In this document: in pieces, positions 1-64,000 of the stretch | How the letters are laid out: each line of letters opens with the position of its first letter | Position numbering within the stretch: the first letter of the stretch is position 1 | NCBI GenBank assembly: GCA_963833225.1 | Contig: CAWHXD010000019.1 | Location: forward strand, 544,001 to 608,000 | Direction of reading: 5' to 3' | Length of the DNA stretch: 64,000 bases | Source of the DNA: an uncultured Chloroflexia bacterium | GTDB lineage: Bacteria; Chloroflexota; Limnocylindria; Limnocylindrales; CSP1-4 | Position numbers and translations under genes: made by a program | The notes under the pieces: generated by a model | The model's input: only the letters and a program-made list of their open reading frames with translations | Database searches by the model: none | Told to the model about the DNA's origin: nothing

Positions 1-12001: not shown

Positions 12002-13152
12002 GGCTGGGTCTCCTCGGTTCCCTGGGCGACGTCGGGAGCCGGCGGGCCGCCCGTTGCGGGGTTGTCGGGGGTCGTGCGGCGCCGGCGCCAGGCCAGCAGG
12101 GTCTCATCGAGCTCCAGGCGGCCGAACAGGCCGTCGGACCGGCGGTACATGACGAAGATGATGGCCAGCCCCAGCGTGACCTCCTGCAGCCCGAAGATGC
12201 CCTGCAGCGTGAAGTCGCCCACGGTGAAGCCGCTGAGGAGGCCCTCGAGGCGGCGGGCCATCTCGGTCAGCAAGGAGATCAGCACAGCCCCGCCGACCGC
12301 GCCGGTGACGGTCGTCGATCCGCCCACCACCAGCATCGCCAGCAGGGCGAACTGGAGGGTGAAGTAGAACTGCTTGGGCGAGAAGGCCGTCAGGGTGTGT
12401 CCCAGCAGGACGCCCGCCACTCCCACAACCAGCGCACTCAGCATCCACGCGACCAGCCGCAGGTTGGGGATGTCGATCCCCATCGACCGCGCCGCCAGCT
12501 CGTCCTCGCGGCTCGCCCGGATCCGCAGGCCGGTGGTGGACTCGCGGAACAGGCGGGCGACGAAGATCGCACCCAGGGCGGCCAGCAGGCACAGCCAGAT
12601 GGTCACGTCGGGCGGTACCCCGTAGAACGTCTGCGAGCCGCGGGTGATGTCGGCGGCGCCCACCAGCACCACGTAGACGATCATCAGCATCGACAGGGTC
12701 GCGATCGGGGTTGCCGCGGCCGACAGCCTTGAGAGCGGCACCCCGAACAGGAGGGCGACGACGGCGACCACCCCGAGCGCCACGAGCAGCGCCCCCAGCA
12801 GCGGCAGCTGGATCTCCCGCAGGAACGGCACGATGTTGGGCAGCGCCTGGGCCTTGATGATGGGATCCATGGTCAGGATCCCGCTCGCGTAGGCGGCCAC
12901 GCCCATGAATGCCGCGTGGCCGAAGGTCAGGATCCCGGTGTTGCCGCTGTAGATCCCGAAGCCGACGACGGCCACCAGCGCGATCAGGAAGTTCTGGGTG
13001 ACCTGCTGCTCGGCAGGGCCTAGCCCGATCGCGATCAGCGCGGTCAGAACCACGAGTGGCGCGCCCAGTGTGGTGAGGCCGGCCAGGGCCCGGACGACCG
13101 GAACATCGGTGGACAGGTGGCGGCCGGCGACCCGGAACGTGGTCTCGCTCAT
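11998..13152 (-). CDS. Branched-chain amino-acid type ABC permease (LivM-like)
   Basis: GILTFGHAAFMG, GLRIRASREDELAARSMGI, VVGG; multi-TM; start overlaps the neighbouring stop. Confidence 0.9.
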   Translation of the reverse strand: MSETTFRVAGRHLSTDVPVVRALAGLTTLGAPLVVLTALIAIGLGPAEQQVTQNFLIALVAVVGFGIYSGNTGILTFGHAAFMGVAAYASGILTMDPIIKAQALPNIVPFLREIQLPLLGALLVALGVVAVVALLFGVPLSRLSAAATPIATLSMLMIVYVVLVGAADITRGSQTFYGVPPDVTIWLCLLAALGAIFVARLFRESTTGLRIRASREDELAARSMGIDIPNLRLVAWMLSALVVGVAGVLLGHTLTAFSPKQFYFTLQFALLAMLVVGGSTTVTGAVGGAVLISLLTEMARRLEGLLSGFTVGDFTLQGIFGLQEVTLGLAIIFVMYRRSDGLFGRLELDETLLAWRRRRTTPDNPATGGPPAPDVAQGTEETQP

Positions 13153-14036
13153 GCGCGGTCCGTCGCGCGGCCCAGCAGGCCCTGCGGGCGCCACAGCAGG
13201 ATCACGATGACGATGGTCAGCGCCACCGCGTCCTTGAATGGGAGGGCGGCCTCCGGAAGCCATGCCTGGAGCATGATCTCGATGAATCCGAAGACGAACC
13301 CGCCGAGGACCGCTCCGGGGAGGCTGCCGAGCCCGCCCATGACCGCCGCGATGAAGGCCTTGATCACGGGCGTCAGGCCCATGGCGGGCTCGACTGAGCC
13401 GCGCTGGGCGACGTACAGGAACGCGGCCACGCCGGCCAGCAGGCCCGAGATCCCGAACGCGGTCGCGATCACGCGGTCGGCCCGGATGCCCATCAGCCTG
13501 GCGACCGAGAAGTCCTGGGCGGCCGCCCGCATGCTGATCCCCATCGTCGTCCGGCGCAGGAACACGGTGATCAGGGCAAGCGACACGAGCACCAGCACGA
13601 TGGCGGTGAGCTGGATCAGGCCGATGCCAATCCCGAACACCGGGATCACCTGGCTCATCTCGGGCGGCAGCTGGATCCCGCGGGGCCGCGGGGAGATCAC
13701 GTTCTGGAACGTGACCTGCAGGATGATCGACACTGCGAAGCTGGTCAGTAGCATCGTGGCTCCGCTCGAGCCACGGACCGGGCGGAAGGCGACCCGCTCC
13801 ATGGTCACGGCCGCTGCCATCCCGGTCAGCACGGCCGCAGCCAGCACAAGTGGCAGCGGCGCCCCGAAGGCGACCGTCGCGACCCACATCGCGTAGCCGC
13901 CCAGGGTCATGATCTCGCCGTGGGCGAAGTTGACCATGCCCATGATGCTGAACACGATCGCCAGCCCCAGGGCGAGCAGGGCGTAGATGCCGCCCAGGCT
14001 GAGCGCGTTGACGAACTGCTGGACGACGAGCTCCAT
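13149..14036 (-). CDS. Branched-chain amino-acid type ABC permease (LivH-like)
   Basis: LGGIYALLALGL, NFAHGE, MRAAAQD...LMGI, GGLGSLPGA, RPQGLLG. Confidence 0.92.
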   Translation of the reverse strand: MELVVQQFVNALSLGGIYALLALGLAIVFSIMGMVNFAHGEIMTLGGYAMWVATVAFGAPLPLVLAAAVLTGMAAAVTMERVAFRPVRGSSGATMLLTSFAVSIILQVTFQNVISPRPRGIQLPPEMSQVIPVFGIGIGLIQLTAIVLVLVSLALITVFLRRTTMGISMRAAAQDFSVARLMGIRADRVIATAFGISGLLAGVAAFLYVAQRGSVEPAMGLTPVIKAFIAAVMGGLGSLPGAVLGGFVFGFIEIMLQAWLPEAALPFKDAVALTIVIVILLWRPQGLLGRATDRA

Positions 14037-14755
14037 CAGTCAGCTCCGATCCCGAGGTAGGCGCGCTCGATTCCGCTCGAGCTGCGCAACTCGGCCGCTG
14101 AGCCTTCCATCTGGAGCTCGCCCGATGCCAGCACGTATCCTCGATCGGCGATCGAGAGGGTGAGGTCCACGTTCTGTTCCACCAGCAGGATGGTCACGCC
14201 GTCCCGGCGCAGGTCGAGGATGAGCTCGAAGATGAGATCGACGAACTTGGGCGCCAGCCCGAGCGAGGGCTCATCGAGCAGGAGCAGCCGCGGGCCGCAC
14301 ATCAGCGAGCGGGCGATGGCGAGCTGCTGCTGTTCACCGCCCGAGAGCGTGCCTGCCGCCTGCCGTCGACGTTCCGCGAGCACCGGGAAGCGCTCGTACG
14401 CCATCTCCCGCAGCTTCGGCGCCTGGGAGCGATCTCGGAGCGCGATCGCTCCCAGGAGCAGGTTCTCGTCCACCGAGAGGGTCGCGAACACGCGGCGGCC
14501 CTCCGGGGTCAGGGTCATGCCCATGCGCACGATGCGCTCGGGGCGCATGCCGACGATCCCCTGTCCATCGAAGCGGGCGTCACCCTGCACGTGCGGAACG
14601 AGGCCCATCAGGGCATTGAGCGTGCTCGACTTGCCGGCGCCGTTGGCGCCCAGCACGGCGACGATTTCGCCGGTCTCCACGTGCAGGGACAGGTCGCGGA
14701 CGGCGCGAATGGCGTCATACGCGACGGACAGCCGCTCGACGGACAGGAGGCTCAC
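14036..14755 (-). CDS. ABC ATP-binding protein (LivF-like)
   Basis: [39 protein letters not shown]. Confidence 0.93.
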
Positions 14756-14771
14756 GGTCTGGGGGTCTGGG

Positions 14772-15944
14772 TTAGGGGGCCGGAATGTCGGCCGAGTCGG
14801 GCTGGAGCGTGTCGAGCAGCTCGAACTGACCGTTCTTGATGGTCACGAGGTACACGGTCTTGAGCGGAATCCGGTTCTGTCCCTTGTAGGTGATCGAGCC
14901 GGTCGCGCCCTGGACGTTCTCCAGGTTGTCGATCGCGTCGCGCACCTTGGCCGGATCGGTGGTCCCAGCGGCGGTGACGCCTGCCTCCACGACTTTGATC
15001 AGGTCGTAGCCGGTGGCAGCGAACACGCTGTCGGGCGGCGACCCGTACTCAGCCTCGTAGTTGGCCCAGAACGTGGCGGTCGGGGTGCCCTCGGCCGGGA
15101 AGCCGTGAGTGGTGAACACCAAGCCCTCGACAGCCGGGCCGCCGGCGCTGATGGTGTCCTGCGAGTCGACGCCGTCGATCGAGATGACCGGGATGGTCAC
15201 GCCGGCGGCGCGAAGCTGCTTGATGAAGGTGGGCGCGTCCGGCGGGTAGGCCGGCGTCATGATCACGTCCGGTGCCGGCGACATCGCCTGGATCTTGGTC
15301 ACCTCGGCGCTGAAGTCGGCCGCTCCGAGGGTGAACGAGCCGCGCCCGACGATCGAGCCGCCCTTCTTCTCGAACACCTGCGCGAAGTAGTCGCACGACT
15401 TCGACGTGTACGAGGAATTGGGCGAGCACAGCAGGTAGGCGGTCTTGTAGCCGGTGTTGGCGGCGTACGTGGCGAGCGCGGTGGCCTGGGTGTTGTCGCC
15501 GAACACGCTCATGAACATGAAGTCGCCCACCGATGCCGGCAGGATCGGCGAGGTGGCCGCGGTCGACATCGTCGGCACGCCGGCCTTCTGGGCGATCTGG
15601 CCGGCCGCGGTGCACGGATCAGCATCCGAGGTGCAGATCAGGAACTTGACCCCCTTGGAGATCAGGTCCTGCGCCACGACCGCGCTCTGGGCGGCCTCGG
15701 AGCGGTTGTCCTGGAGGGTCAGCTCGATCTTCCACTTGCCGTCGATGCCGCCCTTGTCGTTGATCTCCTTGATTGCCAGCTGGACGCCCTTGGATGCCGG
15801 GACGTCCGAGTAGGCGAGCAGACCAGTCTGTGACGAGTCGTAGCCGATGGGATAGGTGCCGCTGTCGCCGCCGCCACTGCTCCCGCAGGCAGCCACGATG
15901 AGCATGGCCGCAGCGGCCATGCTGAGTGTCGTGCGAGCATTCAC
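14772..15944 (-). CDS. ABC substrate-binding lipoprotein (Leu/Ile/Val-binding family)
   Basis: AGGAGGAG SD before GTG 15944; lipobox IVAAC; [16 protein letters not shown]. Confidence 0.88.
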
Positions 15945-16071
15945 TGCTGCATCTCCTCCTTCGTCCATGCGGACTTGAATCCCCCCGCCGGCGGCAACCC
16001 GCAAGGGCCTGGCCGCCCGTTTGCTAGGCTCCGAGGCTGCTGCTCCCGGCCCGTGCGTCCGGTCTCGCCGC

Positions 16072-16890
16072 CTACTGGGCCACCGCCCCCGGCTGCGGAT
16101 CGCCCGATACGGTAGTCGCCTCGCGGCGCACAGCGCGGCGACCCAGGTAGGCCTCGCGCACCGCGGGATCATCGGTGATCTGGGCCGCAGTCCCAGCGGC
16201 GATTCGCTGCCCCTCGTTGAGGACGACGATCCTGTCGGCGAGTCGCATGATCAGTCGGAGGTCGTGCTCGACCACCAGGATGCCCAACCCGTGCGTCGGG
16301 CGGAGCTCCGCGATCAGCCCCCGCAGCTCGTCCGACTCCGCCTCGTTGGCGCCAGCCGCGGGCTCGTCCAGGAGCAGGAACAGGGGTTGTGTTGCGAGCG
16401 CCCGAGCGATCTCCAGGCGCCGTCGGAGCCCGTAGGCGAGGGTCGACGCCCGGCGGTCGGCGATGTTCAGCAGCCCAGTCTCGCGCAGCACGTCCCGCGC
16501 GGCGCGCCGGAGGGCCGCGCCACCGAGCCGGTCCGGGCGCAGCGCGGCCCCGACCTCGACGTTCTCGAGCACCGACAGGTGGCTGAACAGGCGGATGTTC
16601 TGGAACGTCCGTGCGATCCCCAGGGCCGCCATCTTGTGTGCCGGCAGGTGGGTGATGTCACGCTCGTCGAGGCGGATGTGCCCGCCGGTTGGGATCAATA
16701 CGCCGGACAGCACGTTGAGCAGCGTTGTCTTGCCCGACCCGTTGGGCCCGACAAGGCCCACGATCTCGCCCTGGGTGAGATCGAGATCCACCGACCGGAG
16801 CGCCTGCAGGCCGCTGAAGCGCATGTCGATCCCGTGCGCCGAGACGCGACGGGGGGGAACGGTGGGTCGCGCGGGATTTGGGTCGATCAC
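16072..16890 (-). CDS. ABC ATP-binding protein (LivG-like)
   Basis: GPNGSGKTT, ARTFQNIRLF, LEIARAL, LLDEPAAG, VEHD, AYLG; start uncertain. Confidence 0.9.
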   Translation of the reverse strand: MIDPNPARPTVPPRRVSAHGIDMRFSGLQALRSVDLDLTQGEIVGLVGPNGSGKTTLLNVLSGVLIPTGGHIRLDERDITHLPAHKMAALGIARTFQNIRLFSHLSVLENVEVGAALRPDRLGGAALRRAARDVLRETGLLNIADRRASTLAYGLRRRLEIARALATQPLFLLLDEPAAGANEAESDELRGLIAELRPTHGLGILVVEHDLRLIMRLADRIVVLNEGQRIAAGTAAQITDDPAVREAYLGRRAVRREATTVSGDPQPGAVAQ

Positions 16891-16995
16891 GGCGTTCCTG
16901 CTGCAGGAGGTCGGCTCGGAAGAGGGATGGCGGTGGCGGAATGTGGAAGACGCGACATTCGGGTTCGACTTTGCATTCCGCAAGCGCGACGGCGA

Positions 16996-17037
16996 CTTGC
17001 AGGGGCCCAGCCTACGCTTGCAGGGGCCCAGCCTACG
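16996..17037. repeat. Perfect 21-bp tandem duplication in the divergent promoter region
   Basis: CTTGCAGGGGCCCAGCCTACG at 16996-17016 and 17017-17037. Confidence 0.9.
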
Positions 17038-17145
17038 ACGGACCGCGCGGGAATGCACGTCCCCGATTTACAATTCGCAATCGAAGGACGCGGCTTCGAA
17101 ACCGCCGCCCTGCTGGTAGCCCTCGTTCTCGACAGAAGGATTCCC

Positions 17146-17973
17146 GTGGACGACGACGTCGAACGCCCGCCCGTCTCCGGCAGCAGCGCGATGGTGCCGC
17201 CGCGATTCCTGCGGCGCGCGAAGGTGCTCGAGGTGGTGCGCCGGAACCAGTTCGCGTCGGTCGCGGACCTGAGCGAGACATTCGGTGTCTCGGAGGTCAC
17301 CATCCGCAGCGACCTCGACGTCCTGGCGGGCGAAGGGATGATCCGCCGCGTGCGAGGCGGTGCCGTCCACCGGCCGGGGCCTGGCCTGGAGTCGCCGTTC
17401 GAGGAAGTCGAGGCACAGCGCGTTGAAGCCCGCCGCGAGATCGCGGCTGCCGCCGCCGGCATGGTCTCCAGCGGACAGTCCGTGCTGCTCGACGGCGGTG
17501 TGACCGTGACCGCCACGGCGCGCGCGATCGCGGCCCGAGAGGACCTCCACGACGTCACCGTCATCACCAACAGCGTGCCGGTGGCGCTCGCCCTCGAGTC
17601 CGCGATCCCGCGGATCACGGTGATGCTCAGCGGAGGGACCCTTCGCCGTCTGCAGCACACGCTCGTGAACCCGTTCGGAACGACCGTCCTCGAGCAGGTG
17701 CACGGCCACCTGGCGATCCTCGAAGCCGACGGGATCGACGCGTCGGCTGGGGTCACCCACATCAATGTCGCTGAGGTCGAGATCAAGCGGTTGCTGATGC
17801 GGGCGGCCCGCCAGCGGGTGCTCGTGGCCGACGCCCCGAGCGTTGGAGCTGTCAGCCTCGTCCACCTGTACCCGATCGGCGAGCTCGACGAGCTGATCAC
17901 GAGCCCCGACGCTGATCCCGATGCTCTCGGCGCCCTGCGCGACGAGGGACTTGAGATCCGGCTCACGGGATGA
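17146..17973 (+). CDS. DeoR/GlpR family transcriptional regulator
   Basis: SVADLSETFGVSEVTIRSDL...RRVRGGA, LDGGVT, VITNS, LSGG; AGAAGGA SD; TACAAT at 17069-17074. Confidence 0.92.
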   Translation: MDDDVERPPVSGSSAMVPPRFLRRAKVLEVVRRNQFASVADLSETFGVSEVTIRSDLDVLAGEGMIRRVRGGAVHRPGPGLESPFEEVEAQRVEARREIAAAAAGMVSSGQSVLLDGGVTVTATARAIAAREDLHDVTVITNSVPVALALESAIPRITVMLSGGTLRRLQHTLVNPFGTTVLEQVHGHLAILEADGIDASAGVTHINVAEVEIKRLLMRAARQRVLVADAPSVGAVSLVHLYPIGELDELITSPDADPDALGALRDEGLEIRLTG

Positions 17974-17988
17974 CCGAGGGAGCCATCC

Positions 17989-18945
17989 ATGCACTCGTCG
18001 TCGTACCACCTGCCCCTGCCGGCCCTGTCGCTCGGCTGGAGCCGGGACCACGACCCGCGACTGAGCGTTCCGTCGGGTGCGGAGATCGTGGTCGATGCCC
18101 CCGACTGTTCGAACGGGCAGGTTCTGCCCGGCGCCGGGGCGCAGGTGATCGAGACGATCGACTGGGACCAGGTGGACCTGATCTCCGGCCCGGTGCACGT
18201 GGAGGGCGCCCTGGCGGGGGATGTGCTCCAGGTCGACCTGCTCGAGGTCGAGTGCGGCCGAACTGGGTTCTCGGCGAACTACCCGGGCTCGGGGCTGCTC
18301 CCCGACGACTTCCCCGATGCCTGGGTGTACGTGTGGGAGGTGGGTCGCGACTGGTCCCGGTACGTCCATGACATCTCCGTGCCCACCGAGCCCATGGTGG
18401 GCATTGTCGGCTGTACCCCGGCGGCACCCGGGGTCCTGTCATCGATCCCGCCGCTGCGCACCGGCGGCAACATGGATGCCAAGCACATCGGGCCTGGCAC
18501 AACGGTGTACCTGCCCGTCGAGGTGGATGGAGCCTTGTTCGGCACCGGAGACCCTCACGCCGCCCAGGGCGATGGCGAGGTGGGCGGCTCGGGCATCGAG
18601 GTACCGATGCAGATCAGGCTCCGATTGACCGTGCGCCACGACCTGCAGCTGGACGCGCCCGAGTACGAGGTGCGACGGCCGCTCGAGCGGGCGAGCGCCG
18701 CCGCCGCCGGCTACTACGTCACCACGGGGATCGGAACCGATCTCTACGCGGCGTCCCAGGCGGCCGTCCGGCGCATGATCGACCGGCTCACCCGGACTCG
18801 CGGGCTTGAGCCCATCGAGGCGTACGAGCTGTGCTCCGTGGCCATGGACCTCAAGATCAGCGAGATCGTCGACCATCCCAACTACGTGGTCTCCGCCTAC
18901 CTCCCGAACGATGTGTTCGACGAGGTGCGACGCTCGCTACGCTGA
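17989..18945 (+). CDS. Acetamidase/formamidase family protein
   Basis: GPVHVEGA, GGNMD, GDPHAAQGDGEV..GIE, AYELCS. Confidence 0.9.
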   Translation: MHSSSYHLPLPALSLGWSRDHDPRLSVPSGAEIVVDAPDCSNGQVLPGAGAQVIETIDWDQVDLISGPVHVEGALAGDVLQVDLLEVECGRTGFSANYPGSGLLPDDFPDAWVYVWEVGRDWSRYVHDISVPTEPMVGIVGCTPAAPGVLSSIPPLRTGGNMDAKHIGPGTTVYLPVEVDGALFGTGDPHAAQGDGEVGGSGIEVPMQIRLRLTVRHDLQLDAPEYEVRRPLERASAAAAGYYVTTGIGTDLYAASQAAVRRMIDRLTRTRGLEPIEAYELCSVAMDLKISEIVDHPNYVVSAYLPNDVFDEVRRSLR

Positions 18946-18974
18946 GGGTTGCGAAGGCGGAGCAGGAGGGTCCA

Positions 18975-20339
18975 GTGGTTGCGGCACGCGCGGCGGAGAC
19001 GATGCTCCGCCTGGAGGAGGTCGGCGCAGACGCCCTGTGGGTCGTGTACCACAACTACGGGGCGCTGAGCCAGGGCAAGGTCGTGCCCCGCCACCGGTTC
19101 GAGGACGTCGCCCGGAACGGGGTCACCTTTGCGCGGGCGAACTGGGACTTCGCGATGACCGATGACCAGCTGCCGCACGCGGGCTTCGCCGCCGACAGCG
19201 GTGACTTCCGGGTCGTTCCCGATCCGGACACGATCGTCGCAATGGCCCATCGACCCGGTGTGGCCCAGGCCTACGGGTGGTTGGTCGACGCGAATCTGGA
19301 GCCGTGGGCGGGTGATCCACGGGGCCGTCTTCGGGCTGCGGTGGCCGCGCTTGCCGACCGTGACATCGAGGTCTCGATGGCCTTCGAGACCGAGTTCGCG
19401 CTTGCCGCCCGGGACGGATCCGACTGGGAGCCCAGCGATCGGTCGCGGATGTTCGTGATCGACGAGGTGGATTCGCGGTGGCCGTGGGTCGCGGATGTCC
19501 TAGGCTCGCTCGACGCGGCCGGCATCCCTGTCCACCAGTTCGCCAAGGAGTACGGTCCTGCCCAGTATGAGCTCAGCTTCCTGCCCAGCGATCCCGTGGT
19601 GGCCGTAGACCGGTTCCTGCTTGCCCGCCAGCTTGTCAAGTCCCTGGCTGGCCGTGAGGGCCTCAGCGCCACGTTCATGCCCAGGCCATGGACGGATCTG
19701 CCTGCCAATGGCGTCCACGTCCACGTCTCGCTGACCGGAGGTGACGGTCGCGCGCTGATCCCCGATCCCGTGGACCCGTCGGCCCTGTCCGAGACCGGGC
19801 ACCATGCCGTGGCCGGGCTGCTGGAGCACAGTGCCGCCCTGTGCGCGCTCACCGCGCCATCCCCCAACTCGTACCGTCGTCTGCAGCCCGGGTCATGGGC
19901 GCCCGCGCACCGGTGCTGGGGGTTTGGCAACCGGGCGGCACTCGTCCGGGTGCCCGGGACCGGCGACGGCCGCCATCTCGAGTACCGGCTCGCCGACGCG
20001 ACCGCCAACCCGTACCTGCTGGCCACCGGCATCCTGGCTGCGATCGACGATGGCCTGGAGCGGCGGCTCAAGCCGCCGCCGCCGGCGACCGTCGACGTCG
20101 GCCACATGGAGGACGACGAGGCGCTCGCCCTGGGGTTCGACCGGTTGCCCTCGGATCCGCTCGCGGCGCTGACGGCCCTCGACGCCGACGCGGTGCTTCG
20201 GGCGGCGCTTGGCCCCGTCATCGCGGACCACTACCCGCGAGTGAAGCGGTTCGAGGCCGAGCTGGCCTCGGCAGCCGAGCGGGACGCGGCCGACGGCGGG
20301 GCGGCCTGGCATCGGTGGTGCTGGCTGGAGACCGTGTGA
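18975..20339 (+). CDS. Glutamine synthetase-like protein (gamma-glutamyl-amine ligase type)
   Basis: ETEF, EYGPAQYE, ATFMPRP, NGVHVHVS, NSYRRL, WGFGNR, EYRLAD..NPYL; AGGAGG SD. Confidence 0.88.
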   Translation: MVAARAAETMLRLEEVGADALWVVYHNYGALSQGKVVPRHRFEDVARNGVTFARANWDFAMTDDQLPHAGFAADSGDFRVVPDPDTIVAMAHRPGVAQAYGWLVDANLEPWAGDPRGRLRAAVAALADRDIEVSMAFETEFALAARDGSDWEPSDRSRMFVIDEVDSRWPWVADVLGSLDAAGIPVHQFAKEYGPAQYELSFLPSDPVVAVDRFLLARQLVKSLAGREGLSATFMPRPWTDLPANGVHVHVSLTGGDGRALIPDPVDPSALSETGHHAVAGLLEHSAALCALTAPSPNSYRRLQPGSWAPAHRCWGFGNRAALVRVPGTGDGRHLEYRLADATANPYLLATGILAAIDDGLERRLKPPPPATVDVGHMEDDEALALGFDRLPSDPLAALTALDADAVLRAALGPVIADHYPRVKRFEAELASAAERDAADGGAAWHRWCWLETV

Positions 20340-21340
20340 TCTCCGACGATGGCGCGAGTGGCCGGGATCAAGGGCGGGGGGCCGACGCCGTGCGGGCCCG
20401 GTTCGAGCGGCTGTTCCCCGGCCAGCAGATCACCCTGGTCGATGGGGTGGGCACGATGGCCGCGGTGTTCGACACGCTCGGGCCGCAGCGCCCGGCGACC
20501 TGCGGCGCCTACGCGCTCAGCTACCTCTTTCCCGCCCTCGGCTTCACCCGCCACGCCGGCCAGGACCTGGCCGCCGAGGATTACCTCGCCCACCTTGCCG
20601 CGGTCGCGGTCGAGGCCTACGAGATCCCCATCTCGGATGAGGTCGCGCGACGCGTCCGGACGGGCGAGCTGACCGAGGCGACGGCGCTCGAGACGCACAG
20701 CCGGGAGTGGTATCGATTCCCGGTCCGCTGGTCGGCCGACCCGGTCGTGTCCGGTACCAGCCCATCGGGCGTGGCCCGCGCCATCGCGATCGCAACCGCC
20801 GGCACCTGGGTGGCGGTACCGATCGCGGCACGCGACGAGGCCGGTGCCGTGCAGCTGGACAAGGAGCGCTGGAACCGGCTGCTCGAGGCCCTGCAGGCTC
20901 AGGTTCCGGACTGGCGGTGGCACGCGATCTTCAACTACGAGAGCGACCAGATGCTGCGACCCGACGATGCGCGCTTCACCGCCGCCAGCCTGGCAGCGGC
21001 CGACGCCCTGGAACGGGTGCCGCGCGACACCTGGGGTGTAGGGCACTTCGTGGGGCTCGCCGGGCTTTGGCGAATGGGTGGCGACGGCCCATGGTGGCTG
21101 CTGCTGCTCGACACGTACAAGCACCGTGGGTTCGATGGCTACCAGCCGCAGCCGGCCGAGCTGATGCGCCGGGCGATGGTCCGTACGGACGGGCGCGAAG
21201 GCGGGCTGTTGCTGGTGGTACCCCGCGAGAATTCTGGGGCGGCCGAATCGCTGCTGGCCGGCTTGGGCATCCCCGAGCGGATGTGGTCCAACGGGTCCCT
21301 TGAGCCCGACGACTGGGCGTGGCACCCAGAGAGCGCCTGA
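20336..21340 (+). CDS. Uncharacterised papain-fold protein (phytochelatin synthase/C39-like motifs; recalled as DUF6885-like)
   Basis: QRPATCGAYAL, GVGHFVGL, LLLLDTY; GTGA overlap with the upstream stop. Confidence 0.65.
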   Translation: MISDDGASGRDQGRGADAVRARFERLFPGQQITLVDGVGTMAAVFDTLGPQRPATCGAYALSYLFPALGFTRHAGQDLAAEDYLAHLAAVAVEAYEIPISDEVARRVRTGELTEATALETHSREWYRFPVRWSADPVVSGTSPSGVARAIAIATAGTWVAVPIAARDEAGAVQLDKERWNRLLEALQAQVPDWRWHAIFNYESDQMLRPDDARFTAASLAAADALERVPRDTWGVGHFVGLAGLWRMGGDGPWWLLLLDTYKHRGFDGYQPQPAELMRRAMVRTDGREGGLLLVVPRENSGAAESLLAGLGIPERMWSNGSLEPDDWAWHPESA

Positions 21341-21414
21341 GCGAGGGGGATCGGCGACGGCCGCGAACGCCGGATGCCGGGGTCTTCGTGGGGCTCGCCG
21401 GGATTCCGGGCGGG

Positions 21415-22992
21415 TTAGCCGACCGGGTTGGGCCGTCCGTCCGCGAGGGACCGCAGCACCTCGACCAGCCGATCGATGTCCGCCTCGGTCGTCAGGTAGT
21501 TCACGATCCCGGCCCGAAGCCAGGTCGTGCCCCGGACCACCGTGGTGGACAGCCAACCCTCCCCCGACGCCTCGAGCGCGGCAGCCAGCCGCTCCTGGTG
21601 GGCGTCGATGGCTGGCGCCCTCATGGCCGCGGTGCCGGCCGGGCCACCGGGCAGGTGACGGAAGCACACGACCGAGAGCTCGGGATCGTCGGGGAGCACC
21701 TCGAGATCATCCGAGTCGCGGCACCGGGCAGCCAGGTAGGCAGCCGTGTCATTGGTACGTTCCACGAGTCGGGCGAGGCCGACCGTGCCGAGATGGTGCC
21801 AGCTCAGCCACAGCTTGAGTGCGCGGAACCGACGGCTACCCTCGAACCCCAGCCGGTAGAAGTCCACGCCCTGGGCATGGGGTTCATCCGCCGCCTGCGT
21901 GTCCCCGGCGGCGTGGGCGCGGTAGTACTCGGGCGAGCGGTCGAAGGTCTGGTGCAGGTGGTCGCCGTTCCGCACGAGCAGCGCGCCCAGGTCGTAGGCC
22001 TGGAAGAACCACTTGTGCGGGTCGACGGTGACGCTGTCGGCGAGGTGGAGACCGGGAACGCGGGCGGCGTCGCGCTCGGAGAGACGCGCCCCGCCGCCGT
22101 ATGCGGCATCGACGTGGAGCCAGAGCCCCTCGCGATCCGCAAGCGCGGCCAGCTCCTCGACCATGTCGACAGAGCCGGTGTTGGTGGAGCCGGCGACGGC
22201 GCAGATGGCGACCGGGGTGAGGCCCGCCGCCCGGTCGCGCGTCACGGCCGCCACCACGGGCTCCGCATGGAGGCGGAACCGGTCATCGGCCGGGAGCGCC
22301 ACCAGCGTTTCGGGCGGGAACCCCAGCTCGTCGAGGGCGCGGGCGATCGAGAAATGGGTCTGGTCGCCGGTGTAGATCCTCGCCCCCTCCAGCGCCGCGC
22401 CGCGTGGGGGGCGCGTGGCACCCCGGAGCCGGCGCAGGTGGACGTCGCGGACGAGCGCCATCGCGATGAAGTTGGCCATCACGCCGCCCGACGTGCACAG
22501 TCCGAATGAGCCCGTTCCGTAGCCGACGAGGTCGCACAGCCAGCGCACGACCTCCTCCTCCACGAAGGCGCCGCCCGGGCCTGCGTGCCAGACGTCGATG
22601 CCCTGGTTGGTCCACTGGGCCAGGACCTCGCCGGCGATCGACGCCACCAACGGGGGTGGCGTGAAGTAGGAGAGCGCCCTCGGGTGGTAGGAGTTCAGCG
22701 TGTGGGGGGCGATCCGCGCCGTGAACTCGTCGATGACCGTTTGGAGCGGGGCCGGGTCTGCGGGCGCGGGGCCGGGCGCCTGCGATTCGCCGAAGTACTG
22801 GCGTCGGAGCTCCGCGTACCCCGTGGGCACGCCCATCGCGCGGACCATCGCCTCGTCGTAGAGCCAGTCCAGGCTTGCGCGCCAGGTGGCCTCACCGGCG
22901 CGCTCCAGGGCGGCGCGCGAGGTGGCGGCGTCGCGGATGCCGATGAGCTCCGGCTCGGGGTGCCAGCGGAAGGGGGCGAGGGGGTCGTCCAT
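21415..22992 (-). CDS. Group II PLP-dependent amino-acid decarboxylase
   Basis: SGGVMAN, THFSI, AGSTNTGSVD, HVDAAYGG, TVDPHKW, SRRFRALKLW. Confidence 0.92.
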   Translation of the reverse strand: MDDPLAPFRWHPEPELIGIRDAATSRAALERAGEATWRASLDWLYDEAMVRAMGVPTGYAELRRQYFGESQAPGPAPADPAPLQTVIDEFTARIAPHTLNSYHPRALSYFTPPPLVASIAGEVLAQWTNQGIDVWHAGPGGAFVEEEVVRWLCDLVGYGTGSFGLCTSGGVMANFIAMALVRDVHLRRLRGATRPPRGAALEGARIYTGDQTHFSIARALDELGFPPETLVALPADDRFRLHAEPVVAAVTRDRAAGLTPVAICAVAGSTNTGSVDMVEELAALADREGLWLHVDAAYGGGARLSERDAARVPGLHLADSVTVDPHKWFFQAYDLGALLVRNGDHLHQTFDRSPEYYRAHAAGDTQAADEPHAQGVDFYRLGFEGSRRFRALKLWLSWHHLGTVGLARLVERTNDTAAYLAARCRDSDDLEVLPDDPELSVVCFRHLPGGPAGTAAMRAPAIDAHQERLAAALEASGEGWLSTTVVRGTTWLRAGIVNYLTTEADIDRLVEVLRSLADGRPNPVG

Positions 22993-23074
22993 CGCGGGTC
23001 ATGGTAGGGCGACGGGCGGGGTCATCATGGGTCCGGTTCGCCAGTCCCCGGGTGGTCCCTCCCCGGCACGGCCC

Positions 23075-23276
23075 CGCCAGCGGCGTGGTCCGCCAGTCCA
23101 CGATTTCGCCGCGCCAGCGGCGTGGTCCGCCAGTCCACGATTTCGCCGCACCGCCGGTCCCGGCGGCGCTGGCGTTGCCCCGCGGGCAACAGGTTGGACT
23201 GTGGGGGCAGGACCGGGGACTGCGAGGCACCAATACGCCGCCCGCATGTCGAGGAATGGCGAAATCGTGGACTGGC
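23075..23276. repeat. Intergenic element: 37-bp tandem duplication plus a distal 19-bp perfect inverted repeat
   Basis: CGCCAGCGGCGTGGTCCGCCAGTCCACGATTTCGCCG at 23075-23111 and 23112-23148; GGCGAAATCGTGGACTGGC at 23258-23276 is the reverse complement of GCCAGTCCACGATTTCGCC in each unit. Confidence 0.85.
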
Positions 23277-23443
23277 AGGCAGCGACGGCTGGACTCGGCC
23301 CGCGGAAGCCGGCCGAGCCGGAGGCCGGCCCGCGGAAGCCGGCCGAGATTGGCCGCCCGAGCGGTGGAGCCAGCGGGTCGTCCGGTCAGCGAACCGGCCT
23401 CGGGTGCGCGCGCCGCCCCATCGGCGGGCGGTACATTGGGCGC

Positions 23444-23905
23444 GTGACCTCCGATCAACGACCTCCCTCGGTCCGCCCTGTCGACTACAAGGGTGAGCCC
23501 CTCGACGCGGAGCGCGGCCCCGGTCTTGGCTGCTTCCGGTTCCAGGTGGTCCTGCTGCTGATCCTGGTCGTGCTGACGCCGCTCACCGTCGCGTGGGGCT
23601 GGCCGGCCGAGATCAGCATCGCGTTCCTGATCCTGACGCTGATCCTGCTGCTGTTCGCGGGCCAGACGGTGATCTTCCTGCTCCGCCTGGTCGCGGCCGA
23701 TCGCCGCGAGGGGGTCCGCCACGCCCCGCGCGCCTCCTCGACGCCCACGGTGGGCCAGCTCGAGGACGGAGCCGCGCACGTCGATGCCCTCGGCCGCCCG
23801 GTCGAGGTGAGGCCGGCCACGGCCGACGATCAGCCGGCGGGCGACCCGCCCGCGGACGACCCGCCCGCGAATGACCTGCCATCGGACCGCGGCATGCGAG
23901 AATAG
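23444..23905 (+). CDS. Hypothetical membrane protein (2 TM)
   Basis: TACATT 6 nt before GTG; two hydrophobic helices; acidic/Pro tail. Confidence 0.65.
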   Translation: MTSDQRPPSVRPVDYKGEPLDAERGPGLGCFRFQVVLLLILVVLTPLTVAWGWPAEISIAFLILTLILLLFAGQTVIFLLRLVAADRREGVRHAPRASSTPTVGQLEDGAAHVDALGRPVEVRPATADDQPAGDPPADDPPANDLPSDRGMRE

Positions 23906-23945
23906 GCGCGCCCGAGCCAGGGATCACAGGGAGTCACTCCGTCAC

Positions 23946-24272
23946 GTGCCCGTCCTAGCCACGTTCTTCTCCGTCCGTCGCGGCCGGGATCCGTTCTTCA
24001 AGTTCTTCATGAAGACGATCTTCCCGCGCCAGGTGAAGGAGTACGAGGAGAAGTTTGGCATCAGGTTCGTCGGCTGGTTCAACGTGGCGCACGGTTGGGA
24101 CTTCGACAATGTCATCATGCTCGACCTGCCCGATTACGGAACGCTGGACAAGCTCGAGGCCGACGAGGCCACGAGGGCGCTCGGCCACCGGGCCGGCGAG
24201 TGGATCTTCGAACGGCATCACTCGATGTTCCTCCGGGAGCGACTCGGACCGGATCTCGAGTACCACGGCTAA
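23946..24272 (+). CDS. Small hypothetical protein, possibly dimeric alpha/beta barrel (NIPSNAP/GYD-like)
   Basis: Strong GC3 codon bias; GIRFVGWF...DNVIMLDLPDY pattern. Confidence 0.6.
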   Translation: MPVLATFFSVRRGRDPFFKFFMKTIFPRQVKEYEEKFGIRFVGWFNVAHGWDFDNVIMLDLPDYGTLDKLEADEATRALGHRAGEWIFERHHSMFLRERLGPDLEYHG

Positions 24273-24284
24273 GGAGGCGATCGC

Positions 24285-25232
24285 ATGGACGTGAGCCGCA
24301 ACTCGATGCTCGGGGAGCTCGCCAGCGACGCCGCCTCGGAGCGGACGGACTTCCTGGTGCAGGCGACCGAGCAGCTTGCCAAGTTCCTGGACCGCAACCG
24401 CGGGCGTATCGCGGACATCGGCGGCATGACGCTCATCGATGAGGATCCGGACTACCTGTCGGTTGCCCCCGACGGGACGTTCCGCGTCCGCAGCCGGTTC
24501 GAGGATCCCGACACGGGTGAGTGGGTGACCGAGACCGAGATCGTGGAGACGGCCTCGGAGCTGGTGGAGCTCTACAACCCGGTCGAGGTGTACGCGGCGT
24601 TCGCCGAGGCCGCTCGCGAGGCCGCCGGTCTCGATCGCCAGCCCACCGCGGCCGACGACCTCATGGACACGGCCGGGGTGCCGCCCGCGGACACGTTCGG
24701 GCTCGACGACGACGCGGCGTATGCCGGTGCCGCCGACAACTGGGCAGCGGGCCAGCCCGCAGTCGCGGAAGCGAGCGACGAGGAGTCAGCTGCGCTGGCC
24801 ATGTACAACCTCGCCCTGGACTTCCAGGAGCGAAGCCAGGCCAACGAGGCGAGCCTCATCGACCAGTTCCAGGACGCGGTCTCACGCCTGACCGGCACCA
24901 TGGGCGACCTCATCATCGTGGACGACGACGACGAGCGGCTCACGCTGACCGCGTCGGGTCGCTTCCGCGCCGAGGTTCTCCCGGAGGACGGCAACGGCGA
25001 GTGGCGCGAGCTCACCGAGCCCGAGGACATCGTCGAGTACTACGACCCCACGGACGTGTTCGGCGACCTGGCCGACGCGCTGGCCGAGTCCTTCCCCTCG
25101 GTGGCGCCGGAGGCCGAGCCCGCCGAGCCCGCCGAGGGCGACGAGAGCGACGAGGGCGACGAGAGCGACGAGGGCGACGAGGACGGGGAGCTCGAGATCG
25201 AGATCGACGCCCCGGAGGATGGTGCGCGCTAG
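24285..25232 (+). CDS. Highly acidic hypothetical protein with an internal domain duplication
   Basis: AAGGAGG SD; two similar modules (G.FR...ED..GEW...(EL/DI)VE.Y.P..V...A(E/D)A); (EGDESD)n tail. Confidence 0.75.
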   Translation: MDVSRNSMLGELASDAASERTDFLVQATEQLAKFLDRNRGRIADIGGMTLIDEDPDYLSVAPDGTFRVRSRFEDPDTGEWVTETEIVETASELVELYNPVEVYAAFAEAAREAAGLDRQPTAADDLMDTAGVPPADTFGLDDDAAYAGAADNWAAGQPAVAEASDEESAALAMYNLALDFQERSQANEASLIDQFQDAVSRLTGTMGDLIIVDDDDERLTLTASGRFRAEVLPEDGNGEWRELTEPEDIVEYYDPTDVFGDLADALAESFPSVAPEAEPAEPAEGDESDEGDESDEGDEDGELEIEIDAPEDGAR

Positions 25233-25283
25233 CGTCACCGCCGCGCCTTCATTCCGCCGCGCCCGGCACCAGGGTCGGCGCTG

Positions 25284-26144
25284 ATGCGCCTGACCGGGGC
25301 TGAGCTGGTCGAGACCCGCGAGATCCTCGCCGGCACGCGTCTCGCCGCCTGGCACACCCCCGCGATCGCGTCGGCCGCGCGGGCCGGCCAGTATCTCCAC
25401 GCGCTGACCCGGGAGGCCGGCGACCTGCCGATCCGGCGGCCGTGGCCGATCGCCACGGCGGACGCCTCGAGCGGGGTCATCACGATCGAGGTCCCGGGCT
25501 CGGCGGCTCCTGGCGCACGTCGCTGGGTGAGCGCCCTGCGTCCCGGAGACCGGGCGGAGCTCGCCGGTCCGCTGGGGCGTCCGTTCGAGGTCGATCCCCG
25601 GTCCCGGCACCTGCTGCTGGTCGCGGTTGGCGCGGCGATGGCATCGCTCCGCCTGCTGGTGGACGAGGCGCTCCGCGACGGGCGATCCGTGGTGCTGCTG
25701 TACGGGGCGGCCACGGCCGGCGCCGTGTACCCCTCCAGCCTCCTGCCCGACGAGGTGGAGTACGTGGTGGCCACGGCGGACGGCTCGCTCGGCCACCAAG
25801 GGTCCGTGGTGGACCTGGTGACCAGCTACGAGGCGTGGGCCGACCAGGCGTTCGCGGCTGGCCCGCCCTCCATGCTCGCGGGCGTCGCGCGGCTGGCCGC
25901 CGGGCGACGCGCCCGGCTGGGGGTGGCAACCCTGGGCCGAAAGCGGGGTGGAGGACGGCCGCCGGCGCCAGGGTCTCCGGAGGCGCGGCGGAAGGCGTTC
26001 CTCCAGGTGGCGGTGGACCAGTCGGTCGGGTGCGCCGCCGGGACGTGTGGCGGCTGTGCGGTCGAGGGATCGGCCGGTACCGTGCGGGTCTGTCGCGAAG
26101 GCCCAGTCTTCGCTGCCGACGAGCTGGACTGGGGCCAGGAGTGA
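25284..26144 (+). CDS. pyrK: Dihydroorotate dehydrogenase electron transfer subunit
   Basis: AGQY, RRPWPI, GPLGRPF, ATADGSLG, GCAAGTCGGC...VCREGPVF 2Fe-2S motif; upstream of pyrD. Confidence 0.8.
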   Translation: MRLTGAELVETREILAGTRLAAWHTPAIASAARAGQYLHALTREAGDLPIRRPWPIATADASSGVITIEVPGSAAPGARRWVSALRPGDRAELAGPLGRPFEVDPRSRHLLLVAVGAAMASLRLLVDEALRDGRSVVLLYGAATAGAVYPSSLLPDEVEYVVATADGSLGHQGSVVDLVTSYEAWADQAFAAGPPSMLAGVARLAAGRRARLGVATLGRKRGGGRPPAPGSPEARRKAFLQVAVDQSVGCAAGTCGGCAVEGSAGTVRVCREGPVFAADELDWGQE

Positions 26145-26148
26145 CGCC

Positions 26149-26805
26149 GTGACCGATGCGCTTCGCACCCGCCTGGGGACATCGGCCGGGCTCCTCGGCG
26201 TTGCCGTGGTGAGCGTCGTGTCGGTGGTCGCGGGACTCGCCTATACCGGAACCGGCGGCGAGGGATACAGCACGCTCAACCACTGGATCTCGGAGCTTGG
26301 CGAGCCGGGCGTCTCCCGCCTCGCCACGCTGTTCAACGTGGGCGTGATGGTCGGAGGCGGGTCGTTCGCGGTGTTCATGGCGATGCTCGCGGCTTCGGCG
26401 GCCGGACGGCCCCGGTACGCGTGGGGTCCGATCGGTGCAGGGGCAGGTGTCGCCGGCCTGCTCGTCGGCGTGTTCCCGATGACCACCGGCCGCGAGCACG
26501 CCCTGGCGGCGCTGGCCTTCTTCGGTTTGGGCGTGTTGGCCGTGGGGATCGCCACCGTCGACCTCCTTCGAAGGCGTGATCCGCGGTTCCCGCGCTGGCT
26601 GGGCCTGGTCGCCGGGTTCACGGTCGTGGCGTTTCTCGGGTTCCTGGTGGCCATGCGGATCGATCTCCGGATGATGGACGATGCGCTGGGTGTCCCTCCG
26701 GCACGCCCGGACATCTGGAGCGTGCCCATCCTCGAGTGGGCGACGTTCCGCGGGATCCTGGCCTGGACGGCGCTCGCGGCGTGGTGGTGGGGGCGCGCCC
26801 GATGA
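26149..26805 (+). CDS. DUF998-like membrane protein
   Basis: GYSTLNHWISELG, LVGVFP...H; about 6 TM helices. Confidence 0.7.
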   Translation: MTDALRTRLGTSAGLLGVAVVSVVSVVAGLAYTGTGGEGYSTLNHWISELGEPGVSRLATLFNVGVMVGGGSFAVFMAMLAASAAGRPRYAWGPIGAGAGVAGLLVGVFPMTTGREHALAALAFFGLGVLAVGIATVDLLRRRDPRFPRWLGLVAGFTVVAFLGFLVAMRIDLRMMDDALGVPPARPDIWSVPILEWATFRGILAWTALAAWWWGRAR

Positions 26806-27938
26806 AGCCCAAGCGCCGCGCCGTGCCCGGTGGTCGCACGCGCCGGACGCCGACCGTGCGCCGGGTCCGTCCCGCGATCAGGCCGGTCCCGCCGTCGGCG
26901 TCGCCGCGCGCCCGGGTGGGCGCCTCGACGTCGGGTCGGCTCGCCGGCGGTGAGCCCGCACTGGATGCCATCGGCAGCCGGCCGGTCACGCTCGACGTGG
27001 ACCTGGGGCGCGGACTTGTCCTCGCCAATCCCGTCATCGTGGCGGCGGGGCCGTTCGGGTATGGCGCGGAGATGGCGGACCTCGTGGACCTGCCGCGGCT
27101 CGGCGGGCTCGTGACCCGGGGCACGACCCTCAAGGCTCGCGCCGGGCACCGGCCGCCCCGGACCGCCGAGGTCCCGGCCGGGATGCTGTGGGGCGTGGGG
27201 CTCCAGAACCCGGGGCTCGATGTGGTGCTGGAGCGGTACGCGCCGGCGTGGGCTCGCTGGCCGATCCCGGTGATCCTCAACCTGTGCGGCGAATCGGCGT
27301 CCGAGCTGGCGGAGGCGGCGCGGCGCCTCGAGGGAGTGCCCGGGATCGCCGGCGTCGAGCTGAACCTCTCGTGCCCCAGCGGCGCGCGCGGGACCGCGTT
27401 CGGGCTCGACGCCTCCACCGCCGGCAGCGCCGTCGCGGCCGTGCGCCGCGCCTGCGACCTGCCGCTGATCGCCAAGCTCACGGCCGCGGCGCCGCACGTC
27501 CGGACAATCGCCCGGGCGTGCGAGGACGCCGGCGCCGACGCGATCAGCGCGATCAACACCCTGCCCGGTTTCGCGATCGCCCCCGACCGGCGCGGTCCGG
27601 CGCTCGGATCGGGGTTCGGAGGCGTGTCCGGCCCCGCCCTCAAGTCAATCGCCCTGCGCGTCGTCTACGAGGTCGCCCAGGTCGTCGACGTGCCCGTGAT
27701 CGGCATCGGCGGGATCGCGACGGTGGACGATGTCCTCGACATGCTGGCGGCCGGCGCCGTGGCGGTGGGGATCGGTGTCGCCGCGCTGGCCGACCCGATG
27801 CTCCCCGTGCGATTGGCGGACGAGATCGCCGATGCCTGTCGGGCGGTGGGCGTGGCGGACGTGCGGGACCTCGTGGGGACGGCCCTGCCGGCAACGCCGG
27901 GACCGGCGAGCAGCCGCGGGGCGGAGTACACGCGCTGA
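26802..27938 (+). CDS. pyrD: Dihydroorotate dehydrogenase (family 1B catalytic subunit), with atypical active-site residues
   Basis: NPVIVAAG, GLQNPG, ELNLSCP, AKLT, INT, GGVSGPA, IGIGGI. Confidence 0.85.
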   Translation: MKPKRRAVPGGRTRRTPTVRRVRPAIRPVPPSASPRARVGASTSGRLAGGEPALDAIGSRPVTLDVDLGRGLVLANPVIVAAGPFGYGAEMADLVDLPRLGGLVTRGTTLKARAGHRPPRTAEVPAGMLWGVGLQNPGLDVVLERYAPAWARWPIPVILNLCGESASELAEAARRLEGVPGIAGVELNLSCPSGARGTAFGLDASTAGSAVAAVRRACDLPLIAKLTAAAPHVRTIARACEDAGADAISAINTLPGFAIAPDRRGPALGSGFGGVSGPALKSIALRVVYEVAQVVDVPVIGIGGIATVDDVLDMLAAGAVAVGIGVAALADPMLPVRLADEIADACRAVGVADVRDLVGTALPATPGPASSRGAEYTR

Positions 27939-27982
27939 GCCGCGACGACGCTGGTGGCGAGCCGCTCGCCGGTGATCTCGCG

Positions 27983-28918
27983 GTGCCGCCGACGCCGGTC
28001 GGGTCGCCGCGCTCCGCGCGCCGCGCGGTGGTGGCCATGGTCGTCATCGCGGTCGCCGTCGCGGCTGGCCTCGAGCTCGCCCAGCCGCCGGCGCCTCCGT
28101 CGTCCTCCTCATCCCCGCCGTCGCCGGCCACGGCTTCACCGTCGGCGCCAACGGCCGCCCCATCTTCCGCAGAGGCGACCCACGCGCCGGCTTCTGACGG
28201 CCCGAGCACCTCCGGCGCCCCGCCTCGCCTGACGCCAGACGAGCTCCGCTTCCTCGTCCTCGGCGTCCGGATCGACGAGACGCTGGTGTTCATCGATGGC
28301 GCCATGCGGGTCACGCCCGTTCCATGCCAGGACCCGGCACAGGGGAGCGCGGGCTGCGTGGCCGTCGAGATCCCCGGGCTGGGTCTCCCGGTCGTGCCGG
28401 GCGGCGACGCCATCCCGTGGCACGGAGATCCGCCCCCGGGCGCGTGGATCGTGACCGTGGCCCGGGCCGGCGGGCTCGTCTACCTTGGATCGCTGGTCCC
28501 CGAGCCGGCAGCGCCCGACACCATCGACGGGCTCACCCGCCGGCTCTTCGCGGGGGAGCTGTCGACGCCATCACGAACCCTGTTCGAGGTCAGCGGCTGG
28601 CTGGTGGCGAACCCGCTCCAGACCTGCTACCGACCCGGCGTGGCAGCCACCCCGTGCCCCGCCCCGACCCCGTTCCTCGCCTCCGACGAGCCGGGTCGTG
28701 ACGGCGTCCTTCGGTCATCGCGCGGCGGCCCGGTGGACCTGGCGCCCGCGGTGATCGGCATGGACCCGGCCGACGTGGTCACGTCCGGCAGGTTTCTCGT
28801 GATGCCGCCGGCTGCATGCGACCCCTCGAATGCCGCGCAGACCTGTGACGCCGAGCCGCGCTGGCTGGTCACCGCGCGGTTCGACCCAGCGCAATCGTTT
28901 CGCGTGCTGGTGCCCTGA
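27983..28918 (+). CDS. Hypothetical membrane-anchored protein with S/P/A linker and paired cysteines
   Basis: Hydrophobic AVVAMVVIAVAVAAGL; low-complexity linker; three Cys pairs; start uncertain. Confidence 0.55.
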   Translation: MPPTPVGSPRSARRAVVAMVVIAVAVAAGLELAQPPAPPSSSSSPPSPATASPSAPTAAPSSAEATHAPASDGPSTSGAPPRLTPDELRFLVLGVRIDETLVFIDGAMRVTPVPCQDPAQGSAGCVAVEIPGLGLPVVPGGDAIPWHGDPPPGAWIVTVARAGGLVYLGSLVPEPAAPDTIDGLTRRLFAGELSTPSRTLFEVSGWLVANPLQTCYRPGVAATPCPAPTPFLASDEPGRDGVLRSSRGGPVDLAPAVIGMDPADVVTSGRFLVMPPAACDPSNAAQTCDAEPRWLVTARFDPAQSFRVLVP

Positions 28919-28969
28919 GCCAGCGGTCGGGCCCGCGTCGGACCGGGCCCGCGTCGGCCGGGCTGGTCG

Positions 28970-31165
28970 TCAGCCGGTGGTCTCCAGGGCGTTCCCCACG
29001 GCGATCGCCAGCGCCAGGCTCAGCTCGTGCTTGTCCCGATCGAGCGGGCTCGGGTGCGTCGAGAGCTTGGCCACGACCACCTGCGCCGGCCGGTGGATCA
29101 CCAGCGCCTGCCCATGGATGCCGATCCCGCCGAAGATCCCGCGGTCGGCGTCGAACACCCACCACTGGTCGTGGTAGTGCGAGGTGGGGGTTGCAACCCC
29201 TTCATAGGTGAGTGAGCCGTTGAACGCGGCCACGAGATCCGGGCGGGGCGTGCCCACGCGCTCCGTCCACGCCTGGGGCAGCACCCGCCGGCCACCGCTC
29301 ACCCCACCGTCGAGGTACAGCTGGCCGAACCGACCGAGGTCCCTGAGCGTGACGCACAGGCCACCGTCCGCGACCGGTGCGCCGCCGGCATCGACCGTCA
29401 CCAGCGCATCGTGCTCGGCGCCCATGGGCTGCCACACATGACGCGCGAACAGGGCCGAGAACCGGTCTTTCCCCGCCCGCTCAAGCACCCAGCCGAGGAC
29501 GTCGGTCAGGATCGACCGGTACTCGAAGGCGCCGCCGTGCGGACGCTGGTTGACGAGGGTCGCGATGTACGCGTACAGGTCGGGCGGCAGGTCGGGCCGT
29601 GTCCGGGGCCGCCAGCCGGATACCTGCTCGCTGATCCGGACATCGGCGTCGTCGTCCTCGTACACCTCGGAGAACCGCGTGCCGGCGCGCATGTCGAGCA
29701 GGTCCTGCACCGTGCACCCTTCGAACGCGCCCCCGCGCAGCTCGGGCACGTAGCTGGTGACCGCGGCCTCCGTGGACAACAGCCCAGCACCGATCAGCGC
29801 ACCTGCCAGGCCCGACGTGAGCGACTTCGAGACCGACTGGAGGAGGTGCGGCCGGTCCTGGGTGAGATGGCCGCCGTACCGCTCGACGGCGATCCGCCCT
29901 CGGTGCAGGACGAGGAAGCCGTCGGTCTCGGTCTGCTCGAGGATGTCGTCCATGCGATGCACGGCCCCCTGGACCACCACCTCCAGCCCGGACAGGTCGC
30001 GCATCGCACGTGGCAGAGCCGACGGCTCGGCCGGGGCGGTGATCGGGTCGACGCGCAGGAAGCGCTCGACGTTGGCATACGACCAGCGGAGGCTGGCCGA
30101 CTCCTGCCACTCCTGGGCCGTGATGGCCGGCTGGGCAGTCGAGCCGAAGTCCGCGACGAGCTCCGGCCAGTGGCAGGCTGACCGGGTCGCGCCGGCGACG
30201 ACGGGCGGTGCCACAGATGCGCAGCGCGCCGGATCCGGCGTGTGCTCGCGCAGCCAGCAGCGGGGGTGGAACGCACAGCCTGTGGGCGGCTCCGCGGCGC
30301 TCGGTGGGTCGCCACGGACAACGGCCGGCGACGGCTCGCCCGCGGCGCCGGGCGCAGCCGCGAGCAGGGCCCGCGTGTATGGGTGCCGGGCGTCGCCGAA
30401 CACTGACCCCGCGTCGGCCAGCTCGACGAGGCGTCCGAGGTACATCACCGACACCCGGTCGCTGAGATGGCGGACCACGCCCAGGTCGTGCGAGATCAGC
30501 AGGTACGTCAGGCCGTGCCGCTCCCGGAGCTCGAGCAGGAGGTTGAGGATCTGCGCCTGGACCGAGACGTCGAGCGCCGAGGTCGGCTCGTCGAGGACGA
30601 GGAGCCGAGGGCGGAGCGCGAGGGCACGGGCGATGGCCACCCGCTGGCACTGGCCGCCGGACAGCTCGTGCGGGCGCCGGTCAAGGTGGCGCCGGTCGAG
30701 CCCGACGCCGTCGAGCAGCTCGACCACGGTCGCCTCCACGGTCCCGCGCCCGGGTCGGAGGTGCGTCCGGATCGGCTCCGCCACGAGGTCGAGCACGCTC
30801 AGCCGCGGATCCAGCGATCCCTGGGGGTCCTGGAACACGAGCTGCATCTCGCGGCGCAACGCGCGCAACTGGTTGCCTCGCAGGGCCAGGACATCCTGGC
30901 CGCCGATCTCGATCTGCCCGGCCGTCGGCTCGACCAGCCGGAGCAGGCAGCGGGCGAGCGTCGTCTTGCCGGAGCCGGACTCGCCCACGAGGGCATGGAT
31001 CTCGCCCGACCGGATGTCGAGGTCGACCCCGGCGACCGCGCGGACGGTTCGCCCATCGGCCCGGTACGTCTTCTCGAGTCCTCGCACGCGGACGAGGACC
31101 CCGTCGTCGAGCGGAGCGGGCGTGGCGGCGGGCGGTGCGTCGCCGACGAGGACGGTGGGGGTCAC
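28970..31165 (-). CDS. Fusion: oligopeptide ABC ATPase (OppF-like) + serine hydrolase (NylB/class C beta-lactamase family)
   Basis: GESGSGKTT, LSGGQCQR, LDEPTSALD, HPYT, CAFHPRC...ACH followed in frame by SVSK (SxxK), YRS and GIHGQ. Confidence 0.85.
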   Translation of the reverse strand: MTPTVLVGDAPPAATPAPLDDGVLVRVRGLEKTYRADGRTVRAVAGVDLDIRSGEIHALVGESGSGKTTLARCLLRLVEPTAGQIEIGGQDVLALRGNQLRALRREMQLVFQDPQGSLDPRLSVLDLVAEPIRTHLRPGRGTVEATVVELLDGVGLDRRHLDRRPHELSGGQCQRVAIARALALRPRLLVLDEPTSALDVSVQAQILNLLLELRERHGLTYLLISHDLGVVRHLSDRVSVMYLGRLVELADAGSVFGDARHPYTRALLAAAPGAAGEPSPAVVRGDPPSAAEPPTGCAFHPRCWLREHTPDPARCASVAPPVVAGATRSACHWPELVADFGSTAQPAITAQEWQESASLRWSYANVERFLRVDPITAPAEPSALPRAMRDLSGLEVVVQGAVHRMDDILEQTETDGFLVLHRGRIAVERYGGHLTQDRPHLLQSVSKSLTSGLAGALIGAGLLSTEAAVTSYVPELRGGAFEGCTVQDLLDMRAGTRFSEVYEDDDADVRISEQVSGWRPRTRPDLPPDLYAYIATLVNQRPHGGAFEYRSILTDVLGWVLERAGKDRFSALFARHVWQPMGAEHDALVTVDAGGAPVADGGLCVTLRDLGRFGQLYLDGGVSGGRRVLPQAWTERVGTPRPDLVAAFNGSLTYEGVATPTSHYHDQWWVFDADRGIFGGIGIHGQALVIHRPAQVVVAKLSTHPSPLDRDKHELSLALAIAVGNALETTG

Positions 31166-32145
31166 GAGGCGGCTCCCGGTTCCACGAGGTGGCAGGCGAC
31201 GTCGTGGCCCGACGCGGCGGCTCTCGGTGTCGGCCGCTCCTCGCGGCAGCGGTCGAACACGAGCGGACAGCGGTCCGCGAACGCGCACCCGACGATCAGG
31301 CCGGGGTCAGCCGGGACGGAGCCGGGAATGGCGACGAGCGAGCGCCGTCCGGTTGCCGCCGGATCCGGGACAGCGCCCATGAGGCCCCGCGTGTACGGGT
31401 GCTCCGGCCGCTCGAACAGGGTGGTCGTCGGCGCGGTCTCCACGACCCGGCCCGCGTACAGCACGGCGACCCGGTCGCTGACGCTCCGGATGACGCCCAG
31501 GTCGTGGGTGATGAACAGGACGCTGAAGCCTCGGGACTCCTGGAGGCTGCGGATCAGGCGCAGGATCTGCGCCTCGATCGTGACGTCGAGCGCCGTGGTC
31601 GGCTCATCCGCGATCAGGAGGCGTGGCCGGCACAGCAGGGCGCTCGCGATCATCGCCCGCTGGAGCATCCCGCCCGAGAGCTGGTGTGGATACGACCTGA
31701 GCACCCGGTCCGCCTCCGGGAGCCCGACCTCCGCGAGTGTCTCGCGGATGCGCGTGGTGGCATCCCGTTTCGAGAGGGACTCGTGGGCGCCGAGCGTCGC
31801 CCGCATCTGCCAGCCGATCGAGAACACGGGGTTGAACGCCGAGGCCGGGTTCTGGAACACCATGCCCACGCCCGCGCCGCGAACGTGGCGGAGGGCTCGC
31901 TCCGGCAGGCCCAGCAGCTCCTCGCCATCGAGCCGGATCGACCCGGAGGACACCCTCGCTGTGGGCGGCAGCAGCCCCAGGATCGAGAGACCGGTGAGCG
32001 TCTTGCCGCAGCCCGTCTCGCCGACCACGCCCAGGATCTCGCCACGGGTGACCTCCAGGCTGACGCCGTCCAGCCCCGTCGTCGTCCCATCGGGGGTGAC
32101 GAACCGGACGCCGAGGTCCCTGACCTCGAGCAGCGGCGTGCTCAT
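31162..32145 (-). CDS. Oligopeptide ABC ATPase (OppD-like)
   Basis: GETGCGKT, YPHQLSGGMLQR, ADEPTTALD, HPYT, CAFADRC. Confidence 0.92.
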   Translation of the reverse strand: MSTPLLEVRDLGVRFVTPDGTTTGLDGVSLEVTRGEILGVVGETGCGKTLTGLSILGLLPPTARVSSGSIRLDGEELLGLPERALRHVRGAGVGMVFQNPASAFNPVFSIGWQMRATLGAHESLSKRDATTRIRETLAEVGLPEADRVLRSYPHQLSGGMLQRAMIASALLCRPRLLIADEPTTALDVTIEAQILRLIRSLQESRGFSVLFITHDLGVIRSVSDRVAVLYAGRVVETAPTTTLFERPEHPYTRGLMGAVPDPAATGRRSLVAIPGSVPADPGLIVGCAFADRCPLVFDRCREERPTPRAAASGHDVACHLVEPGAAS

Positions 32146-33032
32146 CGCGTGCCCCGTGGGTCGAGCAGGTCGAGGAGCAGGTCCCCGACCAGGTTGAAGG
32201 CGAGCACCGCCACGAAGATCGCGAGACCCGGGAAGGCGGACAGCCACCACTGGTCGAGGATGAACGTCCGGCCCTCCGCCACCATCAGGCCCCAGTCGGG
32301 GGTGGGCGGCGAGGCTCCGAGGCCCAGGAACGCGAGCGAGCCCGCGGCCAGGATGACCGTCCCGACGTCGATCGTGGCCTGGACCAGGAGCGGCGCCAGC
32401 GAGTTGGGGATGATGTGCCGCCCGAGGATGGTGAGGTCCCGAACGCCGATGGAGCGCGCCGCCTCCACGAACGGGCGCTCACGCAGGGAGGCCGCGGTGC
32501 CGCGGGCGAGACGGGCGTACCACGGCCACCAGGAGATCGCGAGCGCCATTGCCGCGTGGTCGAGACCCGGACCCAGTGCCGCCACGATGGCCATCGCGAG
32601 CAGCAGCGGGGGAAATGCGAGGAACAGGTCCGTGAGGCGCATGATCGCGGCATCGATCCGGCCGCGTCGGTAGCCCGCCAGGGCCCCGAGCGGGATGCCG
32701 ATCAGCATCGCGAGCCCGACGACGACGAGCGAGACCGCCAGCGCCGAACGAGCCCCGATGATCACGCGGCTGAGCATGTCGCGCCCAAGGCCGTCGGTGC
32801 CGAACCAGTGGCTGGCGCTCGGTGCGAGCATCCGCTCGGGGACGTTGCTCGCTCCCTCGCCCTGGTCCGGATAGGGCGCGATCCACGGACCCAGCACGGC
32901 GAACACGACCAGCAGGGTGATGACCGCGACGCCGAACATTGCGAGGGGGTCCCGTCGCAGCGCCCGCCGGAACCGGCGCCAGAGGCCGGCGCGGGGCACC
33001 ATCGCTGTGGGACGGAGGACCTCGACCGCCAT
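32142..33032 (-). CDS. Peptide ABC permease (OppC/DppC-like)
   Basis: HWFGTDGLGRD, FVEAARSIG, HIIPN, FLGLG..PPTPDWG. Confidence 0.92.
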   Translation of the reverse strand: MAVEVLRPTAMVPRAGLWRRFRRALRRDPLAMFGVAVITLLVVFAVLGPWIAPYPDQGEGASNVPERMLAPSASHWFGTDGLGRDMLSRVIIGARSALAVSLVVVGLAMLIGIPLGALAGYRRGRIDAAIMRLTDLFLAFPPLLLAMAIVAALGPGLDHAAMALAISWWPWYARLARGTAASLRERPFVEAARSIGVRDLTILGRHIIPNSLAPLLVQATIDVGTVILAAGSLAFLGLGASPPTPDWGLMVAEGRTFILDQWWLSAFPGLAIFVAVLAFNLVGDLLLDLLDPRGTR

Positions 33033-34048
33033 CAGGCCAGCCTCGTCCGCGGGTCCAGCCACGCCTGTACGAGGTCCACGGCGAGGTTGATGACGACATA
33101 CCCCACCGCCCCGAACAGGGTGATCCCCATGACCACCGGGTAGTCGAGGTTGAGCAGGCCCTTGACGGCGAACGTGCCCAGGCCCGGCCAATTGAACACG
33201 ACCTCGACGAAGAACGTCCCCGTAAGCGCGTACGCGAGCGTGAGGCCCACGACCGTGACCACCGGGATGAGCGCGTTCTTGAGCGCCAGCCGGTAGGTGA
33301 TCAGCCGCTCGCTGATCCCGGCCGCGCGCGCCGCGCGCACGTAGTCCTGGCCGAGGGCTTCGAGCATGGACGCTCGCGTCATCCGGGCGATCAGCCCGAT
33401 CGGGTACGCGGCCAGCGTGAGGGCAGGCAGCACGAGATGCCAGGCCACGTCCGAGAAGGCCGCCCAGTTGCCCGACACGACGGTGTCGAACAGGTAGAAG
33501 CCGGTCAGTTCCGTGATCGGGGACACGAACCGGAGGTCCGCGTCGACCCGACCCGTGAGCGGCAGCAGGTGGAGGTCTCGGAAGAACAGGACCTGGAGCA
33601 GCAGGCCGAGCCAGAACGCCGGCAGCGAGACGCCCACGATCGAGACGATCCGCACCACGAGGTCGGGCGGGCGCCGGCGCCAGCGGGCGGACAGGATGCC
33701 CAGCAGGACGCCCGCCGGGATTGCGATGACCATTGCCGCGACGATCAGCTCCAGGGTCGCTGGCAGCCGGCCGAGGATCTCCTCGAGGACCGGGCGTTTG
33801 GTCCCGATGGACGTGCCCCAGTCGCCGGTCAGCATGTCGCGCATGTACGTCAGGTACTGGATCGGGACGGGCTGGTTGAGGCCGAGCTGCTCGGTCACCC
33901 GGGCGATGTCCTCGGGCCGCGCCTTGGGGCCGATGTACACCGCAGCCGGGTTGGACGGGACCAGGCGCGCGAGCGCGAAGGTGATGATCGACAGTCCGAG
34001 CAGGACGGCAGCGGAGCCGGCGAGGCGGCGCGCGATGAACGAGATCAC
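33032..34048 (-). CDS. Peptide ABC permease (OppB/DppB-like)
   Basis: GDWGTS, RLPATLEL, PAFW, DYVRAARAAG, EVVFNWPGLG, LDPR. Confidence 0.92.
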   Translation of the reverse strand: MISFIARRLAGSAAVLLGLSIITFALARLVPSNPAAVYIGPKARPEDIARVTEQLGLNQPVPIQYLTYMRDMLTGDWGTSIGTKRPVLEEILGRLPATLELIVAAMVIAIPAGVLLGILSARWRRRPPDLVVRIVSIVGVSLPAFWLGLLLQVLFFRDLHLLPLTGRVDADLRFVSPITELTGFYLFDTVVSGNWAAFSDVAWHLVLPALTLAAYPIGLIARMTRASMLEALGQDYVRAARAAGISERLITYRLALKNALIPVVTVVGLTLAYALTGTFFVEVVFNWPGLGTFAVKGLLNLDYPVVMGITLFGAVGYVVINLAVDLVQAWLDPRTRLA

Positions 34049-34124
34049 GGCGGCGTCAGGGGGCCAGTGAGGGGGCGGGCACCCGGTCGAGGGACTCGCC
34101 CCGGGCGCCCGTTTGCGGTCCGGC

Positions 34125-35792
34125 TCAGCCGGCCGGGTACATCGGGTAGAAGAACTGGGCGAACGGGTAGTTGAGGTTGTACTCGAACCCGCCGACCCGG
34201 TTCGGGATCGCCGTCACGAAGCGGGTGTCGTAGAAGAACAGGCCCGGCGCCTGGTCGACGAGCACCTGCATGGCCTCGGTGTACTTCGCCTGGGCCTGGT
34301 CTCGCTGCGTCGCGGTGAGGCCGATGGCCTCGTCGACGAGGGAGTCGAACTGGGTGTTCTTCCAGTACGAGAGGTTGAAGAACGGATTCTCGCTGCTGTG
34401 GAACATCGACCACAGGTTATCCGAGCCGGCATCGCTGTAGGTCGGCCAGTAGAGCAGCAGGAACATGTCCTGGCGATCCTTGGGGTCGCCCTTGGCCTGC
34501 TCCCACTGCTGGTTGAACGCGATTGGTGTGATGGTGACGTCGATGCCCAGCGACCCATAGGCTTCCTGGATGAGGGGCGCGAACCGGGCCTCGTTCTGAT
34601 TCTCGGCAGCGTAGGTGAGGTTGAGCTTGAAGCCGCCGTTCTCGTACCCGGCATCCTTGAGCAGGGCCTTCGCCTTCTCGAGATCCTGCGTGTACTGAGG
34701 CACCTCCGCGGACCACGGGAACACGCCCTCCGGAACGGGACCGCGCGACTGCGTGCCGTACCCCTGGGCACCCACGGTGATGATGTCCGCATACGGGATG
34801 GCGTAGGACAGCGCCTGGCGGACCTTCACGTCGTCGAGCGGCTTGCGCGCCGTGTTGAAGAAGCCCACGTAGTTGAAGAAGGACGGCTGGTTGACGAAGG
34901 TGAAGTCGGGGTTGTCCTGGTAGGCGGCGACGTTCTCGAGCGGCAGTGACAGGGCGAGGTCGACCTCACCGCCATCGAGCATCTGCTGCTGGACCGCGGC
35001 CTCGGGCGTGATCGACACCAGCACCTTGTCGTAGTGCGGACCGTTCCAGCCGCCCCAGTAGCCGTCGTATTTCGTGAGCAGCACCTCCTTGTCGGGGGTG
35101 TACGACTCGAGGGTGTACGGGCCGGTGCCCGCCTCGATGCCCTGCTCGAAGTAGGTGTCGTCCGCCGCCGCTGCGGCCAGGGCCTTGGGGCTGACGATCC
35201 AGGCGCCATACAGCGACGAGGCGACGAGGTCCATCGGTGCGGCGTACGTGAGATTGAGCGCCACGGTGGAGGCATCGACAGCCGTGATCGAGTCCAGCGC
35301 GCCCCAGATGAAGGACGCGCCCCCGCGGCTGGCGGCGGCCTCGATTGACTGCTTCACGGCGTCTGCGGTGAGCGGCTCGCCATCGTGGAAGGTCACGCCA
35401 TCGCGCAGCTTGAAGGTCCACGTCAGGCCGTCCGGGCTGGCTTCCCATGAGGTGGCCAGGACGGGCGTGAACGGCTCGGCGGCGCCGGGCGGGTTGACCC
35501 GGAGCAAGGGCTCGTAGAGATTGGCCAGGTAGAGGGCCTCGGTGGAGAACGACTTCACCGGATCCCAGGTGGTGATGTTGGCGGTGGCGGCGACCTTGAG
35601 CACGGCGGGGCCCGCCGTGGTCGGCTCGGGCGTCGCCGGGGCAGCGGTGGAATCCGCAGAAGCCGCGGGGGCGCTGGCCGGTGCCTGGGTGGCGGCGCTC
35701 GAGCTGCAGGCGCCAACGAGCAGGGCGCCTGTGGCCATGAGTGCCAGGAGCCGTCGGGCTCCGGTGCGTCGCATGGACGGATCCGCGTGCAT
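34125..35792 (-). CDS. Peptide ABC substrate-binding lipoprotein (family 5)
   Basis: Lipobox LVGAC; LATSWE..DGLTWTFKLRDGVTFHDG, GTGPY, VRQALSYAI. Confidence 0.92.
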   Translation of the reverse strand: MHADPSMRRTGARRLLALMATGALLVGACSSSAATQAPASAPAASADSTAAPATPEPTTAGPAVLKVAATANITTWDPVKSFSTEALYLANLYEPLLRVNPPGAAEPFTPVLATSWEASPDGLTWTFKLRDGVTFHDGEPLTADAVKQSIEAAASRGGASFIWGALDSITAVDASTVALNLTYAAPMDLVASSLYGAWIVSPKALAAAAADDTYFEQGIEAGTGPYTLESYTPDKEVLLTKYDGYWGGWNGPHYDKVLVSITPEAAVQQQMLDGGEVDLALSLPLENVAAYQDNPDFTFVNQPSFFNYVGFFNTARKPLDDVKVRQALSYAIPYADIITVGAQGYGTQSRGPVPEGVFPWSAEVPQYTQDLEKAKALLKDAGYENGGFKLNLTYAAENQNEARFAPLIQEAYGSLGIDVTITPIAFNQQWEQAKGDPKDRQDMFLLLYWPTYSDAGSDNLWSMFHSSENPFFNLSYWKNTQFDSLVDEAIGLTATQRDQAQAKYTEAMQVLVDQAPGLFFYDTRFVTAIPNRVGGFEYNLNYPFAQFFYPMYPAG

Positions 35793-35904
35793 GGGTGTCC
35801 CTCGATCCGGCTGTTCAGGGGGCTCACGACCGCGGCCCTCTTCCCGATGGTTCCGCAGTGTTGCCACATCGGGCGTCGGCGTCCAATACTTCGTTGGTCA
35901 CAGC

Positions 35905-35923
35905 CCATGCCCGAGAGGCATGG
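35905..35923. promoter_or_regulatory. Putative LysR-type operator (T-N11-A dyad)
   Basis: CCATGCC-CGAGA-GGCATGG inverted repeat between the divergent SBP and LysR genes. Confidence 0.6.
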
Positions 35924-35939
35924 CCTTTGGGGAACACCC

Positions 35940-36932
35940 TTGGAAGTCAGGACGCTCCGCTACTTCCTTGCCGTGGTCGACGAGACGTCGCTCACGCGGG
36001 CCGCCGCGGTCGTCCGGGTCGCGCAGCCGTCGCTGTCGCGCCAGATCCGGGGACTTGAGCTGTCGCTTGGACAGAGCCTGTTCGATCGCTCGGACGGGCG
36101 CCTCCGGTTGACACCCGCTGGCCGCCAGTTCGTCCCGCTCGCGCGGGATCTCGTGGCCCGCGCCGATGCCGCCGAGGCGGCCATGCGAGACCTCGAGGCG
36201 GCGCGGGTGACGAACCTGAGCGTCGTGGCACCACACGTCACGATCGTGGATGTCATCGCGCCATATCTCGCGACCTTGGGCACGGAGGCACTGAAGGTCT
36301 CCGTCCGCGACGCCCCGTCGCTCACGGTGTTCCGGATCCTCCGCTCAGGGGATGCCGACCTGGGCGTCTCCGTCGGGCCGCCGCCGGGCGAGCTGGAGTC
36401 GCTGCCGGTGGCCAGGTTCTCGATCACGGCCCAGGTTCCGCCGGATCACCGGTGGGCGCGGCGCACCGACGTGACCCTGCTGGAGCTGACGCGCGAGCCG
36501 CTGGCGCTGCTCACGACCGAGCACGGGACGCGACGGGTGTTCGACCAGGCCGTGGCGGCGGCCGGCCTCTCGTATCACGCCGTTGGTGAGTCGAACCTGT
36601 CTGCCGTGGCCCAGACGCTCGCGGCCGGCGGCTCGGGCATCGCCATCGTCTCCGACGATGCGCGGTATGGGCTGCATCCGCTGACCATCGATGCGGGTGG
36701 GGCCGTCCTCGCGATCCCGATCGTGGCCGCCTGGGAGGGATCGCACTTCGCGGCGCCGATGATCGAGGCCTGGGCGAAGGGCCTGGCGGGGTACACGCTC
36801 GCACACTACGGTCCGGACATGGCGGGCGGGCTGGACGCCCCGACCGTGGTCAGGCACCCGCCGCCCCGCGACGGGCGAGCGAGCCGCGGCCGGACGCGGG
36901 CCGCCGGTCAGCCTAGAATCCCCCGGCCATGA
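35940..36932 (+). CDS. LysR family transcriptional regulator
   Basis: LRYFLAV...SLTRAA...AQPSLSRQIRGLE..LG..LFDR...LTPAG; start uncertain. Confidence 0.92.
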   Translation: MEVRTLRYFLAVVDETSLTRAAAVVRVAQPSLSRQIRGLELSLGQSLFDRSDGRLRLTPAGRQFVPLARDLVARADAAEAAMRDLEAARVTNLSVVAPHVTIVDVIAPYLATLGTEALKVSVRDAPSLTVFRILRSGDADLGVSVGPPPGELESLPVARFSITAQVPPDHRWARRTDVTLLELTREPLALLTTEHGTRRVFDQAVAAAGLSYHAVGESNLSAVAQTLAAGGSGIAIVSDDARYGLHPLTIDAGGAVLAIPIVAAWEGSHFAAPMIEAWAKGLAGYTLAHYGPDMAGGLDAPTVVRHPPPRDGRASRGRTRAAGQPRIPRP

Positions 36933-37609
36933 CCACCCTCCGCCGATCCCTGTCCGAGACCGCCAGCCGTGCCATCGCCGCACGGACCGAGGTCCTGTTC
37001 CGTGCCAGCGGTGCCCTTCGCGAGGGGCACTTCACGCTCAAGAGCGGTCGCCACTCCGACGCGTACGTGGAGAAGTTCCAGGTGCTCCAGGACCCGGCCG
37101 CGACCAGCGAGCTGTGCGCCTTCTTCGCGGCCATCCACACGCGGCGCGACGGCACGGCGTCGGTCGACCTCGTGGCCGGCCCAACCACCGGGGGCGTGAT
37201 CCTGGCCTTTGAGACCGGCCGCCAGCTGGGGACGCGCGCGATCTTCGCGGAGGAGGTTGCCGCTGATGCCGGCCCACGTCGCGAGTTCCGGCGCGGCTTC
37301 GAGATCCGGCCCGGCGAGAAGGTCCTGCTGGTGGACGACATCCTCACGACCGGCGGGTCGCTGCTGGCGATGATCCCGGCGGTCGAGGCGCTTGGCGGGG
37401 AGATCGTCGAGTGCGTGGTCCTCGTGGATCGCTCGGGGGGCCTGTCCACGCTCACCTCGCCGGCGAGCGGCCGGGTGTACCCGCTGCGGGCCCTGTGGCG
37501 TCTCGAGCTGCCGACGTACGAGGCGGGTGTGGCGACCTGCCCGAGGTGCGCGGCCGGCGAGCCCGCGGTCAAGCCCGGCAGCAGCGGGACGGGAATGGCC
37601 CCGGCGTGA
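36929..37609 (+). CDS. pyrE: Orotate phosphoribosyltransferase
   Basis: GHFTLKSGRHS, GPTTGG, LLVDDILTTGGS, VDRS, CPRC. Confidence 0.92.
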   Translation: MTTLRRSLSETASRAIAARTEVLFRASGALREGHFTLKSGRHSDAYVEKFQVLQDPAATSELCAFFAAIHTRRDGTASVDLVAGPTTGGVILAFETGRQLGTRAIFAEEVAADAGPRREFRRGFEIRPGEKVLLVDDILTTGGSLLAMIPAVEALGGEIVECVVLVDRSGGLSTLTSPASGRVYPLRALWRLELPTYEAGVATCPRCAAGEPAVKPGSSGTGMAPA

Positions 37610-38011
37610 CGGCACCCTGGGCGCGGGTGGAGTGGCGGCTCCCGGCCCGTTGCCCTTGCCGTGCTGGCGGTCGTGCTCGCGGCCTGCGGGGGTACCACCG
37701 ATCCGACGCCGGGCCCCGTCGGCAGCGCCTCGCTGGGACCCGCGCTGAGTGGCAGCCCGGTCACGGTGGTCTCGCCGGTCGTGGGGCAGCTCGTCAAGCT
37801 CGACTCGGCGGGGCTCACGAAGGTAACGGGGTTCCGGCTTCGTACCGACGACGGGAAGGAACTGGACTTCCGGATCGGGATCCTGGACAACGGGGCGGCG
37901 TTCCCGCCGGGGCACCTCGCCGAGCACATGGCGCTCGGGACCCCAGTCCGGGTGTTCTTCCGGGACGAGGGCGGGGCGCGCGTGGTCTATCGCCTGGAGG
38001 ATGCCGGGTAG
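37606..38011 (+). CDS. Small lipoprotein, beta-rich with H-x3-H-M motif; possible frameshift near 37645
   Basis: Lipobox VLAAC; GHLAEHM; GTG overlapping the pyrE stop is out of frame with the body, so the start may be 37661. Confidence 0.6.
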
Positions 38012-38061
38012 GCGCTGCGCAGGACGGAGTGGGCCGGGGGCCGGCCCGGTCCGCGAGGCTG

Positions 38062-39027
38062 CTACGTGCCGGAGATCTGGGCGAACACGTCCTGGAGCTC
38101 GGCGTCGGTCACGATGCCCTCGTACGATCCCCGCACAATGCCCGTCCCGTCCACGGCGAACACCCACGGCTCGGACAGGATCTGCCATTGCTCGACGGCC
38201 AGGACCGGCTGGAGCTGGTTGTCCGCGTCCAGGATCGGCTGCAGCCGGCCTTCCTTGAACTCCATCTTGTACGGCTCGACGTTGATGAACGCGATGTCGT
38301 CGGGCGCCGTCGCCGCCACCTGCTTGATGTGATCGAGGGTTGGGCCGCATTGGGCGCTCTGGCAGAACGCCGGGGTCGCGAACACGAGGATGAACGGACG
38401 CCCCTCCGCGATCGCGTCCGCGACGGACAGCTCGTAGAACTTCGGGTCCGGGTTGGTGTCGGTGCTGATCTGCGCCAGGTCGCCCCCGACATCGGCGGCC
38501 GTGGGCGTCACAGACGCGGGCGCCGGCTGGCCGATACCGACCGTGGGCAGGTGGTCCTGGACATCGAACGAGACCCCGATCGACTCCTGGGGCGAGGCAG
38601 GAGACTGCGTGATGAAGATCGCCTTCCAGGCGCCGGCGGTCGGGAACTCCGTGTGCGCGATGTATTCGCCACGGCTGCCCTCGATGGCCCACACGAACTC
38701 CGCGGGCACCGGGGTCCCGGGCTCGGTCTCACCCGGGGCGACGAACGCGACCTGGGCGGTGCGATCGGGTGAGCCTGCGGGAAGGTTGCCGGCCGCGTCG
38801 AGGAACGAGAAGACGAAGCGCGCTGGCCCCTGCTGCAGCTGGCCGATGATCACCGGGATGACCGATGGCCCTGCCGACGAGGCCTCCGGGGAGGCACCGG
38901 TCTGGCCCGAGCCCGCGGGCGCCGCGGGCGTCGACGAGCCGGGTGTCCCGCCGCGCGACACGCACGCGGCGACGAGCGCCGCCGTGAGCACCCCGACGAG
39001 CAACAGCGAGAGGAGACGGGTCACCAT
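38062..39027 (-). CDS. Lipoprotein with C-terminal thioredoxin-like domain (C-x4-C)
   Basis: Lipobox LVAAC; LVFATPAFCQSAQCGP, FINVEPY, SEPWVFAVDGTG. Confidence 0.7.
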   Translation of the reverse strand: MVTRLLSLLLVGVLTAALVAACVSRGGTPGSSTPAAPAGSGQTGASPEASSAGPSVIPVIIGQLQQGPARFVFSFLDAAGNLPAGSPDRTAQVAFVAPGETEPGTPVPAEFVWAIEGSRGEYIAHTEFPTAGAWKAIFITQSPASPQESIGVSFDVQDHLPTVGIGQPAPASVTPTAADVGGDLAQISTDTNPDPKFYELSVADAIAEGRPFILVFATPAFCQSAQCGPTLDHIKQVAATAPDDIAFINVEPYKMEFKEGRLQPILDADNQLQPVLAVEQWQILSEPWVFAVDGTGIVRGSYEGIVTDAELQDVFAQISGT

Positions 39028-39174
39028 CGAGCCAAAGCGTAGCCCCACCTCTCGGAGCGCGCAGGAATGCCCTCCGCGTCCCACGGGTGACCGCGGGTAG
39101 AATGCTGGCCTGCGTTCCCGGCCCGGTGCCGAGCGCCCCTGGTTCGCCCACCTCGAAGGACCTTCGAACCGCCC

Positions 39175-41121
39175 GTGACACGCTTCCAGAAGATCGCCGT
39201 CGCCACGGTCGTCGCGACGATCCTGCTCGTCACCGTGGGCGTCATCGTGCGGGCCACGGGCTCCGGGATGGGCTGTCCCGACTGGCCACTGTGCTACGGC
39301 CAGCTGCTCCCGCCCCTCGATGACTCCAAGGCGTGGTGGGAGTGGATCCACCGGACGATCGCGGCGGTCATCGGCTTCCTGATCCTGGGCGTCGCCTTCT
39401 TCGCCTGGAAGGACCATCGTGACCGCCGGTCCATCCTGTGGCCGAGCCTGGTGGCCGTGCTGCTCGTGGGCTTCCAGGCCTGGCTCGGCCGGGAGACGGT
39501 CCGCCTCAACAACTCCGGCGACTCGGTGACGGCGCACCTCGCGGCCGCGATGTCCCTGCTGGGGCTGCTCGTGTTCGTGACGGTCCGCGCGTTCTACCCG
39601 GCGCGCCTGCTGGCCCGGGGCCGCTCGCAGCGCTTCACCCTGCTCGCGGTCCTCACGTCGGCGGCGATGTTCGGCCTGCTGCTGTTCGGATCCAACGTGA
39701 CGGCGCAGGACGCCGGCCTCGTGTTCCCGGACTGGCCGCTGATGAACGGCAGCCTGATGCCGCTCCAGGCGGGGCTGGACCCGCAGGTTCGCGGCCTGTA
39801 CGAGGCCCACGTGCTGCACCGCTACGTGGCGGCGTTCGTGCTCGTGCTGGTGTGGACGACGGCCCTCGCCGCGTGGCGGACGCAGCGTTCCCGGCGCGCG
39901 GTCGTCATCCTGGCCGCCCTGATGGCGATCATCTACCCGGTCCAGGTCGGGATCGGTGGCCTCCAGGTGTTCACGCTCCTGGCCGACTGGACGCAGACCC
40001 TCCACGTCGCCCTCTCGGCGCTGCTCTGGGGGTTGTCCGTCGCACTGGCGATGACGGCGTACTACGAGGCGCGGATCGCGGCCCCGCCCGCGACCGGGTA
40101 CCCGGTCGCGGGTGACTCGGGCGGGTCGCCGGACGACGGCGGCTCGGGCGGCCCAGCGACCGGCGGCGGGGCATCGACCCGCAGCACGGGGAACGACGCC
40201 CCCACCGCATCCCGGAGCTCAACCGTTCGGGCGTACATCGCGCTGACCAAGCCCCGGATCATCGAGCTGCTGCTGATCACCACCATCCCGGCGATGGTCC
40301 TCGCGACCCGTGACCTGCCCGGCATGAACCTGCTCGAGTGGCTGCGGCTCGCCTTCTGGACCATGCTCGGTGGCTCCCTGGCGGCGGGCTCGGCCAATGC
40401 GATCAACCAGTACCTGGACCGCGACATCGACCTGCTCATGTCCCGTACCCGGCGCCGGCCGCTGCCCGCCCACGACGTGACGCCCGAGAACGCCGTCGTG
40501 TTCGGGATCGTGCTGGGCGTGATCTCGATCGCGCTGATGGCGATGTTCGTCAACCTCGTGTCGGCGTTCCTGACCCTGCTCGCGATCGCGTTCTACGTCG
40601 TGATCTACACGCTCCTGCTCAAGCGGACGACCCCCCAGAACATCGTCATCGGCGGGGCCGCCGGCGCCCTGCCGCCGGTCATCGGCTGGACCGCGGTCAC
40701 GGGCCGGATCGAGATCCCGGCGCTGATGCTGTTCTTCCTCGTCTTCTACTGGACGCCGCCCCATTTCTGGGCGCTCGCGTTGCGCATCCGCAAGGACTAC
40801 GAGACGGCCCGCGTGCCCATGCTCCCGGTGGTGAAGGGCGTCCCGGAAACCGCGCGGCAGATCGCGCTGTACACGATCCTGCTGGTGGCGATCAGCCTCA
40901 TCTTCTGGCCGGTGGCCACCATGGGCCCCGTCTACCTCGTCGCGGCGGTGGTGCTGGGCGCGCTGTTCCTGTGGCGAGCGTTCGTGCTGTGGCGGCAGGC
41001 GACGTCCCCCGAGGGGTCGCTCGCGCAGGCGATCCGCCTGTACCGCTACTCGATCTCCTACCTGACGCTGCTGTTCGCGGCGGTTGCGGTCGACGCCCTG
41101 CTCATGGGTCCCACGAGCTGA
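39175..41121 (+). CDS. ctaB: Fused heme A synthase (CtaA/COX15) - heme O synthase (CtaB/CyoE)
   Basis: N-half GSGMGCPDWPLC, EWIHR, AHL, LHR, TLH; C-half LTKPRI, NQYLDRDID..M.RT..RPLP, LKR.TPQNIVIGG, WTPPHF. Confidence 0.92.
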   Translation: MTRFQKIAVATVVATILLVTVGVIVRATGSGMGCPDWPLCYGQLLPPLDDSKAWWEWIHRTIAAVIGFLILGVAFFAWKDHRDRRSILWPSLVAVLLVGFQAWLGRETVRLNNSGDSVTAHLAAAMSLLGLLVFVTVRAFYPARLLARGRSQRFTLLAVLTSAAMFGLLLFGSNVTAQDAGLVFPDWPLMNGSLMPLQAGLDPQVRGLYEAHVLHRYVAAFVLVLVWTTALAAWRTQRSRRAVVILAALMAIIYPVQVGIGGLQVFTLLADWTQTLHVALSALLWGLSVALAMTAYYEARIAAPPATGYPVAGDSGGSPDDGGSGGPATGGGASTRSTGNDAPTASRSSTVRAYIALTKPRIIELLLITTIPAMVLATRDLPGMNLLEWLRLAFWTMLGGSLAAGSANAINQYLDRDIDLLMSRTRRRPLPAHDVTPENAVVFGIVLGVISIALMAMFVNLVSAFLTLLAIAFYVVIYTLLLKRTTPQNIVIGGAAGALPPVIGWTAVTGRIEIPALMLFFLVFYWTPPHFWALALRIRKDYETARVPMLPVVKGVPETARQIALYTILLVAISLIFWPVATMGPVYLVAAVVLGALFLWRAFVLWRQATSPEGSLAQAIRLYRYSISYLTLLFAAVAVDALLMGPTS

Positions 41122-41145
41122 CCCGGTAGCCACGGGGGACCCCCG

Positions 41146-41811
41146 TCAGTCGCCGATGTCGCCGCGGGCTTCGAGTACCGCCCGCCGGCGGCGCGAGACG
41201 CGCCCCTCGCGGTCGAACACACGCAGCGCGACCTGCACCAGCGGTCCGATGCCCAGCGCGAACACCACGGTTCCCAGGCCGATCGTGCCACCAGCGAGGA
41301 ACCCCGCGGCCAGCACGCTGAGCTCGATCCCGGTCCGGGCCCGCCGGATCGACCATCCGAAGCGCAGGTGGAGCCCGGTCATGAGGCCATCTCGCGGACC
41401 CGGACCGAGATCCGCGGCGAGGTACAGGCCGGATCCGATCGCGATGGTGACGACGCCGGCCAGCATCATCGCCATCTGCCCGGCGATGCCCGACGCCTCC
41501 GGAATGATGTCGAGCGCCACGTTGGTGGAGCTGCCGATGAGGACGATGTTGATGACCGTGCCCACGCCGGGCCGCTCCCCGAGGGGCCACCACGCCGCCA
41601 GCACGGGGATGCCGACGAGGATGCTCACCGTTCCGAGCGGGAGCCCGCTCAGCCGGCTGATGCCCTGGTGGAACACCTCCCACGGACCCAGGCCGATGCC
41701 CGCCTGCGCCATGGCGGCGATGCCCACGCCGAACAGGACGAGGCCGGCGAGGAGGCCTGGCAGCCGTGGCCGGACGACGGCGGGGGACCAGCGGGAGGCG
41801 GGATCAGGCAC
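41146..41811 (-). CDS. YczE/YyaS/YitT-like membrane protein
   Basis: GLGPWEVFHQG, PGVGT, LGPGPRDGLM, GGTIGLGT; TACCAT 7 nt before GTG. Confidence 0.8.
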   Translation of the reverse strand: MPDPASRWSPAVVRPRLPGLLAGLVLFGVGIAAMAQAGIGLGPWEVFHQGISRLSGLPLGTVSILVGIPVLAAWWPLGERPGVGTVINIVLIGSSTNVALDIIPEASGIAGQMAMMLAGVVTIAIGSGLYLAADLGPGPRDGLMTGLHLRFGWSIRRARTGIELSVLAAGFLAGGTIGLGTVVFALGIGPLVQVALRVFDREGRVSRRRRAVLEARGDIGD

Positions 41812-41882
41812 CTGGCGAATGGTACCGGCGCGCCGGCGGGTCACGACCGTGGCCGGCCTGCGGTGCCGTGACCTGCGGTCGA

Positions 41883-43514
41883 TCAGCCCGCTGGCGTGCA
41901 CCGTGCGATCTCGGCCAAGAGGGCGTCGGCCGTGGGCGCATGGCCCAGCATCCCGCGGACGGCGTCCCCGGCCGGCCGCTCCCGGCCGAAGCGCAGGATC
42001 CGCTCCCGGAGCCACGCATACCAGCCGGGATCGCCGGCGGTCCAGTCGCCGCGCCCGGAGCTGATCGCGGCCCGCAGCCCCGCCGCCAGCACGGCACCCA
42101 CCGCGTAGTTGGCCATGTAGCCCGGCTCCTGGACCAGCTGTCCGCGGATCGCCCACCACGACCATTCCGGGTGGGCCGCGATCCCGAGCCACGTGCTGGT
42201 GAGGTCCGTCCAGACGTCGTTTGCCCGGCGGTCCGGATCGTCCAGCATCCGGATCTCGAACATGGCCCAGGCAGCGTCGATCACGACCGCCGCGTAGTGG
42301 CAACGAGCGGCGATCTGCGGCGAGACGACCGGAGGCCCCGGCAGCCAGTGGCGGAGCCAGGCGGGATCCGCCACGTTGAAGGCGACGATGTCCGCCAGGG
42401 CCTCGGTCAGCGCATCGGCATCCGGCCAGTCGGCGAACGCCGGCCGGGTGCGGATCCCGGCGAGGTGGATCGCGTGCCCCGTCTCGTGGACGAGCTCGGC
42501 GAGGTCGCCCAGGCCACCATCGGTGTAGCTGGCCAGGACGGTGGGGCGTCCCGGCGACCAGCTGCCGTCCGCCCGCCGGTGTGGCCGCCCATCGAAGGTC
42601 GTGAAGGCCACCGGGACCGGTGGCCGCCGAGGCCTGGGCGTGACATCGAGGTGGATCCCGAGCCCGTCGAGATCGGCGCCCAGCGCGGCGTAGACGGCAC
42701 GATTGACCGCGAGGACCTCCGGCACGGACATGGGCCCCACCGCGCGCTGGACGGCGCCGGCCTGCCACCACCAGTCCCATGGTTCGATCGCGGGCTCACC
42801 CGCGGCACGGGCCGGCTCGACGACCGCGATCCGCCAGGCCTCCAGCACGCCCTCGGCCCACGCCCGGATCTCCGCGGGAGCGACATCGAGGCCCGCCGCG
42901 TTGGCCGCCAGGCGCGAGCGTCCCAGGCGGGCCTCCTGCGATGCCTCACGGATCAGCGCCCGGTAGGGGGAGCCCCCCTCGTCGTCCCCGTTGACGACCC
43001 GCCACAGCGGCGCGAGGGCAAGGAACAGGTGGCGGCGGACCACCGGATCGGGCTCCGTGCCGAGTCGGGCCAGCACCTGCGGCCGGGACATCACCCTGCC
43101 CTCCGCCTCGAGCGCGTCGGCGGTCGTCCCGTAGCAGGCCTCCAGCCGGCGATGGAGCGGCTCCCCGCCGGCGGCGATGAGACGCTCCCAGGCGCGCGCA
43201 TCGCCGCAGCTTGCCTCCCGGGTGCCGGGTTCGACCCCGGGCGTGACGGGGAGGCTGTAGGCGTCCGCCTCGGCCATGCCCTCGAGCATGCGGTCGAAGG
43301 CCCGGCGATCCTCGCGGGTGAGCTCGCTCACGGCACGACGATCGAACGTGGCGAGCCCGGCGTGCACGGCTGCCGACGCTTCGGCCGCCTGGCGTTCCAG
43401 CCCGCGAACGTCCTGTGGCTCACCCGTCGCCCGGGCGACATCGAGCCGGTCGCGGGCACCCCGGGCAGCGAGGTACGCGGCCTCGAGCGCGGCCAGGCGT
43501 TCGGAAGGTGTCAC
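41883..43514 (-). CDS. Gluzincin metallopeptidase (M3/M2-like)
   Basis: HETGH followed by downstream EALAD; PWDWW; YMANY. Confidence 0.65.
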   Translation of the reverse strand: MTPSERLAALEAAYLAARGARDRLDVARATGEPQDVRGLERQAAEASAAVHAGLATFDRRAVSELTREDRRAFDRMLEGMAEADAYSLPVTPGVEPGTREASCGDARAWERLIAAGGEPLHRRLEACYGTTADALEAEGRVMSRPQVLARLGTEPDPVVRRHLFLALAPLWRVVNGDDEGGSPYRALIREASQEARLGRSRLAANAAGLDVAPAEIRAWAEGVLEAWRIAVVEPARAAGEPAIEPWDWWWQAGAVQRAVGPMSVPEVLAVNRAVYAALGADLDGLGIHLDVTPRPRRPPVPVAFTTFDGRPHRRADGSWSPGRPTVLASYTDGGLGDLAELVHETGHAIHLAGIRTRPAFADWPDADALTEALADIVAFNVADPAWLRHWLPGPPVVSPQIAARCHYAAVVIDAAWAMFEIRMLDDPDRRANDVWTDLTSTWLGIAAHPEWSWWAIRGQLVQEPGYMANYAVGAVLAAGLRAAISSGRGDWTAGDPGWYAWLRERILRFGRERPAGDAVRGMLGHAPTADALLAEIARCTPAG

Positions 43515-43572
43515 CCGGTCATCGTCGCACGCGGCGGACTCGCGCCGGGGACCGGTGTGTCACGATCCATCC

Positions 43573-45130
43573 ATGGAGCTCACCTTTCTCGGCGGCGCCC
43601 GGACCGTGACCGGCTCCCGCCATCTCGTCGATACCGGGCACGCTCGCGTGCTCGTGGACTGCGGCATGTTCCAGGGGGGACCCGACGAATCGGTTCGCAA
43701 CCGCGTGCCGCTGGGCGTCGACCCGGCCACGCTGGACGCGGTCGTCCTCACCCACGCTCATCTCGACCACTGCGGCCTGCTGCCGCTCCTTGTGCGCGAG
43801 GGGTTCCGGGGCAGGATCTGGTGTACCGCGGCCACCGCGGAGCTCGCCCGGCTCGTCCTGCTCGACAGCGCCAAGCTCCAGGTGGAGTTCGCCAAGCGAT
43901 CCGCCCGACGCGAACGCCGCGATCCCGAGCGGGCCGCCGCCCGCGAAGCCCGTGACGAGCGGTTATTCGAGGAGGCCGTGGAGCTCGCGGCGACCGGTGC
44001 CGAGAGCCCGGGCGGCCCGGATCCCGAGGATCTGCTCCGTGCGGCCGGTCCGATCGTGGACGTGGGCCTGTCGGACCCGATCTACACGGAGGATGACGCC
44101 GGCGCCACGCTGCCCATGCTTCGCCACATCCCGTACGCGTCGGAGCACGAGGTGGCGCAGGGCGTTCACGTCACCCTGCTCGACGCAGGGCACATCCTCG
44201 GGTCATCGATCGTGCGGATGCGGATCGCGCGCCCGGGGGGCGGCCGCGACACGGTGGTCATCTTCTCGGGCGATCTTGGCCGCCCCGGCACGCCGATCCT
44301 GCGCGACCCCACCTCGGTGGGCGAGGCCGATGTCGTCGTGATGGAGTCGACGTATGGCGGGCGCGAGCACGAGGCGGCCGCGGTCGCGATCGACACGCTC
44401 GACATCGGTGGTCAACGACGCGGTCCGCCGGAAGGGCGTGCTGCTGATCCCCTCGTTTGCGATCGGGCGTACCCAGGAGCTCGTCTGGGAGCTCTCGCGC
44501 CTGGTGGAGGCGGGCCGGATCCCCCATCTGCCGCTGTACCTGGACTCGCCGATGGCCAAGGCGGCCTCGGACATCTACCGCGCCCATCCGGAGGCGTACG
44601 ACGCGGAGACGGCGGCGATCCTCCGCGAGCAGGGCGCGCCGCTCGACTACCCGGGCCAGCGCGTGGTCCAGAACGTCCAGGAGTCGATGAGGATCGAGCA
44701 CTCCAAGCCGCCGTACGTGATCATCGCGTCCAATGGGATGCTCACCGGCGGCCGATCCGTGGGTCACGCGGAGCGGTTGCTCGACGACCCGTCGGCGACG
44801 GTCCTGTTCGTCGGCTACCAGGGCGAGGGAACGCTCGGCGGGCACCTGATGCGGGGGGCCGATCGGGCGCGGATCGGCGGTCACGACATGCCCATTCGCG
44901 CCTCGATCCGGTCGCTCGACGGGTTCTCGGCCCACGCCGACGAGCCGGAGCTGCTCGACTGGGTGGGCGGGTTCATCCGCGGGCGCAAGGCGGGGGATCC
45001 GGGCGTCCCGGGGCACGTGTACCTGGTCCACGGGGACCCGCCGGCCCAGGAGGTGCTGGCGCCCAAGGTCACCGCCCTGGGGTTCGACGTGCAGGTTCCG
45101 TCATGGCACCAGACGGTGTCCCTGGACTAG
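43573..45130 (+). CDS. MBL-fold beta-CASP ribonuclease-like protein; frameshift near 44405
   Basis: VTGSRH, DCG, THAHLDH, AGHILG, SGDLG, ESTYG, PSFAIGRTQE, FSAHAD, VHG. Confidence 0.9.
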
Positions 45131-45142
45131 GTCCGCCCGGGG

Positions 45143-46183
45143 TCAGTCGTCCCGACGCACAAGCCGGGTGAACCGCGGCAGGCCGGGCACGAGCGTGCCC
45201 TTGACGACGTCGAGGACGTCCGTGCCGCTGCCGATCCTGACCACGCGCAGCGTGTAGCGACGGCCCTCGAGCTGCGTGTTCCCGTGGAGGATCGTGCGGG
45301 CAGTGGTGTAGCCGGCCTCGCGGACGATGGCCTGCAGCGTGGCGTCGAACCCGCCGCCGACGTAGGCGATCGAGTCGGGCACGATTCCCAGGTGCGCCTC
45401 GATGATCGTTCGGGGCAGCGTGACCTCGCGGCGCATCACGGCTTCCGAGACGGCCGGGTGCTTGCCGCCGAGGCCGGCCAGCTGTCGATGGTGCAGACCA
45501 TGCGCGCCGATGCCCATGCCCGCGGCCGCCAGCTCGCGCAGCTCACGCCAGGTCATGCCGCCGCTGGGCAGCGACTGGAGCGTCACGTAGAACTCGGCCA
45601 CCATGCCCCGCTCCTGCAGCAGCGGCAGGACCGTGCTCGCCCAGTCGTGCGTGCCGTCGTCGAAGGTGATCATCACCGGCCGCTCGGGAAGGGGCACCCC
45701 GCTGTCCCAGAACGCGGCAAGGTCGCGAGGCAGGATCGTCGTGTAGCCGTGGGCCACCAGCCAGTCCAGCTGGGCCTCGAAGGCGGCGGGCACCACGTCG
45801 TAGGCGAGGAACCGCTCCCGCTGGGCACGGGTCCACTGCCGGAAGCCGCGCGGTGGCGCGATGATCCGGTGGTAGTAGAGGATCGGGACGGAGACGGCCA
45901 TCGACGTCGGAGCCGCGGGGTCCCCACCGGGCGGGCCGGGCGACGCGGGCGCGGGCGCGGCGGGCGGCGCGGCCGACGGTGCCGGTTCCGGATGGTCTCC
46001 GGCCGCCGGTTGCGAGATGGCCACGGGCGCCTGTGCGTCGGCCGGCGAGAGGACGGGCGGCTCGGGCGGGTAGATCCATGCGGGAGCCGCGGCTGCCTGG
46101 CAGCCGGCGGTGGCCACGGCCAGCACAACGACGACGATGGCGGCCAGCCACGTCCTCGCCTGCACTGCCGAGCCTCGACTCAC
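45143..46183 (-). CDS. Polysaccharide deacetylase (CE4) lipoprotein
   Basis: Lipobox TAGC; PILYYH, ITFDDG, GAHGLHH. Confidence 0.85.
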   Translation of the reverse strand: MSRGSAVQARTWLAAIVVVVLAVATAGCQAAAAPAWIYPPEPPVLSPADAQAPVAISQPAAGDHPEPAPSAAPPAAPAPASPGPPGGDPAAPTSMAVSVPILYYHRIIAPPRGFRQWTRAQRERFLAYDVVPAAFEAQLDWLVAHGYTTILPRDLAAFWDSGVPLPERPVMITFDDGTHDWASTVLPLLQERGMVAEFYVTLQSLPSGGMTWRELRELAAAGMGIGAHGLHHRQLAGLGGKHPAVSEAVMRREVTLPRTIIEAHLGIVPDSIAYVGGGFDATLQAIVREAGYTTARTILHGNTQLEGRRYTLRVVRIGSGTDVLDVVKGTLVPGLPRFTRLVRRDD

Positions 46184-46285
46184 CTACAACCCCCGGGCCT
46201 GCGCTCCCGGGCTGCCGTCCTTGCTCCTGGTTGGTGGGCCGGCACCGGGTCGCCTATCGTGCCACCGATCCACGGATGTGGCCGC

Positions 46286-47989
46286 TCAATCCGCAGCCGG
46301 CTGGATCTGCTCTCGCGTCGTCGCCACCCGCTCTGCCAGGACGCTGGCCACGTCGTGCCCCGTGACCGCCTCGAGGAAGTCCACCCGCTCCAGCATCAGC
46401 AGCACACAGGCGGCGTTGGCGGTGACCGTAGCCGTCCGCGGCACACGGTGGAGGAGCGCGATCTCGCCGAACCCGGTGCCGCGTTCGTCAAGGCGGTTGA
46501 GGTCGTGGCCGCGCTGGGTGACGAGCAGGGAGCCGGTCTCGAGGACGTAGTACCGGTCGCCGGGGTCGCCCTCGCGAATCAGCACGTCGCCGCGCTCGGC
46601 CGTCAGCCACCGGGTGCGCCCTGCGACCGACTCGAGCTCGGGCGGGGCGAGCGGGGCAAACAGCTCTGAGTCGCGTAGCAGCGCAACCTCGCGAACCGGC
46701 ACGCGGACGCGGCGATCGATCGCGCGAAGGCCGACCCATGCGATCGCCACGCCGGCCGGCATCAACGCGCCGACAGCGACGATGGCGACCTCGGGTCCCC
46801 AGGCGCCGGCGAGCACCGGGACCAGCAACGAGCCCATCGCCAGGCCGGTCAGCCCGACTCCCTCGAGCGCCCCGAGCACGCGCGCGAGAGACCGGTCGTC
46901 GGTGACCCGCTGGAGGATCGTGCGGCCCGCCACATCGCAGGCCGCCAGGCCAACCCCGCCGAGGGCGATCACCGCCGGCGCGAGGAGTGCCGGCGTGATC
47001 GCACCCATCGCCACCAGGGCCAGTCCCCAGCCAAGCGCGCTCAGCGCCAGCGCCGGCGCCAGCCGCTGTCGGCCGACGAGCGCGAAGCTCACGGCCCCGC
47101 CCACGACAGTGCCCAGGCCGAGGGAGGCGTTGAGGATCCCGGCTCCCGACTCGCCCGTGCCAAAGACCTCCAGGGCCAGGAGCACCAGCAGCACGTCGAC
47201 GGCACCGACGGTGAGCATCCGGAGCCCGAGGAGCGCCACCACGAGTCCCGTGTCCTTGTTCGAGGCGAGGGCCCGCAGCCCGCCCACCATGAGCCAGGCC
47301 GGCGACCGGCGAATGCGCTGGCTCAAGTCTCCGGGCTCACCGCCCATCGTCCGGCGAACCGTCGCTGTCGGCCTCACCGGCAGCCCCACAACGGAGATCG
47401 CGGCCGCGAGGCTCGCCACGGCCCCCGCCGCGAACACGAGCCCGGGCGTGCCGACGGCCAGCAGTCCGGCCGCCGCGAGCGGTCCCAGCAGCACCCCCGC
47501 CCCTTCCACCGTGCCCGCGACCCCGTTTGCGGCCGTGAGCTCCTCGGGCGTCCGGGACAGGCTTGGCAACAGGGCGCCCTGGGTCGGCCGCGTGAACGTG
47601 AGCGCGACGGAGGCGGTCGCGGCGGCGAGCACCACGAACGCCGGGCTGGCATCGAGGAGCATCCCGGCCGCTGTCGCCCCAAGCCCCACGGTGAGCAGCA
47701 GGTAGCCGGTCACCAGCACGCGCTGGCGCGGGAAGCGGTCGGCGAGGGAGGCCGAGACCGGGGCGAAGGCGGCGGCCGGCGCCAGCTGGGCGAGCGCCAC
47801 GAGGCCGACGCTGGCGGCGCCGAGCGCGCTGTACGCGTAGAGGAGGATCGCGACCCAGGTGCCGTACTCGGCCGCGTTGAACAGCAGGAATGCGAGCTGG
47901 ACGCGGCGCAGCGCCGGGTTGCGCAACACGGCCCGGATGACCCGGACCGACATCCCGAGATGACCGCGCGCGCCTGCCAGGCGGTTCAA
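46286..47989 (-). CDS. MFS transporter with C-terminal cyclic-nucleotide-binding domain
   Basis: About 12 TM helices, LADRFPR; IREGDPGD.YY, FGEIALL...PRTATV. Confidence 0.88.
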   Translation of the reverse strand: MNRLAGARGHLGMSVRVIRAVLRNPALRRVQLAFLLFNAAEYGTWVAILLYAYSALGAASVGLVALAQLAPAAAFAPVSASLADRFPRQRVLVTGYLLLTVGLGATAAGMLLDASPAFVVLAAATASVALTFTRPTQGALLPSLSRTPEELTAANGVAGTVEGAGVLLGPLAAAGLLAVGTPGLVFAAGAVASLAAAISVVGLPVRPTATVRRTMGGEPGDLSQRIRRSPAWLMVGGLRALASNKDTGLVVALLGLRMLTVGAVDVLLVLLALEVFGTGESGAGILNASLGLGTVVGGAVSFALVGRQRLAPALALSALGWGLALVAMGAITPALLAPAVIALGGVGLAACDVAGRTILQRVTDDRSLARVLGALEGVGLTGLAMGSLLVPVLAGAWGPEVAIVAVGALMPAGVAIAWVGLRAIDRRVRVPVREVALLRDSELFAPLAPPELESVAGRTRWLTAERGDVLIREGDPGDRYYVLETGSLLVTQRGHDLNRLDERGTGFGEIALLHRVPRTATVTANAACVLLMLERVDFLEAVTGHDVASVLAERVATTREQIQPAAD

Positions 47990-48170
47990 CGGACGCGGAA
48001 CATCAGGCTGGGGGTCCAGAGCATGGGCGGCAGTCTACGGATACGGGACCGGCCGTGTATCGACCGCGTCGCGCTCCAGAGGACGATCGCTGGCCCGGAA
48101 CCTGGCCGTGGCGCAAGATGGGGGCGTCGGGCCAGCGTCCCAGATGCCCGGCGAACAGGAGAACAGCGAC

Positions 48171-49532
48171 ATGAGCGCGGCCATCCTCACCGCCGCCGAG
48201 CTGGCGAGCGTTCGACGCGAGTACCGTGCCGCGTCCCTCCTCCCCGCCCGCACCTACCACGACCCGGCCATCCTGGGCTGGGAGCGCGAGCACATCGCTC
48301 GACGGGACTGGGTCCTGGTCGCGCGCGAGGAGGACGTGCCGGAGCCCACCAGCTTCAAGCTCGTCGAGCTCGAAGGGGAGAACGTCATCGTGGTCCGCGG
48401 TCGCGACGGCGTGATCCGGGCGTTCTACAACGTGTGCCGCCACCGCGGAACCGCGGTCGAGGAGCGCGAGTGCGGCAAGGCGGTCCGGTTCCAATGCGTC
48501 TACCACGCCTGGATCTATGACCTCGAGGGTCATCTCGTTCGCGCCAAGCACACGGACGACCTCGAGGACTTCAGCTTCGAGACCTTCGGCCTGGCCCCGA
48601 TCCACCTCGAGACCTGGCAGGGCTTCGTGTTCCTCAACCTCTCCGATGGGGAGGTCGAGCCCCTCGGGTCGCAGCTGGGCGACCTGGTGGACCAGTTCGC
48701 GCGCTTCGACTTCACGAGCCTGCGCTCCGCGAAGCGGATCGAGTACGACGTTGCGGCCAACTGGAAGTTCATCGCCGAGAACTACAGCGAGTGCTACCAC
48801 TGCCCAGGTGTCCACCCCCAGCTCAACAGGCTCACCCCCTATGACCTGGGTGGCGAGTTCGAGCCCAACGGCGCCTGGCAGGGCGGCTACATGGAGCTGG
48901 TCGATGGCGCCGAGACCATGGCCCTCGACGGTGGCCACGGGTCGCGCGGCGGGCGGCCGCCGATGTGCGGGATCAACACCGAGGACGAGCTCCGGGTCTA
49001 CTACTACGTCGTCTGGCCGCTGGCGTTCCTGTCGATCCATCCCGACTACCTGCTCGTCCACCGCCTGGAGCCCATCGCGCCGGACCGGACGCGGGTCATC
49101 TGCGAGTGGCTGTTCGAGAAGGACACGATCGAGCAGCCGGACTTCGACCCCTCCGAGCCGATCGAGTTCTGGGACCTGACGAACCAGCAGGACTGGCACG
49201 TCTGCGAGCTCCAGCAGCGAGGCACCCGGTCTCGGACCTGGAAGGCCGGGCGGTACTCCAACGAGGAGCCGTCGGTCCAGGCGTTCGACCTGATGGTCGC
49301 GGCCCGCTACAACGGCGATCCGATCACGGGATGGAAGGCGACTCCCCGGCAGGACTACGCCCCGTCCCCGGCGCGGCCGTCGGGCGATGGCTCGAACGGG
49401 CACAGCTCGAACGGGCACAGCTCGAACGGGCGTGGCACGAACGGGCGCGGCTCGAGGCGCGACGCGATCGGATCGGGCGGGGCGACGGAGGGTCGCCGCA
49501 CCGCGCGCCCAAGGGCATCCGTCGGGGACTGA
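48171..49532 (+). CDS. Rieske non-heme iron oxygenase alpha subunit (GbcA/choline monooxygenase-like)
   Basis: NVCRHRG...CVYHAW, NWK..ENYSECYHC...HP, NQQD; AGGAGA SD; (NGHSS)n tail. Confidence 0.9.
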   Translation: MSAAILTAAELASVRREYRAASLLPARTYHDPAILGWEREHIARRDWVLVAREEDVPEPTSFKLVELEGENVIVVRGRDGVIRAFYNVCRHRGTAVEERECGKAVRFQCVYHAWIYDLEGHLVRAKHTDDLEDFSFETFGLAPIHLETWQGFVFLNLSDGEVEPLGSQLGDLVDQFARFDFTSLRSAKRIEYDVAANWKFIAENYSECYHCPGVHPQLNRLTPYDLGGEFEPNGAWQGGYMELVDGAETMALDGGHGSRGGRPPMCGINTEDELRVYYYVVWPLAFLSIHPDYLLVHRLEPIAPDRTRVICEWLFEKDTIEQPDFDPSEPIEFWDLTNQQDWHVCELQQRGTRSRTWKAGRYSNEEPSVQAFDLMVAARYNGDPITGWKATPRQDYAPSPARPSGDGSNGHSSNGHSSNGRGTNGRGSRRDAIGSGGATEGRRTARPRASVGD

Positions 49533-49535
49533 TCG

Positions 49536-49990
49536 CCGGACCGCTGCCGCCGCCGACCGCTGCGGCCACCGACCGCCGCTGCTGACCGCCGACCGCCGTT
49601 GCTGACCGCCGACCGCCAGCCACCGCCGACCGCCGCTGCTGACCGCGAGGCGGTCATTCGGATGGCCCGATCATGCGGCGGCTCGCTCGGCGGGCCTGAG
49701 CATGGGCGGGCGGCGATCTCGTCGGGGATCCTGACCGCCGAGCGGGCATCTGGATGGGCGACCCATCGCAACGACCCGCCGGCGGGCACGAGCGAGAGCG
49801 CAGAGCGGGAGCACGATGGGCCGGGGCCCGAGCCGGAGTCGGCACCGGAGCCGGGGCCCGAGCACGAGGAGCCGGGATCCGAGCCGAAGCCGGGGCCCGA
49901 GCGGGCCCGAAGCCGAGCCGAAGCCGGCACCCGAGCCGAAGCCGGCACCCGAGTCCGAGACCGCTCGACTTGCCGCTCGACTGGCCGCTC
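49536..49990. repeat. Low-complexity intergenic tandem repeats
   Basis: GCTGACCGCCGACCGCC-type units at about 49540-49647; GAGCCGGGGCCCGAGC units and CCGAGCCGAAGCCGGCAC x2 at about 49820-49955. Confidence 0.65.
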
Positions 49991-50139
49991 GATCCGACGA
50001 GGGTCCCGCCCGCAATGGGCCGGATGAACCATGACAGCCCGGGAGGCCCGAGCCACGCTGGCCCCACTCCGACCCGGACGCCGGCACGGCGCGTCCGGGC
50101 CTCGACCCGTTGCTGCGCCACCAGTCCCGGAGTCCGGCA

Positions 50140-51165
50140 ATGGCCCTCGACCTTGGTGCCGACCTGTTCGGGCGCTCCTTCCTCACGCTCCGCGACTTCT
50201 CCGCGGCCGAGATCGAGCACCTGTTGGCACTCGCCGCCCAGCTCAAGACGGAGAAGCGCGAGCATCGCGAGCATCGCCGGCTCGCCGGCCGGAGCATCGC
50301 CCTCATCTTCGAGAAGGACAGCACCCGGACCCGGATCGGGTTCGAGGTTGCCGCGTACGACCAGGGCGCCCACGTCACGTATCTCGGTCCGTCGGGCAGC
50401 CACGTGGGCAAGAAGGAGTCCGTCAAGGACACGGCCCGCGTTCTCGGCCGCGTGTACGACGCGATCGAGTTCCGAGGCTTTCGGCAGGCTGACGTCGAGG
50501 CGCTCGCGCAGCACTCCGGTGTCCCGGTCTACAACGGCCTCACCGACGAGGACCACCCGACGCAGGTCCTCGCCGATCTGCTCACCATCCGCGAACACGT
50601 CGGGAAGCCGCTCGACAAGGTCACGCTCGCCTACGTGGGTGACGCCCACAGCAACATGGGCGACGAGCTGCTGATCGGCTGCGCCACCATGGGCCTTGAC
50701 CTGCGGATCGTGGCCCCGGAGCCGGTCTGGCCCCGTGAGTCGTTCCTCGCCTGGGCGCGGGAGCACGCCGGGCCAAGCGGCGCCCGGATCACGGTGACCG
50801 ACGAGATCGCGGCTGGTGTCCATGGCGCCGACGTCGTGTACACGGATGTCTGGGTGTCGATGGGGGAGCCGGAGGCCGTATGGGACGAGCGGATCGCCAT
50901 GCTCCGGCCGTACCAGGTGGACGCCGCGATGATGGCCGCGACCGGCAACCCGGACGCGAGGTTCATGCACTGCCTGCCCGCGATCCACGATCTCGAGACC
51001 GAGGTCGGCCGCAGGATGTTCGAGCGCCACGGCCTGACGGCGATGGAGGTCACTGACGAGGTGTTCGAGTCGCCGGGATCGATCGTGTTCGACCAGGCCG
51101 AGAACCGGATGCACACGATCAAGGCGGTGCTGGTCGCGACGCTCTCGCGGGACGGGTTGCGCTGA
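50140..51165 (+). CDS. argF: Ornithine carbamoyltransferase (probably catabolic ArcB type)
   Basis: [46 protein letters not shown]. Confidence 0.92.
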
Positions 51166-52121
51166 TGCGCGTCGTCGCGGCGCTCGGCGGGAACGCGCTC
51201 CTCCGCCGGGGCGACCCGCTCACCGCGGAGAACCAGCGGGCAAACATCGCCATCGCGGCGCATGCCCTGCTGCCCATCGCCCTGGAGCACGACCTGATCC
51301 TCACCCACGGCAATGGCCCGCAGGTGGGCCTGCTGGCCCTCCAGAACCTTGCGTACCGCCCCGACGAGATCTACCCGCTCGACATCCTCGACGCCGAGAG
51401 CGAGGGGATGATCGGGTACCTCCTGGAGCAGGAGCTCGGCAACCTGCTCCCGGGCCGGCGGCTCGCGACCCTGCTCACGCGGATCGAGGTCGCCCGTGAC
51501 GACCCAGCGTTCATGCGCCCGACCAAGCCGATCGGCCCGGTGTACGAGCGCGAGGAGGCGGAGCGCCTGGCGGCGGAGCGGGACTGGACGATCGCGCCCG
51601 ACGGGGCGAAGTGGCGGCGCGTGGTGCCCTCGCCCGAGCCGCGCCGCATCCTGGAGATCGACGTGATCCGGCAGCTCGTCACGGCCGGCGTGGTGGTGGT
51701 CTGCGCGGGCGGCGGCGGGATCCCGGTGGTCGGCGGGCACGGGGGATACGGTGGCGTCGAGGCGGTGATCGACAAGGATCTCGCCGGCGCGCTGCTTGCG
51801 AGGTCGCTGAAGGCAGACGCGTTCCTGATGCTCACCGATGTCGACGGCGTGTACCGCGACTGGGGGACACCCGAGGCGCAGCTCATCGAGCGGATCGCAC
51901 CCGAGGATCTCGATCCCTCGCTGTTCGCGGCGGGCTCGATGGGCCCCAAGGTCGCCGCCGCGAAACGGTTCGCGGAGACGGATGGTGGGTTCGCCATGAT
52001 CGGGGCGCTCGTCGATGCGGCCCGGATGCTCGCAGGCGAGGCGGGGACGATGGTCACGCCGGCCCGCGCGCCGGTCGCCTGGGACGAGGCGATGATGACG
52101 GCCGCGAGGCGGGCAGGCTGA
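51165..52121 (+). CDS. arcC: Carbamate kinase
   Basis: ALGGNAL, THGNGPQVG, PTKPIG, RRVVPSP, GGGGIPV, VIDKD, GSMGPK. Confidence 0.95.
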   Translation: MRVVAALGGNALLRRGDPLTAENQRANIAIAAHALLPIALEHDLILTHGNGPQVGLLALQNLAYRPDEIYPLDILDAESEGMIGYLLEQELGNLLPGRRLATLLTRIEVARDDPAFMRPTKPIGPVYEREEAERLAAERDWTIAPDGAKWRRVVPSPEPRRILEIDVIRQLVTAGVVVVCAGGGGIPVVGGHGGYGGVEAVIDKDLAGALLARSLKADAFLMLTDVDGVYRDWGTPEAQLIERIAPEDLDPSLFAAGSMGPKVAAAKRFAETDGGFAMIGALVDAARMLAGEAGTMVTPARAPVAWDEAMMTAARRAG

Positions 52122-52178
52122 TCCCGCGCCGGAACCCAGATCCGCAGGCAGAGCGCCGGTCGCGCTAGCATTCGCCGC

Positions 52179-53066
52179 GTGAACACGCTGCCGACGCCCG
52201 ACGCCCTCGACCGCCCGCTTGTCGCCGACGGGGCGATGGGCACCATGCTGTTCGCCAATGGATTGCCCATCGGCGAGGCCCCCGAAGCCTGGCTGCTCAC
52301 CCCCGAGGGGGAGGCCGCGGTCGCCAACGTTCATCGTGGACACGTCGGTGGTGGCGCGGAGATCGTGCTGACATCCACGTTCGGCGCCAACTCGCTTCGC
52401 CTTGAGACCTCGGACGTGCCGGGTCGCTCCGTGGAGATCTGCCAAGCGGCGGTCGCCGCCGCTCGCGCCGGCGCGGGCCTGGACACGATCATCGCGGCCT
52501 CCATGGGGCCGACCGGCGGCCTGCTGATGCCGTACGGGCTGCTCGACGAGGGCGCGGTGCGGGCCACCTATGCCGAGCAGGCCGCGGCGTGCGCGGAGGC
52601 CGGCGTCGCCGTGCTCTGGATCGAGACCATGATGGATGTCAACGAAGCCGTTGCGGCCGTGGACGGGGCCCGCGAAGGGGCTCCCGGGCTGCCGGTCATC
52701 GCCACCATGACGTTCACGCCCCAGGGCCGGACGATGTTCGGCAACAAGCCCGAGGCGGTCGCGGCCGCGCTGGCGGAGCATGGCGTCGCGGGCGTCGGCG
52801 CCAACTGCGGGGAGGGGTTCGCACCCGTCGAGATGGTGATGGCGGCGATGCGCGATGCCGCGCCGGGCCTCCACCTGGTCGCCAAGGCCAACGCCGGGCT
52901 CCCCACCGTGGATGGCGACGGGGCCACCCACTACCCGGCGACGCCCGAGGAGGCGGCCGCATACGCAAGGGCGGTCGCTGACCTGGGCGCCACGATCATC
53001 GGCGGGTGCTGCGGGACCACGCCGGCCCACATCGCGGCGATCGCGAAGGCGGCTGGCGCCCGCTGA
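52179..53066 (+). CDS. Homocysteine S-methyltransferase family protein (stand-alone Hcy-binding domain)
   Basis: DGAMGT, TFGAN, IETM, GANC, NAGLP, GGCCGT. Confidence 0.9.
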   Translation: MNTLPTPDALDRPLVADGAMGTMLFANGLPIGEAPEAWLLTPEGEAAVANVHRGHVGGGAEIVLTSTFGANSLRLETSDVPGRSVEICQAAVAAARAGAGLDTIIAASMGPTGGLLMPYGLLDEGAVRATYAEQAAACAEAGVAVLWIETMMDVNEAVAAVDGAREGAPGLPVIATMTFTPQGRTMFGNKPEAVAAALAEHGVAGVGANCGEGFAPVEMVMAAMRDAAPGLHLVAKANAGLPTVDGDGATHYPATPEEAAAYARAVADLGATIIGGCCGTTPAHIAAIAKAAGAR

Positions 53067-53234
53067 GTTCGGCAGCACGTGTAGGACCGTGCTGGCAGAC
53101 CGCGCCGTGACCAAGGACCACGGAAGCAGGCATTGGCCGGCCTTCGTTCCTGGACCGCCGGGCGGGGGTGGCGCAGCGCCGTCGGCTGGCGACGTGGAGC
53201 GAGGCAGCGCGAATCGGAGCATGGAGCGGGACCC

Positions 53235-53474
53235 ATGAGACTGATCACGATCGCGACCCTGCTCGTGCTGGTCGTGGCGGTCGTCCGCTGGGGCTACGCA
53301 CTTCGCGGGACCATTGGGAAGCCGCCCGAGTGGGAGCCGCCTCGCCTCCATGTCTGGCCGTTCAAGTTCAAGCGAGACGGGTACCGCCGCTACCTCGCCC
53401 TCTGGCTCGTGGCATTGCTGCTCATCATCGCTGCCATCCTCGTCGGTGCGTGGACGCCGTTCGACGTCCGATGA
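53235..53474 (+). CDS. Small 2-TM membrane protein
   Basis: GGAG SD; two hydrophobic segments. Confidence 0.5.
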   Translation: MRLITIATLLVLVVAVVRWGYALRGTIGKPPEWEPPRLHVWPFKFKRDGYRRYLALWLVALLLIIAAILVGAWTPFDVR

Positions 53475-53736
53475 GTTCGCCAAGCTTGACTGGTAGGTCT
53501 GAGGTGGTTGCTCGGCAGGTCAGTGGGGGCCCGCGGTTCGATTGAGCAGCGATGACGCTCAGCCCACCGGTGCCCGTGCGCGGCCAGCCCGACCCCAATG
53601 TCGGCGACCGTTTCCTGGGCACTCTCCGTTCATCGTGTCGATCTGCGGCCGACGGCCCGATTTGACCGCCCATCCCTGCACCTCCTGCCGAACCCGAAGC
53701 CCGCTGAGGCGGTACTCGGCACCCGCTGACGGGCGC

Positions 53737-53850
53737 CAAGTCACTAGCGACTGTGGACCGCGACCACCGATCGGAGGTCCGCGCGGGGCCACGCTGAGGT
53801 GGGTGACCACCTCCTCGTGGCGATCGGGCTGGCCAGTCGCTGGTGACTTG
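53737..53850 (+). repeat. 114-bp palindromic element, left copy
   Basis: Ends CAAGTCACTAGCGACTG / CAGTCGCTGGTGACTTG (16/17 complementary); aligns ungapped to the reverse complement of 54863-54976. Confidence 0.85.
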
Positions 53851-53944
53851 TCGAGGGTTGGTGAGCGCCACCTCGGCTGCGCAACCCCGCAAGCCAGCGG
53901 CCCACCAAAGCCCGTGATAAGCGGGGCGGGCTATACCCCCGCGC

Positions 53945-54769
53945 ATGTCCGACCTCGTCGTGCCCCTCGGCAGCCATTCGCTCGCGATCCGCCTCGGTGA
54001 GCTCGTCCGGGACGCGCGGCGGCTCGCCGGCTGGACGCAATCAGAGCTGGCACGCCGGGCTGCCACGACCCAGTCGGCCATCAGCCGGCTCGAGCGCGGT
54101 GTCGCGCAGCCGCTCGACGTGCTCCTCGTCGATCGGGTGCTGGCAGCGCTTGGGTTCCGCGCCAGCCTCGACATCGAAGGTCGTCACCTTGCAGACCGGC
54201 GCCGGCAGCGCGAGCCCGTGCACGCGAGGATGAACGGATTCCTCGCGGCCAACTTGGAGCGGCGCGGGTTTCGGACCGCCCTCGAGGTCCCGGTCGGCGA
54301 CCCGTCACCACGCGGCTGGATCGACCTGCTCGCCTTCCGACCGGTCGACCGGGCGCTGCTCATGGACGAGACGAAGGGCGACCTCCCCGATGTCGGCGCG
54401 TTCCAGCGCAGCCTCGCCTTCTACGAGCGCAACGCCCGCGAGGCTGCGAATCGGCTGGGCTGGAGCGCGACACGGCTCGTGGTCCTGGGCACGATGCTGG
54501 ACAGCGCGACGATCGCCACGCGCCTGGCGGAGAACCGCGAGCTGCTCGGGAGGGCGTTTCCCTCGCCGGTGGACCGCCTGCTCGCGTGGATCGACGACCC
54601 ACAGGCCCCGGCCCCCTTTGCCTGGACGCTGGCGACATGCGATCCGGCGAGTCGTTCGGCGGCATGGCTGCGGCCACCCATGGTGGGGACGCGCCGGCGA
54701 CCCATCGCCTACGCCGACTATGCCGAAGCCGCCGCCCGCCTGCACCGGGCGGGTCGCCGTCGACGCTGA
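53945..54769 (+). CDS. XRE helix-turn-helix protein with C-terminal PD-(D/E)XK nuclease-like domain
   Basis: WTQSELARRAATTQSAISRLERG; EVPV...GWIDLLA...LLMDETK. Confidence 0.8.
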   Translation: MSDLVVPLGSHSLAIRLGELVRDARRLAGWTQSELARRAATTQSAISRLERGVAQPLDVLLVDRVLAALGFRASLDIEGRHLADRRRQREPVHARMNGFLAANLERRGFRTALEVPVGDPSPRGWIDLLAFRPVDRALLMDETKGDLPDVGAFQRSLAFYERNAREAANRLGWSATRLVVLGTMLDSATIATRLAENRELLGRAFPSPVDRLLAWIDDPQAPAPFAWTLATCDPASRSAAWLRPPMVGTRRRPIAYADYAEAAARLHRAGRRRR

Positions 54770-54862
54770 GCACGTGGGACGCTGTGCCGATGGGCCCCCC
54801 TCGACACGGAACACGCAGGACGGTCTCTGCCGACAGGTCCCCCTCGATGCGGAGCACTGCCG

Positions 54863-54976
54863 CAAGTCATCAGTGACTGGCCAGCCCGACCACCACGAGG
54901 AGGTCGCCGCTGACCCAAGCGTGGTTGCGCGCGGAGCTCCGTTCAGTGGTCGTCGACGGCAGCCTGAGGTGACTTG
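54863..54976 (-). repeat. 114-bp palindromic element, right (inverted) copy
   Basis: CAAGTCAT...GTGACTTG ends; 87/114 identical to the left copy by manual count. Confidence 0.85.
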
Positions 54977-54988
54977 ACGCGGCCTGAT

Positions 54989-55097
54989 CGCCACATGGCC
55001 CCGGAGCGCCACATGGCCCCGGGGCGCCACATGGCCCCGGGTCGACCTGGCCCCGGGTCACCACCTGACGCGGCCTGCTCGCCACCTGGCCCCGGGT
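54989..55097. repeat. 18-bp tandem repeat (3 near-perfect units plus degenerate copies)
   Basis: CGCCACATGGCCCCGG(AG/GG/GT) at 54989, 55007 and 55025. Confidence 0.85.
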
Positions 55098-55109
55098 GGC
55101 AACCGGGGG

Positions 55110-56009
55110 CTACCCCCGCGGTCGTGACCTCGCCGCGATCCGCCCGAGCGCGCCCTCCCAGCCGGCGTCGAACGGCTTGCCGGGCTCGTCGAGGTCGATG
55201 ACCACGGGCGCGTGGTCGGACGGGGTGGGCGGACCCTTGCGCGCCTCGCGGTCGATCTCCGCCCACACAACCCGCGACGCCACCGGCGCCGTCGCATACA
55301 GCAGGTCGATGCGCATGCCCTCGTTCTTGTGGAACATTCCGGCCCGGTAGTCCCACCACGAGAAGCGTCCGCCATCCGGCTGGAACGCGCGGTAGGTGTC
55401 CACGAGGCCCCAGGACCGCAGCCGCGCGAGGGCCTCGCGCTCGGGCTCGGAGACGTGGGTGCCGCCGTGGGCCTTCGCCGGGCTCCAGACATCCAGGTCG
55501 GATGGCGTCACGTTGTAGTCGCCCCCGAGCACGAGCGGCGCGGTCGGCGACTGCGTCTCGGCCAGCCAGCGCGAGAGCCGCTCGAACCAGCGCAGCTTGC
55601 CCTCGTAGAACGGCGAGCCCACCACGCGTCCGTTGGGGGCGTACAGCGACGCGACCCGGACCCCGCCGCACACCGCCGACACCATGCGCGCCTCGTCGAA
55701 CGGGTCGAAGTCGTCCTCGCTCACCGCCACGGACGCCCCAGCGGAGGAATCCCGCACCGCCCCGTCGCCGAAGTTGGTGACCACGTCCTCGACCCTCACC
55801 CGGCTCAGGATCGCCACGCCGTTCCAGCGTCCTTCACCGTGGTGGGCCATCTCGTAGCCCAGCATCCGCATCGGCATCTCTGGCGCGTCGGCGTCGGACA
55901 GCTTCGTCTCCTGGATCAGCAGCACGTCCGGCTCGGCGCGCGCGAGCCACTTCTCGACGGCCTCCTGGCGGGCTTTGAGCGAGTTGACGTTCCAGGTCGC
56001 GATGCGCAT
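55110..56009 (-). CDS. xth: Exodeoxyribonuclease III
   Basis: MRIATWNVNS, QETK, NGVAI, YAPNG, GDYN, FSWWDYR, RIDL, PSDHAP. Confidence 0.95.
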   Translation of the reverse strand: MRIATWNVNSLKARQEAVEKWLARAEPDVLLIQETKLSDADAPEMPMRMLGYEMAHHGEGRWNGVAILSRVRVEDVVTNFGDGAVRDSSAGASVAVSEDDFDPFDEARMVSAVCGGVRVASLYAPNGRVVGSPFYEGKLRWFERLSRWLAETQSPTAPLVLGGDYNVTPSDLDVWSPAKAHGGTHVSEPEREALARLRSWGLVDTYRAFQPDGGRFSWWDYRAGMFHKNEGMRIDLLYATAPVASRVVWAEIDREARKGPPTPSDHAPVVIDLDEPGKPFDAGWEGALGRIAARSRPRG

Positions 56010-56049
56010 GAGACCCCTGACTGCGAGGCCCTGATCCTACCCGGCGACC

Positions 56050-56767
56050 CTACCGCTTGGGCGCCTTCACGACGATCGGCTCGTCGACCCTGCTGAACTC
56101 GTAGGTTGCCGTGAACGTCTCGCTGCTGGTCGCGAGCGTAGGGCCGGAGCCGGACAGCTCCATGCGCAGCGGCGTGCCGTCGGCCGCGATCACGAGCGTG
56201 AGCGACTCGATCCGGCCGACCTTCCCCTCCGCCCGCATCGTGAGCGACTGGTACGTGAACGGGCGGCCGCAGGCGAAGGCCAGCCCCTCGGGTGCGTCGG
56301 CGGCCGGCCCGGTGTACTCGAGGTCGTCCAGCCAGCACAGGAACAACCACGGGTTGGTCACCTCATCGAGCAGCCGCTCGTCCGCCGTGCCCGCCCGCCA
56401 CTTGCCGTTGCCGATCTTGACGAACGTCACCGCACCGACATGGCGCAGCTCGAACGGCTTGGTCCCAGGGCTCGTCACCTTCGCCGCGAAGCCGCTGCCG
56501 GCGACATCGAGGGTGATGGTCGCCTTGATGCCGCCGCCCGTGGTCGAGATCACCTCAACGACGTGGAAGGTGAGGTCCGTCGCGGGCGATGAGCGGTCCG
56601 AATGCCCGGAGGGCAAGGTCGGCCTCTGCGGCACCCGGCAGCGGACTGGCCGGCGGCTCCGGCGGCGGGTCCGTGTACGTCGCCGGCTGTGGGTTGCCGC
56701 CTGCGCCGCATCCGGCGAGCAGGAGCGCCGCAGCGAGGATGGGCGCGGCAGCGCGGGACCAGGCCAT
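56050..56767 (-). CDS. Lipoprotein, beta-rich (LppX/LolA-like fold possible); frameshift near 56580
   Basis: Lipobox LLAGC; C-terminus TYEFSRVDEPIVVKAP typical of LppX_LprAFG-like proteins. Confidence 0.55.
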
Positions 56768-56820
56768 CCGGGCCGGCAGTCGTGCGCCTGACTCCCAGGT
56801 CCGCGTGTCGGTGTGGAGGC

Positions 56821-56929
56821 GCTTGGCCTCCTGGATCCGCAGCACGTCCGGCTCGGTGCGGGCCAGCCACCCCTCGACGGCCTCCTGGCGGGCTTTGAGC
56901 GAGTTGACGTTCCAGGTCGCGATGCGCAT
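56821..56929 (-). pseudogene. xth: Duplicated 5' fragment of xth (about 36 codons)
   Basis: 56821-56930 matches 55901-56010 at 102/110 nt; encodes MRIATWNVNSLKARQEAVE. Confidence 0.9.
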
Positions 56930-56934
56930 GCCGC

Positions 56935-58308
56935 TCAGTGCCCGCCACGCCGGAGCAAACGGCGCGCCCACCGCATCGGTTGGCTGGCGGGGTCAGACGT
57001 CGTCCGGCGGGCGCCGTGGCCTCCGTAGGTACCGAGCGCGGCGACCAGCTCCACCTGTGCCGCCTGGACTGCGGGGTCGGCCAAGATCGGGTGCAGGTCC
57101 CAGGCTCGCAGGCGGGCCTCGTCTTCCGGGCTCATGCGTTGCAGCCATGTGTCGAGACGCAGACGGACGTCGTCGCGGCAGCCGGCGGGCAGCAGGTCGG
57201 CGGACGGGCCGTACCAGCGCGTCAGCCAGTCGAGGTCGGCCGCCGCGGCTTCGGTGCGCGTTGCCAGGCGCCGGAGCACCGGGTGGTCGCCCGTGTATCG
57301 CGCCATCGTCCAGGCGATCACGTTCTCGTGCTTGATGGGGTAGGCCTCGAGCCGGTGCCGGACGCGCGCATCGCTGAGCATCGTGTCGACGACAGCACCG
57401 TCCGGCCAGATCCCCGTCTGAGCGGCGTCGAGCAGCAGCTTCCGAAAGCACTTCCAGCATCGGCCGCATGGCTCGCCGACCCGGCCCCTGATGCACGACT
57501 GCGAGATGGCGGCATACGGCGACCGTCGCACGATGTCCGCCGTTCCCACCTCGCTGACCCCGGCGACCGCCTGGCACATCGGGACCCCGACCGCGGCGAA
57601 CAGTGATCCCCACGACTTGCCCTTGTTGCCCCAGTCCGCGTAGACCTCGTGCCCGACGTCGTAGGCCGACTCGGCGATGAGCCCCCATGCCGCCCCGTTG
57701 AGGTGTTCGATGTCCGCGAGCAGCAGGAGCCCTGCCCCGTTCACCCAGTCGGTGGTGAACCCCACCGGCAGCCGGACATGCTCGACGTCCGATTCCACGA
57801 CGGTGACACGCCGGCCCTGTCGCTCGAGCTCGCGACAGGCATGGAGGGCCGCCTCATCCGAGTACCGCGAGCGATGGACCGCATCCGGCGCGTCGATCCG
57901 GCGCATGAATGATAGGAACGTTGTCTCTGGGAGGACCGCCAGGGCCGCTGTCGAGTCGGCTCCGGCACTGAATGCAAGGCCGACCACACCGTCGACCGGT
58001 GTCGGCCGGGCGGTGAGCGCAGGGTCGACAGGGCCGACGGTGACCCCGAGGACGTTTGCCACGCAGCCGGCAAACGCTTGACTCACACCGCGAGTGACCC
58101 TGAGCCCACTCGAGAACGGGGAGGCAACGAGGATCGCGACCAGCGCCTCCACGTCGGGATGAACATCGGCCGGCCGGATGCGGTCAGGGAGGCGGAACCG
58201 GGCCTGGTGCCGGGCGAGCCGGACCCCGCCAGCCGCGTCGCGATCCCCTGGTTCCGGACGGAGCGCCAGCGTGACCGTGCTCTCGGTGTAGGTCGTGGCG
58301 ACGTGCAC
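56935..58308 (-). CDS. Uncharacterised PP-loop/QueC-like protein (recalled as DUF6395-like)
   Basis: LAFSAGADST PP-loop variant; SCIRG...PCGRCWKC Cys cluster. Confidence 0.6.
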   Translation of the reverse strand: MHVATTYTESTVTLALRPEPGDRDAAGGVRLARHQARFRLPDRIRPADVHPDVEALVAILVASPFSSGLRVTRGVSQAFAGCVANVLGVTVGPVDPALTARPTPVDGVVGLAFSAGADSTAALAVLPETTFLSFMRRIDAPDAVHRSRYSDEAALHACRELERQGRRVTVVESDVEHVRLPVGFTTDWVNGAGLLLLADIEHLNGAAWGLIAESAYDVGHEVYADWGNKGKSWGSLFAAVGVPMCQAVAGVSEVGTADIVRRSPYAAISQSCIRGRVGEPCGRCWKCFRKLLLDAAQTGIWPDGAVVDTMLSDARVRHRLEAYPIKHENVIAWTMARYTGDHPVLRRLATRTEAAAADLDWLTRWYGPSADLLPAGCRDDVRLRLDTWLQRMSPEDEARLRAWDLHPILADPAVQAAQVELVAALGTYGGHGARRTTSDPASQPMRWARRLLRRGGH

Positions 58309-58315
58309 GGATGGC

Positions 58316-59020
58316 TCAGTAGCGCCGGCCGCGTTGCTTGGCGAGGTCGAAGGTCGCCGTGTCGGCCACCGCCATGACCGCCATCGTGCCAGCCTGGACC
58401 GGGTCGCTGACGACGAGGTCCACGTGACCGGGGAGCGATCCGGCCATGTTGAGCGCGATGATCGGGATGCCGACAGCGCGCAGCTCGTCCGCGGCCTGGC
58501 TGATATCGCCGCCCATGATCGAGCCGGCAAGAACCAGCATCCGGGCTCGCTGCAGGTCGGCAACGGCGCGGACGGCGAAGGCGATGTTGTCCTCGCCAAC
58601 GAGCGGGATGGTGTCCACGGAGATCCGCTCGCCACGCAGGTTATGGCGATCGGCCTCGGTGACGGCGCCGAGCGCGACCTGGGCGACCTGCGCGCCCCCG
58701 CCCACGACGATGACGCGCTTGCCGAACACCTTGCCCAGGGGGCGGGTGAGCTTGAGCGCGATCACCTCGCGCAGCGGCTCGAGCGCGCCCACGATCGCGT
58801 GCTCGTCGACGCTCTCGACCTCCAGCTCCACCTCGACCGTGTCATGCGATTCGGGGGCGACCCCGGCAACGCCACCTCGGCGGACCGTGGCCAGGGTGCG
58901 GATCCGGCCGCCGACGGCACCGACCGCCGTCGCGATCGCGCCCAGCGCGCGTGGGTCGTCGACAACCTCGAGGCGGGCGGCGATGGCCGGCGGCAGGGGC
59001 TGGGGGTGCGAGCGCGCCAT
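58316..59020 (-). CDS. ACT domain + DUF5612-type protein
   Basis: DDPRALGAI ACT start; FGKRVIVVGGGAQVAQVA.GA..EADRHNLRGERISVDTIPLVGE, LAGSIMGG, DPVQAG. Confidence 0.8.
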   Translation of the reverse strand: MARSHPQPLPPAIAARLEVVDDPRALGAIATAVGAVGGRIRTLATVRRGGVAGVAPESHDTVEVELEVESVDEHAIVGALEPLREVIALKLTRPLGKVFGKRVIVVGGGAQVAQVALGAVTEADRHNLRGERISVDTIPLVGEDNIAFAVRAVADLQRARMLVLAGSIMGGDISQAADELRAVGIPIIALNMAGSLPGHVDLVVSDPVQAGTMAVMAVADTATFDLAKQRGRRY

Positions 59021-59023
59021 GGG

Positions 59024-59296
59024 CTAGGAGGTGCGCCCGGCGACGATGTCGGAGATCGAGAGCCCCGTAGGCTCCGAGCTGGTGGTTGGATCGTGCTCGT
59101 CGAACGCGATGCCCAGGGCGGTGAACGCCTCGCGGGTTAGTGCGGCGTCGCTCGTGGTCAGCATCAGGGCTCCGTCCGTGTCCTCGGCCACACCCACGAT
59201 GCCCGTGATGTTGACGGCCCGATCAGCCAGGGCCTGGGCAACCGCGGCAAGCGCCCCGGGCCGGTCGTCGAGCTGCACGGTGAACCAGATCGTCAC
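59024..59296 (-). CDS. Small ACT domain protein
   Basis: AGGAGG SD; VQLDDRPGALAAV...L....VNI. Confidence 0.8.
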   Translation of the reverse strand: MTIWFTVQLDDRPGALAAVAQALADRAVNITGIVGVAEDTDGALMLTTSDAALTREAFTALGIAFDEHDPTTSSEPTGLSISDIVAGRTS

Positions 59297-59496
59297 GTGG
59301 AACCTCCTGGCCGCCCATGGTACGCGGGAGGCGCTCCATCCTGCGGTCCGCAGACGCCATCTGGTGGTTCGATGACGGCGACGCAACTCGTTGTCGCTTG
59401 CGCCGACACACGCTGTGTCGATGAGCGCAAGGTCGGCGTTCCCTGGAGGCCGGAGCGGTCGTTCGCAATGTCTCCCTCTCGGACCTCGATCTGATC

Positions 59497-64000: not shown

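Follow-up and report, generated by a model that had tools for sequence, protein, structure and literature searches.

A gene for a protein that joins an XRE-HTH to a predicted PD-(D/E)XK nuclease domain lies between two inverted repeat units in the DNA analysed here, a window of 64,000 nucleotides from an uncultured Chloroflexia bacterium (Table 1). A repeat search returned the two units as the arms of one inverted repeat (I1), 118 nt long, 76% complementary and separated by 1012 nt. The arms consist of the 114-nt elements that an earlier note on this DNA had described as inverted copies at about 76% identity, plus 4 nt. Both start with CAAGTCA and end with TGACTTG, and the gene stands 94 nt from the left arm and 93 nt from the right arm, just as the note had recorded. 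The seven neighbouring open reading frames that were scanned encode ornithine carbamoyltransferase, carbamate kinase, homocysteine S-methyltransferase, exodeoxyribonuclease III, a DUF6395 protein and two products without a family; none of them is a transposase or an integrase, as the note had also maintained, or a DNA methyltransferase.

Table 1. Features of the nuclease locus (positions in the window)
Feature	Position	Strand	Evidence or remark
Left ~115-nt palindromic unit	53733..53850	+	repeat search, site motif; 86-92% identity, ungapped, three species
Left-unit end sites AGTC-N6-GACT	53739-53752 and 53835-53848		96 bp start to start
Upstream 49-bp block	53896..53944	+	90-96% identity among G000 (this genome), G008 and G013
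XRE-HTH / PD-(D/E)XK nuclease-fold gene, 274 aa	53945..54769	+	ORF, Pfam, alignment, structure models
Right unit, inverted relative to the left	54863..54980	-	77-86% identity among three species
Right-unit end sites	54865-54878; 54961-54974		first perfect; second AGCC..GACT, one mismatch
18-bp tandem repeat, 3.9 copies, adjoining right unit	54989..55057	.	repeat search
Segment bounded by the stop codons of two convergent genes (homocysteine S-methyltransferase, exodeoxyribonuclease III)	53067..55109	.	missing in "empty" relatives

The 49-bp block upstream of the nuclease gene is presumably its promoter or translation-start region; no match to the sigma-70 consensus was found in it, and a consensus scan of positions 53000-55200 gave neither promoters nor terminators. 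The sole match of an Rfam scan of positions 52500-56500 (E up to 1) was a chance miRNA, whose 21.9 bits fall far below the gathering score of 80. Among public sequencing runs, no RNA run with the sequence was listed, and DNA runs had shares of 0.10 or less. Whether the 18-bp tandem repeat forms part of the nuclease/repeat system is uncertain. Tandem arrays abut the units of orthologous and paralogous loci as well, and at two of the loci (L039 and L040) cognate sites lie inside the arrays.

When the complete 3.89-Mb assembly was scanned against itself, no more than three inverted pairs turned up with arms about 1-1.2 kb apart: the focal pair, a DDE insertion sequence of ordinary type, and a gene fragment duplicated in inverted orientation. 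The focal pair of arms thus stands above the genomic background. The earlier description of the elements as palindromes able to form hairpins applies to one arm and fails for the other. The predicted fold of the left arm is a long hairpin whose terminal stem has 17 bp (RNA z of -4.7 and -5.9 for the two strands, DNA z of -5.4), and none of 200 shuffles equalled it. The right arm (RNA z of -1.5 and -0.95, DNA z of -1.4) folds no better than shuffled sequence, and the hairpin property is therefore restricted to the left arm. The covariation that a conserved fold might have left is also weak: compensatory changes of the RNA type occur in 3 of 34 predicted pairs of the unit, so covariation does not establish an RNA or hairpin structure.

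The locus is syntenic in this genome and in the two nearest relatives with an orthologous gene (G008 and G013), and on one side in a sister species (G030). Among the three species the arms are 77-92% conserved, against 20-67% for the adjacent non-coding DNA (50-67% around the left unit, 20-44% in the spacer between the gene and the right arm). The divergence between left and right arm is older than the split of these species. Such comparisons strongly support purifying selection on the arms, and the view that selection rather than recent duplication accounts for their likeness, put forward in the earlier note, has stood up well. The gene itself is best read as vertically inherited and single-copy within each subfamily.

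The HTH of the encoded protein comprises approximately residues 16-71, with the recognition helix at Q43-E50 (nt 54071-54094), and the nuclease core approximately residues 90-245. Pfam matches to HTH_3 (33.9 bits, cut-off 23) and HTH_31 (31.1 bits, cut-off 27) place the former in the XRE family. Pfam gave no family beyond the HTH, and no DDE, tyrosine, serine, HUH or GIY-YIG domain. Likewise, sequence searches with the C-domain against Pfam, NCBIfam, PADLOC and PDB sequences returned matches confined to the HTH; those from PADLOC were to HTH-containing models only (capH, HTH_VI and RmrA) and fell within residues 15-74. The motif E...GWID...DETK, on which the earlier assignment to PD-(D/E)XK rested, is nevertheless present, and its residues E114, D127, E142 and K144 are invariant in 47 homologues. 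In an alignment of 24 C-domains, E26, D39 and K56 (corresponding to E114, D127 and K144) are invariant and E54 (E142) is conserved in at least 90%. These four are the predicted catalytic residues, and they fit the PD-(D/E)XK pattern on the core strands.

Structure models bear the assignment out. DSSP on the models gives a predicted core of alpha-beta-beta-beta-alpha-beta (pLDDT 90.1), and a separate model of the C-domain reached a pLDDT of 89.5 and a pTM of 0.86. Its top Foldseek matches were the R2 restriction-like endonuclease domain (8gh6_A, E of 8.4e-4), NucS, Hjc (2wiw_A, E of 8.4e-3) and XisH; structural alignment with VIA-align gave a Z of 8.9 over 119 residues for XisH (2okf_B) and 8.5 for NucS (2vld_B), and the top-ranked matches were overwhelmingly PD-(D/E)XK nucleases. 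As modelled, the C-domain has the PD-(D/E)XK nuclease fold, with Z values of 8-9 that speak to fold and not to function. The HTH in turn matches HipB and restriction-modification controller (C) proteins, both by structure (Z of 10.5-10.8, including 10.7 for C.AhdI and 10.5 for C.BclI) and by sequence (E of 1.8e-9 to 1.4e-8). A homodimer model scored an ipSAE of 0.60 against 0.01 for the best control, with a pLDDT of 86 and at least 97% of contacts shared between runs; in the benchmark, 20 of 30 solved homodimers but just 1 of 23 monomers attained the ipSAE mark, and the pass may echo the likeness to dimers of HipB and C proteins, which have solved structures. The protein family is unnamed and large: clustering at 50% identity leaves 677 clusters with an E of 1e-30 or lower. 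No Pfam model was found for its C-domain.

Dispersed copies of the unit, which the REP-like interpretation in the earlier note had implied, do exist. Plain BLAST of an arm against this genome returned the two arms only, but a search by site motif and profile detected one full solo unit and one partial copy besides. With nhmmer, 15 solo units were found in G008 and 12 in G013, two of the latter perhaps representing one duplicated contig and the count thus being 11-12. Across 70 genomes of the genus, strong profile matches (E of 1e-8 or better) were confined to six: G000, G008, G013, G004, G022 and G030. It is strongly supported by these searches that the genomes rich in strong matches are mainly those with a matching gene. 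G004 and G022 have one or two units each and no close orthologue was found in them; both assemblies are fragmented.

Divergence among solo units is 15-40%, and many of those in G008 have an orthologue in G013; recent activity is therefore not evident. No two near-identical solo copies were seen at different sites, and the gene in this genome is intact despite its single full solo copy. The flanks of different solo copies showed no similarity, save for one possible duplicated contig pair. A larger mobile entity was rejected on the same grounds: repetition is confined to the unit, and the flanks are unlike.

Homologous genes also have flanking elements of their own, which counts in favour of the reading in the earlier note. 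Flanking inverted repeats (alignment z of 6 or more) occur at 15 of 42 homologous loci, and at least two perfect cognate sites at 19 of the 42. Flanking units are thus found at only about a third to a half of the family loci. Paralogues are bracketed by their own repeat subfamilies, and for three of them the arms recur across the genome that carries the paralogue. The paralogues in the present genome are 59% and 47% identical to the focal protein.

The sites themselves are 14-bp palindromes, one at each end of the unit, and here read AGTC-N6-GACT. Over 35 units, conservation is 0.9-0.99 in the half-sites and 0.4-0.6 in the N6 spacer. At the 19 loci with two or more perfect sites, site and recognition helix go together without exception: Q[S/T]..[S/C/A]R with AGTC (7/7 loci), QA..SR with ATCC (5/5) and QA..WR with ACTC (7/7). 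A fourth helix type goes with ACTC-N7-GAGT at 5 of 10 loci. The switches of helix and site fall on separate branches of the tree, and a control set of 22 gene-less loci (74.5 kb) held two sites in all and no locus with two or more of one class. Comparison across the family therefore strongly supports a correspondence between the site sequence and two residues of the HTH recognition helix. The orthologue in G030 carries an S44 to A change, giving the helix QAAISR. In eight of the nine solo units fetched from that species the inner core is unchanged but each end carries an ATCC site, the two sites being 95 bp apart. In the present genome ATCC-N6-GGAT is found 163 times against about 27 expected, but the occurrences are scattered in coding DNA in varied contexts and have no partner sites at 88-102 bp; they were rejected as elements.

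Pairs of the same site were present at 28 of 73 species-representative loci and in 0.00 of shuffled flanks. Their spacing peaks at 85-86, 92-96 and 104-107 bp, and these values of about 85, 95 and 106 bp are each one helical turn apart. Such phasing of the end sites favours recognition of duplex DNA over recognition of a hairpin. The earlier proposal of an enzyme with a cognate hairpin, analogous to RAYT, thus survives for the enzyme and its cognate repeat and probably gives way, for the target, to duplex DNA.

Taken together, the observations probably reflect a cognate nuclease-plus-repeat system, in which the gene is bracketed by its own ~115-bp unit and further copies of the unit stand alone in other intergenic regions of the genome. 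Other readings deserve to be weighed against it. The protein might be a restriction-like or recombination-control nuclease for which the dispersed units serve as recognition landmarks, the repeats having spread by other means. Its structural neighbours do include restriction, repair and junction-resolving nucleases, and Ssn and NTS are described with precisely this order of repeat, nuclease and repeat, each homologue having its cognate repeat (PMC11893778). On the other hand, the PADLOC matches touch only the HTH, no methyltransferase or other protective partner lies nearby, and the population-wide switch of unit ends in G030 is simpler to understand if the protein helps to generate new units. 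We regard this reading as unlikely, although it fares best among the rivals.

Next in rank, and likewise improbable, is an old autonomous transposon with long terminal inverted repeats, whose solo units would be MITE-like, whose transposase would be the HTH-nuclease and whose focal copy would be fixed and decaying. Besides the repeat-gene-repeat layout itself, an absence in relatives speaks for it: at three loci (L073, L086 and L079) the same two genes, for homocysteine S-methyltransferase and exodeoxyribonuclease III, are separated by about 50-110 bp of otherwise empty DNA, so that the 2-kb segment is missing. Family members of two separate clades occupy the same site beside the exodeoxyribonuclease III gene, and contig ends hold many family hits. 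Yet the arms differ by 24%, a divergence that predates the three species, and both arms and gene are under purifying selection. No genome has a second gene-bearing copy of high identity, the paralogues here being as distant as noted above, and none of the DDE, tyrosine, serine or HUH domains occurs in the protein. Target duplications were not observed either. The empty sites that the earlier note had in mind exist insofar as relatives have orthologous sites without a unit, but none yielded a clean empty site or target-site duplication (30 solo-unit flanks compared with G000, two pairwise alignments, and three solo loci compared with G013 or G008); unit boundaries and target duplications are not fixed because the intergenic DNA of the relatives is too diverged to align.

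Ranking third, and rather doubtful in our judgement, is an autoregulated transcription factor. The units would then be operator-bearing elements, the nuclease fold would serve oligomerisation or sensing, and the solo units would make up a small regulon. This would suit an HTH resembling HipB and C proteins, two sites that start 206 and 110 nt before the start codon of the factor's own gene, and the conserved 49 bp before that codon; moreover, covariation of helix and site indicates binding, not cutting. What it leaves unexplained is the invariance of four catalytic residues in 47 sequences, the presence of units downstream of the gene as well, and the conservation and copying of the entire ~115-bp unit rather than of operators alone. 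The placement of the solo units is contrary, too. They lie mostly beyond the 3' ends of genes: of the neighbouring genes that were called, 18 of 22 on the left and 15 of 19 on the right point towards the unit; where both neighbours were called (n=12), seven units lie between convergent genes and one between divergent genes. Finally, a chance or neutral local inverted duplication without function, suggested by the mere two copies that plain BLAST shows in this genome, is refuted by the dispersal of the unit and by helix/site covariation, and family-wide flanking, arm conservation, the G030 switch and the phased spacing all run counter to it, leaving it a negligible chance.

How might the cognate nuclease-plus-repeat system work? 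Dimers of the HTH would bind both end sites on duplex DNA, and with the sites spaced by whole helical turns two dimers could bridge one unit. The intact nuclease domain might then cut or nick at or inside the unit, where a GAGCTC conserved in both inner arms is a candidate cut site. Its activity may create, maintain or copy units, as RAYT does for REPINs; alternatively, the units may be genomic landmarks for DNA processing, in the manner of Ssn with NTS repeats. Cleavage and mobilisation of the repeats by the nuclease are inferred, although we know of no strand-transfer chemistry for a PD-(D/E)XK domain alone. A more specific proposal, which we offer tentatively and hold to be possible rather than probable, is that the XRE-HTH / PD-(D/E)XK proteins form a third independent class of repeat-dedicated enzymes after the HUH RAYTs and the GIY-YIG Ssn. 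They would generate and copy extragenic palindromic units of ~85, ~95 or ~106 bp through a synaptic complex on duplex DNA, with HTH dimers on both phased end sites and nuclease domains cutting within or beside the unit. Under the corresponding code, which would be simple and able to evolve readily, S/T or A at position 44 together with S/C or W at position 47 would specify AGTC, ATCC or ACTC, and whole repeat populations would be replaced when the code changes.

Bacteria commonly carry dispersed extragenic palindromes, but few kinds have been linked to an enzyme, REP/REPIN to RAYT and NTS to Ssn. Another such pairing, built on an unrelated fold and found in the poorly studied Chloroflexota (Limnocylindrales-type), would mean that repeat-wrapped nuclease genes have evolved repeatedly, and would supply a candidate enzyme type for orphan repeat families. 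It would also offer a readable protein-DNA recognition code of a large family that is open to direct bench test, and it makes the concrete structural prediction, open to falsification, that unit lengths are quantised by the helical turn.

In the open-access literature, we found no published precedent for an HTH / PD-(D/E)XK gene with cognate extragenic repeats. By analogy, the locus is best read as a nuclease-repeat system comparable to RAYT/REPIN and Ssn/NTS and built on a third enzyme fold. XisH, NucS/EndoMS and Hjc are the best fold matches of the C-domain, yet they are only 10-20% identical to it and were not matched at sequence level. With C proteins and Type II restriction endonucleases the protein shares an HTH of similar structure (C.AhdI, C.BclI), a predicted dimer on palindromic sites and a PD-(D/E)XK domain; C-boxes, moreover, contain GACT/AGTC. 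Unlike those systems, it has HTH and nuclease in one chain, its sites are spread over the genome within 115-bp units instead of being confined to one promoter, and no methyltransferase is found among the seven reading frames scanned nearby. Insertion sequences and MITEs resemble the locus in having a gene between inverted repeats and short non-coding copies elsewhere, but here there is no recognised transposase domain, there are no multiple gene-bearing copies, and the arms are old and diverged. ERIC elements are extragenic imperfect palindromes of about 127 bp, and the solo units are similar to them in size and imperfect palindromy.

The closest parallels are the two known partnerships. SsnA, a GIY-YIG nuclease, cuts near NTS repeats and limits the integration of transforming DNA, according to PMC11893778. 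The paper also describes an NTS-ssnA-NTS layout, a cognate repeat variant for each homologue and dispersed repeats, all of which have their likeness here. Ssn, however, is a single-domain monomer that acts on single-stranded DNA near its SRM/NTS hairpins of 20-50 nt, whereas the present protein belongs to another nuclease superfamily, has no GIY-YIG domain and would use a separate HTH to read the duplex palindrome at either end of a ~115-bp unit. As for REPIN-RAYT systems, a preprint (bioRxiv 10.1101/2021.07.10.451892) and related abstracts describe extragenic palindromic repeats of about 100 bp, a single-copy enzyme gene flanked by its own repeat population, and several enzyme/repeat pairs that can share one genome, again as seen here. 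The differences lie in the enzyme, an HUH/Y1 (IS200-like) transposase in RAYT and an XRE-HTH with PD-(D/E)XK here; in the repeats, REPs being tagged with GTAG or CGTC and the present units having CAAGTC...GACTTG ends with 14-bp palindromic sites; in copy number, which is low here, from 1 to about 15; and in the target, since RAYT acts on single-stranded hairpins and the phased end sites point to duplex DNA. Replication of the repeats by their enzyme, as in REPIN-RAYT, is nonetheless hinted at, indirectly, in G030, where protein and unit ends have switched in concert.

The earlier note had described an HTH-nuclease gene enclosed by an inverted palindromic pair, and this pair is real: a repeat search of the window delimited two arms of 118 nt each, 76% complementary and separated by 1012 nt, with 94 nt between the left arm and the focal ORF and 93 nt between that ORF and the right arm; both arms start with CAAGTCA and end with TGACTTG. 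The hairpin proposed for the left copy was borne out by a fold far beyond those of shuffled sequences (RNA z -4.7 and -5.9, DNA z -5.4); the right arm folds no better than shuffles (z about -1 to -1.5). When the focal assembly (3.89 Mb in 20 contigs, 86% complete) was scanned for inverted pairs, only three with a gap of 1-1.2 kb were found, the focal one and two outside the window. One of these is an ordinary DDE insertion sequence (366-aa integrase-core-type transposase, named by eye; terminal inverted repeats of 92 nt, 92% identical), and the other is an inverted duplicated gene fragment, in which 87 nt of a methyltransferase-like gene surround a 169-aa ORF.

Coordinates of the features in the window and, where a contig is named, elsewhere in the genomes
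Feature	Location	Remark
Stretch between methyltransferase gene and left unit	53067-53732	666 bp
ORF within this stretch	53133-53474	113 aa; no family match
Left arm (inverted pair 1 of 3)	53733-53850	
GGAGCTC in inner arms	53772-53779, 53811-53818 region	
Focal ORF	53945-54769 (+)	274 aa
Right arm (inverted pair 1 of 3)	54863-54980	
Tandem repeat adjoining right unit	54989-55057	18 bp, 3.9 copies, consensus CGCCACATGGCCCCGGGG
Exodeoxyribonuclease III gene	55110-56009	
Lipoprotein-like ORF	56050-56634	194 aa
Duplicate of first ~41 exodeoxyribonuclease III codons	56807-56929 (-)	80% aa identity
DDE insertion sequence (inverted pair 2 of 3)	focal genome, C7:15257-16600	
Inverted duplicated gene fragment (inverted pair 3 of 3)	focal genome, C20:5847-7115	
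Partial unit copy	focal genome, C19:187147-187221	
Solo unit	focal genome, C19:815513-815630	
AGTC-N6-GACT sites of solo unit	focal genome, C19:815517 and 815614	97 bp apart
Two direct unit copies	G008, L143:600-717 and 1723-1840	1,005 bp apart

The XRE-type HTH at the N-terminus, also named in the earlier note, is the only part of the protein that Pfam, NCBIfam, PADLOC and a PDB profile search recognised; the same searches returned no match to the C-terminal domain. In the full-length model (pLDDT 90.1), a low-confidence linker (residues 81-88) is followed by an alpha-beta-beta-beta-alpha-beta core, and the C-domain modelled alone reached pLDDT 89.5 and pTM 0.86. Foldseek matched it to the R2 restriction-like endonuclease domain (8gh6_A, E 8.4e-4), NucS/EndoMS, Upx, Hjc and XisH, and the top VIA-align matches were XisH (2okf_B, Z 8.9 over 119 residues), Upx (8.8), AF1548 (8.6), NucS (8.5) and Can2 (8.2), values that are moderate and silent on the substrate of the domain. 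Twelve residues, R25, L35, E50, H93, A94, E114, G124, D127, E142, K144, D149 and W173, are invariant among 47 aligned homologues. Moderate Z of 8-9 from structural alignment, together with the invariant E..D..ExK (E114, D127, E142, K144), thus places the C-domain in the PD-(D/E)XK superfamily, whose nucleases are among its structural matches, in agreement with the domain first read from the sequence. Modelling also supported a homodimer (ipSAE 0.60, best control 0.01; pLDDT 86; contacts at least 97% in agreement across runs); 20 of 30 solved homodimers attained the ipSAE mark, as did 1 of 23 monomers. Because the modelled interface (residues 1-9 and 56-89) is like those of HipB and C-protein dimers, this pass may owe to resemblance to the solved structures. 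The family is large, with 677 clusters at 50% identity that score E of 1e-30 or better, mainly from metagenome-assembled genomes of Limnocylindrales and other Chloroflexota, as judged by source names and record titles.

Downstream of the focal gene lies an exodeoxyribonuclease III gene that is single-copy in 67 of 70 genus genomes, and we compared 30 of its loci. In three (L073, L086, L079) a convergent homocysteine S-methyltransferase gene lies only ~50-110 bp away, so that, compared with those genomes, the focal genome has 53067-55109 as additional DNA. A family member occupies this spot in seven loci (the focal genome, G013, G008, G030, G036, G005 and G091), and a C-terminal remnant of one in G076. 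The orthologues in G008 (93% aa identity) and G013 (87%) are syntenic on both sides, that in G030 (75%) on the right side. The G013 orthologue (L034, contig C42) is in two reading frames around residue 84-86, overlapping around residues 82-86 in the disordered linker between HTH and nuclease; this may reflect a genuine split of the gene or a mistake in the assembly. Among the focal genome, G008 and G013, identity is 86-92% for the left arm, 77-86% for the right arm, 86-91% for the gene and 90-96% for the 49 bp preceding the start codon, versus 20-67%, with many gaps, for the adjoining non-coding stretches. Left arms are closer to each other than to the right arm of their own genome (76-81%); therefore the pair predates these three species and its arms have not been homogenised. 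Selection rather than recent duplication, as the earlier note had it, is thus supported, and by comparison of sequences the unit ends and arms are shown to be under constraint.

The 666 bp that precede the left unit correspond to ~206 bp of largely tandem repeats in G008, and in G013 the left unit follows close behind the methyltransferase stop codon. The partial duplicate of the exodeoxyribonuclease III gene, ~800 bp upstream of that gene and beyond the lipoprotein-like ORF, looks like the product of an insertion; a similar fragment-plus-lipoprotein layout is present at L063 in G004.

Copies of the unit away from the gene, which the earlier note had proposed to count, were found in the focal genome and its relatives. 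AGTC-N6-GACT occurs 15 times in the focal genome (~27 expected); three occurrences fall in the focal arms, and two belong to a third unit, which stands alone and is flanked by a 199-aa ORF and, in convergent orientation, an ATP-dependent DNA ligase gene. Judged by eye on aligned sequences, this solo unit is about two-thirds identical. There is also one partial copy. When a sequence-only profile built from seven units was searched in 70 genus genomes, strong matches (E no higher than 1e-8) were confined to the focal genome, G008, G013, G004, G022 and G030, the best E in all others being 4e-4 or weaker. On fetched loci, nhmmer found 15 solo units in G008 (14 loci, plus one doubtful), 12 in G013 (two possibly one duplicated contig), 2 in G004 and 1 in G022; these numbers are lower bounds, since all genomes are metagenome-assembled (completeness 86% for the focal genome, 72% for G008, 69% for G013), and the relatives are not independent samples. 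The repetition is limited to the ~115-118-nt unit and does not include the flanks. Many of the copies in G008 have an orthologous counterpart in G013, and the solo and partial copies of the focal genome are orthologous to copies in G013 and G008. Orthologous intergenic sites in the focal genome are mostly short and lack a unit. Identities suggest the species tree ((G008,G013),G000), G000 being the focal genome. By a crude GC3-based gene call on 31 units, including orthologous pairs so that rows are not independent, the left neighbour is directed towards the unit in 18 of the 22 cases called and the right neighbour in 15 of 19; the pairs with a call on both sides comprise 7 convergent, 4 tandem and 1 divergent. 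At G008 locus L143 two units lie in direct orientation, and the matching G013 site (L161) has a single, apparently chimeric unit, which suggests deletion or duplication via recombination between units.

Across the genus, 47 family loci were collected, and of the 42 with usable flanks 15 are bracketed by inverted repeats (z at least 6), so homologues too can have inverted elements of their own. The arms of three other paralogues are likewise dispersed: G030 contains at least 8 further copies of the L101 core, G018 contains 4-5 further copies of the L099 arm, and copies of the L040 arm occur in G028 and G031. Arms bear 14-bp palindromic sites whose half-site correlates with the recognition helix (focal residues 43-50, QSAISRLE). 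Helix Q[S/T]..[S/C/A]R goes with AGTC in 7/7 loci, QA..SR with ATCC in 5/5 and QA..WR with ACTC in 7/7, without exception in the 19 loci having at least two perfect sites; in the remaining 23 of the 42, sites of these classes are fewer. Where the helix is of a fourth type, Q[S/T][K/M]IWR, it is accompanied by ACTC-N7-GAGT in 5 of 10 loci. Control loci without the gene (n=22, 74.5 kb) contain 2 such sites altogether and in no case two of one class. In a FastTree phylogeny, from which three distant loci and two loci containing internal stops were omitted, the helix classes are scattered, with sister switches (L089 versus L036, L033 versus the focal clade, L042 versus L035 and L093); thus, the association is not one inherited event. 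The G030 orthologue has the helix QAAISR, and 8 of 9 fetched solo units of G030 carry an ATCC-N6-GGAT site at either end, the two sites being 95 bp apart, and share their inner core, CGACCACCG..GGAGCTCG..CGAGCTCC..GGTGGTCG, with the AGTC units of the focal genome, G008 and G013. Over 35 AGTC units, conservation is 0.9-0.99 in the half-sites and 0.4-0.6 in the spacer. In each of the three classes, the two sites of a pair are separated by 94-96 bp. In a survey of 80 further species-representative loci (73 usable, 500-bp flanks), same-site pairs 85-125 bp apart were present in 28 of 73 loci, on both sides in 8, versus 0.00 of shuffled flanks, with peaks at 85-86, 92-96 and 104-107 bp; loci rather than pairs were counted because nested motif definitions inflate raw counts, and a 123-124 class stems from adjoining 29-bp arrays. 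Comparison thus shows, at the level of sequence, that the protein and unit families are cognate to one another.

GGAGCTC recurs in both inner arms of most AGTC- and ATCC-type and some ACTC-type units, and is a candidate constant element beside the variable end sites; GAGCTC is a 6-bp palindrome, and other subfamilies have CTCGAG at the matching place. Tandem arrays adjoin units not only in the window but also in G008 and at L039 and L040, where the arrays contain sites. ATCC-N6-GGAT occurs 163 times in the focal genome versus ~27 expected from base composition (consensus GATCC.G..C.GGATC); by eye from their contexts, the sites appear to be mostly in coding DNA, which would point to codon usage and not to a repeat family as the source.

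We propose that HTH dimers would occupy the end sites of a unit and that the nuclease domains, which retain all catalytic residues, would then cut or nick. With spacing in steps of ~10.5 bp, the two sites of a unit face the same side of B-form DNA, so the complex is likely to assemble on duplex DNA and to bridge the two ends; RAYT and Ssn, by contrast, act on single-stranded hairpins. New units would be generated with the protein's aid as older ones decay, the simplest explanation for the population-wide switch of unit ends in G030; copying by a PD-(D/E)XK nuclease may proceed via host repair. That the units serve as Ssn-like landmarks is a serious alternative. The focal arrangement is not an ordinary IS/MITE pair.

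No DNA methyltransferase partner is present among the seven neighbouring ORFs scanned. We found no report of such an HTH/nuclease-repeat system in the open-access literature, the scope of our search. As a protein with its cognate units, the focal arrangement shares with REPIN-RAYT (HUH transposase and REP doublets) every organisational feature taken for comparison, but its protein is not the enzyme by which that system is defined. The focal locus also matches the NTS-ssnA-NTS architecture of Ssn/NTS (GIY-YIG nuclease and hairpin repeats), with a nuclease built on another fold.
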